Below are positions 1 to 64,000 of a stretch of DNA of 64,000 nt, one piece after another. Source of the stretch: Haliotis rufescens (Eukaryota); the NCBI RefSeq assembly GCF_023055435.1, contig NW_025964024.1, positions 2,108,001 through 2,172,000 of the forward strand, given 5' to 3'. Position 1 is the stretch's first letter, and every line of letters begins with the position of its first letter. Made by a program: the position numbers and the translations under genes. Below the pieces are notes generated by a model. The model saw only the letters and a list, made by a program, of their open reading frames with translations. It was not told the origin of the DNA and did no database searches.

Positions 1-317
1 ACTCATACCTACGCACATCGTTTCACGCGACAGAGGAGGGCAGCCGCCAGATGGCGATAGTCACTTATGGATCAAGCCCACGGCTTGACAGACTTGGTCA
101 AAGTGACGATGCTCTTCACATAAATAAAAATATTCTTTCGTCAGGTTGTGAACCCACAGTTTCCATGACAACGTGATTCCAACAATTTATGGATCTTCCC
201 CTCGTCCATAATCACTTGTCCTGGGCTAGTCCAGAACAAGACCTGTACTCACGTAGCATGGAACATCCTTTGACTCTGAAAAAAGGTACGATGACTGCTG
301 ATGAAAGGCTTATCATC

Positions 318-441
318 GTGAGAGTGAGTGAGTATGGTTTTTACGCCGCTTAAAGAAATATTCCAGCAATATCGCGGCGGGGGACTCCAGAAATGGGATT
401 CACACATTGTACCCATGTCGGGACTCAAACCGAGAATCGAA
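318..441 (-). mobile_element. SINE family B, 5'-truncated
   Basis: Matches the 3' part of the family B copies. Confidence 0.8.
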
Positions 442-571
442 GAGATATCCTGTATGCAAACTTTCACGTCACATAACACTCGTTACCTTAATCACACGTG
501 AACAGATGGTAAAATATTTTTACACCATATGCGAAACTATTCACATGAGTCAAAGTCTGTATGTGAACAGT

Positions 572-832
572 GATAGACTAACGCTTAGTCTCTGAAAATA
601 TATAGTTTTGATGAAACGAACAGTCCCATACAAATTGAAAAGGAGACCCATTAGGATGAGAGATTCGGAACCTGTGGAAAATCTAGACTTGCTTCATTTT
701 TGCTATAGCATTATAGTAAGGGCTGGGCGGAGGGGAATATAATATGGTTCAGGGACTGTGAGGTAGGCTAGAAAGAGGGTATTTCGCACACTAATATTCC
801 ACCATATCCTGAAGTCGTGAAGACAGTGCCGT
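572..832 (+). repeat. Dispersed repeat (TAGACT family)
   Basis: Reverse-complement homologs at 28520-28660 and 28915-29175; same-strand homolog at 33160-33340. Confidence 0.7.
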
Positions 833-1250
833 GAATCTTGGTGGCAGACCAGGGACATTCCACACAATGTCCCCCACTAAACATCCCTACCCCCGTCGTG
901 CCAGCCATAACAGTAAATCTGACAGCAGCAACAAGGCAGCCTTTCACCTCCCTGGGTTTCCGTGGATCATCCCTCATTACGTTGAAGTCGAAATAACAGT
1001 GAACATTATCTATGGAATACTGTAAGGGACATTCTCGCGATCTCGCATTCTCGCGATCTCGACCTTTGGTAACGAGCTAAATATGCCCAAAACACGAGAA
1101 TGCGAGATCCCTACCATCACGGAGCCCTTGATTCGTGGTCTTGATGAAGTTGACGCCTTAATTATGTATAACCAACAAAAAGATTCCTAAGAATTTGGTT
1201 AACAACAACGGGGAAACAAATGGGTTGTTATCCAAGGTCAAAGTAGTCTT

Positions 1251-1525
1251 GGGGCACGGGTGGGCCAGTCGTCTGAGGCGCCGCGATTCGCTGTGCAGAG
1301 TTGCGTCCCTTGGGCACGCCAGAAACCTATGGCTGTGGGTTCGAATCCCGGTTCGCCCCGATTATGTTTCTAGGTTTGTCAGCACCATACCCGTGCTCGT
1401 GGGTTTCGCCGTAAATGTCTGATACCTGCATCACTTGGGGCTTTCATCCCACATTAAGGTGACACGCCGTGATATAACTGAAATACTGTTAAAAGCGGCG
1501 TTAAACCCAACTCACTCACTCACTC
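1251..1525 (+). mobile_element. SINE family A (tRNA-Leu/Ser-like head, about 280 bp, (ACTC)n tail)
   Basis: A box TGGCCCAGTCG, B box GGTTCGAATCC; TSD caaagtagtct; about 10 copies in the window. Confidence 0.9.
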
Positions 1526-1898
1526 AAAGTAGTCTATCTCCCAGACCCTAGAGATTAAATTTTAAAAATGAATTTAACACAAGTCTAGAATCATTTGGCA
1601 AGTCTGGATTGCCTCAGCTTTAGGACATTATTAAAGCATTGGATTTCGATTAAAAAATTATTTTTCGTGATAATATATTTTTAAATAAGATAACTTTATT
1701 TCTGGGACTTAATGTTAGTCTAAGATTGAAGTTGCGCAACGTTTCGATCCTTTACTGCTCTTTTACTTATAACAGGGTTTGTAAATTGGTAAAATTGATT
1801 TTGCCTCATCTTAACGTTAATCGATAAATCAAATACTTTATGTCCGTTTACCACCCACGCAGCCGCCCATCTCACCTTTTGACTTAACTATAAAGTAT

Positions 1899-2090
1899 TC
1901 AGCAACCATGCTTGCCGTAAAAAGAGAATATGACCCGCTACTTTGGTTGATGCATGTCATCGTATCTCAACTGCGTGGATCGATGCTCATGATGTCAATC
2001 ACTCGATTGTCTGGTCCAGACTCGATTATTTACAAACCGCCGACATATAGCTGGAATATTGCTGAGTGCGGCGTTAAACAACAAACAAGA
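1899..2090 (+). mobile_element. Family C headless SINE-like element (degenerate)
   Basis: Homology to the 20800 copy; (AAAC)n tail. Confidence 0.8.
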
Positions 2091-2153
2091 CACAAAAAGT
2101 ATTCACTATAAAACACCTCGCCGGGATATAAACCCGTGACTGAGGTGGTTCTG

Positions 2154-2260
2154 GGCCCACTTGCACAAAGCGATCTTAGCGCTAAGATGATCTTAACTCC
2201 CATACTTTAGCATAGGCTTACCATAGTCTTAGCGCTAAGATCGCTTTGTGCAAGTGGGTC
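2154..2260. mobile_element. 107-bp MITE, PIF/Harbinger-like
   Basis: TIRs of about 33 bp (GGCCCACTTGCACAAAGCGATCTTAGCGCTAAGA); 3-bp TSD CTG. Confidence 0.85.
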
Positions 2261-2700
2261 CTGGTGAAGGTGTTTTGGATGGGGGTCACACCTCGCCATG
2301 ACAGCTACCCGTGACTCTGATGGTTAGGGTGAATATGTGTTAGGTGGATTGGTTTTGAGTTATTTATCAATAGTAACATCAATTTGTCTTCTTTCTTTTT
2401 CATTTTTTTTCAAATGAGATTTTCGGTATCACTAGCATTTCCATGACATTTATTCGTAGGACCAAGAGGCCTCATAATATCGTCGAAACTATGTCTTAAC
2501 TCACCTTACCATACACTTGCGATCGATGGTCGTATCACCAGAGTCTCCCTTTGTTGTTATGCTCGGGGTATAGTTTCACCTTGACCTTATTCAGCAAAGC
2601 GATCGTATCTCTCATATTTTAACATCGACCTACGACAGTCGTCCTGCTAATATAATCAACGTGGGGCGAGCTCAAGTACGATAAATGGTATATTGTTTCG

Positions 2701-2983
2701 TTGAGTTGAGTTGAGTTATGTTTAACACCGCTTTTAACAGTATTCCAGTTATATCACGGCGTATCAACTTAATGTGGGAGGAAAGCCCGAAGTGATGCAA
2801 GTCTCATACGTTTACCACTTCGGTGAAACCCACGAGCGCGGGTATGGTGCTGACAAACCTAGAAACATAATCGGGGCGAACCGGGATTCGAACCCACAAT
2901 CATAGGTTTCTGGCGTGTCCAAGGGACGCAACTCTGCACAGCGAATCGCGGCGCCTTAGATGACTGGGCCACCCGTGCCCCCC
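2701..2983 (-). mobile_element. SINE family A
   Basis: Full reverse copy; TSD tatattgtttcg. Confidence 0.9.
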
Positions 2984-3499
2984 TATATTGTTTCGAGTGA
3001 TTCACCAAATTGGAGATAAAATAATTGTTTTAAAAGTACTATAGGTGTTAATGTGCCCGGCATCTAACAGCTTTCATGCCAACACTTGCAAGTTTGGGAC
3101 AGAAAAGCAATTCAAGTACCGTACGTGTTAAGGACAATAATAATAAAGTTCATCTTTGTGTTTTTGTAATAATCTAACAAGCGCTCGATCCAGAGGTTTT
3201 TCAGGGCGGTGTAGACAGAAACAGTCCTGATATTTGGTACAAATTCCTACTTGGATCTCGTTCTTGCCCATAGTTAACTTTTCCTCAGAAGTTTAGAAAA
3301 TCGAGCGTTCTCACGATTCTCGCCACACCCCTTTCCTTCATGTTGTTGTAAGTTGAAGAAGGAAACAAGAATGTTTACTGCTGATACACATACATTTTTT
3401 TTCTAATTTATATTTACCTAAACTTTGAGTGGGCCAAAAAGTACCCTTAAATACTTTGCCTTTAAACATATTTACTCGAAGAAGGTACTTTTACCTTGA

Positions 3500-3780
3500 G
3501 GGGGCACGGGTGGCCCAGTCGTCTAAGGCGCCGCGATTCGCTGTACAGAGTCGCCTCTCTTGGGCACGCCAGAAACCTATGATTGTGGGTTCGAATCCCA
3601 GTTCGCCCCGATAGTGTTTCTAGGTTTGTCAGCACCATACCCGTGCTCGTGGGTTTCACTGAAGTGGTAAATGTCTGAGACCTGCATCACTTCGGGCTTT
3701 CCTCCCACATTAAGCTGACACGCCGTGATATAACTGGAATACTGATCAAAGCGGCGTTAATCAAAACACACTCACCAACC
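3500..3780 (+). mobile_element. SINE family A
   Basis: Full copy. Confidence 0.9.
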
Positions 3781-3850
3781 ACTTGGAAATGTGCGTCATG
3801 ATATCAAGGGCTTTTTAAAATAAATCCTCTTTAATTCACAAAGAAGACTC

Positions 3851-4025
3851 AATTTATGGATAATAACTGCTTTATTTACTGTAAGAGCGACGTTTCGGTA
3901 TAGATCCTTACGCCCTTGACAGTCTTGCTTGACAACGGTATAAGGATCTATACCGAAACGTCCCCTTTACTGTAAGTAAAGAAGTTGTTGGACATGAATT
4001 GTGTCTACTTTGTCAACCGTCACTT
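3851..4025. mobile_element. Palindromic Penelope-like relic with a minimal hammerhead core (3927-3962, +)
   Basis: Imperfect inverted repeat; TTGACAA-C-GGTATA..TATACC-GAAACGTC. Confidence 0.6.
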
Positions 4026-4026
4026 A

Positions 4027-4360
4027 GACCGCCTCCGTGGTCTAGTGGTAGAGCGTCCACCCGGAGAGCGGAAGGTCCGGAGTTCGATCCCCGGCCGCGT
4101 CATACCTAAAGACGTTAAAAGATGGTACTTGTTGTTACCCTGTCTGGCGCTCGGTATTAAGGGGCTAAAATTAAATTTAAATTAATTAAGTGGTATTCAT
4201 GTTAAACTGCAGCATGGTATCTCAGTGAGCTAGCACTATAAATCAGCATCAGTCCGGACTAATACAAGCAGTCACACAAACACACACATGTGCATGCACG
4301 ATGCTATATAAGAACAATAATCTTGGACGCGACGTTAAACCCCATTTCACCTCATCTCAT
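4027..4360 (+). mobile_element. SINE family D (tRNA head plus V-domain-like body)
   Basis: A box TGGTCTAGTGG, B box GTTCGATCC; GTCATACCTAAAGACGTTAAAAGATGGTAC resembles the V-SINE domain; TSD ccgtcactt. Confidence 0.88.
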
Positions 4361-4739
4361 CCGTCACTTCTAAGTAATACCTATCAAACAATTAAAACAT
4401 TTTAATTTAATTTCTGGAACGATGTGAGGACGTTGATTCTGCACAGTATTCGTCAGGGAGATGCAACATATCATGTTTTTTTATATGAAAACACCACACT
4501 CACTTCCACGCATACCTAAGATGACATACCTCCCAACAAGGTCAGAGGTTACAATATCATGACGTCACGTAACCATATTTGCATCCATGTGTCATCTTTG
4601 CCCAGTTTTATGTCACTGTCTTATGTTATGTAGATTTTGCTTATGATAAATTAGTATGTGTACCATATCTTTCAGAAATAAAATACTCTCAACCTCAGTG
4701 TCACATTGTTGAACACCAGGTTGGATTTATTCACTAATA

Positions 4740-5021
4740 GGGTGCACGGGTGGCCCAGTCGTCTAAGGCGCCGCGATTCGCTGTGCAGAGTTGCATCCCT
4801 TGGGCACGCCAGAAACCTATGATTGTGGGTTCGAATCCCGGTTCGCCCCGATTATGTTTCTAGGTTTGTCAGCACCATATCCGTGCTCGTGGGTTTCACC
4901 GAAGTGGTAAACGTCTGAGACCTGCATCACTTGGGGCTTTCCTGCCACTTTAAGCTGACACGCCGCGATATAACTGGAATACTGTTAAAAGAGGCGTTAA
5001 ACCCAACTCACTCACTCACTC
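4740..5021 (+). mobile_element. SINE family A
   Basis: Full copy; TSD attcactaat. Confidence 0.9.
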
Positions 5022-5102
5022 ATTCACTAATGTCAAACAGTAACATGTGCACCATAATCCCATATTTCAATCAAACTTGTAATATACCAGTACTTCTCAA
5101 AG

Positions 5103-6645
5103 GAAGTTGAAGAACACCCGATTGTTTCATATGACTACAGTTAAACTGTCATGGCAAGTTAAGAAAACCCGATTGTTTCATATGACTACAGTTAATCTGT
5201 CATGGCAAGTTACGAAAACCCGATTGTTTCATATGATTACAGTTAATCTGTCATGACAAGTTAAGATAACCCGATTGTTTCATATGACTACAGTTAAACT
5301 GTCATGGAATGTTAAGAAAACTCGATTGTTTCATATGACTACAGTTAAACTGTCATGGCAAGTTAAGAAAACCCGATTGTTTCATATGACTACAGTTAAT
5401 CTGTCATGGCAAGTTACGAAAACCCGATTGTTTCATATGATTACAGTTAATCTGTCATGACAAGTTAAGATAACCCGATTGTTTCATATGACTCTAGCTT
5501 ATCTGTGATGGCAAGTTAAGAAAACCCGATTGTTTCATATGACCACAGTTAATCTGTCATGGCAAGTTACGAAAGCGCGATTATTTCATACGACTATAGC
5601 TAATCTGTCATGACAAGTTAAGAAAACCCGATTGTTTCATATGATCACAGTTAATCTGTCATGGCAAGATACGAAAACACGATTGTTACATATGACCACA
5701 GTTAATCTGTCATGGCAAGTTAAGAAAACACGATTGTTTCATATGACCACAGTTAATCTGTCATGGCAAGTTACGAAAACCCGATTGTTTCATATGATTA
5801 CAGTTAATCTGTCATGACAAGTTAAGATAACCCGATTGTTTCATATGACTACAGTTAATCTGTCATGACAAGTTAAGATAACCCGATTGTTTCATATGAC
5901 TACAGTTAATCTGTCATGGCAAGTTAAGAAAACGCGATTGTTTCATATGACTTCAGTTAATCTGTCATGGCAAGTTACGAAAACGCGATTGTTTCATATG
6001 ACCACAGTTAATCAGTCATGGCAAGTTAAGAAAACCCGATTGTTTCATATGACTTCAGTTAATCTGTCATGGCAAGTTACGAAAACGCGATTGTTTCATG
6101 TGACTATAGTTAATCTGTCATGGAATGTTAAGAAAACCCGATTGTTTCATATGACCACAGTTAATCTGTCATGGTAAGTTACAAAAACACGATTGTTTCA
6201 TATGACCACAGTTAATCTGTCATGGCAAGTTACGAAAACGCGATTGTTTCATATGACTCTAGCTTATCTGTGATGGCAAGTTACGAAAACCCGATTGTTT
6301 CATATGACCACAGATAATCTGTCATGGCAAGTTACGAAAACGCGATTGTTTCATATGACTATAGCTTATCTGTCATGGCAAGTTAAGAACACACAATTGT
6401 TTCATTTGACTATAGCTAATCTGTCATGGCAAGTTAAGAACACCCAATTGTTTCATATGACTATAGTTAATCCGTCATGGCAAGTTAAGAAAACCCGATT
6501 GTTTCATATGACTATAGTTAATCTGTCATGGCAAGTTAAGAAACCCCGATTGTTTCATATGACTATAGCTAATCTGTCATGGCAAGTTAAGAAAACTCGA
6601 CATATTAACTATAGTCATATGAAACAATCGGTTGTTCTTTAACTT
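5103..6645 (+). repeat. 51-bp minisatellite (about 29 units) closed by one inverted unit
   Basis: Unit aagttaagaaaacccgattgtttcatatgactacagttaatctgtcatggc. Confidence 0.97.
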
Positions 6646-7529
6646 CTTTTGGGTAGTACACTTTATAACACTCAGTGACCGGAGTCACGTCTGTCCGTTT
6701 TATAAACCACTTGTTTATAACAATAAACTCTGCCAGTGACCATATATGTTCCCTGCGGCGGTGTTGGCAAAACGAAATGCCAGAACAGGGATAAATGTCC
6801 TGTCTAATTGTCCTGCATGTACACACAGTATTAACCCACATACGTATACATAAAACAACCTTCAAAGGACAAGAATATTCTAGTGTTATGCTGGCTAGTT
6901 AGCAGAGCGCCTTCTGTCAATGTTTCCTGCACATATCCGTTTGTCACGAGTTAGAAAACTATAATTGTTGTTTTGTTTTTGTTTTTTGTCATTGAAACTG
7001 TGCTACTTATAGTGTTTACACGCCACCGATTTCAGGGGGTAGTAATCAAGGTCACGTGATTTGAATGGCATCCGATAACAAGCTAACAAAGGGACCCTAG
7101 TACGAGAAGGTCACCTCTGCTTTCCCGCCATTTGTAGCTATGTGTCGTTATCGCATCATCTTGCAATGATTATGCAGTTGGATCTTGGATCGCGGTTAAT
7201 GTATGCAGGGTCATGGGTCATACCGATATAGCTGTTATACCTACATAGCACAGGGCTGCCGCGACTTGCTGGCTATATAAAAACTGTTATGTTGATGTCG
7301 GTATTAGCACAGTGTAGGAGGGGGAGGGGTGGTAGGGGCGGGGCTACTCCCATCGGATGCTTTTTTGGGTGATGGGTGGTGTTTTGGTGGAGCTCAAACA
7401 ACTGTTTTGAATCCCCGCAAATAGCCGTTCTCTGGTCTGAATTCAGCAAAACTCTCCTGGTAGGTTGGTACTACCATGGAAGATGAATTGGGATTCAACT
7501 ATTAATACATGTTTGATCTACCACAATAT

Positions 7530-10500
7530 CAGTATGTCGTTGGTCTGCCGTGGTCCAATCAGTGTCTTGTTGATCTGCTGTGGTCAAATCAATGTCTCAT
7601 CGGTCTGTTGTGGTCCAATCAGTGTCTTGTTGGTGGGTTGTGGTCCAATCAGTGTCTTGTTGATCTGTTGTGGTCAAAGCAGTGTCTTGTTGGTCTGTTG
7701 TGGTCCAATCAGTGTCTTGTTGGTCTGTTGTGGTCCAATCAGTGTCTTGTTGGTCTGTTGTGGTCCAATCAGTGTCTTGTTGATCTGTTGTGGTCAAAGC
7801 AGTGTCTTGTTGGTCTGTTGTGGTCCAATCAGTGTCTTGTTGGTCTGTTGTGGTCAAAGCAGTGTCTTGTTGGTCTGTTGTGGTCCAATCAGTTTCTCAT
7901 CGGTCTGTTGTGGTCCAATCAGTGTCTTGTTGGTGGGTTGTGGTCCAATCAGTGTCTTGTTGATCTGTTGTGGTCAAATTAGTGTCTTGTTGGTCTGTTG
8001 TGGTCCAATCAGTGTCTTGTTGGTCTGTTGTGGTCCAATCAGTGTCTTGTTGATCTGCTGTTGTCCAATCAGTGTCTTGTTGATCTGTTGTGGTCCAATT
8101 AGTGTCTTGTTGGTGGGTTGTGGTCCAATCAGTGTCTTGTTGATCTGCTGTGGTCCAATCAGTGTCTTGTTGGTGGGTTGTGGTCAAATCAGTGTCTTGT
8201 TGATCTGTTGTGTTCCAATCAGTGTCTTGTTGATCTGTTGTGGTCCAATCAGTGTCTTGTTGATCTGTTGTGATCCAATTAGTGTCTTGTTGATCTGTTG
8301 TGTTCCAATCAGTGTCTTGTTGATCTGTTGTGGTCCAATCAGGTCTGTTGTGGTCCAATCAGTGTCTTGTTGATCTGCTGTGGTCAAATCAGTGTCTCAT
8401 CGGTCTGTTGTGGTCAAATCAATGTCTTGTTGGTTTGTTGTGGTCCAATCAGTGTCTCGTCGATGGGTTGTGGTCCAATCAATGTCTTGTTGGAGGGCTG
8501 TGGTCCAATCAGTGTCTTGCTGATCTGTTGTGGTCAAATCAGTGTCTTGTTGGAGGGCTGTGGTCCAATCAGTGTCTCGTCGATGGGTTGTGGTCCAATC
8601 AATGTCTTGTTGGAGGGCTGTGGTCGAATCAGTGTCTTGCTGATCTGTTGTGGTCAAATCAGTGTCTTGTTGGAGGGCTGTGGTCCAATCAGTGTCTTGT
8701 TGGTCTGTTGTGGTCAAATCAGTGTCTTGTTGGAGGGCTGTGGTCCAATCAGTGTCTTGCTGATCTGTTGTGGTCAAATCAGTGTCTTGTTGGAGGGCTG
8801 TGGTCCAATCAGTGTCTCGTTGGAGGGTCGTGGTCACATCAGTGTCTTGGTGGTGGGTTGTGGTCCAATCAGTGTCTCGTTGGCCTGTTGTGGTCCAATC
8901 AGTGTCTTGTTGATCTGTTGTGGTCCAATCAGTGTCTTGTTGATCTGTTGTGATCCAATTAGTGTCTTGTTGATCTGTTGTGTTCCAATCAGTGTCTTGT
9001 TGATCTGTTGTGGTCCAATCAGGTCTGTTGTGGTCCAATCAGTGTCTTGTTGATCTGCTGTGGTCAAATCAGTGTCTCATCGGTCTGTTGTGGTCAAATC
9101 AATGTCTTGTTGGTTTGTTGTGTTCCAATCAGTGTCTCGTCGATGGGTTGTGGTCCAATCAATGTCTTGTTGGAGGGCTGTGGTCCAATCAGTGTCTTGC
9201 TGATCTGTTGTGGTCAAATCAGTGTCTTGTTGGAGGGCTGTGGTCCAATCAGTGTCTCGTCGATGGGTTGTGGTCCAATCAATGTCTTGTTGGAGGGCTG
9301 TGGTCGAATCAGTGTCTTGCTGATCTGTTGTGGTCAAATCAGTGTCTTGTTGGAGGGCTGTGGTCCAATCAGTGTCTTGTTGGTCTGTTGTGGTCAAATC
9401 AGTGTCTTGTTGGAGGGCTGTGGTCCAATCAGTGTCTTGCTGATCTGTTGTGGTCAAATCAGTGTCTTGTTGGAGGGCTGTGGTCCAATCAGTGTCTCGT
9501 TGGAGGGTCGTGGTCACATCAGTGTCTTGGTGGTGGGTTGTGGTCCAATCAGTGTCTCGTTGGCCTGTTGTGGTCCAATCAGTGTCTTGTTGATCTGTTG
9601 TGGTCCAATCAGTGTCTTGTTGATCTGTTGTGATCCAATTAGTGTCTTGTTGATCTGTTGTGTTCCAATCAGTGTCTTGTTGATCTGTTGTGGTCCAATC
9701 AGGTCTGTTGTGGTCCAATCAGTGTCTTGTTGATCTGCTGTGGTCAAATCAGTGTCTCATCGGTCTGTTGTGGTCAAATCAATGTCTTGTTGGTTTGTTG
9801 TGTTCCAATCAGTGTCTCGTCGATGGGTTGTGGTCCAATCAGTGTCTTGCTGATCTGTTGTGGTCAAATCAGTGTCTTGTTGGAGGGCTGTGGTCCAATC
9901 AGTGTCTCGTTGGAGGGTCGTGGTCACATCAGTGTCTTGGTGGTGGGTTGTGGTCCAATCAGTGTCTCGTTGGCCTGTTGTGGTCCAATCAGTGTCTCGT
10001 TGGTCTGTTGTGGTCCAATCAGTGTCTTGCTGGAGGGCTGTGGTCAAAGCAGTGTCTCATCGGTCTGTTGAGGTCAAATCAATGTCTTGTTGGTCTGTTG
10101 TGGTCCAATCAGTGTCTCGTTGGAGGGTCGTGGTCACATCAGTGTCTTGGTGGTGGGTTGTGGTCCAATCAGTGTCTCGTTGGTCTGTTGTGGTCCAATC
10201 AGTGTCTCGTTGGTCTGTTGTGGTCCAATCAGTGTCTTGTTGATCTGTTGTGGTCCAATCAGTGTCTCATCGGTCTGTTGTGGTCAAAGCAGTGTCTTGT
10301 TGGTCTGTTGTGGTCCAATCAGTGTCTCGTTGGTCTGTTGTGGTCCAATCAGTGTCTTGTTGATCTGTTGTGGTCCAATCAGTGTCTCATCGGTCTGTTG
10401 TGGTCAAAGCAGTGTCTTGTTGATCTGTTGTGGTCAAATTAGTGTCTCGTTGGAGGGTTGTGGTCACATCAATGTCTTGCTGGTCTGTTGTGGTCCAATC

Positions 10501-11130
10501 AGTGTCTCGTTGGAGGGTCGTGGTCACATCAATGTCTTGTTGGTGGGTTGTGGTCAGATCAGTGTCTAGTTGGTCTGCTGTGGTCAAATAAATGTCTTGT
10601 TGGTCTGTTGTGGTCAAATTAGTGTCTCGGTGGAGGGTCGTGGTCACATCAGTGTCTTGTTGGTGGGTTGTGGTCAAATCAGTGTCTTGTTGGTCTGTTG
10701 AGGTCAAATCAGTGTCTTGTTGGTGGGTTGTTGTCAAATCAGTGTCTTGTTGGAGGGTCGTGGTCACATCAGTGTCTTGTTGGTGGATTGTGGTCAAATC
10801 AGTGTCTTGTTGGTCTGTTGAGGTCAAATCAGTGTCTTGTTGGTGGATTGTGGTCAAATCAGTGTCTTGTTGGTCTGTTGAGGTCAAACCAGTGTCTTGT
10901 TGGTGGATTGTGGTCAAATCAGTGTCTTGATTGGGGGTTATGGCCAAAGCAGTGTCTTGTTGGTCTGTTGCGGTGAAATCAGTGTCTTGTTGGGGGGTTG
11001 TGGTCAAAGCAGTGTCTTGTTTGTCTGTTGTGGTAAAATCCGTGTCATGTTGGAGGGCTGTGGTCAAAGCAGTGTCTTGTTGGTCTGATGTGGTCAAAGT
11101 AGTGTCTTGCTGGTCTGTCGGGGTCAAATC
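7530..11130 (+). repeat. 30-bp minisatellite (about 120 units) with a 680-bp higher-order repeat
   Basis: Unit agtgtcttgttggtctgttgtggtccaatc; 20-nt truncated unit at 8341, 9021 and 9701. Confidence 0.98.
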
Positions 11131-11829
11131 GATGGCCTTTTGTACAAATGCTAAAAATAATATTAAAAAACCTATTTGTCATTGTTTCTATTTACCAGAC
11201 TGTTTTTAGTTTCCAGTTTTGGATAACAGTAGATTGGGATGCACGTGTTATAGCATACGTTATGCGTAGTTGTGTGTGAAAATGTGCATTTGATCAACAG
11301 CCTTATCTTGTGACTGAATTTGACGGTCACCATTACGTCGCAGTCCGGTAACTGACGCTCCATTGTCAACAGATAGTTTACCCGTTCGGAATAACGAACA
11401 CACCTTTAATCAGCTCCGCGTGAAATTGCCGCCAGGTGGCGGCGGTGTATATAAACACAGTGTTGTGAAATAAACACAGATAAACACTGGTATTTCAAGT
11501 AAACCACCGAACAGTGGGTGTAAACATTTTAGTATAAACAGAGTCTCTGACAGGTACTCGAGAGTTCGAGCACGGATTGGGTTCAAATACCCACGAGTAC
11601 CTGACTAGGGGAGATAACCCAGGCCACATCGTCAATTCACTAGCGCTGTACTCGCTCTTCAGAAATGATATAGTATATATTTGCGGTCTTAAATGATAAA
11701 TTAATTTATGAATCAGATGTCTGGGCGCATTTGGACTCCAGTGATGTCTCGGTCTCCGTGTTGAGACACTAGGGACCGTGTTTCACTCCGTCCCAGTACA
11801 AACTAATAGTATGTACAACCTTAATTGTT

Positions 11830-12260
11830 CCCTCGCAAGCGCAGCCTACCCAGGAAACCAGGCTGATAGGATATGCTGAAAGGGTCTCCCATGCGTCCAG
11901 GAAAACATTTTAGGGACACTTGTGTTCCTCAACGTCGTCAGTTTGGTAGTGAAAGTGTAATAGTATGGGGTGGCTTTACAACTCATGGGATAACACAACC
12001 CATCACCAATTTGAATGGCGAACGAGATCACGTTCTACCCTTTGTGCAAATGCAGGGACGTAACGTCACGTTGTAGCAGGAGAATGCCCGCCCACATAGT
12101 GCACGTGTTGTACCTTTTTAAGGTAGCATAAAATAGCTTTACTGACGTGGCTGGCGGTTTCTCCATACCGCTCCCCCATTGAATTTGTCTGGGATAAGAT
12201 CGAACGATGCCTACCACAGGATCAGAACCTGCCGTTTACCCTAGCTTTGAGAGAGGCACT
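11830..12260 (+). pseudogene. Tc1/mariner transposase relic (DDE region)
   Basis: FGSESVIVWGG ... RDHVLPF ... *QENARPH..RV (the QDNARPH motif); stops and deletions. Confidence 0.8.
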
Positions 12261-12704
12261 GAGGAACCTCGCGATCTATGTCACATTTTGTCCCAGAAAG
12301 TAAGTTATCTGACTTAAAAATTGTATGAACTTACGGGACAACTGAGCCTCATATAAATGGTGTAAATGTTATGTTATTAAAATAGCCAAATATTATGTGA
12401 TCATTCGTCTGATCAATGTTTTGCCATAACAAATTCAATGACGAAACCCATACCTGGTATCAGGAGACAGAGAGAGACGCCCTTAAAGAGGGGTGGTGTA
12501 ATAGCTTAATTAACAATGTCAGTTAATTGACTACCAGTTCCGTTGGTACGGGCGAGGCAGCGGTGGCAGATTGAAGACACCAGATGATTGAAAACACTTG
12601 GGGGGTGGTGTTCCAAATGTCAACCTATGATTGGCCCAACTGAGCTAGCGTTAAAGGCTGGTTCTGGTCCTGTCGTAGGCATCATTCGATCTCATCCCAG
12701 ACAT

Positions 12705-13055
12705 ATTTAGTGGGGAGATGTCCCTGCATTAGCACAAAGGGTAGAACGTGATCTCGTTCGCCATTCAAATTGGTGATGGATTGTGTTATCCCATGAGTTG
12801 TGATGCCACCTTATACCATTACACTTCCACCACCAAACTGACGACGTCGAGTGTCCCAAAAACGTTCCCCTGGAGGCCTGGAAGACCCTTGCACGACCAT
12901 CAGAGCTATCGAGGTGAAACCTGGACTCTCCTGTGAAGAGTGTACTGTCCCAGTCTTGTCTACTGAACCTCAGGTGCTGTCTACAACAAGCTAGACGTGG
13001 CTGACATTCACATGGAAGCAACACTGGGCGTATCGCTGAGCGCTGGGGCCGGATG
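12705..13055 (-). pseudogene. Tc1/mariner transposase relic
   Basis: RLACCRQHLRFSRQDWDSTLFTGESRFHLDSSDGRARV (the W..VLFTDESRF motif), then a frameshifted FGGGSVMV-type segment. Confidence 0.85.
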
Positions 13056-13059
13056 TTGA

Positions 13060-13338
13060 GGCGAGTTGAAATGGGGTTTAACGTCGTGTCCAAGATTAGT
13101 GCACTTATATAGCGACGTGCCTGTACGTGTGTGTCTTTGTATGGCTGCTTGTACTAGTCCGGACTGATGCCGATTTATAGTGCTAGCTCACTGAGATACC
13201 ATGCCGCAGTTTAATATAAATACCCCACTCAGACACAGTATACTGACTCCGAGCCGAACAGTCCTTGTTTTAGCCCCTTAATGCCGAGCGCCAGACAGGG
13301 TAACAACAGGTATGACGCGGCCGGGGATCGAACCCCGG
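13060..13338 (-). mobile_element. SINE family D
   Basis: Reverse copy abutting the Tc1 relic. Confidence 0.85.
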
Positions 13339-13856
13339 AGGTGTTGAGGTGGTTGAGTACGGTTCTGTCACTCATTGGTCTGAACCAAGGAATTGTCCGA
13401 GCTGTTTAGGTTTTTTGTGTATTATCGATTCCGTAAACGCACCAACCGAATATGGTTGTCATGGACGACCGGCGTGTCATTAGTATTGTCTTGCTTTTGA
13501 TATCGTTTCCAAAGAGATAATATTGTGTTTCGATGAACATCAAAATATCTGGCAACTTCGTTTGGAGACATTCCTGTTTGCAGCATAGCCACGGCGCGTC
13601 GACATTGACTTTGAGCAAGCTGTAGTATTGCGTAAGCGTGTGGTTAAACAAAAGTGTTATAATGAGCACCTGACTGCAAAACGTGAGTGAGAATCGTGCT
13701 CCCACAAAACACGCAAACATCCAAACTATGCACCGTGCATGTGCAAATTGTGAATCACGACCTTAAAGTAGAGGAGATTTCTTCATGAATATATACTGAA
13801 TGATGCATTTTTTAATTTCAGAATAAAGTCTTTTTATTTATTTTCATATGAAGCAC

Positions 13857-13993
13857 GACCGTCTACGTAGTCTAGTGGACAGAACCAAAAGACGTTAAAG
13901 GATGGTACTTACTGTTACCCTGCCTGGCGGCATGGCAAGTTGAACTGCGGCGTGGTATCTCATAGGGCTAGCACTATAAAATTAGCATTAGCC
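13857..13993 (+). mobile_element. SINE family D fragment running into the gap
   Basis: Degenerate head and V-like segment. Confidence 0.65.
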
Positions 13994-14196
13994 NNNNNNN
14001 NNNNNNNNNNNNNNNNNNNNNNNNNNNNNNNNNNNNNNNNNNNNNNNNNNNNNNNNNNNNNNNNNNNNNNNNNNNNNNNNNNNNNNNNNNNNNNNNNNNN
14101 NNNNNNNNNNNNNNNNNNNNNNNNNNNNNNNNNNNNNNNNNNNNNNNNNNNNNNNNNNNNNNNNNNNNNNNNNNNNNNNNNNNNNNNNNNNNNNNN
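13994..14196. other. Assembly gap
   Basis: Run of N. Confidence 1.
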
Positions 14197-15329
14197 CCTC
14201 AACTATATGACGCACAGTTATTTTTTTCCGTTAGTATAGAAATTAAAATCAAAATGAAGCACAGAAAATGTTTAACTTCAGACCTTGCCTTGACTTGCCA
14301 AATCATTCTAGACTTGAGCTGGATTCATTTTGTAATATCATCTCTGGGGTCTGGGCGACACGCTACTTGCAATTATGTATGGATGTGGCTGTGTGTTAGC
14401 GGAGAAGGTATCGTGCGCTCGCTTGTCAGATGGAGTTCGAACCACCCATGGGTTCATGGGTTCAGTCGAACATACACTCAGATGTGTGAGTCTTGGGGTG
14501 TGTGTGTTCGGGGGAGTGGGGGGAAGGTGGGGGTGGGGGTTTCTGCCCTAAAGGCGCACTCTTGACATCTGCAATTTCCCACGTTTTCCGTGTCTCTGTG
14601 ACCGTGGTCGGTGTCACATCTAAAATGTCAACTCGGCGTAATTTAAATGTTATGTTTGCCCCTGATAAAAGGTCGGGGCAATCTAACAGAATCACTGACA
14701 TGTTTGAACGGTTCGAACAGCAATCACGGCGACCGTTTTTTTAGCCGTATGCCATAGCAAACCAGCCTCTCGCAGTCTCTCGTAGGATCTCGCAGTCTCC
14801 GCATATTGTGTACCTTCACCCAGTCTCGTGAGGTTTACCTTGAACCTAGCCTTTGTTTAGTAGCGTGTAAGACAGACCTGAAGTGTCACGGGTTGAAAGG
14901 CTGGGATGGAGTTAAGTGCATGACGTGATAATATACTGAACGCTATCTCCGCTAACCTTTAATGAGAAGCGTTTTGCAGCTCAAGTCCAATCCCAGCTGA
15001 GGGTGGGCAACAAATGGCAGCCGTGTGTACCAGCTACTGCTACTTGATATCCCTTTATTTCTTTATTTGACACACCTCCCCCCCAACTGGTGGGTCTGGA
15101 CTACGAGTACAATAGATAATCATTGAGTGTACAACCAGTAGAACCAATACAACCCATACAAAACACGCAATCACTTTGTTGTTTGATTTTACTTTGAATA
15201 AGAACTGCAGAGTAATGGTGCACTCGAGAAAACTCGAGAAAGGCTGCAATATAAGGCTATCGCATACTTTCATCAGTTCGTCGTTCAATATCAGTAAAAA
15301 TTTTAGTTTAAAATCCAAGTTTCATGCTT

Positions 15330-15600
15330 CGCAGTAGACACCTTACGTGTGCATGGCTCCTCCGGTTCACGTTTGTGTGTGCGCGTGTGCGCGTGCGTGC
15401 GTGCGTGCGTGCGTGCGTGTATGCGGCTACTTGTACTAGTCTGGACTAATGCCGATTTTATTCTGCTAGTCCACTCAGATACCGTGCTCCAATTCAACAT
15501 GGATACCCCAATCAGACACTGTAAACTGGCTCCAAGCCGACCAGTCCTTGTTTTAGCCCCTTAGTGCCGAGCTCCAGGCAGGATAACAATAAGTACCGTC
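15330..15600 (-). mobile_element. SINE family D with internal (GCAC)n expansion
   Basis: Reverse copy. Confidence 0.8.
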
Positions 15601-15922
15601 TTTGGACAACTTTTGGTTCCTGAGTTTCATGTCTGGTACCAGACACCTTGTGTGTGAATGGTTCCATGAGTATATTGACTTCCATATAAAAGAAACTGAC
15701 TCCCTTTTAGAAATGTCACGATGGTATCACATATAAGCGTCTTCAGTTAACCCCACTCTTTCGAAAGAAACAAAAACAGTACAGCTTTCGTGGAAGGTAC
15801 TTTACTTATTTCTTGCCGAATCGGTGACCATACAAAATAAGTTCACACTTATATTGTTCCAGACATTTCTTGTGTGTTTTTAATTTAACTTTGAAGGTAG
15901 ACTGCGGGTAGACTAAATATCA

Positions 15923-15923
<1 letters not shown>

Positions 15924-15973
<50 letters not shown>
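15924..15973 (+). repeat. (AC)n microsatellite
   Basis: Seen directly. Confidence 0.95.
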
Positions 15974-15977
<4 letters not shown>

Positions 15978-16361
15978 GGACATACGCACGCACGCACACA
16001 CATACACTGACCACCCTTATCTCAGCCTGACCCACCCTTTGTTATTGTGCACTAAGGTCCACCCCACTCTCCCTCTTCACCCTGACCTCTCACATAGCTG
16101 ACCCCATACAAACAGTCCCAACAACGAACTAACGTCGAGTATTTAGGTCACACTGACCCATTTATGTCAATGTCGATAACGCGTCTAACCAGTGCACGAG
16201 AACTCAAAATTATTGTGTTTATAATCAGTACATATGTCAGCTTCCCGCCTGCTTCACGTGGATCAATAACCACCTTTAACGACCACTAACTAGGTCTTTA
16301 ACATGGTTTGTAAGCTTTGGTATCTTTCTCCTAAATGCCATCAGTTAAAATGTTCCAGAGG

Positions 16362-16839
16362 CAAAGGAGTTAACAGACTGTAAATGTCCAGTTTCAACCC
16401 TTGTCGAACTAGGCTGGAATTTCTGGGCTCGATCGTAGAGCAACCAGGGGCTATTACGAGTTATGTCCCTTCCATGTCCACCCTTCTGACCAATCAGATT
16501 CCACCTCTCATATCACCTGCATTTGCTTCAAGCGAAAAAACGGCGCATAGTCAAGACGATCAGATCGATAATCAAGATCGCTATTGTAATAAGAAGGCCT
16601 TCCTTCGCGAAGTGCATCAAATCTCGTGAGTACCTTGATTAGAAACATTAAAGGATTTGGAAAGTATCTGTTGGCGCCGAGTTGGTGGTACACATGCTTT
16701 GCAAATCCTGCAATCGACCGAAATCTGGCAGTTGACGAACTGGATGTCGATTTCGTTACGAGATTTTGATTGGACTCGTTATTCCAGCCAAAACATAATT
16801 CCATAATTCCATGACTTTTATAGTCAGTTAACTCCCTTG
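16362..16839 (+). mobile_element. Non-autonomous DNA transposon, about 480 bp
   Basis: TIRs GGAGTTAAC.GACT.TAAA.GTC; homologous copy in the opposite orientation at 60252-60795. Confidence 0.8.
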
Positions 16840-16850
16840 TCCTTGTCATG

Positions 16851-16957
16851 GGCCCACTTGCACAAAGCGATCCTAGTGTTAAGATTATCGTAACTCCCAT
16901 ACTTTATTATAGGCTTACAATAGCCGTAGTGCTAAGATCGCTTTGTGCAAGTGGGCC
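16851..16957. mobile_element. 107-bp MITE, same family
   Basis: Same TIRs and length. Confidence 0.85.
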
Positions 16958-17040
16958 CAGGATTAAACGTCACTTTATGACCTTTACGTCATAAATGTGT
17001 AATAGGCCTCCCTAGGGACCAAGCACCAACCACATGCATG

Positions 17041-17304
17041 TGAGTGAGTGAGTGAGTTGGGTTTAACGCCGCTTTTAACAGTATTCCAGTTGTCAGCTTA
17101 ATGTGGGAGGAAAGCCCGAAGTGATGCAGGTCGCAAACGTTTACTTTTGGTGAAACCCACGAGCACGGGTATGGTGCTGACAAACCTAGAAACATAATCG
17201 GGGCGAACCGGGATTCGAACACACAACCATAGGTTTCTGGCGTGCCAAGGGACGCAACTCTGCACAGCGAATCGCGGCGCCTTAGACGACTGGGCCACCC
17301 GTGC
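17041..17304 (-). mobile_element. SINE family A
   Basis: Full copy; 20-bp duplication gcaccaaccacatgcatgtg at 17023 and 17303. Confidence 0.9.
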
Positions 17305-17615
17305 ACCAACCACATGCATGTGTCCCATATAGGTGTCTTATGTAAGGAAGTGCCACTTTGCCGGGCCCAAATCCGCTAGTCTTGGGTTCCAATCCCGGTA
17401 TGTGGTATGCAACATTATCGTCGAATATAATAAATAATAATTATTTCAGAACATAAGACCAGAAACAGTAGACCCTACGCAATCTGGTCGCTACCACTAG
17501 AAGACAGCATTCGGATGAACATATTTCTGGATTAACCGATTACTAAGTGATGATCCGCCGCGTATTTATACGGATACCTAAACAAAACTGGTGTTAAATC
17601 AGGTGTTAAGTCCAG

Positions 17616-17722
17616 GGCCCACTTGCACAAAGCGATGTTAGCACTATGATGACCTTAACTCCCATACTGTAACATAGGCTTACAATAGTTGTAGCGCTAA
17701 GATCGCTTTGTGCAAGTGGGCC
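17616..17722. mobile_element. 107-bp MITE, same family
   Basis: Same TIRs; TSD CAG. Confidence 0.85.
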
Positions 17723-18806
17723 CAGGTCGGTCGCAGAGGATTGGTGGACTGCTAGCTGTGATCGGCAAGTTTGACTCCTGAAAATTTGTAGGCTTCTAGC
17801 TTACGTGTGGTGTTTCTTTAGGTAAGTGACTTAGTTCGAAAAAAGCTATGTCATCCAGCAGTTAATGGGTACCCGGTAGGATGAGATGAAAATGAGATAA
17901 CTTTTTAGCGCCTTTTAAGGCAGGTTGCGTTGTATACTCCCAACGGAGCTGAAAACGAAATGCGACATGATAAAATCGCCGAGAGGCGTAATTTCCGGAT
18001 TAACGGGGTTCGGATTAAGAGGTTTCACTGTGTGCACATCAGTATAAAGGGTAGTATTAGTAGTGTATACGTATGTGTATTTGCGCACCTACGTAGAACA
18101 TAAAGTCCTTATATACACATCCTCCATATAATGTTCCACGCAGAATAAAGCATTAATCATTGACATCATCAAATCCTAAATGTTCCAGTCAGCGGAAAAT
18201 GTTACGGTTCAGCAGTGCATTGTCCTGAGGTAAGCCGCAATTACCTGTATTGAATGGCAATCAGCGTTCAGCGAGACGAATAGGTTACCTGGGCCCTTCA
18301 ATCGTGGTCATGTGATTACAGGTGTGACAAAAGTTCACAGGTAACACTTGGACATCAACGACCACGTCACGTACACAAAGCAGCGACAGTTGATCCTATT
18401 AGGGAATGACGTATAAGACGGGCTGTTTGATGGCCGCCGTGCGACACACCGTGTTAGTGAACGGGGGATACAACACGACGTAACGTTGACGTCACGTATG
18501 ATTAACGGTTTGGCGAGATTTAGGCGTGGCTGGCGGCCAGAGGTGTCGGCATGAGGATTACAGAGGGACTAAATGAGATGAGTTGCAATTATGAAGAGCT
18601 GGTGCTAATCTTTATTTGTCACATTGGTCGCCCTAAATAATGGACATAGCGTTACCGAATGGCAGAACCTACAGCTTATAATTAACGTTAAAAAAATACA
18701 TCTTATATGATTTTTTTAACTATTCTTTCAGGATACTCCCTGGACCCAAATATTTATTATTTATTATATTAATTGTTATTTAGGTCCGTGGGTAGTCTAA
18801 TTAGCA

Positions 18807-18972
18807 GGGGCGGTTGGGTAGCCTTGTGGTTACAGCGTTCGCTCGTCAGGCCGAAGACCCGGGTTCGATTCCCGACATGGGTACAATGTGTGAAGCCCAT
18901 TTCTGGTATCCCCCGCTGTGATATTGCTGGAATATTGCTAAAAGCGGCGTAAAACCATACTCACTTGCTCAC
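18807..18972 (+). mobile_element. SINE family B (tRNA-Asp-like head, about 165 bp)
   Basis: A box TAGCCTTGTGG, B box GGTTCGATTCC; TSD tctaattagcagg. Confidence 0.9.
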
Positions 18973-19774
18973 TCTAATTAGCAGGACATAGATTTGTCAA
19001 ACTGTTACTTGCGCAGAAGAGAACATGGTACCTTTTGAAGAGGAAACATTATTCAGACTACGAGCAATGAATCCAACGAAAATTAATCGAGTTACGTCGT
19101 GCCAACGGTGCAACGAGATTATCTAATGATTGTTATGACCATAAAGATATATCAACGATACATCGAATAAATGGGCTTCTCTGGGGACAGCTTATGAAGA
19201 CGCCCAGCTGTTACTTACTACATTGATGGAAATAGGTTAAACATGGGCTAAAGAGAACCACATGATGATACGTTTAATGCAATAACCTATGACCGGTCCT
19301 TGCCAGTCTCTCAACTTCCTCGTTCATTACGGCGGTACACATCAACGACAGTTTGCTCGATACTTACAGCATACGTAACATTTCGCCAGCGGCAATAACC
19401 GGAAGTTAACCAAAGGTGGAGGTCATTTAAGTTGTGTGAATGACCGGTGGTCAACTGGTCACAACCAGCTGATATTTGAAACTGGGCAGCCATATCTCAG
19501 AAGTTACGCAACCAAGTGACCAGCAAATTAAGTTGATAATAGAATTGTAAACACCCTTAGCTTGTGGTCTGTGTCTCTGTACAGGGTGGGCTGGTGTTGT
19601 CCCGCGGCCATTAAGTTGTGACAAAGACTGAGATAACAGCAGCTGTCAAGACGTCAAAGACCACATGTCAATGTTTGATTGCATTGTCACTTCAAGGCAG
19701 GATAACATCTGCTCAATACTCGGACCTGACTCCGTCATGTACCTGGTACACCAGAGACCACATACCGATGTTGT

Positions 19775-20510
19775 TTGTAACGCCGCAATATTCCAGCTAT
19801 ATGCAGCGGTCTGTAAATAATGGAGTCTGGTCCAGACAATCCGGTGACTGACATCATGAGCATCGATCCACACAATTGGTTGGTTGGTTTGTTGTTAAAC
19901 GCCGCACTCAGCAATATTCCAGCTATATGACGGTGGTCTGTAAATAAGCGAGTCTGGATCACAAAATCCAGTGATTAATATCATGAGCATCAATCCTCGC
20001 TTCTGGGATGCGATGACATGCATCAACAAAGTCACCGAACATGACCGTCCCCACCTGATGGACCTTAGTCCAGCCTCACATTCCACCCGTATCCACACGA
20101 CCTCTAGTTGGTCGGTTGGTTGGTTGGTTTGTTATTTAACGCCGCACTCAGCAATATTCCAGCTATATGACGGCGGTCTGTAAATAATCAAGTCTGGACC
20201 ACACAATCCAGTGATTAATATCATGAGCATCAATCCACGCAATTGGGATTTTTGATGACGTGCATCAACCAAGTCAGCGAGCCTGACCACCCGATCTCGT
20301 CAGTCGCCTTTTACGACAAGCATGGGTTGCTGAAGACCTATTCTACTCCGGAATCTTCACGGGTCTCCACACAATTGGGATCGATGACATGCATTAACCC
20401 AGTCCGCGAGCCTGACCAACCGATCCCGTTAGTCACCTCTTAAAACAAGCATAGTCGCCATTTACGGCAGGCATGGGTTGCTGAAGACCTATTCAACCTC
20501 GGATCTACAT
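19775..20510 (-). mobile_element. Cluster of four family C copies or fragments
   Basis: Repeated gccgcactcagcaatattccagctatatgacggcggtctgtaaat blocks; complete 5' end at about 20365. Confidence 0.85.
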
Positions 20511-20619
20511 ACCGATATACCGATATACCGATATGATCTCTGGGTACACCAGCGGGACGCTGTTTCATATCACAGCCCCGGATTCTTGTCACTGGAAGTG
20601 TTCCGTTGCTATACAAGTG

Positions 20620-20770
20620 CATAGGCGGATCCACATGGGGGGCAAGGGGATCCGGACAACCCCTCCCGCCTTTTGAAAACCAAATGTAGTATGTTGTGGG
20701 CAGTAAAATTGTCTGAGAGATTATCTGTAGTGTTGGACCACTCATTTTCAAAAATGCTGGATCCGCCCTT
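20620..20770. mobile_element. Short MITE with GGCGGATCCA termini
   Basis: ggcggatcca...tggatccgcc; relatives at 57129-57252 and 23288-23430. Confidence 0.6.
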
Positions 20771-20799
20771 GTAGTGGTCAGTCAAAGTAACAAGAGGTC

Positions 20800-21056
20800 G
20801 GCCCGTGAAGATTCTGGGGTAGAATAGGTCTTCAGCAACCCATGCTTGCCGTAGAGGTGACTATGCTTGTCGTACAAGGCGACTAACGGGATCGGGTGGT
20901 CAGGCTCGCTGACTTGGTTGATGCATGTCATCGATCCCAATTGCGTGGATCGATGCACATGATGTCAATCACTGGATTGTCTGGTCCAGACTCGATTATT
21001 TACAGACCGCCGTCATATAGCTGGAATATTGCTGAGTGCGGCGTTAAACAGAAAAC
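20800..21056 (+). mobile_element. Family C headless SINE-like element, full length
   Basis: Starts CCCGTGAAGAT..., no A/B boxes; 3' tail shared with families A and B. Confidence 0.88.
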
Positions 21057-22432
21057 AATGTAACACACACCTGTCCATTGGTCCATAACATTACACCAGG
21101 GAGTAGAGTCACGCGGTCTCTTACAACAGGAATACTCATAGACTAACATTTAGTCTCTGAAATCTTATACTACACAATATCCTTCTTGACTCTAAAAATA
21201 TTTAAAAAATCCCTATGCTGAGGAATAGAGCTAGCTTGAGCTGGCTAGACTTGCTTTAGTATGCATTTCTAGATTTATTTATTTTCATAAAATAAATATA
21301 TTCCACCGTCATGGTGCAGGACAACTTTAGTCTTAAAAGTTTTACGCCATCAAGAGCTGAAATAGTGCTCTTGCGGCATCTACAAATATCAGTTCCCTGT
21401 CCTGCACATACATTATGGTGTATACTACTTTTTACGAAATCCCTAGAATTATTCGCCATGTTTTAATGTCCGAACTTTCTTTGTCAGTAGAGAAACACAA
21501 AGTTACCACAAATTTCATCATTTTAAATAAGGTCAAAAGCCAGACTACCCGACCGCCCCTGATAAAATATGTTTCTTCGACTTTGCAAAAGTCAGACAGG
21601 TTTTCTGACGTTTAATCTCATTCAATTGTCTTTGCAAGAGAGATAAGACGGAAGGTATATATCTACGGCTATTGTTACTAACTTGACGCGGACACGTTGT
21701 TTATTTGTTGTTGTTGATATGATACTAATGTAATGATAATAATGAACAAACTAAACACATACGACATATAATTCCAGCTATAATTGATATTGCAATCTTG
21801 GTGACGCCGCCAGTGCGTGACGTGACTCGCCAGAACGCTGGATGTACCTATGTCCTGGTTGCACTCCATCCGCTTATATCTTCTTATGGCGTTGCAGCTA
21901 TACATTGGAAAGTTCGTTTTCCATTGTATTGTTATGTACAAGGTGTCCTACTTTGTGGACAAAGCGCTATTTAAATCCAGCCCAAGGCCATGCTGTTTGT
22001 TGGGTAGCCTTCCTTGACAGCCTTGCTTCCCACATCCCGTGACATCACAGATTAGCCTTACTCCAAGTCTGTACTTAATGACACGTCCATGGATGTACAG
22101 TAATTCTAGCCATATAATGGGCAAGTCTAGATAAGCGCCTGTTTTTGTTTTGTTTTTTGAAGGGACAACTTGTTCCTATTATTTGTAAATCTAGGAATTA
22201 TTATTTACACTGATAATCATTTCCTCAGAGATCTGTGCAAGTCTAATCCCGGATCGGTGACGCTACAGACTGAAGAAAAAGAATGTGAGCCAAGCGTAAA
22301 ATTACACATAGAGATGAGGTGACAAAATTACTCTATCAAACGTGTTTAAGTGGTTCTCTCTGTGTCACCTGTTTCCTGAATACCCTGTGCCTCACGCTCT
22401 TGTCTCAGGTATCTCTTACGAAAATGTGTTAA

Positions 22433-23280
22433 AGGGCTCAGTGTGTCACTTGTCTCCAAGAGCTCAGTGTATCACGTGTCTTAAGAGACAGTGTGGCACG
22501 TGTCTTAAGAGACAGAGTGTCGCGTGTCTTAAGAGGTCAGTGTGGCACGTGTCTTAAGAGCTCAGTGTGTCACGTGTCTTAAAAGCTCAGTGTATTACGT
22601 GTCTTAAGAGCTCAGTGTGCCACGTGTCTTAAGAGCTCACTGTGTCACGTGTCTTAAGAGCTCAGTGTATTACGTGTCTTAAGAGCTCAGTGTATTACGT
22701 GTCTGAAGAGCTCAATGTGTAACGTGTCTTAAGTGTTCAGTGTATTACGGGTCATAAGAGCTCAGTGTATTACGTGTCTTAAGAACTCAGTGTATTACGT
22801 GTCTTGAGAGCTCAGTGTATTACGTGTCTGAAGAGCTCAATGTGTAACGTGTCTTAAGTGCTCAGTGTATTACGTGTCTTAAGAGCTCAATGTGTAACGT
22901 GTCTTAAGAGCTCAGTGTATTACGTGTCTTAAGAGCTTAGTGTATCACGTGTCTTAAGAGCTCAGTGTATTACGTGTCTTAAGAGCTCACTGTGTCACGT
23001 ATCTTAAGAGCTCAGTGTGTCACGTGTCTTAACAGCTCAGTGTATTACGTGTCTTAAGAGCTCACTGTGTCACGTATCTTAAGAGCTCAATGTGTAACGT
23101 GTCTTAAGAGCTCAGTGTATTACGTGTCTTAAGAGCTCAATGTGTAACGTGTCTTAAGTGCTCAGTGTATTACGTGTCTGAAGAGCTCAATGTGTAACGT
23201 GTCTTAAGAGCTCAGGCTGGAACGTGTCTTAAGAGCTCAGCGTATCGCGTGTCTTAAGAGCTCAGGCTGGAACGTGTCTG
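22433..23280 (+). repeat. 25-bp minisatellite (about 33 units)
   Basis: Unit ctcagtgtattacgtgtcttaagag. Confidence 0.96.
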
Positions 23281-23763
23281 AAACAAGAGCAGACCCAGCA
23301 TTTTGAAAAGGGAGGGGTCCAAAATATCAAAATTCCCTCTCAGATAATTTTACTGCCAACAACATACTACATTTGGTTTTCACAAAGGGGGAGGGTCCGA
23401 ACATCCTGGACATCCCCCCAACCCCCGTCTTGATGACCTCGGTGTGTCACGTGCTCAGTATGTCCAGCTTCCCAGAGAGTTCCAATGCCAGCTGTCTTAC
23501 AGAGCACACTGTGCAACTTGTCTGAAGGATCTTCATCCGTCACGGGTCTAAATGATCTTCCATGTGTCTCAATGATATTTCGAATGAGAAGTTTGACTGA
23601 GCAAAACACCTGCTTATCCTCCAAAGGGTCTGCATGCGCATGCGTTTTCAGATAATATGATGCCAACTTTTTGCCAGCACAGTAAACATATGAAAAACAA
23701 AACCTAACGTATAGCCTCGTATATACTGCCAATACGTTAAACCACGCACCTATGCATCAATAC

Positions 23764-24038
23764 GGGGGCACGGGTGGCCCAGTCGTCTCAGGCGCCGCAA
23801 TTCGCTGTGCAGAGTTGCGTCCCTTGGGCACGCCAGAAACCTATGATTGTGGGTTCGAATTCCGGTTCGCCCCGATTATGTTTCTAGGTTTGTCAGCACC
23901 ATACCCGTGCTCGTGGGTTTCACCGAAGTGGTAAACGTCTAAAACCTGCATCACTTCGGGCTTTCCTCCCACATTAAGCTGACACGCCGTGATATAACTG
24001 GAATAATGTTCAAAGCGGCGTTAAACCCAACTCACTCG
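23764..24038 (+). mobile_element. SINE family A
   Basis: Full copy; TSD ctatgcatc. Confidence 0.9.
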
Positions 24039-24419
24039 CTATGCATCCATTCAAGTGGAATCTAATCACTTTACCTGTGTACGACTGGTAAATATTTTTT
24101 TCTATACAAACAGGCATACATTACATTGGCTTCAAAACAAATATGCACACATTATGATTACCCAGAGTACAGTGTATTTATTTCCGGTCCGGTGGCAGAG
24201 AACGTGGATCGGCCTGTATGGGCGTGTGTCGGTGGTCAGATACGGTTATTTGTGTAGCTACCTTCATGATAACAACCTTCTACACCTGTAACGCGGTGGG
24301 TCTGAGATAACCGCATTCCACACACCTGTCACCAACATAGATAACTTCCAGTATGAAACTCCACTACACAACGTTGACAAATATGCACATACGTTGCTCG
24401 ATCAGCGAAACTACAAACG

Positions 24420-24574
24420 TGAGTGAGCTGGTATGGTTTTACACCGCTTTTAGCAATATTACAACAATATCACGGGGACACTGAAAACGGGGTTCACAAA
24501 CTGTACTCATGTTTGGAATCGAACTGGGTCTTCGGCCTGACGAGCGAAAGCTTTAACTACTAGGCTACCCCACC
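24420..24574 (-). mobile_element. SINE family B (diverged)
   Basis: Reverse copy. Confidence 0.8.
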
Positions 24575-24642
24575 ATAACTACAAAAGAGAACAGAACGTT
24601 GATACTACGTAAGCCCAAGCACCTGTCGACAACAATCGGCAT

Positions 24643-24913
24643 TGGTTTGTTTGTTTGTTTGTTTGTTGTTTAACGCCGCATTCAGCAATATTCCAGCTGT
24701 ATGACGGCGGTCTGTAAATAATCGAGTCTGGACCACACAATCCAGTGATTAATATCATGAGCATCGATCCACGCAATTGGGATCGATGACATGCATCAAC
24801 CAAGTCAGCTAGCCTGACTACCCGATCCCGTTAGTCGCCTCTTACGACAAGCAAAGTCGCCTTTTACGGCAAGCTTGGGTTGTTGAAGACCTATTCTACC
24901 CCGGATCTTCACG
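24643..24913 (-). mobile_element. Family C element, full length
   Basis: Reverse copy with (AAAC)n tail. Confidence 0.88.
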
Positions 24914-25764
24914 GCAACGATCGGGATTAGCAAACAAGATTAATAGTATGTCCGAGAGAATGATACAAAGAAAAATATGTTATGGAAAAAATGTTATTTT
25001 TACACCGCAACAAACTACTAGTATTACAACTATATCATAGCGGCATGTAGTTATTCTGCTTGGACAATGCAGACAGCTGGTTCAGTACTAACTACTGATG
25101 TCACATATCCATCTAGCACAGAATGTCTCTCGCTCATCATTATAATCTGATTGGACGACTAATCTTAGCGAAGTTAATTGCGTATTCATTACAATGTGGT
25201 TCAAAACAAACTATAGGCAGCAATTGGGGTCAGTCTTTATCCTGACAGAGTGGCAGATTGTCGAGAATGAATCATCCAGGTAACACATTGTTACCACCCG
25301 ATCTTCGCTGACGTTGGCTCTGTATATTGACGATGAGGAACAACAGCAACAGATGTTGAATTCAGTTGCTTTTGTGTATAATATATGTTGGACACAAAGC
25401 AGCGAGTTTAAACGACACCTGTGTTTTGTGCACGCTTGACAGTGACTCCCTACGTAATTTAGTCAATTTATGATATACATTGTATATCTACTGACATTAT
25501 AGACTTTTATATATTAACATCATTACCGGATTTCAGGTGAGTTTGTTGCGAGCCCAATGTTTTATAATGTTACTGGCTGCAGTTCAAGGTTGTAGACTGG
25601 CAAATCTATACAAGATAACCGTCGGTACAATACTTAACATGATGAGGCGGCAAGAAGATGGTTACATTCCCCACCTCTCCTCCACTGAATTGTCTATGTA
25701 GTATAAAATGGGGCACTAAGGTGAAGATTATCTTTTAATATTGGGAAACATGGACCTGCGCCAT

Positions 25765-26013
25765 NNNNNNNNNNNNNNNNNNNNNNNNNNNNNNNNNNNN
25801 NNNNNNNNNNNNNNNNNNNNNNNNNNNNNNNNNNNNNNNNNNNNNNNNNNNNNNNNNNNNNNNNNNNNNNNNNNNNNNNNNNNNNNNNNNNNNNNNNNNN
25901 NNNNNNNNNNNNNNNNNNNNNNNNNNNNNNNNNNNNNNNNNNNNNNNNNNNNNNNNNNNNNNNNNNNNNNNNNNNNNNNNNNNNNNNNNNNNNNNNNNNN
26001 NNNNNNNNNNNNN
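25765..26013. other. Assembly gap
   Basis: Run of N. Confidence 1.
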
Positions 26014-26267
26014 NATGGATCGATGGATGGATTGATGGGTGGATGGATGGGTGGGTTGGTGGGTGGATGGAAGGATCTGTGGGTGAATGGATGGATGGAA
26101 GGATGGATGGATGGGTGGGTGGGTGGGTGGGCGGATGGATGGATCGATGGATGATGGGTGGATGGATGGGTGGGTTAGTGGGTGGATGGAAGGATGTGTG
26201 GGTGAATGGATAAATGGAAGGATGGATGGATTGATGGATGGATTATGGATGGATGGATGGATGATGG
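26014..26267 (+). repeat. (GGAT/GGGT)n degenerate microsatellite
   Basis: Seen directly; adjoins an assembly gap. Confidence 0.9.
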
Positions 26268-26399
26268 AGTCACGTTGGAGTCAAATGAAGTATATGTGTC
26301 GTATATAGACTCACAAGTTAATGTATCACTCTGTTGGCTCACTGTTCCTATGACCATTGTGACAGAACAGATCAGAAGGTTTATTCACAAAAATCACAC

Positions 26400-27200
26400 T
26401 AATAATAATAATAATAATAATAATAAATGCATTTGTATAGCGCAGCATTCACTGCATAAGTGTTTTGTGCTCAAAGTCATATAGTGAACAAAGTGGAAAC
26501 AGCTAAACTAGGGGTAGACATATTGTTTTACACATTACATAATAAGGGGGCGTAGTCAAACATAAATAACTTCAAACTTTTCAATATTTGGATATGTGAT
26601 GAAAAGATTTGGAATGTTTAAGACACGATCTTCGTTTAGAATCATCAAACCCGCATAAAATGATACTCGACACACAGATGGTCAGTGAAAGAATGGACAG
26701 AGTCTATTTTCAACAGGAATATTTTGCAGCGACCAGTTTCTATTGGGAGTCTATGATTTGTAGTTCTAATTTTTGTCATCCACCTTCGTAGATTAAAGGG
26801 TAAATTCAACAAATAGATTTCTGTTTTCAAGGTTTTTTTACACCGATAATATTTCCTTTTGACGAATTTTGAATTAGGCTTGAGTTAAGCCAGGATTGTC
26901 TAAATTGGTCAATTAATACAAGTTTTACATTATTCTTAAGCCAGTTTGCTTTGGAAAACTTTGATTTGACAGATGTAGGTAAAGCCAGTTTCATTTAAAA
27001 TATTTTAAACATTTTCTAAAAGAATGAAATCAACATTCGTATCAGACAACAATCTATACATAGTGCAAAGCAAAATATATGTCAACTTATCTACATTGGT
27101 AGATAATTTAGCCCAGATGTTTACAGCTCTAACCTTGACTAAAATTTCAATAATTGGATATCTATCAAGTTCCCCATAAATTTAAAACTTGACTCGGGGT
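26400..27200 (-). mobile_element. Degenerate 3' fragment of a non-LTR retrotransposon (clade uncertain: RTE-X/CR1/L2-like)
   Basis: YGELDRYP at about 27180-27157 and RTTNHRLPIETGR...EYHF resemble LINE ORF2 C-terminal motifs; (TTA)n at the 3' side. Confidence 0.6.
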
Positions 27201-27825
27201 AGAAACCACTCCAGTTCAAAAAGGTGTCACGAGTTACGGAGTTATTCAACACTTTGTTTACTTGGCCATAATGTTCAGCATTGTGGGAACTGTTTATTGT
27301 AATGCTTCTTATAGATTAACTCACGTATGTGCCGGTAACGGGTGTGTGGGTAACGTTACCGAACTGAAGAAGAGTGGAATTACTATGGTTTCGGTCCGGT
27401 GATCGTGGAGAATGGCCATTAAAACCCGGACAATGCCCGAGGTGTGATTGACGCGCAAAGGGTGGCTATTAGTTCCCTGTGGGGATTATATTCTTTGGTT
27501 CTGACACCAACACTCAGCGAGGTATGACCTCACAATGTACAATTTATTAAGCTTGACCTCATAAAACCTTTTTGCACTCAGAGATTGACAATAGGGATTA
27601 TTCTGATGTTCTTATAGCAACGGTTTAGATCTAATCGTCATGACGTTTTCTCTGATTCACTCTGTACTGTTGATATTTCAATGCACGCAATTAAAAGAAT
27701 TAATACATACATTGTAATCCCCCCACTTCCTAAACACTGCTGCCGTGAGTTCCGTGTTGCAAATAAACAACAGAATAAGCTATCGACACAGTTTTCCATT
27801 ATTAAATATTACCAAACAATGTGTA

Positions 27826-28165
27826 TAAGGAAGAGAATTTATGGATGTCAACTTCTTTATTATGAGGAACACATCGTTTCAGAGTATATCATTCACCTGA
27901 TGAAGGGGTAAGCATGTCAGTGCCGTAGCCAGCCGGGGATGCAGTTGCCTGCCCCCCCCCCCCCCCCCCCTTGGTTTTTTATAGGAAACAGTTTATTTGA
28001 ATCAAGTTGGGGACAAGTGATACTTGTACAAATATTTGCTCCCCCTGTCAAAAAAAAGTTAACTACGGCCTTGCATATACTCCGAAACCTTGAGTCCTTA
28101 TAATAAAGAAGTTGACATCCATAAATTCTCTTCCTTTTGTGTATCACTTCTAAATGCCTTCCAAA
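27826..28165. mobile_element. Palindromic Penelope-like relic with a CTGATGA hammerhead core split by a MITE (27918-28073)
   Basis: Arms aggaagagaatttatggatgtcaacttctttattat and its reverse complement; CTGATGA-A-GGGGTA...TACTCC-GAAAC. Confidence 0.6.
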
Positions 28166-28346
28166 GCCTAAAAAAATATGTAACTGTTATATTCATGCTG
28201 CATATATTCACGCATCTTTGAGCAAGTATGCACCAGCTGCATGCCACGGTGCTCATGTTCTTCCGCGTTACGGAAACTCCATCAGGTCGAACAAACCTGT
28301 CTGTCTCACCATATTATTTTCCATTCCGCACAGCTCTTACTATAAC

Positions 28347-28510
28347 GGGGGCGGTCGGGTAGCCTAGTGGTTAAAGCGTTCGCTCGTCACGCTGAAGACC
28401 CGGGTTCGATTCACGACATGGGTACAATGTGTGAAGCCCATTTCTGGTGTCCCCCGCCGTGATATTGCTGGAATATTGCTAAAAGCGGCGTAAAACCATA
28501 CTCACTCACT
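28347..28510 (+). mobile_element. SINE family B
   Basis: Full copy; TSD ctcttactataacg. Confidence 0.9.
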
Positions 28511-28914
28511 CTTACTATAACGCTATAGCTCTAAATGAAGCAAGTCTAGATTTTCCACACGTTCTGAATCTTCCATCTCACTAAGGGTCCCTTTCAATGT
28601 AAACGTAGTTGTTTGTTTCTAAAAACTTATATATTTTCAGAGTCAAAGCGTTAGTCTGGAATGACCTTTAATGTGTGACTAAGTGTAGGACAAATTGGCT
28701 GGCAGTCCTTGAATGACTTGATTCAAGTCTCGCAAACACCATTTTGCCTGTAAAGCAAAATGTACAAGTTAAAATGTAGAAAGAGACAAAGCTTCGGACT
28801 CGCTAAGCGTACAAAATACAATGTCTACAGCAAGGCTTAAATTTGACATCAGGTCGCCTTAAACTGCCGCGCAGTGGAGATGGATAGTGTACATGCATTT
28901 CCCTGAATATTAGT

Positions 28915-29440
28915 TCACGGCACTGTCTTCACGACTTCGGGATATGGTGGAATATTAGTGTACGAAATACCTGATAACCAGACTTTAGCCCTTTTTCTAG
29001 CCTACCTCACAGTCCCTGAACCATTTTATTTCCCCTTCCGCCCAGCCCTTACTGTGATGCTGTATGAAGCAAGTCTAGAGTTTCCACAGGTTCAGGGTTC
29101 TGAATCATCCATCTCACCTGGGCTCCTTATAAATTTAAATGTAGTTGTTCGTTTCTATCAAAATTATATATTTTGTTAGTATAAGGGATGGACGGCTATG
29201 ATGGTTATTGGACGACTTTGAGTTTCTAGAGCTTTGGCCTAGACTGACATCTAGTCTCTGAAATGAACATATTTTACAGAAGATAAAAAAACAGCTGTTA
29301 AATTATAGTTATGAAATATAATAAAAAGAAGCCCAGAGACTTTCTTCATTTTCAGATTTCCTGATGCTGCAGTAATCTAGACTTGCCAAACACTATGGAC
29401 TTGCATGGGCTGTATTGGATATATTTGTATCAGGGTCTGC
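28915..29440. repeat. Two adjacent TAGACT-family dispersed repeats
   Basis: 28915-29175 matches 590-832 inverted; 29235-29440 matches 36270-36458 inverted. Confidence 0.7.
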
Positions 29441-30149
29441 ATGAAAGGGTAGCTTTGGCCTCACACACAATAGGCCAAGTGTCTTTGATTGTCGCTGTTT
29501 ACCCAGCAGCGAATAGGTTCCCTTTAGGGGGTGATGTGAATGGAAGCTGTCCATGTGTTGTATACTCCCCGGGGAGCTGAGTTTGTATACTCCCCTGAGA
29601 GCTGAGTTTGTCTGATGTCCGAGTTAATTAGATATGGGCCTCGGTGCCGTGGCATCTTTATACAGGTTCTATTTTCATTGTTGTCAATATTATTGTGGTT
29701 TTAACACTACCCTGTGTCGCAGAGACGCACCGACAAGTATTTATATGTAGTTCTACCTTGTTTACGAACTTTGTTTAAAAGATAAAAGAAGAAAACTTAA
29801 ATGACTGTTATGAGAAATGAAATTATTAGCTGAGCTAATATTCTAATGCTTACGCTTGTCATACAAGCATATGAGCATGTGCCCTACAATCCATCAGACG
29901 CATATTACAAACGCCTCATATTATCTATCATGTTATTTTCATATATACACAGACCTACCTGACAAAATGTATACAAACTTCCAAATCCCATATCTGGTTA
30001 CAAGTAATGTAGCTTCCTTATCAGGTGTTTCCATAGTGACCATAGGAAAAAGAAAATGAAACAGGACTTCCGTGACACACTGATGACAACGGCCTCTCAT
30101 CATAAACATGTATGTGCATCGTTCACACTTTCAAGTGCGATATGCTGTT

Positions 30150-30150
<1 letters not shown>

Positions 30151-30204
<54 letters not shown>
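30151..30204 (+). repeat. (TAA)n microsatellite
   Basis: Seen directly. Confidence 0.95.
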
Positions 30205-30205
<1 letters not shown>

Positions 30206-30229
30206 CCATCCCAAATTCATTTTACATTG

Positions 30230-30757
30230 CATTTTCATTCAGGAAACCCACTTTCACCCACCATCTCTCTTTCCTTTAACCTTCCAACTTTCATTCAACC
30301 AACCCGCTTTCACTCAACCATCCTACTTTCATTCAACCATCCCTCTTTCATTTAACCTTCCAACTTTCATTTACCCTGCCCACTTTCATTCAACCAACCC
30401 GCTTTCACTCAACCATCCTACTTTCATTCAACCATCCCTCTTTCATTTAACCTTCCAACTTTCATTTACCCTGCCCACTTTCATTCAACCAACCCGCTTT
30501 CACTCAACCATCCTACTTTCATTCAACCAACCCGCTTTCATTCAACCATCCCTCTTTCATTCAACCATCCCACTTTCATTCAACCACCCCACTTTCATTC
30601 AACCGTCCTACTTTCACTCAACCGTCCTTCTTTCATTCAACCGTCCTACTTTCATTCAACCACCCCACTTTCATTCAACCGTCCTACTTTCACTCAACCG
30701 TCCTTCTTTCATTCAACCGTCCTACTTTCATTCAACCGCCCTACTTTCACTCATACC
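30230..30757 (+). repeat. 19-bp minisatellite (about 27 units)
   Basis: Unit ctttcattcaaccatccta. Confidence 0.93.
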
Positions 30758-31830
30758 ATGACATCCGTATGATATCTGTATCCATCAGCCAGTACAGTTT
30801 GCCACAGGACAGTTTGTCACGTTCTAAATAGCTGAAAGGTTCTTATATAATTGATTACATTGATCAAACAATCTTTTACGTATATCATTAAAGGGACATT
30901 TGATGATTACATGGGATCAATCTTCAAACTTTTAAGTTCTCTGAAGCTTCAATAAAGACATTTTCTCATGACAGGTGTTGAGTTCCCGTTCGTATAATCT
31001 TGTTCCATTTGAATTATTATTGTCATTAAATAAATTCAAATATGAATTAAATGAAAAATATCAAATAAATCATAAAATATCATTAAGCTACATGTATTTT
31101 TTTATGTCTCTTGGTAGTGTTATGCCGTAATATATTTTACAAATTTGTTTTAAATATAACTTTGTAATCATGACACTCTGGTGTATGTATCAACTTGATA
31201 AATGGTTGAAACAATGTCGATGCGATATTAAATTATAACTCACTCACCAACTCTGTCTCTTGAATCTAATACTTCTAATATTGTTCTTAAAACTAGAACA
31301 AAAATTACAAAAGTGATTAAAAGTGACGTAGCTACTTTATAATGGGCTTCCATTGCGATAATCGGTAATATAAGAGTGCATGAAATGAAGCTGTTTCCCT
31401 TGACAAGCTGATGACAAGAGACTTCGTCATATGTGTGTGTCGTCCATACTTTCAAGTGCAATATGTCAGCCCGTCCTTGAACCAACCCTCGGGGCTGCGC
31501 AGTGATAACCTTTGACCTCACGTTAATAGTAGTGTGAATGGATTCCGCAATTAGCAGAGACACCGCCGCCATGTCACTATCTCGGTAATTACAGAGATTA
31601 CAAGAAAATAAGTCACCGAATTTGATAGCGCTGAATACTACAGCGATTGTTACGTGACTAACGTGAACTGTGTGGTAACTTGACAAGCACGTGTCCTTTA
31701 TATCAGATAGTAGATGATCATAATTAGATGAATAGAAAGCTAATGACAAATATAAATCAAGGAAGGTTTATGTAATTACGTTTTCCATCGAATATCTAAT
31801 CACCAACACTCGTCATTGAGTATTCACGGA

Positions 31831-32217
31831 TACAGTGTATAACGTCATTAAACCCGGCAACACCCCCGGGCGTTTACGGCTGGGAGGTCCACACGTGCAA
31901 AACGTGACACCCATGATTCTGTCATCCGGAAACAGGACTATTTCTCTGTATACATTACCGTCCGGATTAGCGAGGTTTCCCCGTATATGTGACAGAGGGC
32001 AGGGGGAAAAGGCAGACAGACTGTTTATTAAAGTCCCTCTCGTTACACCCGTTAATCCGGACAAGATCTTTACCTGCGAAATCGTCCGGAATTACAAATG
32101 TCGGGATAACAGAACACTGTCTCAGAGCCATTACCTCTGTGCACATAGAACACCCTAACATATTTGCCTAGGAGTGTCCGTATTAACGGAATCCGCACAA
32201 ATGAGGTTTCATTGTGT
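31831..32217. mobile_element. Degenerate pogo/Tigger-like MITE
   Basis: TA-CAGTG start and repeated ccggatta/taatccgg submotifs; related pieces at 34880-35060 and 17990-18030. Confidence 0.45.
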
Positions 32218-32350
32218 ATATATTGTTTTATTTAGCATTTGTAGACCCATAGACAGATCAGTACAAATGAGAATTGTACAATGTAAACATTGCAAACTAT
32301 TGTTAATGGCCCGTTACACATTTCTAAAACCTTCCTTTTCATATTTTAAT

Positions 32351-32520
32351 GGGGGCGGTCGGGTAGCCTAGCGGTTAAAGCGTTCGCTAATCACGCCGAA
32401 GACCCGGGTTCGATTCCCGACATGGGTACAATGTGTGAAGCCCTTTTCTGGTGTCCCCCGCCGTGATATTGCTGGAATATTGCTAAAGGCGGCGTAAAAC
32501 CATACTCACTCACCCACTCA
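32351..32520 (+). mobile_element. SINE family B
   Basis: Full copy. Confidence 0.9.
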
Positions 32521-32779
32521 TGGGTTTTTTATCGTTACAGTTTAACAATTTGGTATATTACATAATATTTGTATAACGTGGTTTATAGTTATTTCTTAAC
32601 TGTGTATATACGCAGTACTTTCAAACAGTAAGTTGGGCTCATCTTCAATATTATTACAGGAACACATTTTACATATTCGATTTACAATTTCAGTTTCGTT
32701 GCTTCTAATGTTCCGCATTTATGGATGCTCATGCAATCCCAGTAAACATAAACACCTTCTGGTTTCTCTAACCTTGCTA

Positions 32780-33060
32780 GGGGGCACGGGTGGCCCAGTC
32801 GTCTCAGGCGCCGCGATTCGCTGTGCAGAGTTGCGTCCCTTGGGCACGCCAGAAACCTATGCTTGTGGGTTCGAATCTCGGTTCGCCCCGATTATGTTTC
32901 TAGGTTTGTCAGCAACATACCCGTGCTCGTGGGTTTCACCGAAGTGGTAAACGTCTGAGACCTGCATCACTTCGGGCTTTCCTCCCACATTAAGCTGACA
33001 CGCCGTGATATAACTGGAATACTGTTAAAAGCGGCGCTAAACCAAACTCACTCACTCACT
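32780..33060 (+). mobile_element. SINE family A
   Basis: Full copy; TSD ctctaaccttg. Confidence 0.9.
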
Positions 33061-33345
33061 CTAACCTTGATAACATTCTACAGATATTAAAGTCTTAATA
33101 CGTTGATAATGTGCAAGACGTGATGATAACTGAAGTTTGTCATACAACACATAGTTATGACTAGACTAACGCTCAGGCTCTGAAAATATATCTCTTTGCT
33201 GGAAATAAATAAGTACAGATTAAAAGAAACTACAGTGAGATGGGAGGTTCTGGGACCTTCTTTCATTTAGGGCTTTTGCATTGCAGTGAGAGCTGGGAGG
33301 AAAGGAAAATAGTATGGTTCGGGACTGTGAGGCAGTCTAGGTAAT

Positions 33346-33504
33346 GAGTGAGTATGGTTTTACGCCGATTTTAGCAATAATCCAGCAATATCACGGCGGG
33401 GAACACCAGAAATGGGCTTCACACATTGTACCCATGTCGTGAATCGAACCCGGGTCTTCGGCATGACGAGCGAACGCTTTAACCACTAGGCTACCCGACC
33501 GCCC
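33346..33504 (-). mobile_element. SINE family B
   Basis: Full copy; TSD tctaggtaatga. Confidence 0.9.
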
Positions 33505-33758
33505 TCTAGGTAATGATATGACAGTCACGTAGTCCTGCGCCATAACTGTAGAATATATATTGTAGTGTTGTATTATTATAGATTTACTAAAAGCCTTGCA
33601 AAATTACCTTTTATATTTGGAATATCTTGTAAAAGGATTAATTACGCAAGTAAAGCATTCTGTGTCTGTTAAGGGGATGGATTGTTTCACGCTTTCATGA
33701 TTATTTTCATAATAACGACCTAAAGTTGAGAAAAAGAGGTTTTGTGTTTTTTGGTGTG

Positions 33759-33973
33759 TTTTGTTTGTTTAACGCCGCACTCAGCAAGATATGACGGCGG
33801 TCTGTAAATAATCGAGTCTGGACCAGACAATCCAATGATTGACTTCATGAGCATCGATACACGCAATTGGGATACGATGACATGCATCCTATCAGCGAGC
33901 CTGACCACCCGATCCCGTTAGTTTCCTCTTGCATGGGTTGCTGAAGACCAGTTCTAACCGGTTACATCACGGG
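33759..33973 (-). mobile_element. Family C element
   Basis: Reverse copy with deletions. Confidence 0.8.
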
Positions 33974-34331
33974 ATTCAGAAAACAAAACAGAACACCTAC
34001 GAAGAGATTTCTTTGAAAATGCATGCCCGACAACGATATCCTGTTTTTTTAGTATTAAACGTTTTTTTGTGAAACAGAACAATCAGGAACATTAGAAACC
34101 CCCCAAATATATAAACGAGTTGAAGTCATTTGAGTGCATGGGTGTTAGATGTCCCTATGTGGCCTATCCCATGTCTAATGGGTACGTATATCATAAGTGA
34201 CATTAGTTCGACATATGTTCTGCACGTACACAGCATCTTATCATTGTTGTCCGTGCTTTTTGTAAGTATGTAATGACGGTGCCTAATTTCATTACCACGC
34301 TCAACAATTGCCTATACCAATGCATGCCCCC

Positions 34332-34370
<39 letters not shown>

Positions 34371-34371
34371 G

Positions 34372-34403
<32 letters not shown>

Positions 34404-34503
34404 TCGCTCTCGCTCTGTCCGTGCTCTCTCTCTCTTGCTCTCTCTCTCTCTTGCTCTCTCTCTCTCTTCGCTCTCGCTCTGTCCGTGCTCTCTCTCTCTT
34501 GCT
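34332..34503 (+). repeat. (CT)n-rich microsatellite
   Basis: Seen directly. Confidence 0.93.
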
Positions 34504-34555
34504 AGATACTTCATTGGTGTCTCGTTGGTGACACTTAAATAACTTTTCACATGTA

Positions 34556-34802
34556 GGTGGTTGGTTGTTGTTTAACGCCGCATTCAGCAATATTCCAGCG
34601 GTCTGTAAATAATCGTGTCTGGACCACAAAGTCCAGTGATTGACATCATGAGCATCGATCCATGCAATTGGGATACGATGATATGCATCAACCAAGTCAA
34701 CCTGACCACCCAATCCCGTTAGTCGCCTCTCGCGACAAGCATAGTCGCCACTTAAAGCAAGCATGGGTTCCTGGAGACCTATTCCACCCCGGATCTTCAC
34801 GG
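34556..34802 (-). mobile_element. Family C element
   Basis: Reverse, near-full copy. Confidence 0.85.
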
Positions 34803-36147
34803 TTATTTCTTGTATGAGGATGTGAGGGGAGGGCTGCCATGCTGAGATTTGGTGTCAATGATCGTGTCATTTACTCCATGACATTGATCTGTTAATCCAG
34901 ACGATTTAAGTAAAGATCTAGTCCGGATTAGCGAGGTTCATTAAGATTTGCTTTATTGAACGATTTGTGTGCCTCTCGCCTAGCTCTCTGTCACAAACAG
35001 TGACACCTCGTTAATCCAGACGAAATTGTACGGATTAACAGATTTCCGTATTAACAAATCAATACGGAGAAATATCCAGATACATCAAAATGTACCAAGG
35101 CAATATTGCCAGGCTACCACGGTCTAAGCAAATCCAATCAGCAACGGACACTATAACCATAACTGATCTATTCTAATACTTTCTACAATCAGAAACAATC
35201 ATTGTAAACATTCCATGTCCATATTTACAGAGCATTAAGTGAAAACTAAACATGGCTGCCGCCATTCATAGGTAATACGCCTTCCATACGCCCTCCCAAT
35301 ATACTTATATTAGTCATCTGCTCGCATATCCATGAACAAGGAGTTACACTATACACTGTCAAAAGCTACTTGAAGAAAGAGGTCAAGAGTGAATTGATTT
35401 TAATACCCACATAAGAAGGACAGTATTTACACGACACAACCTTGTTGGAAGGAGAAAAACAGGCAGAACTACATCCGGGTATCTTACATGACAGGTCACT
35501 GTTGTTTGGGACCAGAAATAAGTCGGTCAGCAAATCGGTTGGTGCGCATCTAGCCTTGCTCCAAGGCTGTACTGAAAGAAATGTCCAGGGATGTGTAGTA
35601 ATTACATGCTCCTCATAGGCAAGTCTAGATATTTGGACTTTAGTCACTTATAGGGACAACTTGTTATTATTATTTACATAATCTAGAACATATTATTTAA
35701 ACTATTAATTATTGCTTTAGAGACTTGTGCAAGTCTAGTCTCCGGCATAGGTTCCTGAGACATTACGTAGATCCTAGTGATCACGTGGTCTTCACACGCA
35801 CAGAATTACAGCACCGACGACAAGGGGTCATGGCGTCTGCTAGCCCGCACGTATGGAACTGTCAAACGTCGTTCAGTGCTGATGCCTGTTGTCTTATCAT
35901 ACCTGTTTGTTTTTAATCACGATTCCAACATGAAGTAAACAAAGGCCTGTCTCACTTAAGTACACATACATACGTCAATGGAACTGTGCCAATGAATTGA
36001 TTGATTGATAACGGTGCCAGTGCCTGTACCGAAACATGGCATTGAAAGATTACGAAAGAACTTGGATTCCATACCTTAACCCTGTCTTCGTGGCTACGAC
36101 TTCTCTTAGATACGACTTGTGGAACTATGCAAGTCAACGATGTCATT

Positions 36148-36210
36148 TGAGTGAGTGAGTGGGTGAGTGAGTGAGTGAGTGAGTGAGTGAGTGAGTGAGT
36201 GAGTGAGTGA
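36148..36210 (+). repeat. (TGAG)n microsatellite
   Basis: Seen directly; same unit as the SINE A/B tails. Confidence 0.93.
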
Positions 36211-36458
36211 AACAATAAATATTTTTAGCAATGAAATAATGAACCCAGGGACACGGGTAGTCTGTCTTACAGACCCTGATACAAATATATATCAAATACA
36301 GCCCATGCAAGTCTATAATGTTTGACATGTCTAGATTACTGCAGTATCTGAAAATGAAGAGAGTCACTGGTCTCCCTTTTATTATATTTTCATTAACATA
36401 ACTGAACAACTGGTTTTTCTGTACGATATGTTCATTTCAGAGACTAGATGTTAGTCTA

Positions 36459-36749
36459 GGACACGAGTGGCCCAGTCGTCTAAGGAGCCGCAATTCGCTG
36501 TGAAGAGTTGCGTCCCTTGGTGACGCCATAAACCAATCACTGTGGGTTCGAATCCCCTTTCGCCCTGATCAATGGCTTTAGGTTTGTCAGCACCATACCC
36601 GTGCTCGTGGGTTTTACCAAAGTGGTAAACGTCTGAGACCTGCATCACTTCGGGCTTTCCTCCCACATTAAGCTGACACGCTGTGATATGTACGTTGTTA
36701 CTGGAATACTGTTGAAAGCGGCGTTAAACCCAACTGACTCACTCACTCA
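36459..36749 (+). mobile_element. SINE family A (diverged)
   Basis: Homologous over its full length with more substitutions. Confidence 0.85.
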
Positions 36750-36837
36750 TGATCAATCTAGGCAAACAAATGATAGGTTTACACACTACGGCTAAAAGCA
36801 CTGAGTCAGCCTTGTCACAGCCAAACTGCATATCAAT

Positions 36838-36992
36838 ATTGGGATAGCCTAGTGGATAAAGCGTTCGCTCGTCACGATGATGTCCCATGTTCGTTTCCCC
36901 ACGTGGGTACAATGTGTGAAGCCCATTTCTTTGTCCCCCGCCGTGATATTGCTGGAATATTGCTAAAAGCGGTGTGAAACCATTCTCACACA
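36838..36992 (+). mobile_element. SINE family B (diverged)
   Basis: Homology to family B. Confidence 0.8.
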
Positions 36993-37954
36993 CCGAAATC
37001 AATATTACACTCTTGCGACAAGGTTCTGCATGGAATCTGTTCAGGAAATTCCAGGATACAAAGACTTAGAAGTATGTCCTGTCATCTCCAAAAGTTAAGG
37101 AAAAGAAAAAAATAGTTGTACTTTGGAATCTGTTGTAAACTCAAATATTGCACGACAGAAACTAAAGAACCCAAAATCTTATATCAACCTTTATATTTTT
37201 AGATTCTACCAGTTTCGTTTCATTTTTCGATGTATAATATAGTGTATAGGATATATACTGGATCGTATTAACGAGACGCCCTTAATATACAACTGAGTCC
37301 ACAACGAAAGACCACGATTAAAAAATATGTATATGACGCTGCACTTTTATTTTCAGGCGACACTACAAGGAAAGTCCTGCATTGAGTGAGTTTGTTGTTG
37401 GGACTTCGACTCATCTATTGATGGTGTAGAGGAAGTGTCTATACCGGCGTCAGTGAACATCTGAAAACTTTAGTTTTCTGCACGTTCGTCGCCCGCGTCT
37501 TGCCGTGCGCATGAACTGCGACCCCAGCGCCCAACGGGAACCGGTCTGTGCCGGCAAATCGTGCGTGGGTCACTGTAACTCGTCTTATCCGGTCATGGAC
37601 AAAAAATAAATAAAAAATAACATTCAGGTGGTGTGATTATTACATGATTGACACAAGTTTGCAACATACATATCCATGTAGTTTAAATTTGGGATGCATT
37701 CAACGTCTGCTTTCAGCGACACGTGCATACACAACTAGCTCCCTGGACAAGTGGATTTCCTGTCTGGGGCTGTGATTAATGCTTGCTCTCAAAATACTTT
37801 TCATTTCACGACATGTATAATGGGACGAAATGTGAGGAAATCGAACAAAGTGTCCGTTTGTCCCCGGCGATGTCAGCTATCAAAAACTACTCGCTCGGAG
37901 TTGAAGCCCAATTTTATACTTAATTTTATGCAACGACAACTGGTATGTTGCAAA

Positions 37955-38117
37955 GTAAGGATAAGAATTTATGGATGAACAACTTCTTTATTACAATTAA
38001 GAGCGACGTTTCGGTGTAGGTTCTAACACCGTTATCAAGCAAGTGTTAGAACCTACACCGAAACGTCGCTCTTAATTGTAATAAAGAAGTTGTTCATCCA
38101 TAAATTCGTATCCTTAC
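37955..38117. mobile_element. Near-perfect 75-bp inverted repeat; Penelope-like relic with a hammerhead core on the minus strand (38040-38003)
   Basis: Arms 37955-38029 and 38043-38117, one mismatch, 13-nt spacer. Confidence 0.7.
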
Positions 38118-38256
38118 TTAGTTCTCCCACTTCTAAATGCCAATCAAAGAAATTATGATATGCTGCAGTGTATGAGGTGCCCATTCACCTCCCCTGAATC
38201 CCGAATACCGTCTACTTTTTTCACTTTGTCTCATTTGCTCACCTCTGAATCATGAA

Positions 38257-38610
38257 GACCGCCTCCGTGGTCTTGTGGTAGAGCGTCCGCCCGGAGAGCG
38301 GAAGGTCCAGGGTTCGATCCCGGGCCACGTCATACAAAAAGACGTTAAAAGATTGTACTTGTTGTTACCCTGTCTGGCGCTCGGCATTAAGGGGCTAAAA
38401 CAAGGACTGGTCGGCTCGGAGTCAGTATACTGTGTCTGAGTGGGGTATTCATGTTAAACTGCGGCATGGTATCTCAGTGAGCTAGCACTATAAATCGGCA
38501 TCAGTCCGGACTAGTACAAGCAGCCACACACACACATACACGTGCATGCACGTCGCTATATAAGTGCAATAATCTTGGACGCGAGGTTAAACCCACTTTC
38601 ACCTCACCTC
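38257..38610 (+). mobile_element. SINE family D, full length
   Basis: TSD cacctctgaatcatgaa. Confidence 0.92.
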
Positions 38611-39036
38611 TGAATCATGAAAACTACTTAACACAAATTTAAAAAGCATACGTGTGTAAAAGCATTCACTCTACAAAGGCAGAACGAAAACGTACAGAAC
38701 ACATTCCTAGGTAATAAAATGGTGCAATTTGAAGCTACGTTACTTGAAAAATAACATTAGTTTTTGCGTACCAAATACAATTGTTTTGCCTTTACTCCCT
38801 ATAAATAACCTGTATCACGCCTTCACGAGAATGGGGTTGACAGCCTTGTTGCAGTCTGTATTAACACTGGCTTGTATACTGGAAATATCAGTTGCTTAAA
38901 AGTACATATGTTCCACCTGCAATATATGTGATGAAGATTAAATATTCATAAATGGTAGATATGTGCACTACAATGAGCACCCGTGAAGAAACAACAAACA
39001 AACAACAACCAATGTTGAATGTGTTTCTAAGTACCA

Positions 39037-39272
39037 TAGAATAGGTCTTCAGCAACCCATGCTTACCGTAAAAGGCGACTACGCTTGTCGTAAGAGATGA
39101 CTAACGGGATCGGGTGGTCAGGCTCGCTGACTTGGTTGATGCATGTCATCGTATCCCAATTCCGTGGATCGATGCGCATGTCCATCACTGTATTGTAGAC
39201 TCGGTTATTTACAGATCGCCGAGAAATTTTGTGAGTGCGGCGTTAAAAACAACAAACAAACAAACAAACAAA
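39037..39272 (+). mobile_element. Family C element
   Basis: Forward copy, slightly 5'-truncated. Confidence 0.82.
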
Positions 39273-39334
39273 CGCTACAATGAGACGAACGATTGCCAGT
39301 ATATAGATACAGCTATTTCATTTCGTTTCAACAG

Positions 39335-39832
39335 AGACCGCATCTGTGTTTTGTTGGATACAGCGTTTCCCCGGAGAGTGAGTGAGTGAGTGAGTGAATA
39401 TGGTTTTACGCCGCTTTTAGCAATATTCCAGCAATATCACGGCGGGGGACACCAGAAATGGGCTTCACACATTGTACCCATGTCGGGAATCGAACCCGGG
39501 TCTTCGGCGTGACGAGCGAACGCTTTAACCACAAGGCTACCCGACCGCCCTCCCCGGAGAGCGAAGGTTCAGGATTTGATCCTCTGTCACATCAAACCAA
39601 AATATGTTAAAAGGTGGTACTTGTTGCTACGGCGCTTGGCATAAAACTAGGACTGTTTGGCTCGGAGTCAGTATACTGTCTTAGTAGGGTGTCCATGTTA
39701 AACTGCAGCATGGTGTCTCAGAGGGCTATAAAACCGGCATTGGTCCGGGACAGTACAAGCAGCCATACACAAACACACATACAAACACACACATATCGCC
39801 ATAGAAACGACGTAAACCCCATCTCACCTCAC
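39335..39832 (+). mobile_element. SINE family D (diverged, interrupted by family B)
   Basis: Head at 39335-39378, body resumes at 39551. Confidence 0.8.
39377..39550 (-). mobile_element. SINE family B nested in the head of a family D SINE
   Basis: TSD tccccggagag at 39368 and 39551. Confidence 0.9.
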
Positions 39833-40629
39833 CGTTTCCACAGAAGTTCTAAATTCTCACTGTCCTGCATAGAAATGATTTGAAAATATAAATACAAAAA
39901 ACAGGGCGTTGGTCTGTGTACTTATGAGAAAGCTAAAACAATTTTATAAAATCTTTATAACGAGTCCAAAAACAAACCATCTATTATTCAATTGACGACA
40001 TGTCGTAGATGTGTTGAAATCTAGGTGCGTTACCTAAGGCGATGAGACGTGATAAAGCGCAAACACTGACGACACACCTCATAATCTGTATCAATGATTG
40101 ATTGACCTCAGAATCTGTAACAAAAGCACGTATGTCAATAATACTTCGATTAAAATTCAGAAACACCCAACAGTTGTTGACGCCATAGCCTGCACAACTG
40201 ATGTCATCTATTTTTCTGGTATGTTTTTGCGCAACGTCACTTTGGTTAGTCACGAAGATAAGGGTCTACAGATAGGATCAGTCAGGTTGGGTTTATTAAG
40301 TTTCGTGGGAGATAAAGCGACCTTTCCTCAACTGCCGACCTCCGTGCACGGGTTCAAGAATTGCTTTGGGCCGCGTGTCACTTGAGTTTCATGCGCGCCA
40401 CTATCTCAGCGGCGATCACTTCCCTGTTCGACTGCTTGCTGTAGGGGACCGGCCAGGGCGATCAGCTGATGAACAATCATATTATTGAAAATAGTCACTA
40501 TATGAATACGGAAACGCTCTTCCGTTCGCTAATGTGTCAGGGATAAAAAGTCAGACTAGTGTACACAGTTAGAAGGGTCAGCCCGTAGTACACGCAATGG
40601 TCACTCAGGCCACGCATGCATTGAACCCA

Positions 40630-40887
40630 TGTTTGTTTGTTTGTTGTTTAACGCCGCAATATTCCAGCTATATGACGGCGGTCTGTAAATAATCGAGTCT
40701 GGACCAGACAATCTAGTGATTGACATCATGAGCATCGATCCACGCAATTGGGGTCGATGACAAGCATCAACAAGTCAGCGAGCCTGACCACCCGATCCCG
40801 TTAGTAGCCTGTTACGACAAGTATAGTCGTTTTTTACAGCAAGCATGGGTTGCTGAGGATCTATTCTACTCCGGATCTTCACGGGTC
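40630..40887 (-). mobile_element. Family C element, full length with TSD
   Basis: TSD tgaacccatgt at 40622 and 40888 fixes the 5' end as GACCCGTGAAG. Confidence 0.9.
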
Positions 40888-41162
40888 TGAACCCATGTAA
40901 AGAAAAAGAAGATCGTGATGGGTACACTACCTCTTTCTGAATAACATTTGTATTTTTGTCATGAACTTATATTCGGCGAAAATGTAGATCTTGGTAATAA
41001 GTTCAAATTTCAATTTCGCTGTGACCCAGTATTATTAGTTCACCAAATACATTCATTGGCCAGAAAATCAAATCACTGCGATTTTGACTGAAATATTTTG
41101 AAACAAATATGCTTTTTAACAAACCACAGCTTCAAAACTGTAGCCATGTACAACTCCGAAAG

Positions 41163-41374
41163 ACGGCTATGCTTGTCGTAAGAGGCGACTAACGGGATCA
41201 GGTGGTCAGGCTCGCTGACTTGGTCGATGCATGTCATCGTATCCCAATTGCGTGGATCGATGCACATGATGTCAATCACTGGGTTGTGTGGTCCAGACTC
41301 GATTATTTACAGGCCGCCGTCACACAGCTGGAATATTGCTGGGTGTGGCGTTAAACAACAAACAAACAAACAAA
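41163..41374 (+). mobile_element. Family C element, 5'-truncated
   Basis: Forward copy. Confidence 0.85.
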
Positions 41375-42419
41375 CTTTCCGACATCCACAGCTCGCTTAT
41401 ACATACGTAGCTACATCAGGCCGTCATAAAATTCTACTAAAGTCCGATGTTGATATCGCACCTGACTTAACAAAATCCGTCAAAGTGCTGTTCCAAAACC
41501 ATAGATCTCGCAGCTATAAGAACATAGTATTTTACCATATATGGCTTATGTTTTCGGGATAAAATAAGTGCTTACGTTAAACAAGACAATCTAAAAGTAA
41601 TATTCCATGAATAGAAATGATTACAGTCGCCCTGGTATGTAGAATCGGTGACGTATCACAGATGGATGTTAAATATGGCCTGACTATTGTCTCGCGCCGC
41701 TTGCAGACATTACTGAATTCTCCCGTTTGATCGGCTCATGACCTAATCATGACCTCAGAGATCACATCTGTTACCGGTACATCTGCTCCCTGTGTGCCAG
41801 TGACAAAGGCTCCAAAAATAACGCTGACTGAGCTGACGGCGACATGGCCGACAATACGCGTCTACATGTGCCCCTCTCGGCTACGTCACCCCAACTGTCA
41901 ACACCACTGTGTTTGATTCGCCGCACTTTTGTACATAGACAGGTCCAACGACAAACACCACGTGACATGGTGCAACTGCACACTGAGAAGCCAACCCCCT
42001 CCCCACTCGCGAAAACCCCCCTCCCCTCTCATGAGAACCCCCTTGCCCTTAACACCTGGATAGAACCTCATTGATTTTCACACCAAGTGCTATAGTCCTT
42101 CGGAGTCACAGCGTATGGTGCAACATTTTACACCCTGGTAAGACCACATGATGTTTGGGACTCAAGTCAGATGTTCTAAAAAAGCCTTTTCAAAGATTCC
42201 AATCGGTGGTTGTGTGCCAGGTGGCGATGCACGTGACTCTGTTAGCGGGCGTGAAGAAGGACCATGTCCATCCATAAACTTCAGGGCCTCAGTGCATGGC
42301 CTGCCTTCAGGTCATCATGACTTGTTTCAAGCTGACATGCCCTGTATTCATAGATCATACCTATATGGTTCACAGGCTCACCCAATTTTCAAGGAGGGGT
42401 GCACACAACCCAAGTCATG

Positions 42420-42522
42420 AGGGGTGGGTGGGCAGCCCAGTGGTGAAAGTGTTTGCTTGTCAGCCTAAGGCCTGGGTTCGATTCCCCATATGGGTACCAT
42501 GTGTAAAGCCCATTTCAGATGT
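42420..42522 (+). mobile_element. SINE family B, 3'-truncated
   Basis: Head plus gggtaccatgtgtaaagcccatttc. Confidence 0.7.
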
Positions 42523-42594
42523 ACCCATACTCAAAAGAAGTTATAGAATGCCGACTTTTTTCAAATGACTATTACAAATAAACTATATTCATAT

Positions 42595-42900
42595 GAGGTG
42601 AGGTGAAATGGGGTTTAACCTCGCGTCCAAGATTATTGCACTTATATAGGGATGTGCATGTACGTGTGTGTGTGGACTGATGCCGATTTATAGTGCTAGC
42701 CCACTGAGATACCATGCCGCAGTTTAACATGAATACCCCACTCAGACACAGTATACTGACTCCGAGCCGACCAGTCCTTGTTTTAGCCCCTTAATGCTGA
42801 GTGCCAGACAGGGTAACAACAAATACCACCTTTTAACGTCTTTTGGTATGACGCGGCCGGGGATCGAACCCCGGACCTTCCGCTCTCCAGGGGGACGCTC
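42595..42900 (-). mobile_element. SINE family D
   Basis: Reverse, near-full copy. Confidence 0.88.
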
Positions 42901-42983
42901 TATATATATATATTCATATGAAAAAGAGTGGGACTTTCTTTAACTTTTCTTTTGAGTGGGATATTCCCACACCTGTCAATAAG

Positions 42984-43237
42984 ATCCATGACAGAACAGG
43001 TCTTCAGCAACCCATCTTGCTGTAACAGGTGACTACGCTTGTTGTAAAAGGTGACTAAGAGGATCGGATGGTCAGACTCGCTGACTTTGTTGATGCATGT
43101 CATCATATTCCAATTGAGTCGATCAATGTTCATGACGTCAGTCACTGATTTGTCTTGTCCAGACTCAATTATTTACAGACCACTGTCATATAGCTGGAAT
43201 ATTCCTGAGTGTGCTATTAAACAACAAACAAACAAAC
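42984..43237 (+). mobile_element. Family C element (diverged)
   Basis: Forward copy. Confidence 0.8.
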
Positions 43238-43299
43238 CTTTCAATGAATTGAACCAACAGTCATACTGGTAACTTATGTATACGAATAAAAAAACAAAG

Positions 43300-46200
43300 A
43301 TTTGTCTTGATTTGATTGATGTTTATTTTGAAGCAACATGTTATCACAACGTAGGAAAGGGCTAAAAACAATGCCTGTACAGAGTACGCCTTAGCTTGTA
43401 CTAACGAGTAGTACGAACACGTGTTACATAATACTGTATGTCAGTAAACAACCCAGTAATAAATAAAGTCAAAGTCAGTGGGAAAGAGTACTCAAATCAC
43501 CTATCCAAGGTCTAGGGCAATTCCACAAAGTGATGTTAGCGCCATGGTGACCGAAACTCCAATTCTCTCACACGTTTCTGCTAAAGAATAGGCGGTGCAA
43601 CAGTTGTCGGGCCAAGACTGATTCGTGAATGGCCCTGGCCAACCAGGAGTCCTGTTCATTTACACAGCTCACAACCTCTTGAAACCAGCAACCTGTGTAT
43701 AATGGACATCTTGTTTCAACACTACAGGAGGTTCATTGAGAGATTCAGGTTTCACATGGTTATCAGACCTTGATTGAATCCTGGTGCACTCACACCACAG
43801 CTTCGTGAGACCGACATCTCTGGGTATCTCATCCTTATAGATGTAAGCCATCACACTAGTAACAATGGATCCAACCTAGTACAGGACTATTGAATCTACA
43901 GGACTTCACTCTAGTATTGTTTGCATTTTCAAATAAATAACTAATGCGGTCTAATCCTTTTTATATCACAAAGTTTGATATTGTTCTACTTCAAAAATAA
44001 TCTATGACATTAACACTGAGGATGCTGAGATAACCATTTCTGGGGAATGACCACCTTGAACTGGGCATCTGGTACGCGAAACTGAAACCCTACCAGATAT
44101 TTTCAAGTCTTGTGGCACCACCTAACTACGGAACCCTCCCAAACATCTTACAGATGAGATAACTATGCACAGTGGTTGGTCTCAGCACACAAAGTCAAGC
44201 CTTGCTACTGTTTCCTGATCAGATTTCCTCATCAACCCTTGATTGTCTTGACCAATCAGGAAACGGTATCAAGCAGATAAATATTGAACAAACATACCAT
44301 AATAATTGCACCAATAGAAAACCTGACCTATTCTGACAATGAATACCTCCAATATATTACAACAGTAACGTAGGAATGGTTAATCTCGTTGTCAGATGGA
44401 TTGTAGGGTACTTTGCATGCTTAAATGACATGGCTATAGCACTAATGATAGAGAAGTAATCTCAGTGTAGCTTGCTAATGTTCGATGGCAAAAAAAACAT
44501 GGTGGGAACTATTTGAATTCATCATCTCGTGATGAAGCCTGGAGGGGCATGGTGGTGGTTGTTGTTGTTGTTGTTGTTGACTCTACTGATCAGTGGCACG
44601 AGACCAACATCAACATGTCTACACACATGGAATGATTGCAATGTGAGTAACATGCCCATATGGACACAAAATAAAACGGTGACTATCAACAAGCATCTGA
44701 TTACAACGGGCAGATTACATTTGTTGTATTAGTGAGGGTTACTTGGAGAGCAGATTAGTAATAGAGGGTTTGTGTCACATAGAATTCACCTGCCAAAAAC
44801 CAATTGGAAATTAAATTAAAATAAAATAAAAACAAAGTAACTTCTGCATGTAAATGAACCAGGAATCTGCTTTGTGATAAGGTGCATGGCACATGGATAG
44901 AACCCTTGCAAAGTGGTGTTTGTATCATATGTATCATGATACAATAGTGTACCTTGCATCCTAACACAAGTTACAGGCAAATGGTATATTGCATCCATGA
45001 CATGACTATGGAACAGACTGGTAGATCCAGGTACATCAAATCAAACATACATGTAATCAAGTTTAACAATCTGTACAACTTGTAGATGTTTTAACATTTT
45101 CATAGTAACAGTTTATAGAGAGTTCAAAAAATAGTTCTCTGCCCTCACAATACTATAGACAATTCACATTCTTGTACATTTGAGTTATCAGCATACAAGT
45201 CTTCACATCACCGTGGAAGTAAGAACAGGCATTGTAATAAAACTGTGTTGATATTACCGTAAAGAATGCCATTAAATAACACATGATTACCATAATTGTC
45301 AAAATCACTGGGATAATATGCAAATGCATTGGAAAAACATGTCAAGTGTATCAAACAAGTTGGAGTTAGTGATGATTTGTTTAGAAATCGAATAAAGAAT
45401 CTAAAGGTTTGGAGATAGGGAATATGTTTGTACTTGAACTGAGAAATCAGTGTTCATCATTGAAACCATTTTGAGGAATCTTGGAACAACCATTATCAGC
45501 AGGAATAAAAATTTCCAGTGATTTTGAACTTGATGGCAGTGTGGAACTATCTAGACTAATAACATCAGTGGTGTTAACTGTTGGTGCAGCAGTTGATGAA
45601 AAGAGTCCTAGATGGATAGAATCAACCTTTGTCCTGTAACCATGGTTACCAGAGTTTATGTTAAAGGTATCCTTTGTTTTTCAGGATGATTTCTGGGCAA
45701 GAAACCTTACGGGTTACATTCCATCCATGCTAGTAAAGTCACATAAGATCAGTTCACAAATCAGAAATTTGTACATGTATTGGTGTAGAAAAAGGATGCA
45801 AATCTACGTATCTAAATGAAACACTACCCCTAATACAACCACCTCACACACAGTCTGTGTTGGTCAAAGCCCCCTCCAAAGTAACCATGGAAACCTCATG
45901 GGCAACAGGACGATGAACAGCCCTTACTATGAATCAGATTCTACAAACATTGCAATCATATCTGATTGAAATGAATTCATTTCTGAAAGGCATTAAAGTA
46001 AATTTTCTCTTTGTTATAAGTCTGTCCAAAACATCTGTAAATTCTGTGATCCTAAGTGTTGTAATTTTGTAAAACCAATTCAATATAACGTTTTACAGAT
46101 GACTTGATGTCATTAGACAGCAGTAAAAAATAAACTAAAAACCTGGTCAGGGATGATTTTTAAAAAAACTCTTGAAAAGATTTAATTCAATTTTGATCAA

Positions 46201-47011
46201 AGAGCATATTGTAAAATTTTTTAAGTTTACCTGCACAATATTTAAATAAATTGGTTTGGCTTTATTATTTTGCGCCATGAATGACACTGACCTCTACAGG
46301 CTGTGTATGCCGATGAAGGTGAAGTAATAATAGGAACCCAGTTTCGTAGTAGTCTCACTGACTAGAACCCAATAATGCCAACATTAGAATATAGTATGCA
46401 CAGTCACTGTGGCAGCAGTCGGAATGCATGTGCATGCACTCACGTGCATGTCTGCAACTGAGCTGCTGCAGATCTTTGGATTTGCAAACATGTTCGTCAC
46501 AAGTGTCACTCATGAGTCGGAAGTACATAGTGTCACATACAACAGTCTAGGAGCACCACTCCATGAAAGACAAGATCGACCTTGACCACGGAATGGAGAA
46601 GGTGACAGGTATAAAATAACGTGTGGAGATCCCCGCTCTGGGGGCAAGCATTCAGTCACCCACTGACCCATACTCGCTCACTCACCAACTCACTCACCAA
46701 CTCGCTCACCAGTTCACTCGGCTCCACACGGACCTCCTGAAATGCAGGTTCATCATGGCAGCACATACTCAGATATACATACTACAGTAAAAAATATCAC
46801 AGATAGCCAGGGCAGGCCTTCCTTCACAAGGCTGCTCGCTCTAGCCAGGTGAATCCCACAGTAGGGTCCACAGGTAGGCCAACAGGCGTGGGCGGCAAGG
46901 AGGCAGACAGCACCTATGGCCATTAATGAACCACCGTTTTTTTCGCCAAGTTCACATCACCCAGCTTGGCTATCACAACACTTGCATCCTGCAACATTGG
47001 TATCCACGGTG
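43300..47011 (-). other. Probable long 3' UTR of sestrin
   Basis: About 3.7 kb free of the SINEs that saturate the flanks, ending at an AATAAA on the minus strand. Confidence 0.5.
43322..43327 (-). terminator. Candidate distal polyadenylation signal AATAAA
   Basis: tttatt on +; followed on - by a U-rich element (TCTTTGTTTTTTTATT). Another AATAAA lies at 46261-46266. Confidence 0.45.
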
Positions 47012-47098
47012 TCACGTCATGTGACGCATCACTGCACGAAGACTGTACAACAATTCCGCCTGCAACCTGGCCTCAAACAACATCAGATTAACATGCAC
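47012..47098 (-). CDS. SESN: Sestrin terminal coding exon ([28 protein letters not shown])
   Basis: Acceptor TTTCAG|GTG; TGA at 47014-47012; matches the conserved sestrin C-terminus. Confidence 0.96.
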   Translation of the reverse strand: MHVNLMLFEARLQAELLYSLRAVMRHMT

Positions 47099-50000
47099 CT
47101 GAAAGAAATGAAAAATGTTATAAGTACAGAAAACTAGGTTTATAACGAACACACTTATAACGAACTGACTGATATCACAAACATATTTTTTAGTCCCGGC
47201 CACTGCTGTATATATGCTGTACAGATGCTTATAACGAACTACAGTTATTACAAACTACAATTTGTGGTTCCTTTGAGTTCGTAATAACCATATAACCGTA
47301 TATTATATGTATTTATAACCTTAATAACAAAGCATAGAAAAAAAGTATTCTACTGGAGAGGAGAAATCGCTCATTTTGATACATTCATATTTCGTTGATG
47401 TTATTTTTAAATGCAGAGAAAAGTGAAAAAATGGCATTATCAATAATAATTATTAATTGATTGTTTACACGATACCAGAGATCAACAGTAGGTGTACAAG
47501 TGATGGTCCCTCAACATCGGACTAATTTAAATATCTCACCTTTTCTGAATGTTTGAACTCTCTCATCACGCCATCATAGTCCTTCTTCTTGAGTCGTTCT
47601 GGGTAGCATGTAACTGTTTTAATATAGGCCTTCAGGTTTCTCTCCAACAACTGGTTCACTTCCCCGTAGTTGTAGTCGTCATGACGGATGCCGTACATGC
47701 AGTGGATGTAGTTCCAGATTGTCCGCCGGAATGCCGTGGTGTCTACCGATGTGTTGTCACCCATTCTGTTACAAAACAGAATTATAAATACACGAGTTGT
47801 AAAAATGTATTACTTTCTAAGCATCGACCCCCAAAGCAAATAAAAATAACCTAAACATACAACTCAAACGTCCACATTCCCAAAATATCAAATATCTGAG
47901 CAGGTCTACTTAAATCCCTGAGAAGGGGAGCCCTTGTTAGCTTATTTCCTGGAATTTCTGACATCAACAAATTTAAATATTGTTGCTGAATTATAAACTC
48001 TATTATTTACAACTGAATGAGTAGAATAACATTACTCACGTGTAGTATGTGAGATTGTATGCCACATTGAACTTCTCATCAAGGAGGTTGCCCACATCGG
48101 TGTATAACCGGTTGGCCAATGAGAAGCCTTGATCTTCCCAGGAATAGTCCTGAGCTCGAAACGTTGGAATCTCGGATGCTGAGCCCCTCTTAGCGAAGTC
48201 CTCATACTGGAACGTTGTATCATCAACATAGCACAGGATGTCAGACTTCGGGGAAGGTGGCTGTGCGTTTGTTGTGACTGAAAGATACAACACAAATATG
48301 AGTGAAAAAGGAATAAATATTAGACAAACAATTCAAAGTGTTTCAGAACTATACATCACCCATTTGTGTAGGATTCCCAACAAAGTGCCATGGGCTGGCA
48401 AAATCATGACACTGCTTTTTTTTCATGTTCCTATTATCATGGATTCTGAGAAATCAGAATTTTTAAAATTCAAATTAGGAAGTTTTAGTGTGATTTGCTG
48501 CAGGCTTGGGTCTGACAATCGGCCTCTGAGCAGAGTTAGATAAATCCGTGAATAATTTTTATTCTTCAAAAGCTGTTACTCCAAAATTTAATGGAAAGTA
48601 TAATTAATTAGAATCTGTTTGTTTGTTGGTTAATGTTGCCTTCAGCAACATTACAGCTATGAATTGGCATCTAAAATTTAGAGAACTCAAAATCTCAACC
48701 CATATTTTATTCCCAATATCAGGTGTCTGTAGAGTCAGTCAATACTCACTCAATGCATTCTGAGACTCGACATGTTGGAAACGTTTCAATAGTTCGTCTT
48801 GCGTCATCTCCTCCTCTCTCGCCTCTGTCAGTGCTCGCATCTTCTCCATCAGCACCGACAAACCACCGCCCTCAAACTCAGAACACTGAAAGAAACACAT
48901 GAATTGTCACCTTCAACTCAACATGATAGTGTTCAATAACACTGGACACCAACAGGGTGCTATCAGTCTATTTGGTAATGGGAGTACTGACATATCATTG
49001 TCTGTTTGTTTGTTTGTTTGTTTGTTTGTGCTCAATCCCGCAAGTCAGCAATATTCCAGCCACATGATGGCAGCCTATAAATAGTCAAATCTGGATGAGA
49101 CAATCCAGTGATTGATATTATAACAACATTCTATGGGGGTGCAATGACAAGCAATCAACCAAGCCACTGAGCCAGATCACCCAATCAGTTAGCATGCTCG
49201 GGATCAATTCTAACCCAAAAACCCCACAAGGATGACCTATAGATGTGTCATCAGAACGTAAACAAAGTTAAGGATGTGTCACTTACATTTTCACCACTTG
49301 ACGAGCCGTCACTGGAGTAGTCCACCTCGCTAGCATCACTGACAGATGGGGGTCTGAATGTGTATCCTCCATCTTGATCCACTTCCTGGTTAATCCCACA
49401 ACCAAAGACGAAGCTTGACAGTGCATGAAACTGTGCCATGATTACCAGTGCATGTACGACCTCACTAACTGACCAGCTGTCCTTTCCACGGGTCAGTTTC
49501 TGAAAACAGGCATCAAAACTGAAGCATGTCCACCTTGGAAAACTGGTTTGTTTTTTGTTGTTTAACACTGCACTCATCAATATTCCAGCTGTAAATAATC
49601 GAGTCTGAACCAGAAAATCTAGTGATTGACATCATAAGCATCGATCCATGCAATTCGGACAGATGACATGCATCAATCAAGTCAGCGAGCCTGACCACCT
49701 GATCCTGTTAGTCGCCTCTTTAAGACAAGAATAGTCGTATTTTATGACAAGCATGGGTTGCTGAAGACCCATTCTACCTCAGATGTTCTCAGGTCGAAAA
49801 CTGGTACACAGATTAGGTTCAAGGTCAACCCTATTTTTTAAATGGTGAACATATCAGTAAACTGACCTCAATGTGATCTTTGGTAATCAGCCATGGCCTG
49901 TGAGCTAGTATCTTATTAATTTCGTTGAGATCTTTGAGCTTGCGAGGTATCCTCTCAAGGCCCTTGAGCCAGTCAGGGTCTCCTCCTTGTAGCAGGAACT

Positions 50001-53000
50001 CATGGGATTGAAGTTTGATCAGGTACGAGCATTGATGCCTTCCAGCCGCCTGTACAATAAATACCACACATCATTCACTAAATATTCTTAGTCCGGGCAT
50101 CATTTTCAGATTTTAGTGTTAAAATATGGACCCTTATAAGCTGAGCTGACTAGACCAAACAGAATTTTACTAGACTCGAGCTTCGGACTAGAGGCAATTT
50201 TACAGACTGCCATGTGATCAGACAACAATAGTTAACATACTTAGTAACATGTGAAAATTGTTCAAACCGAAGAGGGGTCATTGATTTTTGCTCCTGTATT
50301 ATTTGAATCTAGGAACCCTTAAATCTCCAACTGTTAACATTAGGGTTATGATTAGGACCCCCGACGTTCTAGAAGTTTCCAGCATGACATAAAAAAAGAA
50401 ATGGTTTCATTCCTATCGTATCCTTGTGCTGATTAACTTGTATAAATTTTCAAAAAGCCCATACAAAGATAATATACTTATCAAATATTTTGAAATTCAA
50501 AACACATAGTTTCTTGCCTGTAACACAACATTGCTAAGACTATGCACAATAAGCAAGACAGCTACTAACCATGATTGCTATATAATGTCTGTATTCAAAA
50601 GGAAGGGGCCCATCTTCCTTCAGCAGGTAATGCTGTGTGCGGAGAAAACATTCCAGGTAGTCGGGATGATAGCCCATCAGCTGGGTGATGTGCTCGAGGC
50701 GATTGTTCTGGAGGAATGCATCAACAAACAGTGTTCTCGTCTGAAACAAAATCGGAAATATATAACTACACTTCCTGTCCTGACAAACCTGCTTGTACTG
50801 GTTTCAGACTGGTCTGCATTCTGGGACACTAACATATTATAACCTCAAAATCAGTACATGTAGACGAAAGTGTAATTAAAATATTCATAAATTATGAAAA
50901 TGTTCAAATATGTCCTGATGTCGTTTGTCTTCACCAAATTACTGTAATGAAATAACCTGCACTGCAGTTAATTGCTCAGCTCATTTTGATAATATACATA
51001 CATGTCAAGTTTTGATTTATGATATATATTTCTGTGACAATTTTATCCCAATGTCAAATGAGAGCTTGCATAATGGGATAACATCATAACATGGGATCTA
51101 TATCTAACAGTAGCTGACTCAGTCCAGGCAAGTATTCGGCAGGTATCACACGGCTGCCCAGCTCAGAAAATGAGGCCAAATACACAATCGAAAGCTATCA
51201 CCGACAGCCATCATCTGGCCCCGGGGAAAGATAGGGAATCCACCAGGTTATTTATAGACACCAGTGGCATGAGTTGCCAAGCCAATCAGGAAGCGTCTAT
51301 AAATAGATCCGACAACAGTGGTTTCCATGAGCAGGGTCATTTCGCTCAGCTGTCATTTTGTTTGCCTGTTTAAACTGAAATTGCTGACTGAGGCCCCTTG
51401 TTTTTCAGCCCAAACGGAAGCGGGGTATTTCAGGCAAATCACCGTTTCAAGGGAGCGAAAGCAGTTTGACAAGCCCTTTGGTAGTTTAATAAATAACCGG
51501 TCATAATAGAACGATTGTGAACGATCATAGGAGCCGTTGAAGATTTCGTCATGTTTGATATGACCGTCATTGTTATCGGATATGCGTATACAATGAAACC
51601 AACTTCATGTTTTATTTAACAACAGGTGGTACTGGATGGGTTTCTAATATAAGAAACGACAATATCAAGCATAGGCTACAATTCACAAGTTCCCATTTCC
51701 AATAGTTGCATCAGCCACATTAATATCCGTTTCGTTCAAGCTGTCCATTCGCAGATCATGCTCCCTGTTTGTGATAGGGTGGGTTGCATCAGCATATAGC
51801 CAGAAAGGAAACAAACAAGTTTGTAGGTGTCCAACATTGCATCAGCAAGCATAACATATCCTTCCTTTGATGGATGTTCTATTGTCAAGTGTAACGCTTG
51901 AATTGCGCCGGACAATGAACACCGTACGTCACTGACCAAAGGAGTGTCATCAAACAATGATAGGATCGCTTGAATAGGGCCTAATTCTTCACCTGCTCAT
52001 ATAATTAAACAAAAAGGTCGATAATTACCTTGTCATCGGGTGTGTCGACAGGCACGATCTGCAAAAAAATTATTTTAGTTAAAACGGGGTAGAAAAATAC
52101 TTGGTTTCATTGTACATTTCTTTACAAGACTATGAATGGAAACTTCTGGTTGAAAGGATGTTTGGAACCCACATATTCCTTGTGGTCGACCTATTATATT
52201 TAACGCGGTTGTTTTATAAAACAAAAAAATAACAAAACGTCATCAGGTGGTCGTAGATGCATATATTCAGTGCACAGCAAATACATCCTATGATCTTTGT
52301 CAAAGGTTCGAGTTCAAATCGTGAATGCGTTAGGACCCATTGAAAGAGCGTGCAAAAACAGCGGTTTATTTGCAAAGTACAATTCTCAATCTTTTCGTTG
52401 GTTAAATGTAAAACATACATAGTAAGTCCTACACAAACATAGGTGAAGTGTTAGAAAAAAGTACCAGAAGCAAAATAGCGAGAGAGCGGGGTTTTGAAAA
52501 TTTATTCTTGTCCACATTAGAATAATCTAGCATAAGTAGCATAACAGTGATGTCATCTTCTATTTTGATATTCATTCAGCCCAAATACCGTCAAATATTT
52601 CTTAAATGTAATGAATGAATTAAGCATTAACGGTAGTGGTTCATGTTGAAAGCGAAAGGTGCAGTTCGATCCAAACCCTTTGTTACATTCCGCTAGCTGC
52701 AGCGGTTTGACAGCTGACCCAGAAAGAGCCATGACTGCCGAACAAAGCTCGCACCGGCTATCCGCAGAAAAAAAGTTTTAGCAATATATCTATAACATTA
52801 TTCAAAAAGATAATATCATCAGTGGAAACCTACATAAACAGCAGATCAAAACGCATCTAAATAACCAAGTGTCATTAATTTCTAAACACCGCACTGACGG
52901 CTTCCGAGTGGAAAACTACCGGCCAGGCCGGCTCGCCAGCTGAGCTGAGAAATGGATAGCCAGGCCTCTACCGCACAAGAAAAATCAAGAAAACACAAAG

Positions 53001-53054
53001 CCAACTTACTTGAATGTCACCCTCAAGTGGTTCGTAAGTCTCCATAGGAATCAT
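47012..53054 (-). CDS. SESN: Sestrin (SESN1/2/3 family), spliced: join(53054-53010, 52058-52029, 50740-50570, 50049-49867, 49499-49287, 48885-48750, 48277-48040, 47765-47540, 47098-47012); 1329 nt, about 442 aa
   Basis: Exon translations carry sestrin hallmarks ([108 protein letters not shown]). All junctions are GT-AG and the phases join in frame. The first exon is tentative. Confidence 0.95.
47540..47765 (-). CDS. SESN: Sestrin exon ([10 protein letters not shown]...EFKHSEK)
   Basis: AACAG|A acceptor, AAG|GTGAGA donor; contains the DD motif and leucine-pocket residues. Confidence 0.96.
48040..48277 (-). CDS. SESN: Sestrin exon ([10 protein letters not shown]...AYNLTYYT)
   Basis: TTTCAG acceptor, AC|GTGAGT donor; motif [17 protein letters not shown]. 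Confidence 0.95.
48750..48885 (-). CDS. SESN: Sestrin linker exon ([45 protein letters not shown]); absent from the ORF track
   Basis: TTTCTTTCAG acceptor, A|GTGAGT donor; 136 nt bridges phase 0 to phase 1; resembles the sestrin LMExM...EE...RF linker. Confidence 0.92.
49001..49225 (-). mobile_element. Family C element (old, in a sestrin intron)
   Basis: Degenerate homology. Confidence 0.65.
49287..49499 (-). CDS. SESN: Sestrin exon ([18 protein letters not shown]...SSGEN)
   Basis: TTTTCAG acceptor, AAT|GTAAGT donor; WSxxExVHA and [12 protein letters not shown] motifs. Confidence 0.95.
49545..49795 (-). mobile_element. Family C element in a sestrin intron
   Basis: Near-full reverse copy. 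Confidence 0.82.
49867..50049 (-). CDS. SESN: Sestrin exon ([10 protein letters not shown]...LITKDHIE)
   Basis: TACAG acceptor, GAG|GTCAGT donor; contains the redox Cys of HQCSYL. Confidence 0.96.
50570..50740 (-). CDS. SESN: Sestrin exon ([18 protein letters not shown]...RHYIAIM)
   Basis: TTTCAG acceptor, ATG|GTTAGT donor; [15 protein letters not shown] motif. Confidence 0.95.
51706..51844. promoter_or_regulatory. Cluster of three C/EBP-ATF (CARE/ATF4) elements in a sestrin intron
   Basis: TTGCATCA (reverse of TGATGCAA) at 51706, 51784 and 51837 in otherwise non-repetitive DNA. Confidence 0.6.
52029..52058 (-). CDS. SESN: Sestrin 30-nt microexon ([10 protein letters not shown])
   Basis: Strong acceptor TTTTTTTGCAG, donor AAG|GTAATT, phase 0/0; position corresponds to the segment just upstream of the next exon's motif in vertebrate sestrins. 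Confidence 0.75.
53010..53054 (-). CDS. SESN: Putative first coding exon of sestrin ([15 protein letters not shown])
   Basis: ATG at 53054 after an in-frame upstream TGA; donor CAA|GTAAGT in phase 0; CCAAT box nearby. No recognisable homology, so tentative. Confidence 0.5.
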
Positions 53055-53300
53055 ATTGTAATGTGTAAACCGTTCGTTTGATTCATATACTCATAATATC
53101 ACAGTAAATCCTTGTTAGAACTTCCTAACCTGCCCAACTGACGGCAGACGATAGACTGAATAGAACAGCTGATTGCGGCGATATGACCCACTGCCGACCT
53201 CATCGCCATGAATACATTAACCTGAACCAATCAAATCGTTCGTTCGTTTATGCCGAGCCGAGTCGGCACAAAGCAGTTAAAACGTCAATACACAAGCTAA
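53055..53300 (-). promoter_or_regulatory. Candidate sestrin 5' UTR and proximal promoter
   Basis: Directly upstream of the putative first exon; CCAAT at 53227-53231; CpG-richer and repeat-free. Confidence 0.35.
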
Positions 53301-54237
53301 ACAGCTTAGGAAATTTCCAAGCCGGGAATCAAAAGTGATAACTTTCCGTCAATACGAAAGATAATGAAGCACAATTTTTTTTAAATCGCACCTGCACTTT
53401 CTTTCTTGACGTATCCTATTTGATCTACATAAAAATACAAAATTGATAAATCTATTTCTATATTGCAACGATAGAACCCCGAGCCATGTATTCAGGATAT
53501 GTATTATGACTTGAATAGTTAGCCCATTTGTATAACTTATGTTTTCATCAAAACATTTGAAAGGTCTTCAGAAGCTCAAAGAAGCGTTGCCTGCCAGTAT
53601 ATTGTTGAAACAGTGTCAACAGATAATTAATTCTTAATGAAATTCAAACAACTGGTTCACTTACATCCTAAATGAATATCCACAGATAGGGATAGGCTTT
53701 TATTCCATACCCAGCAGCTGCGATTCCTTGTAGTTACTTATTTATGACACAATGTAAGCCGCTGCAGCGAGGTGTAATTCCGTGTATAACGTGCCCCCCT
53801 CATCCGCATCCATACGATGCACAGCAAACACATTTATCTGACAGTGGTATGTTTTAATTAGCAATGCATGAAATATTCATTATTTTGTAAATCTAAAACG
53901 GCAACAGGTAACAGCTTCCAGACAAAAGCTTCTCGTGTTAGTGGAGCGGCGAACGCAAGGCCTTGGCTTGCGCGTGTGACACGGCCTTCGAGCATGCATG
54001 TACCAACATGTCGGAAACAGATCGGAAATAAAATGAATTGGAGCGACGTAAGATGCAAATGAGATTAGTGTGTGCTATTCACACATCAACCCTGTGCGCG
54101 AGGTGAGGTGAAATGGGGTTTAACGTCGCGTCCAAGATTATTGCACTTATATAGCGACGTGCATGCAAATATAGTTTTACGCCGCTTTTAGCAGTATTCC
54201 AGAAATGACAGATCTTATAAAGTACATATATGTAATT

Positions 54238-54402
54238 AGAGTGAGTGAATATGGTTTTACGTCGCTTTTAGGAATATTCCAGCAATATCACGCCTGGGGA
54301 CACCAGAAAGGGGCTTCACACATTGTACCCATGTTGGGAATCGAACCCGGGTCTTCGGCGTGACGAGCGAATGCTTTAACCACTAGGCTATCCCACCGCC
54401 CC
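54238..54402 (-). mobile_element. SINE family B
   Basis: Full reverse copy. Confidence 0.88.
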
Positions 54403-54683
54403 TTATTTTATTGACTTTTATAATGAAATGAAAACATAAAACTACGTATCATCCGACTTCAACTTAAAATGAAGCATAACCATTACACGTTGAGGTTGTA
54501 CGGATTTATTTGCTAGAGGCCGTCATTTATTGTCAACATACAAAGGAAATGGTTGCATGCGCATGCGTTTAACATATTGCAAAGTAAGAAAATACAAATA
54601 ATCCACCATGACGCGTCACATCGTCGTCCCACATTCACACTTGTCGGTTGATTGATTATAGGAACACATACCATTCGCACTTG

Positions 54684-55183
54684 GTGAGTGAGTGGGGCTT
54701 AACGCCGCTTTGAACATTAATCCAGTTTATATCACGGTGGGGCAGCTTAGAGTGGGAGGAAAGCCCGAAGAGATGCAGGTCTGAGACGTTTGGGGCGAAC
54801 CGGGATTCGCACAGGTTTCTGGCATGCTCAGGGGACGCAACTCTGGACAGCTAATTGCGGCGCCTAAGACAACTGTAGTGAGTGAGTGAGTTGGGTTTAA
54901 CGCCGCTTTTAACAGTATTCCAGTCATATCACGGCGTGTCAGCTTAATGTGGGAGGAAGGCCCGAAGTGATGCAGGTCTCAGACGTTTACCACTTCGCCG
55001 AAACCCACGAGCACGGGTATGGTGCTGCCAAACCTAGAAACATAATCGGGGCGAACCGGGATTCGAACCCACAATCATAGGTTTCTGGCGTGCCTAAGGG
55101 ACGCAACTTCCGCACAGCGAATCGCGGCGCCTTAGACGACTGGGCCACCTGTGCCACCAAGACAACTGTATCACCCGTCCCCC
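54684..55183 (-). mobile_element. Two nested SINE A copies: an intact copy (54877-55157) inside the head of an older, deleted copy
   Basis: TSD aagacaactgta flanks the inner copy; the old head resumes at 55171. Confidence 0.85.
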
Positions 55184-55194
55184 TATTTTCACTA

Positions 55195-55350
55195 AGTGAG
55201 TGAGTAAGTGAGTTTGGTTTTACGCCGCTTTAGCAATATTCCAGCAATATCCCGGCGGGGAACACCAGTAATGGGCTTCACACACTGTACCCATGTCGGG
55301 AATCGAATCGACGATCGACGGCTTTAACCACAAGGCTACCCGACCGCCCC
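55195..55350 (-). mobile_element. SINE family B (internal deletion)
   Basis: Reverse copy. Confidence 0.85.
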
Positions 55351-55688
55351 TATTTAACAGACTTTATCAATGATTTATACCATTAACCATCATGTATCTG
55401 AACACAAAATTCAAATTAATTATACATCCAAACTTGACTATTTATATGGTTCCTAAACGATCTCACTCTGTATATATATGTACAGCTGCATCATCAGCTC
55501 CGCTTTGTCAAGCGAATAACTGTTTCGTAAATGTAACTATATGAATGAAATTGATCAATTGTGACGGAGTGTGGATCCATCCATGAATTATATAGTCTTT
55601 TATACGTTTCTTTACATTGACATCAGACAACCGTATAGCTAGACAAGACAAGCATCACGTCCCCAGAATAAAGTTATGTGTATGGTTA

Positions 55689-55754
55689 ATAAACAATGTT
55701 CCATCAAGGAATCTTCGAGTATAAATAAGGGAGCCCCGCGTATGTAATTCCTGG

Positions 55755-55804
<50 letters not shown>

Positions 55805-55930
55805 GTCATAGTTTGGACTGGAGTAAACAACGAAAACTGCCTAGTCACAGATCTCAGCGAACATATTGCACCTGTACCCAAATACGCCGAGAAGCGTTAT
55901 TGACATATCTATGTGATCACCGATAAACAA
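55689..55930. promoter_or_regulatory. Cluster of three forkhead (FoxO-type) RTAAACAA sites
   Basis: ATAAACAA 55689, GTAAACAA 55823, ATAAACAA 55923, all in the same orientation. Confidence 0.3.
55757..55802 (+). repeat. (TC)n microsatellite
   Basis: Seen directly. Confidence 0.95.
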
Positions 55931-57128
55931 GAACCTAAGCAGGAGGAAACACGGCCAATGTATTGTCAACACCAACATGAATTCCACAACTTTGACCGAA
56001 TTTCAAACAGTAACGTCAGTTTGGTAGTACTCAGTTAAATATATAATATTGTGTCCGTATATATGCAACGAAGTGTCAGCAGTTGTTTTGCGAACAGCCT
56101 CAGTGTGAAGGTCGTGTATACGAGCATTGTCATTGGTCAGAAAGTGGGTATGTTAGTTCGTACGTTGCTGATTGGTTCAAATGTGGAGGTGTGTCATCAG
56201 TGACCTTGGTATCTGAAGATCACAAGTGTGGTTTCATCTCTGCCGACGAGCACTGAACAAACGTATTCAGAACTGGCTTCGTGTCAGTGTGACCGCGTTC
56301 AGCTTTCCAGAACGATCCATTCATGCTCAGTGAGGACTAGGCAAATAATGCGCCGTTATATAAACTCGATCTATAGCTAATGTCCGTAGAACACTGTCAT
56401 CGTCAGCATGTGTGGCGTTTGCAGTTTATCAAAAGCATTATGAACGCATACGTCTGGTAAAATATATTGAAGATTTCGCTGATGAAAACGGTTGTAAAAC
56501 ATGTCCATTCACAGTTTTGTTGATATTCGTTCAATGATATCCTGGTGAAGCTAAGGCGTTTGTTGGTTTTAGTACGGTGGACAGATATCATATTATTTGT
56601 TTTTTCAAAATAGCGTTAATGATAATACATAAAAACAATTGCGAAAGTATGTTTTTGTATGTACTGACATATTTAAAGATTCCATAATATTTGTCCTTAT
56701 TTATATGCCTACCTCATCTATGAAATACGCAATGATGTTTGTGAAACTAACCGACAATACGCGGAACAGCTCGTATATATATACTGTTCCTCTTCCGTTT
56801 GCATTTAACCAGGACACACGTCACAACAAATCACCGTCAGTCAGTGCACTGAGAGTGATCAAATGTTTAATTGTTCATTACCTATGTTGAAACGCGACCA
56901 TAACAATGATATCGGTCTCGGAAGTAAAAGCTCTTTTCCGCGTTTGTTTTTTGCACCAAAGCTTTTCACACGGCGATCCGTGCGACGGTGAACTTCTGCA
57001 GGGTGTACGTGATTATATAGCCACAGTGTTCGGCACAAATAAACGTCGACTCAATTATGAAACAGCCCCTTATTAAAACAGATACCTTAATGAAAACATT
57101 ATATTATATTAAACTGCTAAAGTACACA

Positions 57129-57160
57129 AGGCCGGATCCAGCATTTTTCAATTTGATTTT

Positions 57161-57194
<34 letters not shown>

Positions 57195-57252
57195 CCACCC
57201 TCTCCAGGATCCGTCCACCCACCAACCCACTCTATTCAGGATCCGCCTATGG
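57129..57252. mobile_element. Short MITE with GGATCC termini and a poly-G tract
   Basis: aggccggatccagc...ggatccgcctatg. Confidence 0.55.
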
Positions 57253-58034
57253 TACATGTGACGCAGGGCACACGAAGTCGTGATAAAGACAAGCACCTTA
57301 ATACACCTCTCAGCAGTAGCATCATATCCTAACTCAAAGGTCTGTAATGTGTTATAATGGTGTGGTATATTTTAATCGAATAAATAATACAAATAATGGT
57401 ACATTATTAAGCTCCACATAATTCTATTTGAGCGTTTAATCAAATTAAATACGCAAAGCAAACTTGTGAAAACTCGATTTTTTAGGACCTTACCAAACCT
57501 GTCTCATCCATATTGAGCCGTCCAACTGTCATGCAACAACGCCTTGTCTCTGTCTCGGGCGTGCCTCCAGTGCTGTAAATCTCGCGATCTCGACACGTGT
57601 GGTTAAAAATAACCATGATGTAACGCATGTCAAAGTACCGTTTTCATGTGTGCTTATTTGTATGGACAAGTATAATCGGGTTTCGTAGAAACGAATGAAA
57701 ATCATGCCACCTTGTAAACTCGACACATGCACGTGCTGTCGCTTAGATATACTGAATTAATTCTTAATGTCATAAAGTGCGTGAAGTGAATGTTGTTCAA
57801 CGTCACAGTCACGGGCTATAAATAATCGAATTAGAACCAGGAAAACCTGTGGCTGACAGCATGAGCACAGATCAAACCTGACTCCCTGATCCACTTCTAG
57901 TCGACTCTTACAAGCATAGGTTGACGAGGACCACTTTTAGCACCGGGTCCCTAATTGATGTAAAGTATTAAATCGTTTATCAATTAAACACCTTACGTTA
58001 ATTAACCGTATATTTAAATTATTAATTACAAAGT

Positions 58035-58163
58035 AAGCGATCTTAGCACTATAACAATCGTAAGCCTACTCAAAGACGTATATATATATGTACGTCCGTG
58101 GCCTACTTTAAAGTATGGGAGTTACGATCACCTTAGCGCTAAGATTGGTTTGTGGAAGTGGAT
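58035..58163. mobile_element. Degenerate copy of the 107-bp MITE
   Basis: aagcgatcttagcact...agcgctaagattggtttgtggaagtgg. Confidence 0.6.
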
Positions 58164-58978
58164 CTTTTGACGCAGAAAGCACTGTCATCGTGGAAGTGGC
58201 CTAAGGGGAGCAAACTCTTGCATAGACTTTTCGCAAGCCGTCATGCGTAAGTTCTATTTTTAGCATCCTAGCTTGCCGACAACACTTCTTGATTATTGGA
58301 AATACGGACAGGTAAATCGCGCTTACAAATTACAATGTGCGGATCAACCAGATTGTTTTCAGACTAAATAAAGCAAGCTTAAATAGGCATCTTGGTATAT
58401 ACCTACATTATAATACTTTCAAAATGTGTTTGTATGGACATAAATTTGAGCGAACAATAACGACACGACGTACTTCATATTCTAGCATGCACGTGATCAG
58501 CACTATTTATGTTTTAAGTCACGTCACCACAAAAAAAACACTATTCGTACGGAAGACAAATATCATTCAAATTAAGTCATCTTTTCCCAATTTCACAAAA
58601 GTAAAAATATTATTCATCTAATTTCAGTTTCAATTGAACCTCTAAATAAACACTAAGGAATAGCAAAATAATACGTAATAAATGCCATGAAAGTTGTCCG
58701 TTTTGTTTTTCTATCTTTCATGTCTTATCTTTTTATGAGACCTAAATTTCTTGAGCAAGATCACAGTATCGATTGAATGTATGATCCAGGACAAGCGCAT
58801 CAATCTCCTTCAGCTAACATGGAATGGCAACATCTGACATTGGGTTTATACTGGTGATTTTACTCGTGCTTCGTTCAATGTGTAATGCCCAAGGCACATG
58901 AAGTATGAACAGAGTTATTCCCCTTCCTTGGTGAAACTCGACCGTCGCTCATCATGTACATAACTTCAACTAGTTTGA

Positions 58979-59089
58979 TGTTTGTCTGTTTGTTTGTTTG
59001 TTTGTTTAACGCCACACTCATCAATATTCCGGCTATATGACTGCGTTCTGTAAATAATCAAGTCTGGACCACACAATCCAGTGATTGAC
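58979..59089 (-). mobile_element. Family C 3' fragment
   Basis: Tail plus (AAAC)n. Confidence 0.75.
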
Positions 59090-60251
59090 ACGGGTCCAAC
59101 CAATTTAAACATAAGTACATACCATAATACATGGTTCAATAGAGCATGGCTATAAAATACTGTGTGTGACTGAAAATAGTTTATTTTGTACATCTTTTTG
59201 TTTTTTTTAGGAGTATTAACATGCCAATGATAAATTGATCAAGAACCCCTAAAAGAAAAATAACAAACGTGTCTCACTTCATATTGATGCATTCTTACAT
59301 CATTTGCATATATTTTCATGTGATGGAGGGATCTCTCGGCAACAGATGGAGATGTGAAAAACAGTTACATGAGAATGAATAATAGCTTCAGGTGTGTCAG
59401 CACAATTTTCCACCTGTTCAGTGCTTAATGCCTTTGTGTGAGTGAGTAAATGAGTATTGTTTTGCTGGTTTTAGCAATATCAATCTGGAACGAGTCCAAA
59501 TTTACTACCCGGGTACCCTCCACCCTATTACCCAGCCCTACCTGGGTACCCGTAGATATTTAGAGATAGGTACAAACTGTCCGATTTGGAAAAGTGTGAC
59601 CGTAGCCCTGACAAAATGTATTTAGATACATGTGTAAAACAATCCGGTCATGCATACACTGACGTTTACTGCATGGAATTTTATCTTTATTCGAACATAT
59701 GAAAGGAATGGGTGCATAGTCAGAAAGAAATAGGAACATTTGTGACTTGTAGTGTAACAATAGAGCTTTAGATATTTTTCGTCATTAAACAATATATCAC
59801 GTGACTAACCATGGGTCCGGGTAGTCATGTGGGTACCCGAGTCCTACTTAGAACCCCCCCTCCCTGAGGATCCGAGTTACCCGTCCCAGCCCTAATATCA
59901 AGGCAGGTACATTATGCCCAATTCGGGAATCGAATTGGGGCCTTTCAGCATGATGAGCGAATGCAATATATAACCACTAGGGTACCCCTACCGCCCCTTA
60001 ATGCATCTGAAATACCAGTAAATGAGATCACTCAAGCGTAATTGCCCAACCGCAATCTTATGATGCATTAACCGCACCACTCGGATCAGTTTTATTATTT
60101 CTACATTAAATTGACACAGGGCACAACCATTTGATATTTTGTAGGAGGCCTGTGATTCATCATCATCATCATCATCATTACACCAACAATAAAAATGTAT
60201 GTTGCTATTTGTTCTATTTTTGAACATTGTCTTAATGGTTTCATCCCATTT

Positions 60252-60795
60252 GCATCTTCCCAATGTAAGGGAATTAACTGACTATAAAAGTCCAGTTTCC
60301 ACCCTTGCCAAACTAGGCTGGTATTATGGAGTTACATTTTGGCTGGACTAACGAGTCTGTGCATAGTCCAATCAAAACCGTGCAACGAAATCAAAATCTG
60401 GTTAAGCTGTCATGCAGATTTTGGTCGATTGCAGGATTTGCAAAGTATGTGCACCGCCAACTCGTTGTCAGCAGATATTTTCCAAATCTTTTCATGTTTT
60501 TCATCAAGGTGCTCATGTGATTTGATGCATTTCGCGATTTAAGACCCGTTTTATCACAATATAGATCTTGATTATCGATCAGATCGTCCTGACTGGGCGC
60601 CACCATTTTGTGTTAAGCAAACGGAAGTGATAAGAGAGGTGGAATCCGATTGGTCCATAGGAGAGGCATAGAAGGGACGTAACTCGTAATATTTACTGGT
60701 GGCGCTACGATCGAGCCCAGGAATTCCAGCCTAGTTCGGCAAGGGTGGAAACTGGACTTTTAAAGTCAGTTGACTCTTTTGCCTTGGGAAGATGC
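60252..60795 (-). mobile_element. Non-autonomous DNA transposon, about 540 bp, with long TIRs
   Basis: aactgactataaaagtccagtttccacccttgccaaactaggctgg is mirrored by ccagcctagttcggcaagggtggaaactggacttttaaagtcagtt. Confidence 0.82.
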
Positions 60796-61281
60796 CCATT
60801 TGTGACTTAACAGCTCCATTTAACATTGTTCACAGCCTAATTGCTGGATTTGATGTTGCCGTGTTCTCACATGGAAGAAAACTCACTCATGCAGATTGTC
60901 TCAGTTAGCAAATTTGAGAGCTTTATTAGCTAGATTAACCAACAAAGAAATTATGATACCTCCAGATGTATTTAAAATAAATCTGTCAAACGAAGACACA
61001 TGTATTTAAGTCTGGGTAGGTAAAAGCAATATCAGCCTTATGGTAGATTATATAGAGTAAAGTTTCTTATCTTTCAATATTTTGTCTTCCGTGAGCACTA
61101 CAATTGCAAACCTAAGAAAATATGTCAGCTTTCAATTAATATTGTTGATACCAATCTGACAATTGAGAATAACTATGATGATATAGACTTCATCTAACTG
61201 TATGCACAGCAAACCAATTGTCGAGGCAGCCAAAGTAGCTTGATGACATTTTCAATGGTATCACATTCTTCGTCCCTTTCA

Positions 61282-61643
61282 GACAGCCTCCCTGGTCTAG
61301 TGGATAGAGCATTTGCCTCAAGAGCGTGCCGGGTCATACCAAAAGACATTAAAAGATGGTACTTGTTGTTACCCAGCCTGGCGCTTGGTATTAAGGGGCT
61401 ACAACAAGGACTGGTTGGCTCGGAGTCAGTATACTGTGTCTGAGTAGGGTGTCCATGTTAAGCTGCGGCATGGTATTTGAGCGGGCTAGCACTATAAATC
61501 GGCATTAGTCTGGACTTGTACAACTACAAGCAGACAGACAGACAGACAGACAGACACACACACAGACACACACACACACACACACACACATAGCTACATA
61601 AGCACAGTTATCTTGAGTGTTATGTTTAAGCACATTTCACCTC
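61282..61643 (+). mobile_element. SINE family D (diverged; internal (CAGA)n(CA)n)
   Basis: Homology along the full length. Confidence 0.82.
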
Positions 61644-61777
61644 GCATTTCCCATTGAAAATGCTCTTAACATGAGAAATGTCAGAAATATGTTTACACGG
61701 TCAGGGTCACAAGACTAGACAAAGCATACAACCCTTAGAATAACTTGGCTTCTGTACATTACAAGACAGTGTTATTC

Positions 61778-63502
61778 CACTGAATGTTTCATGGTACAAA
61801 CAGTGAATGTTTTATGTACAAACACTGAATGTTTCATGGTACAAACACAACATTTCATGGTACAAGCAGTGAATGTTTCCTGGTACAAACAATGAATGTT
61901 TCAAGTACAAACACTGAATGTTTCATGGTACAAACACTGAATGTTTCATCATGTTCATGTACAAACACTTAATGTTTCATGGTACAAATGGTGAACATGG
62001 TGAATGTTTCATGTACAAATGCTGAATGTTTTATGGAACAAACACTGAATGTTTCATGGTACAAACACTGAATGTTTATTGGTACAAACACTGTATGTTT
62101 CGTGATACAAACATTGAATGTTTCATGTACAAACACTGAATGTTTCATGGTACAAACACTGAATGTTTCATGGTACAAATAGAATGTTTCAGGGTACAAA
62201 CACTGAATGTTTCATGATACAAACACTGAATGTTTCCTGTACAGTGAATGTTTCCTGGTACAAACACTGAATGTTTCCTGGTACAAACACTGAATGTTTC
62301 ATGTAAGTGAATGTTTCCTGGTACAAACACTGAATGTTTCATGATACAAACACTGAATGCTTCATGGTACAATCAGTGAATGTTCCATGTACAGTGAATG
62401 TTTCCTGGTACAAACACTGAATGTTTCCTGGTACAAACACTGAATGTTCCCTGGAACAAACACTGAATGTTTCATGCTGCAAACACTGAATGTTTCATGT
62501 ACAGTGAATGCTTCATGGTACAAACACTGAATGTTTCATGATACAAACACTGAATGTTTCATGGTACAATCAGTGAATGTTCCATGTACAGTGAATGTTT
62601 CCTGTTACAAACACTGAATGTTTCCTGGTACAAACACTGAATGTTTCCTGGAACAAACACTGAATGTTTCATGGTACAAACACTGAATGTTTCATGTACA
62701 GTGAATGCTTCATGGTACAGACACTGAATGTTTCATGATACAAACACTGAATGTTTCATGATACAAACACTGAATGTTTCATGGTACAAACACTGAATGT
62801 TTCATGTACAGTGAATGTTTCATGGTACAAACACTGAATGTTTCCTGGTACAAACACTGAATGTTTCATGTACATTGAATGTTTTATGGTACAAACACTG
62901 AATGTTGCATGTACAGTGAATGTTTCCTGGTGCAAACACTGAATTTGTCATGTACAGTGAATGTTTCCTGGTACAAACACTGAATGTTTCATGTACAGTG
63001 AATGCTTCATGGTATAAACACTGAATGTTTCATGTACAGTGAATGTTTCATGGTACAAACACTGAATGTTTCATGTACATTGAATGTTTCATGGTACAAA
63101 CACTGAATGTTTCATATACAGGGAATGTTTCCTGGTACAAACACTGAATGTTTCATGTACATTGAATGTTTCATGGTACAAACACTAAATGTTTCATGTA
63201 CAGTGAATATTTCCTGGTACAAACACTGAATGTTTCATGTACAGTGAATGCTTCATGGTATAAACACTGAATGATTCATTTACAGTGAATGTTTCCTGGT
63301 ACAAACACTGAATGTTTCATGCTACAAATGCTGAATGTTTCCCGGTACAAACACTTAATGTTTCATGTACAGTGAATGTTTCATGTACATTGAATGTTTC
63401 AAGATACAAACAGAATGTTTCATGGTACAAACACTGAATGTTTCATGTACAAACACTGAATGCTTCATGTACAAACACTGAATGTTTCATGGAACAAACA
63501 GT
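61778..63502 (+). repeat. Minisatellite of interleaved 23-bp and 18-bp units
   Basis: ctgaatgtttcatggtacaaaca and gtgaatgtttcatgtaca. Confidence 0.96.
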
Positions 63503-64000
63503 GACTTTCTTTCCCCAACATCAGTGAATCATCATGACCTTTGTCTTGTACAGAAAGAAGCAAACAACAAAGGTCTGAAAGATCAAAATCCCAAAGAAAA
63601 GATAATTAATTGCAACATAACAGTTCCCTCCCAGACTCCTAAAGTCATCCACAAGTACAAGTTCCACCCCGTCGCGATCGCCTGTGATGGTATTTTCACA
63701 TGTATTGATTCTGTGTTGCAGCGAGTGCTGTTAAAAGCAAGTAATGGCTGCGGTAGACGCACACTGGTTATTTCAAGACCCTGAGTCAGCTGCTAAAAGT
63801 CCTGTTTAAACTATGTAGGCAGACACTACCAAAGGAACGGAACCAAGCCGTTAACTCCAGATAAACACTATACTATGACCTCTAACCTCACATCCCAAGA
63901 TACAACTGCCACGGAACATGCTATGCACACAGAAATTTCCATTTTTAAAAAAAAGATTTTTTGGGTTGAAACCGAAGTGTGCAGATCTCATGGGCAGTCA

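Follow-up and report, generated by a model that had tools for sequence, protein, structure and literature searches.

The locus considered here lies in a 64,000-nucleotide stretch of the Haliotis rufescens genome (hereafter the window), and raises the question of what kind of element leaves a near-perfect palindrome with a hammerhead ribozyme motif inside it, and whether the palindrome is a mobile unit, a functional RNA or part of something larger. The palindrome comprises two arms of 77 nt (37953-38029 and 38043-38119) around a 13-nt loop, with a sole mismatch (37964 A / 38108 G); its fold has a z-score of -22.5, and 0 of 200 shuffled sequences fold equally well. The earlier note had given the arms as 75 bp with one mismatch, which is right as to the mismatch and slightly short as to the length. 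The insertion itself is larger than the palindrome, running from 37953 to 38155, as it includes a 36-nt tail on one arm and is flanked by a target-site duplication (TSD; Table 1); the plus-strand copy including this tail spans -25 to +87 relative to the predicted hammerhead cut. For the imperfect duplication, the chance of at least 10 matches in 12, with a slack of +/-3, is 0.004. We conclude with high confidence that the locus is a single insertion of a Penelope-like element (PLE), made up of two head-to-head pLTR ends of which one is tailed, bounded by an imperfect 12-bp TSD, and holding a hammerhead that is likely a passenger.

Table 1. Coordinates of the features of the insertion and its flanks within the window
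Feature	Position	Strand	Remarks
Left target-site duplication	37941..37952		12 bp; 10/12 identical to right copy
Long-headed, tail-less PLE end	37953..38045	-	-41 (Inr-like site) to ~+52 relative to the predicted hammerhead cut
AATAAA inside the pLTR, candidate poly(A) signal	37987..37992	-	Conserved in 2415 exact 23-mer matches
Minimal type I hammerhead motif, U3-A8 core	38003..38040	-	Predicted cut between 38005 and 38004
Short-headed PLE end	38043..38119	+	Truncated inside stem II at -25; without the UUGAUAA core
3-nt microhomology GTG/CAC common to both heads	38043..38045		Junction overlap of 3
PLE tail, 36 nt, on one arm only	38120..38155	+	Predicted ORF start ATG at 38137-38139
Right target-site duplication	38156..38167		Partner of 37941-37952

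The arms are head-to-head, because the 5' ends of both copies meet in the middle of the palindrome, and not tail-to-tail as first proposed; among the loci fetched, about 60 of which had been preselected as palindromic, 91 pairs are head-to-head and 2 tail-to-tail. A very recent origin, also proposed, is not demonstrable: the arms have scarcely changed, but 4 changes are found in the tail, the two halves of the TSD disagree at 2 of 12 positions, and copies of the family average ~5% divergence. The +41 G of the window mismatch recurs in 4 of 98 typed arms of the same subfamily and may stem equally from its source or from mutation, and the cleanness of the window arms is probably a selection effect, their symmetry having made this copy stand out. 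Outside the top-30 set, palindromic arms diverge by 4.6-5.0% at non-CpG sites, about as much as tails, and the inserted copies of the family appear to decay neutrally; protection of palindromic arms from mutation was considered and rejected, the A1 arms outside the same set standing at 5.0% against 3.7% for the tails. As regards host-gene context, the surroundings of the locus showed no long ORF outside repeats. ARAGORN predicted no tRNA gene in 36000-40000.

Descent from a PLE, which the earlier note had proposed for this remnant, is borne out by the linkage of the arm, in sense, to ORFs for reverse transcriptase (RT) and GIY-YIG endonuclease (EN). A GIY-YIG-type coding remnant lies upstream of the arm in one copy (L041), and a genome search with this stretch yielded 30 endonuclease-bearing loci, at 28 of which (a count that includes the query's own locus, L087 and L090 being those without an arm) the arm follows in sense directly after the ORF end; these are the Penelope-linked genomic copies that the note had suggested looking for. 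At several loci the sequence after the RT and GIY-YIG ORFs is 97-99% identical to the minus-strand end at 37953-38045. At one locus, L076, a frame of 548 aa includes a DKG motif and an RVT_1 match (E 7e-7) that is followed by a GIY-YIG match (E 6e-4 to 7e-4, a score below the Pfam curated cut-off), the order of an endonuclease-bearing PLE, and the arm behind it is 98.9% identical to the window arm; the window copy itself has no ORF. Elsewhere (L137, L139, L153) arm plus tail runs into the N-terminus of the PLE ORF, MP(I/L)KEVI..., with the ATG inside the tail. Because the arm follows ORF ends and, together with the tail, opens the ORF, the same sequence thus standing at the 3' end and at the 5' start as in a pLTR, it is, judged by these arrangements, the pLTR and 5' UTR of the element. 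No full-length intact element was found among the loci, the 548-aa frame being the longest that is open. The L076 translation has no visible paired-cysteine linker between RT and EN, and this plain linker and the domain order make the Penelope/Poseidon clade the likely affiliation; a PDB sequence search returned only weak RT matches, to AbiK and TERT (E 0.03-0.19).

Two side observations concern these longer copies. L076, L077 and L101 are 98-100% identical, lie within ~130 kb of one another on contig C68 and share their flanks, and are therefore a segmental duplication, not independent insertions. Arm plus tail (e.g. in L050) also holds a frame of ~42 codons, open across hammerhead and tail, that differs from the frame of the ORF ATG and is probably incidental.

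The minus strand reads GC-UUGAUAA-C-GGUGU(UAGAACCU)ACACC-GAAA-CGUC-GC. The core UUGAUAA occupies 38038-38032 (U3 at 38038, A9 at 38032) and is followed by an unpaired C; stem II spans 38030-38013 and GAAA 38012-38009, C17 is at 38005, stem III is a loopless ACGU, and stem I is a GC/GC of 2 bp. The U3-A8 minimal hammerhead read earlier from this strand is therefore present, with UUGAUAA, GAAA and GUC all in place, and the AATAAA said to follow it does so; stem II was also correctly seen, although it is of 5 bp (GGUGU/ACACC) and not the 4 bp of GGUG/CACC, and may be extended by AG/CU beyond one bulged base. The motif carries the YUGAnRA and GAAA segments, the NUH site and the 3-8 pair of minimal hammerheads; stem I falls short of the 4-5 bp expected of them, with 2 bp in family A and 3 in family B, and a longer stem I interrupted by an internal loop, which was also considered, finds no support in family C. 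An Rfam scan of 36000-40000 gave no hammerhead match at E<=10; its match to the plant miRNA family MIR8643 (59.7 bits against a gathering score of 135) was dismissed as that of a generic hairpin. Viral contigs gave 0 matches to the hammerhead 34-mer.

Whether the core is conserved across copies, a point raised by the earlier note, could be answered with positions 3 and 8 left free: of 100 copies listed, 95 have U3-A8, 2 C3-A8, 3 U3-G8 and 0 C3-G8. Stem II has undergone a compensatory change between GGUGU/ACACC in families A and B and GGUAU/AUACC in family C (1080 matches), although this is a single event and one that the search pattern itself required, and the three families otherwise differ at N7, the unpaired base and the stem II loop. 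Such variation is what selection for the fold would produce in the parent elements, but as the whole region is conserved the evidence for it is modest. Hammerheads with U3-A8 have already been published for PLEs of Schistosoma mansoni, with ~1,300 hits (PMC4209133), and U3-A8 is described as a natural, active covariation (PMC3088659). The metazoan PLE motifs presented in PMC4209133 resemble ours further in the extra base between A9 and G10.1, the G10.1-C11.1 pair, the loopless palindromic stem III and their occurrence mostly as single dispersed motifs, some of them on opposite strands, and that of Drosophila virilis Penelope has the same 2-bp stem I and a possible stem II bulge; the abalone motif differs in host and family, and in lying in a 5' UTR, ~70 nt before the ATG.

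Exact matching gives the scale of the family. The hammerhead 22-mer occurs 1071 times in the genome and a 23-mer downstream of the cut 2415 times, with 0 matches for reversed controls, and the window element is one insertion from a PLE family of >1,000 copies. Copies taken in order of position are a mixture of solo ends, inverted pairs with many junctions, and copies running on upstream. The exact junction of the window palindrome has 37 matches genome-wide, which might suggest that the palindrome is copied as a unit, that is, as a small non-autonomous ribozyme element (MITE- or retrozyme-like) of the sort that the earlier note had offered as an option; a DNA search of the 1.33-Gb genome points the same way in that, of 850 candidates, the best 40 were scored and all 40 span the 163-nt query. 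These top matches were, however, picked by the query itself, the 37 junction copies compare with 1071 hammerhead matches, and other junctions vary widely. Moreover, the junction-identical copies belong to two subfamilies (21 are A1/A1, 2 A2/A2 and 3 partly typed), and their tail may be found on the short arm, on the long arm (L017, L024) or on both (L010); most likely, therefore, the 3-nt microhomology makes the same junction arise repeatedly. There is also no terminal inverted repeat that covers the tail end, and no tandem organisation. Taken together, we consider copying as a unit improbable. Two specific identities were likewise rejected: a MITE or DNA foldback element, given the unpaired 36-nt tail at one end, the varying junctions and an RT element as partner; and a non-LTR retrozyme, given an inverted pair with one core in place of direct tandem units each with a complete hammerhead. 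The animal non-LTR retrozymes described in bioRxiv 10.64898/2026.07.22.740005 are similarly non-coding and PLE-derived and have a type I hammerhead, but are direct repeats with a hammerhead in every unit.

The PLE insertion is better understood from the inverted pairs across the family, of which 70 of 91, one per locus and with at least 40 shared columns, were analysed and 21 dropped. A tail is present on exactly one arm in 68 of the 70, on the shorter-headed arm in 53 and on the longer-headed arm in 15, and 31 of the 70 palindromic copies lie between exact TSDs of 10-15 bp, most often 12, as against 0 of 687 mismatched controls. The inverted 5'-truncated copy, the 30-40 bp tail at one end, which is optional in such elements, and the TSD by which endonuclease-bearing PLE insertions are recognised are all present. 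Endonuclease-bearing PLEs, as described in PMC3846280 and PMC8557442, leave the same head-to-head inverted, 5'-truncated pLTR copies with junction overlap, an optional tail of 30-40 bp on one end, a TSD of ~10 bp, a TATA and TCACT Inr-like motif in the pLTR, and an ORF start in the pLTR or tail; the window insertion differs from these in that it consists of two minimal copies, of 93 and 113 nt, that enclose no ORF, and the family in its TSD mode of 12 bp.

The two arms of a pair probably share their origin. They are of the same subfamily type in 36 of the 37 pairs that could be typed (33 of the 70 being untypable), so that descent from different parent copies, discordant in 1 of 37, is mostly rejected, and 6 private variants, in 4 of 42 pairs, occur in both arms (shuffle mean 1.5, P 0.003), 3 of the 6 coming from one copy. 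Type concordance and shared private variants point to one source RNA, though gene conversion or rare source lineages could also explain them. As a separate observation, some copies (L234, L235, L246, L250, L267, L269, L084) lie directly behind (GTAA)n or (TCAG)n microsatellites; the tail-less element end is CTTAC/TTA, and microhomology with the target may help priming or joining.

Where the source RNA begins was approached through the 5' ends of the first 100 of the 2415 exact 23-mer matches, all on contig C1, which were mapped with five natural copies as reference. Of these ends 29 fall at -44 to -39, 43 over the next 51 positions downstream, 15 over the 51 positions upstream and 13 beyond; against the 51 downstream positions the pile-up has a Poisson P of 2e-13, although ATCA at -43 can pair with TGAT at -33, which inflates ends in paired copies, and ~22 of the 29 are paired copies, 6 being solo and 1 having a distant partner. 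At the hammerhead cut (+1) there is no excess, with 1 end in 100 (2 in 100 with a single reference) against ~0.8 expected. The ends cluster at TCACTT, which lies ~30-33 nt downstream of a TATA box, and the spacing of TATA and TCACTT/TCAGTC is kept in families A, B and C, between which the spacers cannot be aligned by eye. A sense transcript is thus likely to start at this TATA/Inr-like site, ~40 nt before the hammerhead cut. A TCACT of this sort in PLEs is termed an Inr-like site in PMC3846280, while the promoter of D. virilis Penelope is internal and contains no TATA (PMC2377424). Searches of main texts found no paper that reports a 5'-end pile-up at a PLE transcription start or a bias of the tail to the short head; the coverage of genomic and RNA ends in Fig. 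S2 of PMC11167929, a supplement, could be relevant to this point.

The absence of a 5'-end excess at the cut and the single tail in 68 of 70 pairs suggest that two cDNAs were primed on a single sense RNA that had not been cleaved, and that microhomology joined them. For the window copy, the endonuclease of the element would have cut both target strands ~12 bp apart, and RT would have primed on the uncleaved sense transcript at two known internal start sites, one yielding a tail and the other none; one cDNA would then have continued off the 5' end of the RNA, at -41, while the other halted at -25, and their 3' ends, GTG and CAC, would have annealed before repair into a palindrome. How the two cDNAs might be coordinated can be proposed only tentatively: a dimeric RT could prime both cut strands on the one RNA, using a different tail boundary for each; the cDNA without a tail would lead and run off at the transcription start, the tailed one would trail and stop earlier, and the 3' ends would then anneal. 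The closest parallel is Poseidon of Anolis carolinensis (PAc), for which PMC11167929 describes the same two internal RT start sites bounding the tail, the cutting and extension of both target strands, and uncleaved RNA as the main template, as proposed here; it reports no RNA ends at the hammerhead cut, where the abalone family has no excess of copy ends. PAc differs in its C3-G8 core and in an ORF that starts in stem II, and in the account given there the strands show no difference in RT start site, whereas the abalone pairs have one tail each in 68 of 70.

The main rival concerns the same element and differs only in the route. A single cDNA that had reached the RNA 5' end would fold back, its 3' GTG pairing with CAC 13 nt back, and copy itself, one tail later being trimmed by the endonuclease. 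The 3-nt microhomology fits such a hairpin with a 13-nt loop, the private variants shared between arms are in keeping with it, and self-priming is favoured in PMC3846280, though there on an antisense template. Nevertheless, on this route the first strand would be the long-headed arm, and that arm is tail-less in 53 of 68 pairs, so that plain self-copying needs the extra trimming step to supply a tail; several pair junctions, furthermore, have gaps or inserted bases in place of overlap. Fold-back self-priming accordingly seems to us rather unlikely.

Returning to the window copy as two cDNA ends joined head-to-head, we asked what its hammerhead could do. The earlier note had envisaged a transcript that switches between ribozyme and long hairpin; in fold computations the hairpin reaches -131.4 kcal/mol, as against -85.5 kcal/mol with hammerhead stems I and II forced, and this cost of 46 kcal/mol lends the switch no support. 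Dimer action, also suggested, finds no partner at this locus, the plus strand being without the core that one would need. On these models the hammerhead of the window copy is likely an inactive passenger, sequestered inside the long hairpin, and any activity in the parent element would probably depend on dimer formation or on help from a protein. It might still be held that the locus serves the host as a functional hairpin/ribozyme switch or a small-RNA precursor, since the hairpin is very stable and the core of the window copy intact. Besides the energetic cost, several findings make this highly improbable. Transcription of the minus strand yields the complementary arm first, the promoter TATA is absent from the window copy, and CpG-type changes remove G12 and the CG of ACGU in copies of the family, G12 being altered in 17 of 160 A1 arms as inserted copies decay at the CpG positions of the core. 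Small-RNA mapping, which the earlier note had recommended, was carried out on a solo copy with three raw-read libraries whose species match is uncertain (two other runs of the same label share at most 0.03 of words); it placed no read on the arm region and 28 upstream of it (0, 25 and 3 by library), mainly antisense and at the endonuclease-coding end. In one library, reads of ~30 nt start at L068:1973 (5 molecules) and L068:2155 (11 molecules); antisense to the endonuclease-coding end, they look piRNA-like.

The window holds other repeats. A second head-to-head PLE end, of a sister family, lies at 3851-3990 with the core UUGACAA and stem II GGUAU/AUACC; this family has 1080 exact pattern matches genome-wide and a canonical TCAGTC Inr-like motif ~30 nt after its TATA. 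A third, more distant head-to-head end at 27826-28166 has a canonical CUGAUGA (C3-G8) core at 27897, and its stem II is interrupted by an unrelated insert of ~170 nt. A tRNA-like SINE is found at ~38256-38610, ~100 bp to the right of the 37953-38155 element, and again at 4026-4070, where it follows the 3851 PLE copy within ~40 bp, and at 13058-13312, 42674-42902 and 61328-61544. From ~7400 onward a 30-bp unit is repeated in a long tandem array, and the strands there are strongly skewed.

The locus is thus an unremarkable PLE insertion in decay, one of many, whose hammerhead variant has already been published; in itself it matters little, beyond showing how PLE ends can pass for miRNA precursors or MITEs. 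Wider value attaches only to the end statistics of the family, which bear on the origin of single-tailed head-to-head PLE ends and supply numbers that can be tested: a 5' pile-up at the TATA/Inr-like site but not where the ribozyme would cut, a single tail to each pair, most often on the arm with the shorter head, and a common source for both arms. Should twin priming on one RNA prove true, head-to-head PLE palindromes could be accounted for with no need of the antisense template proposed before, and it would follow that the RNA used for insertion mostly keeps its hammerhead uncleaved.
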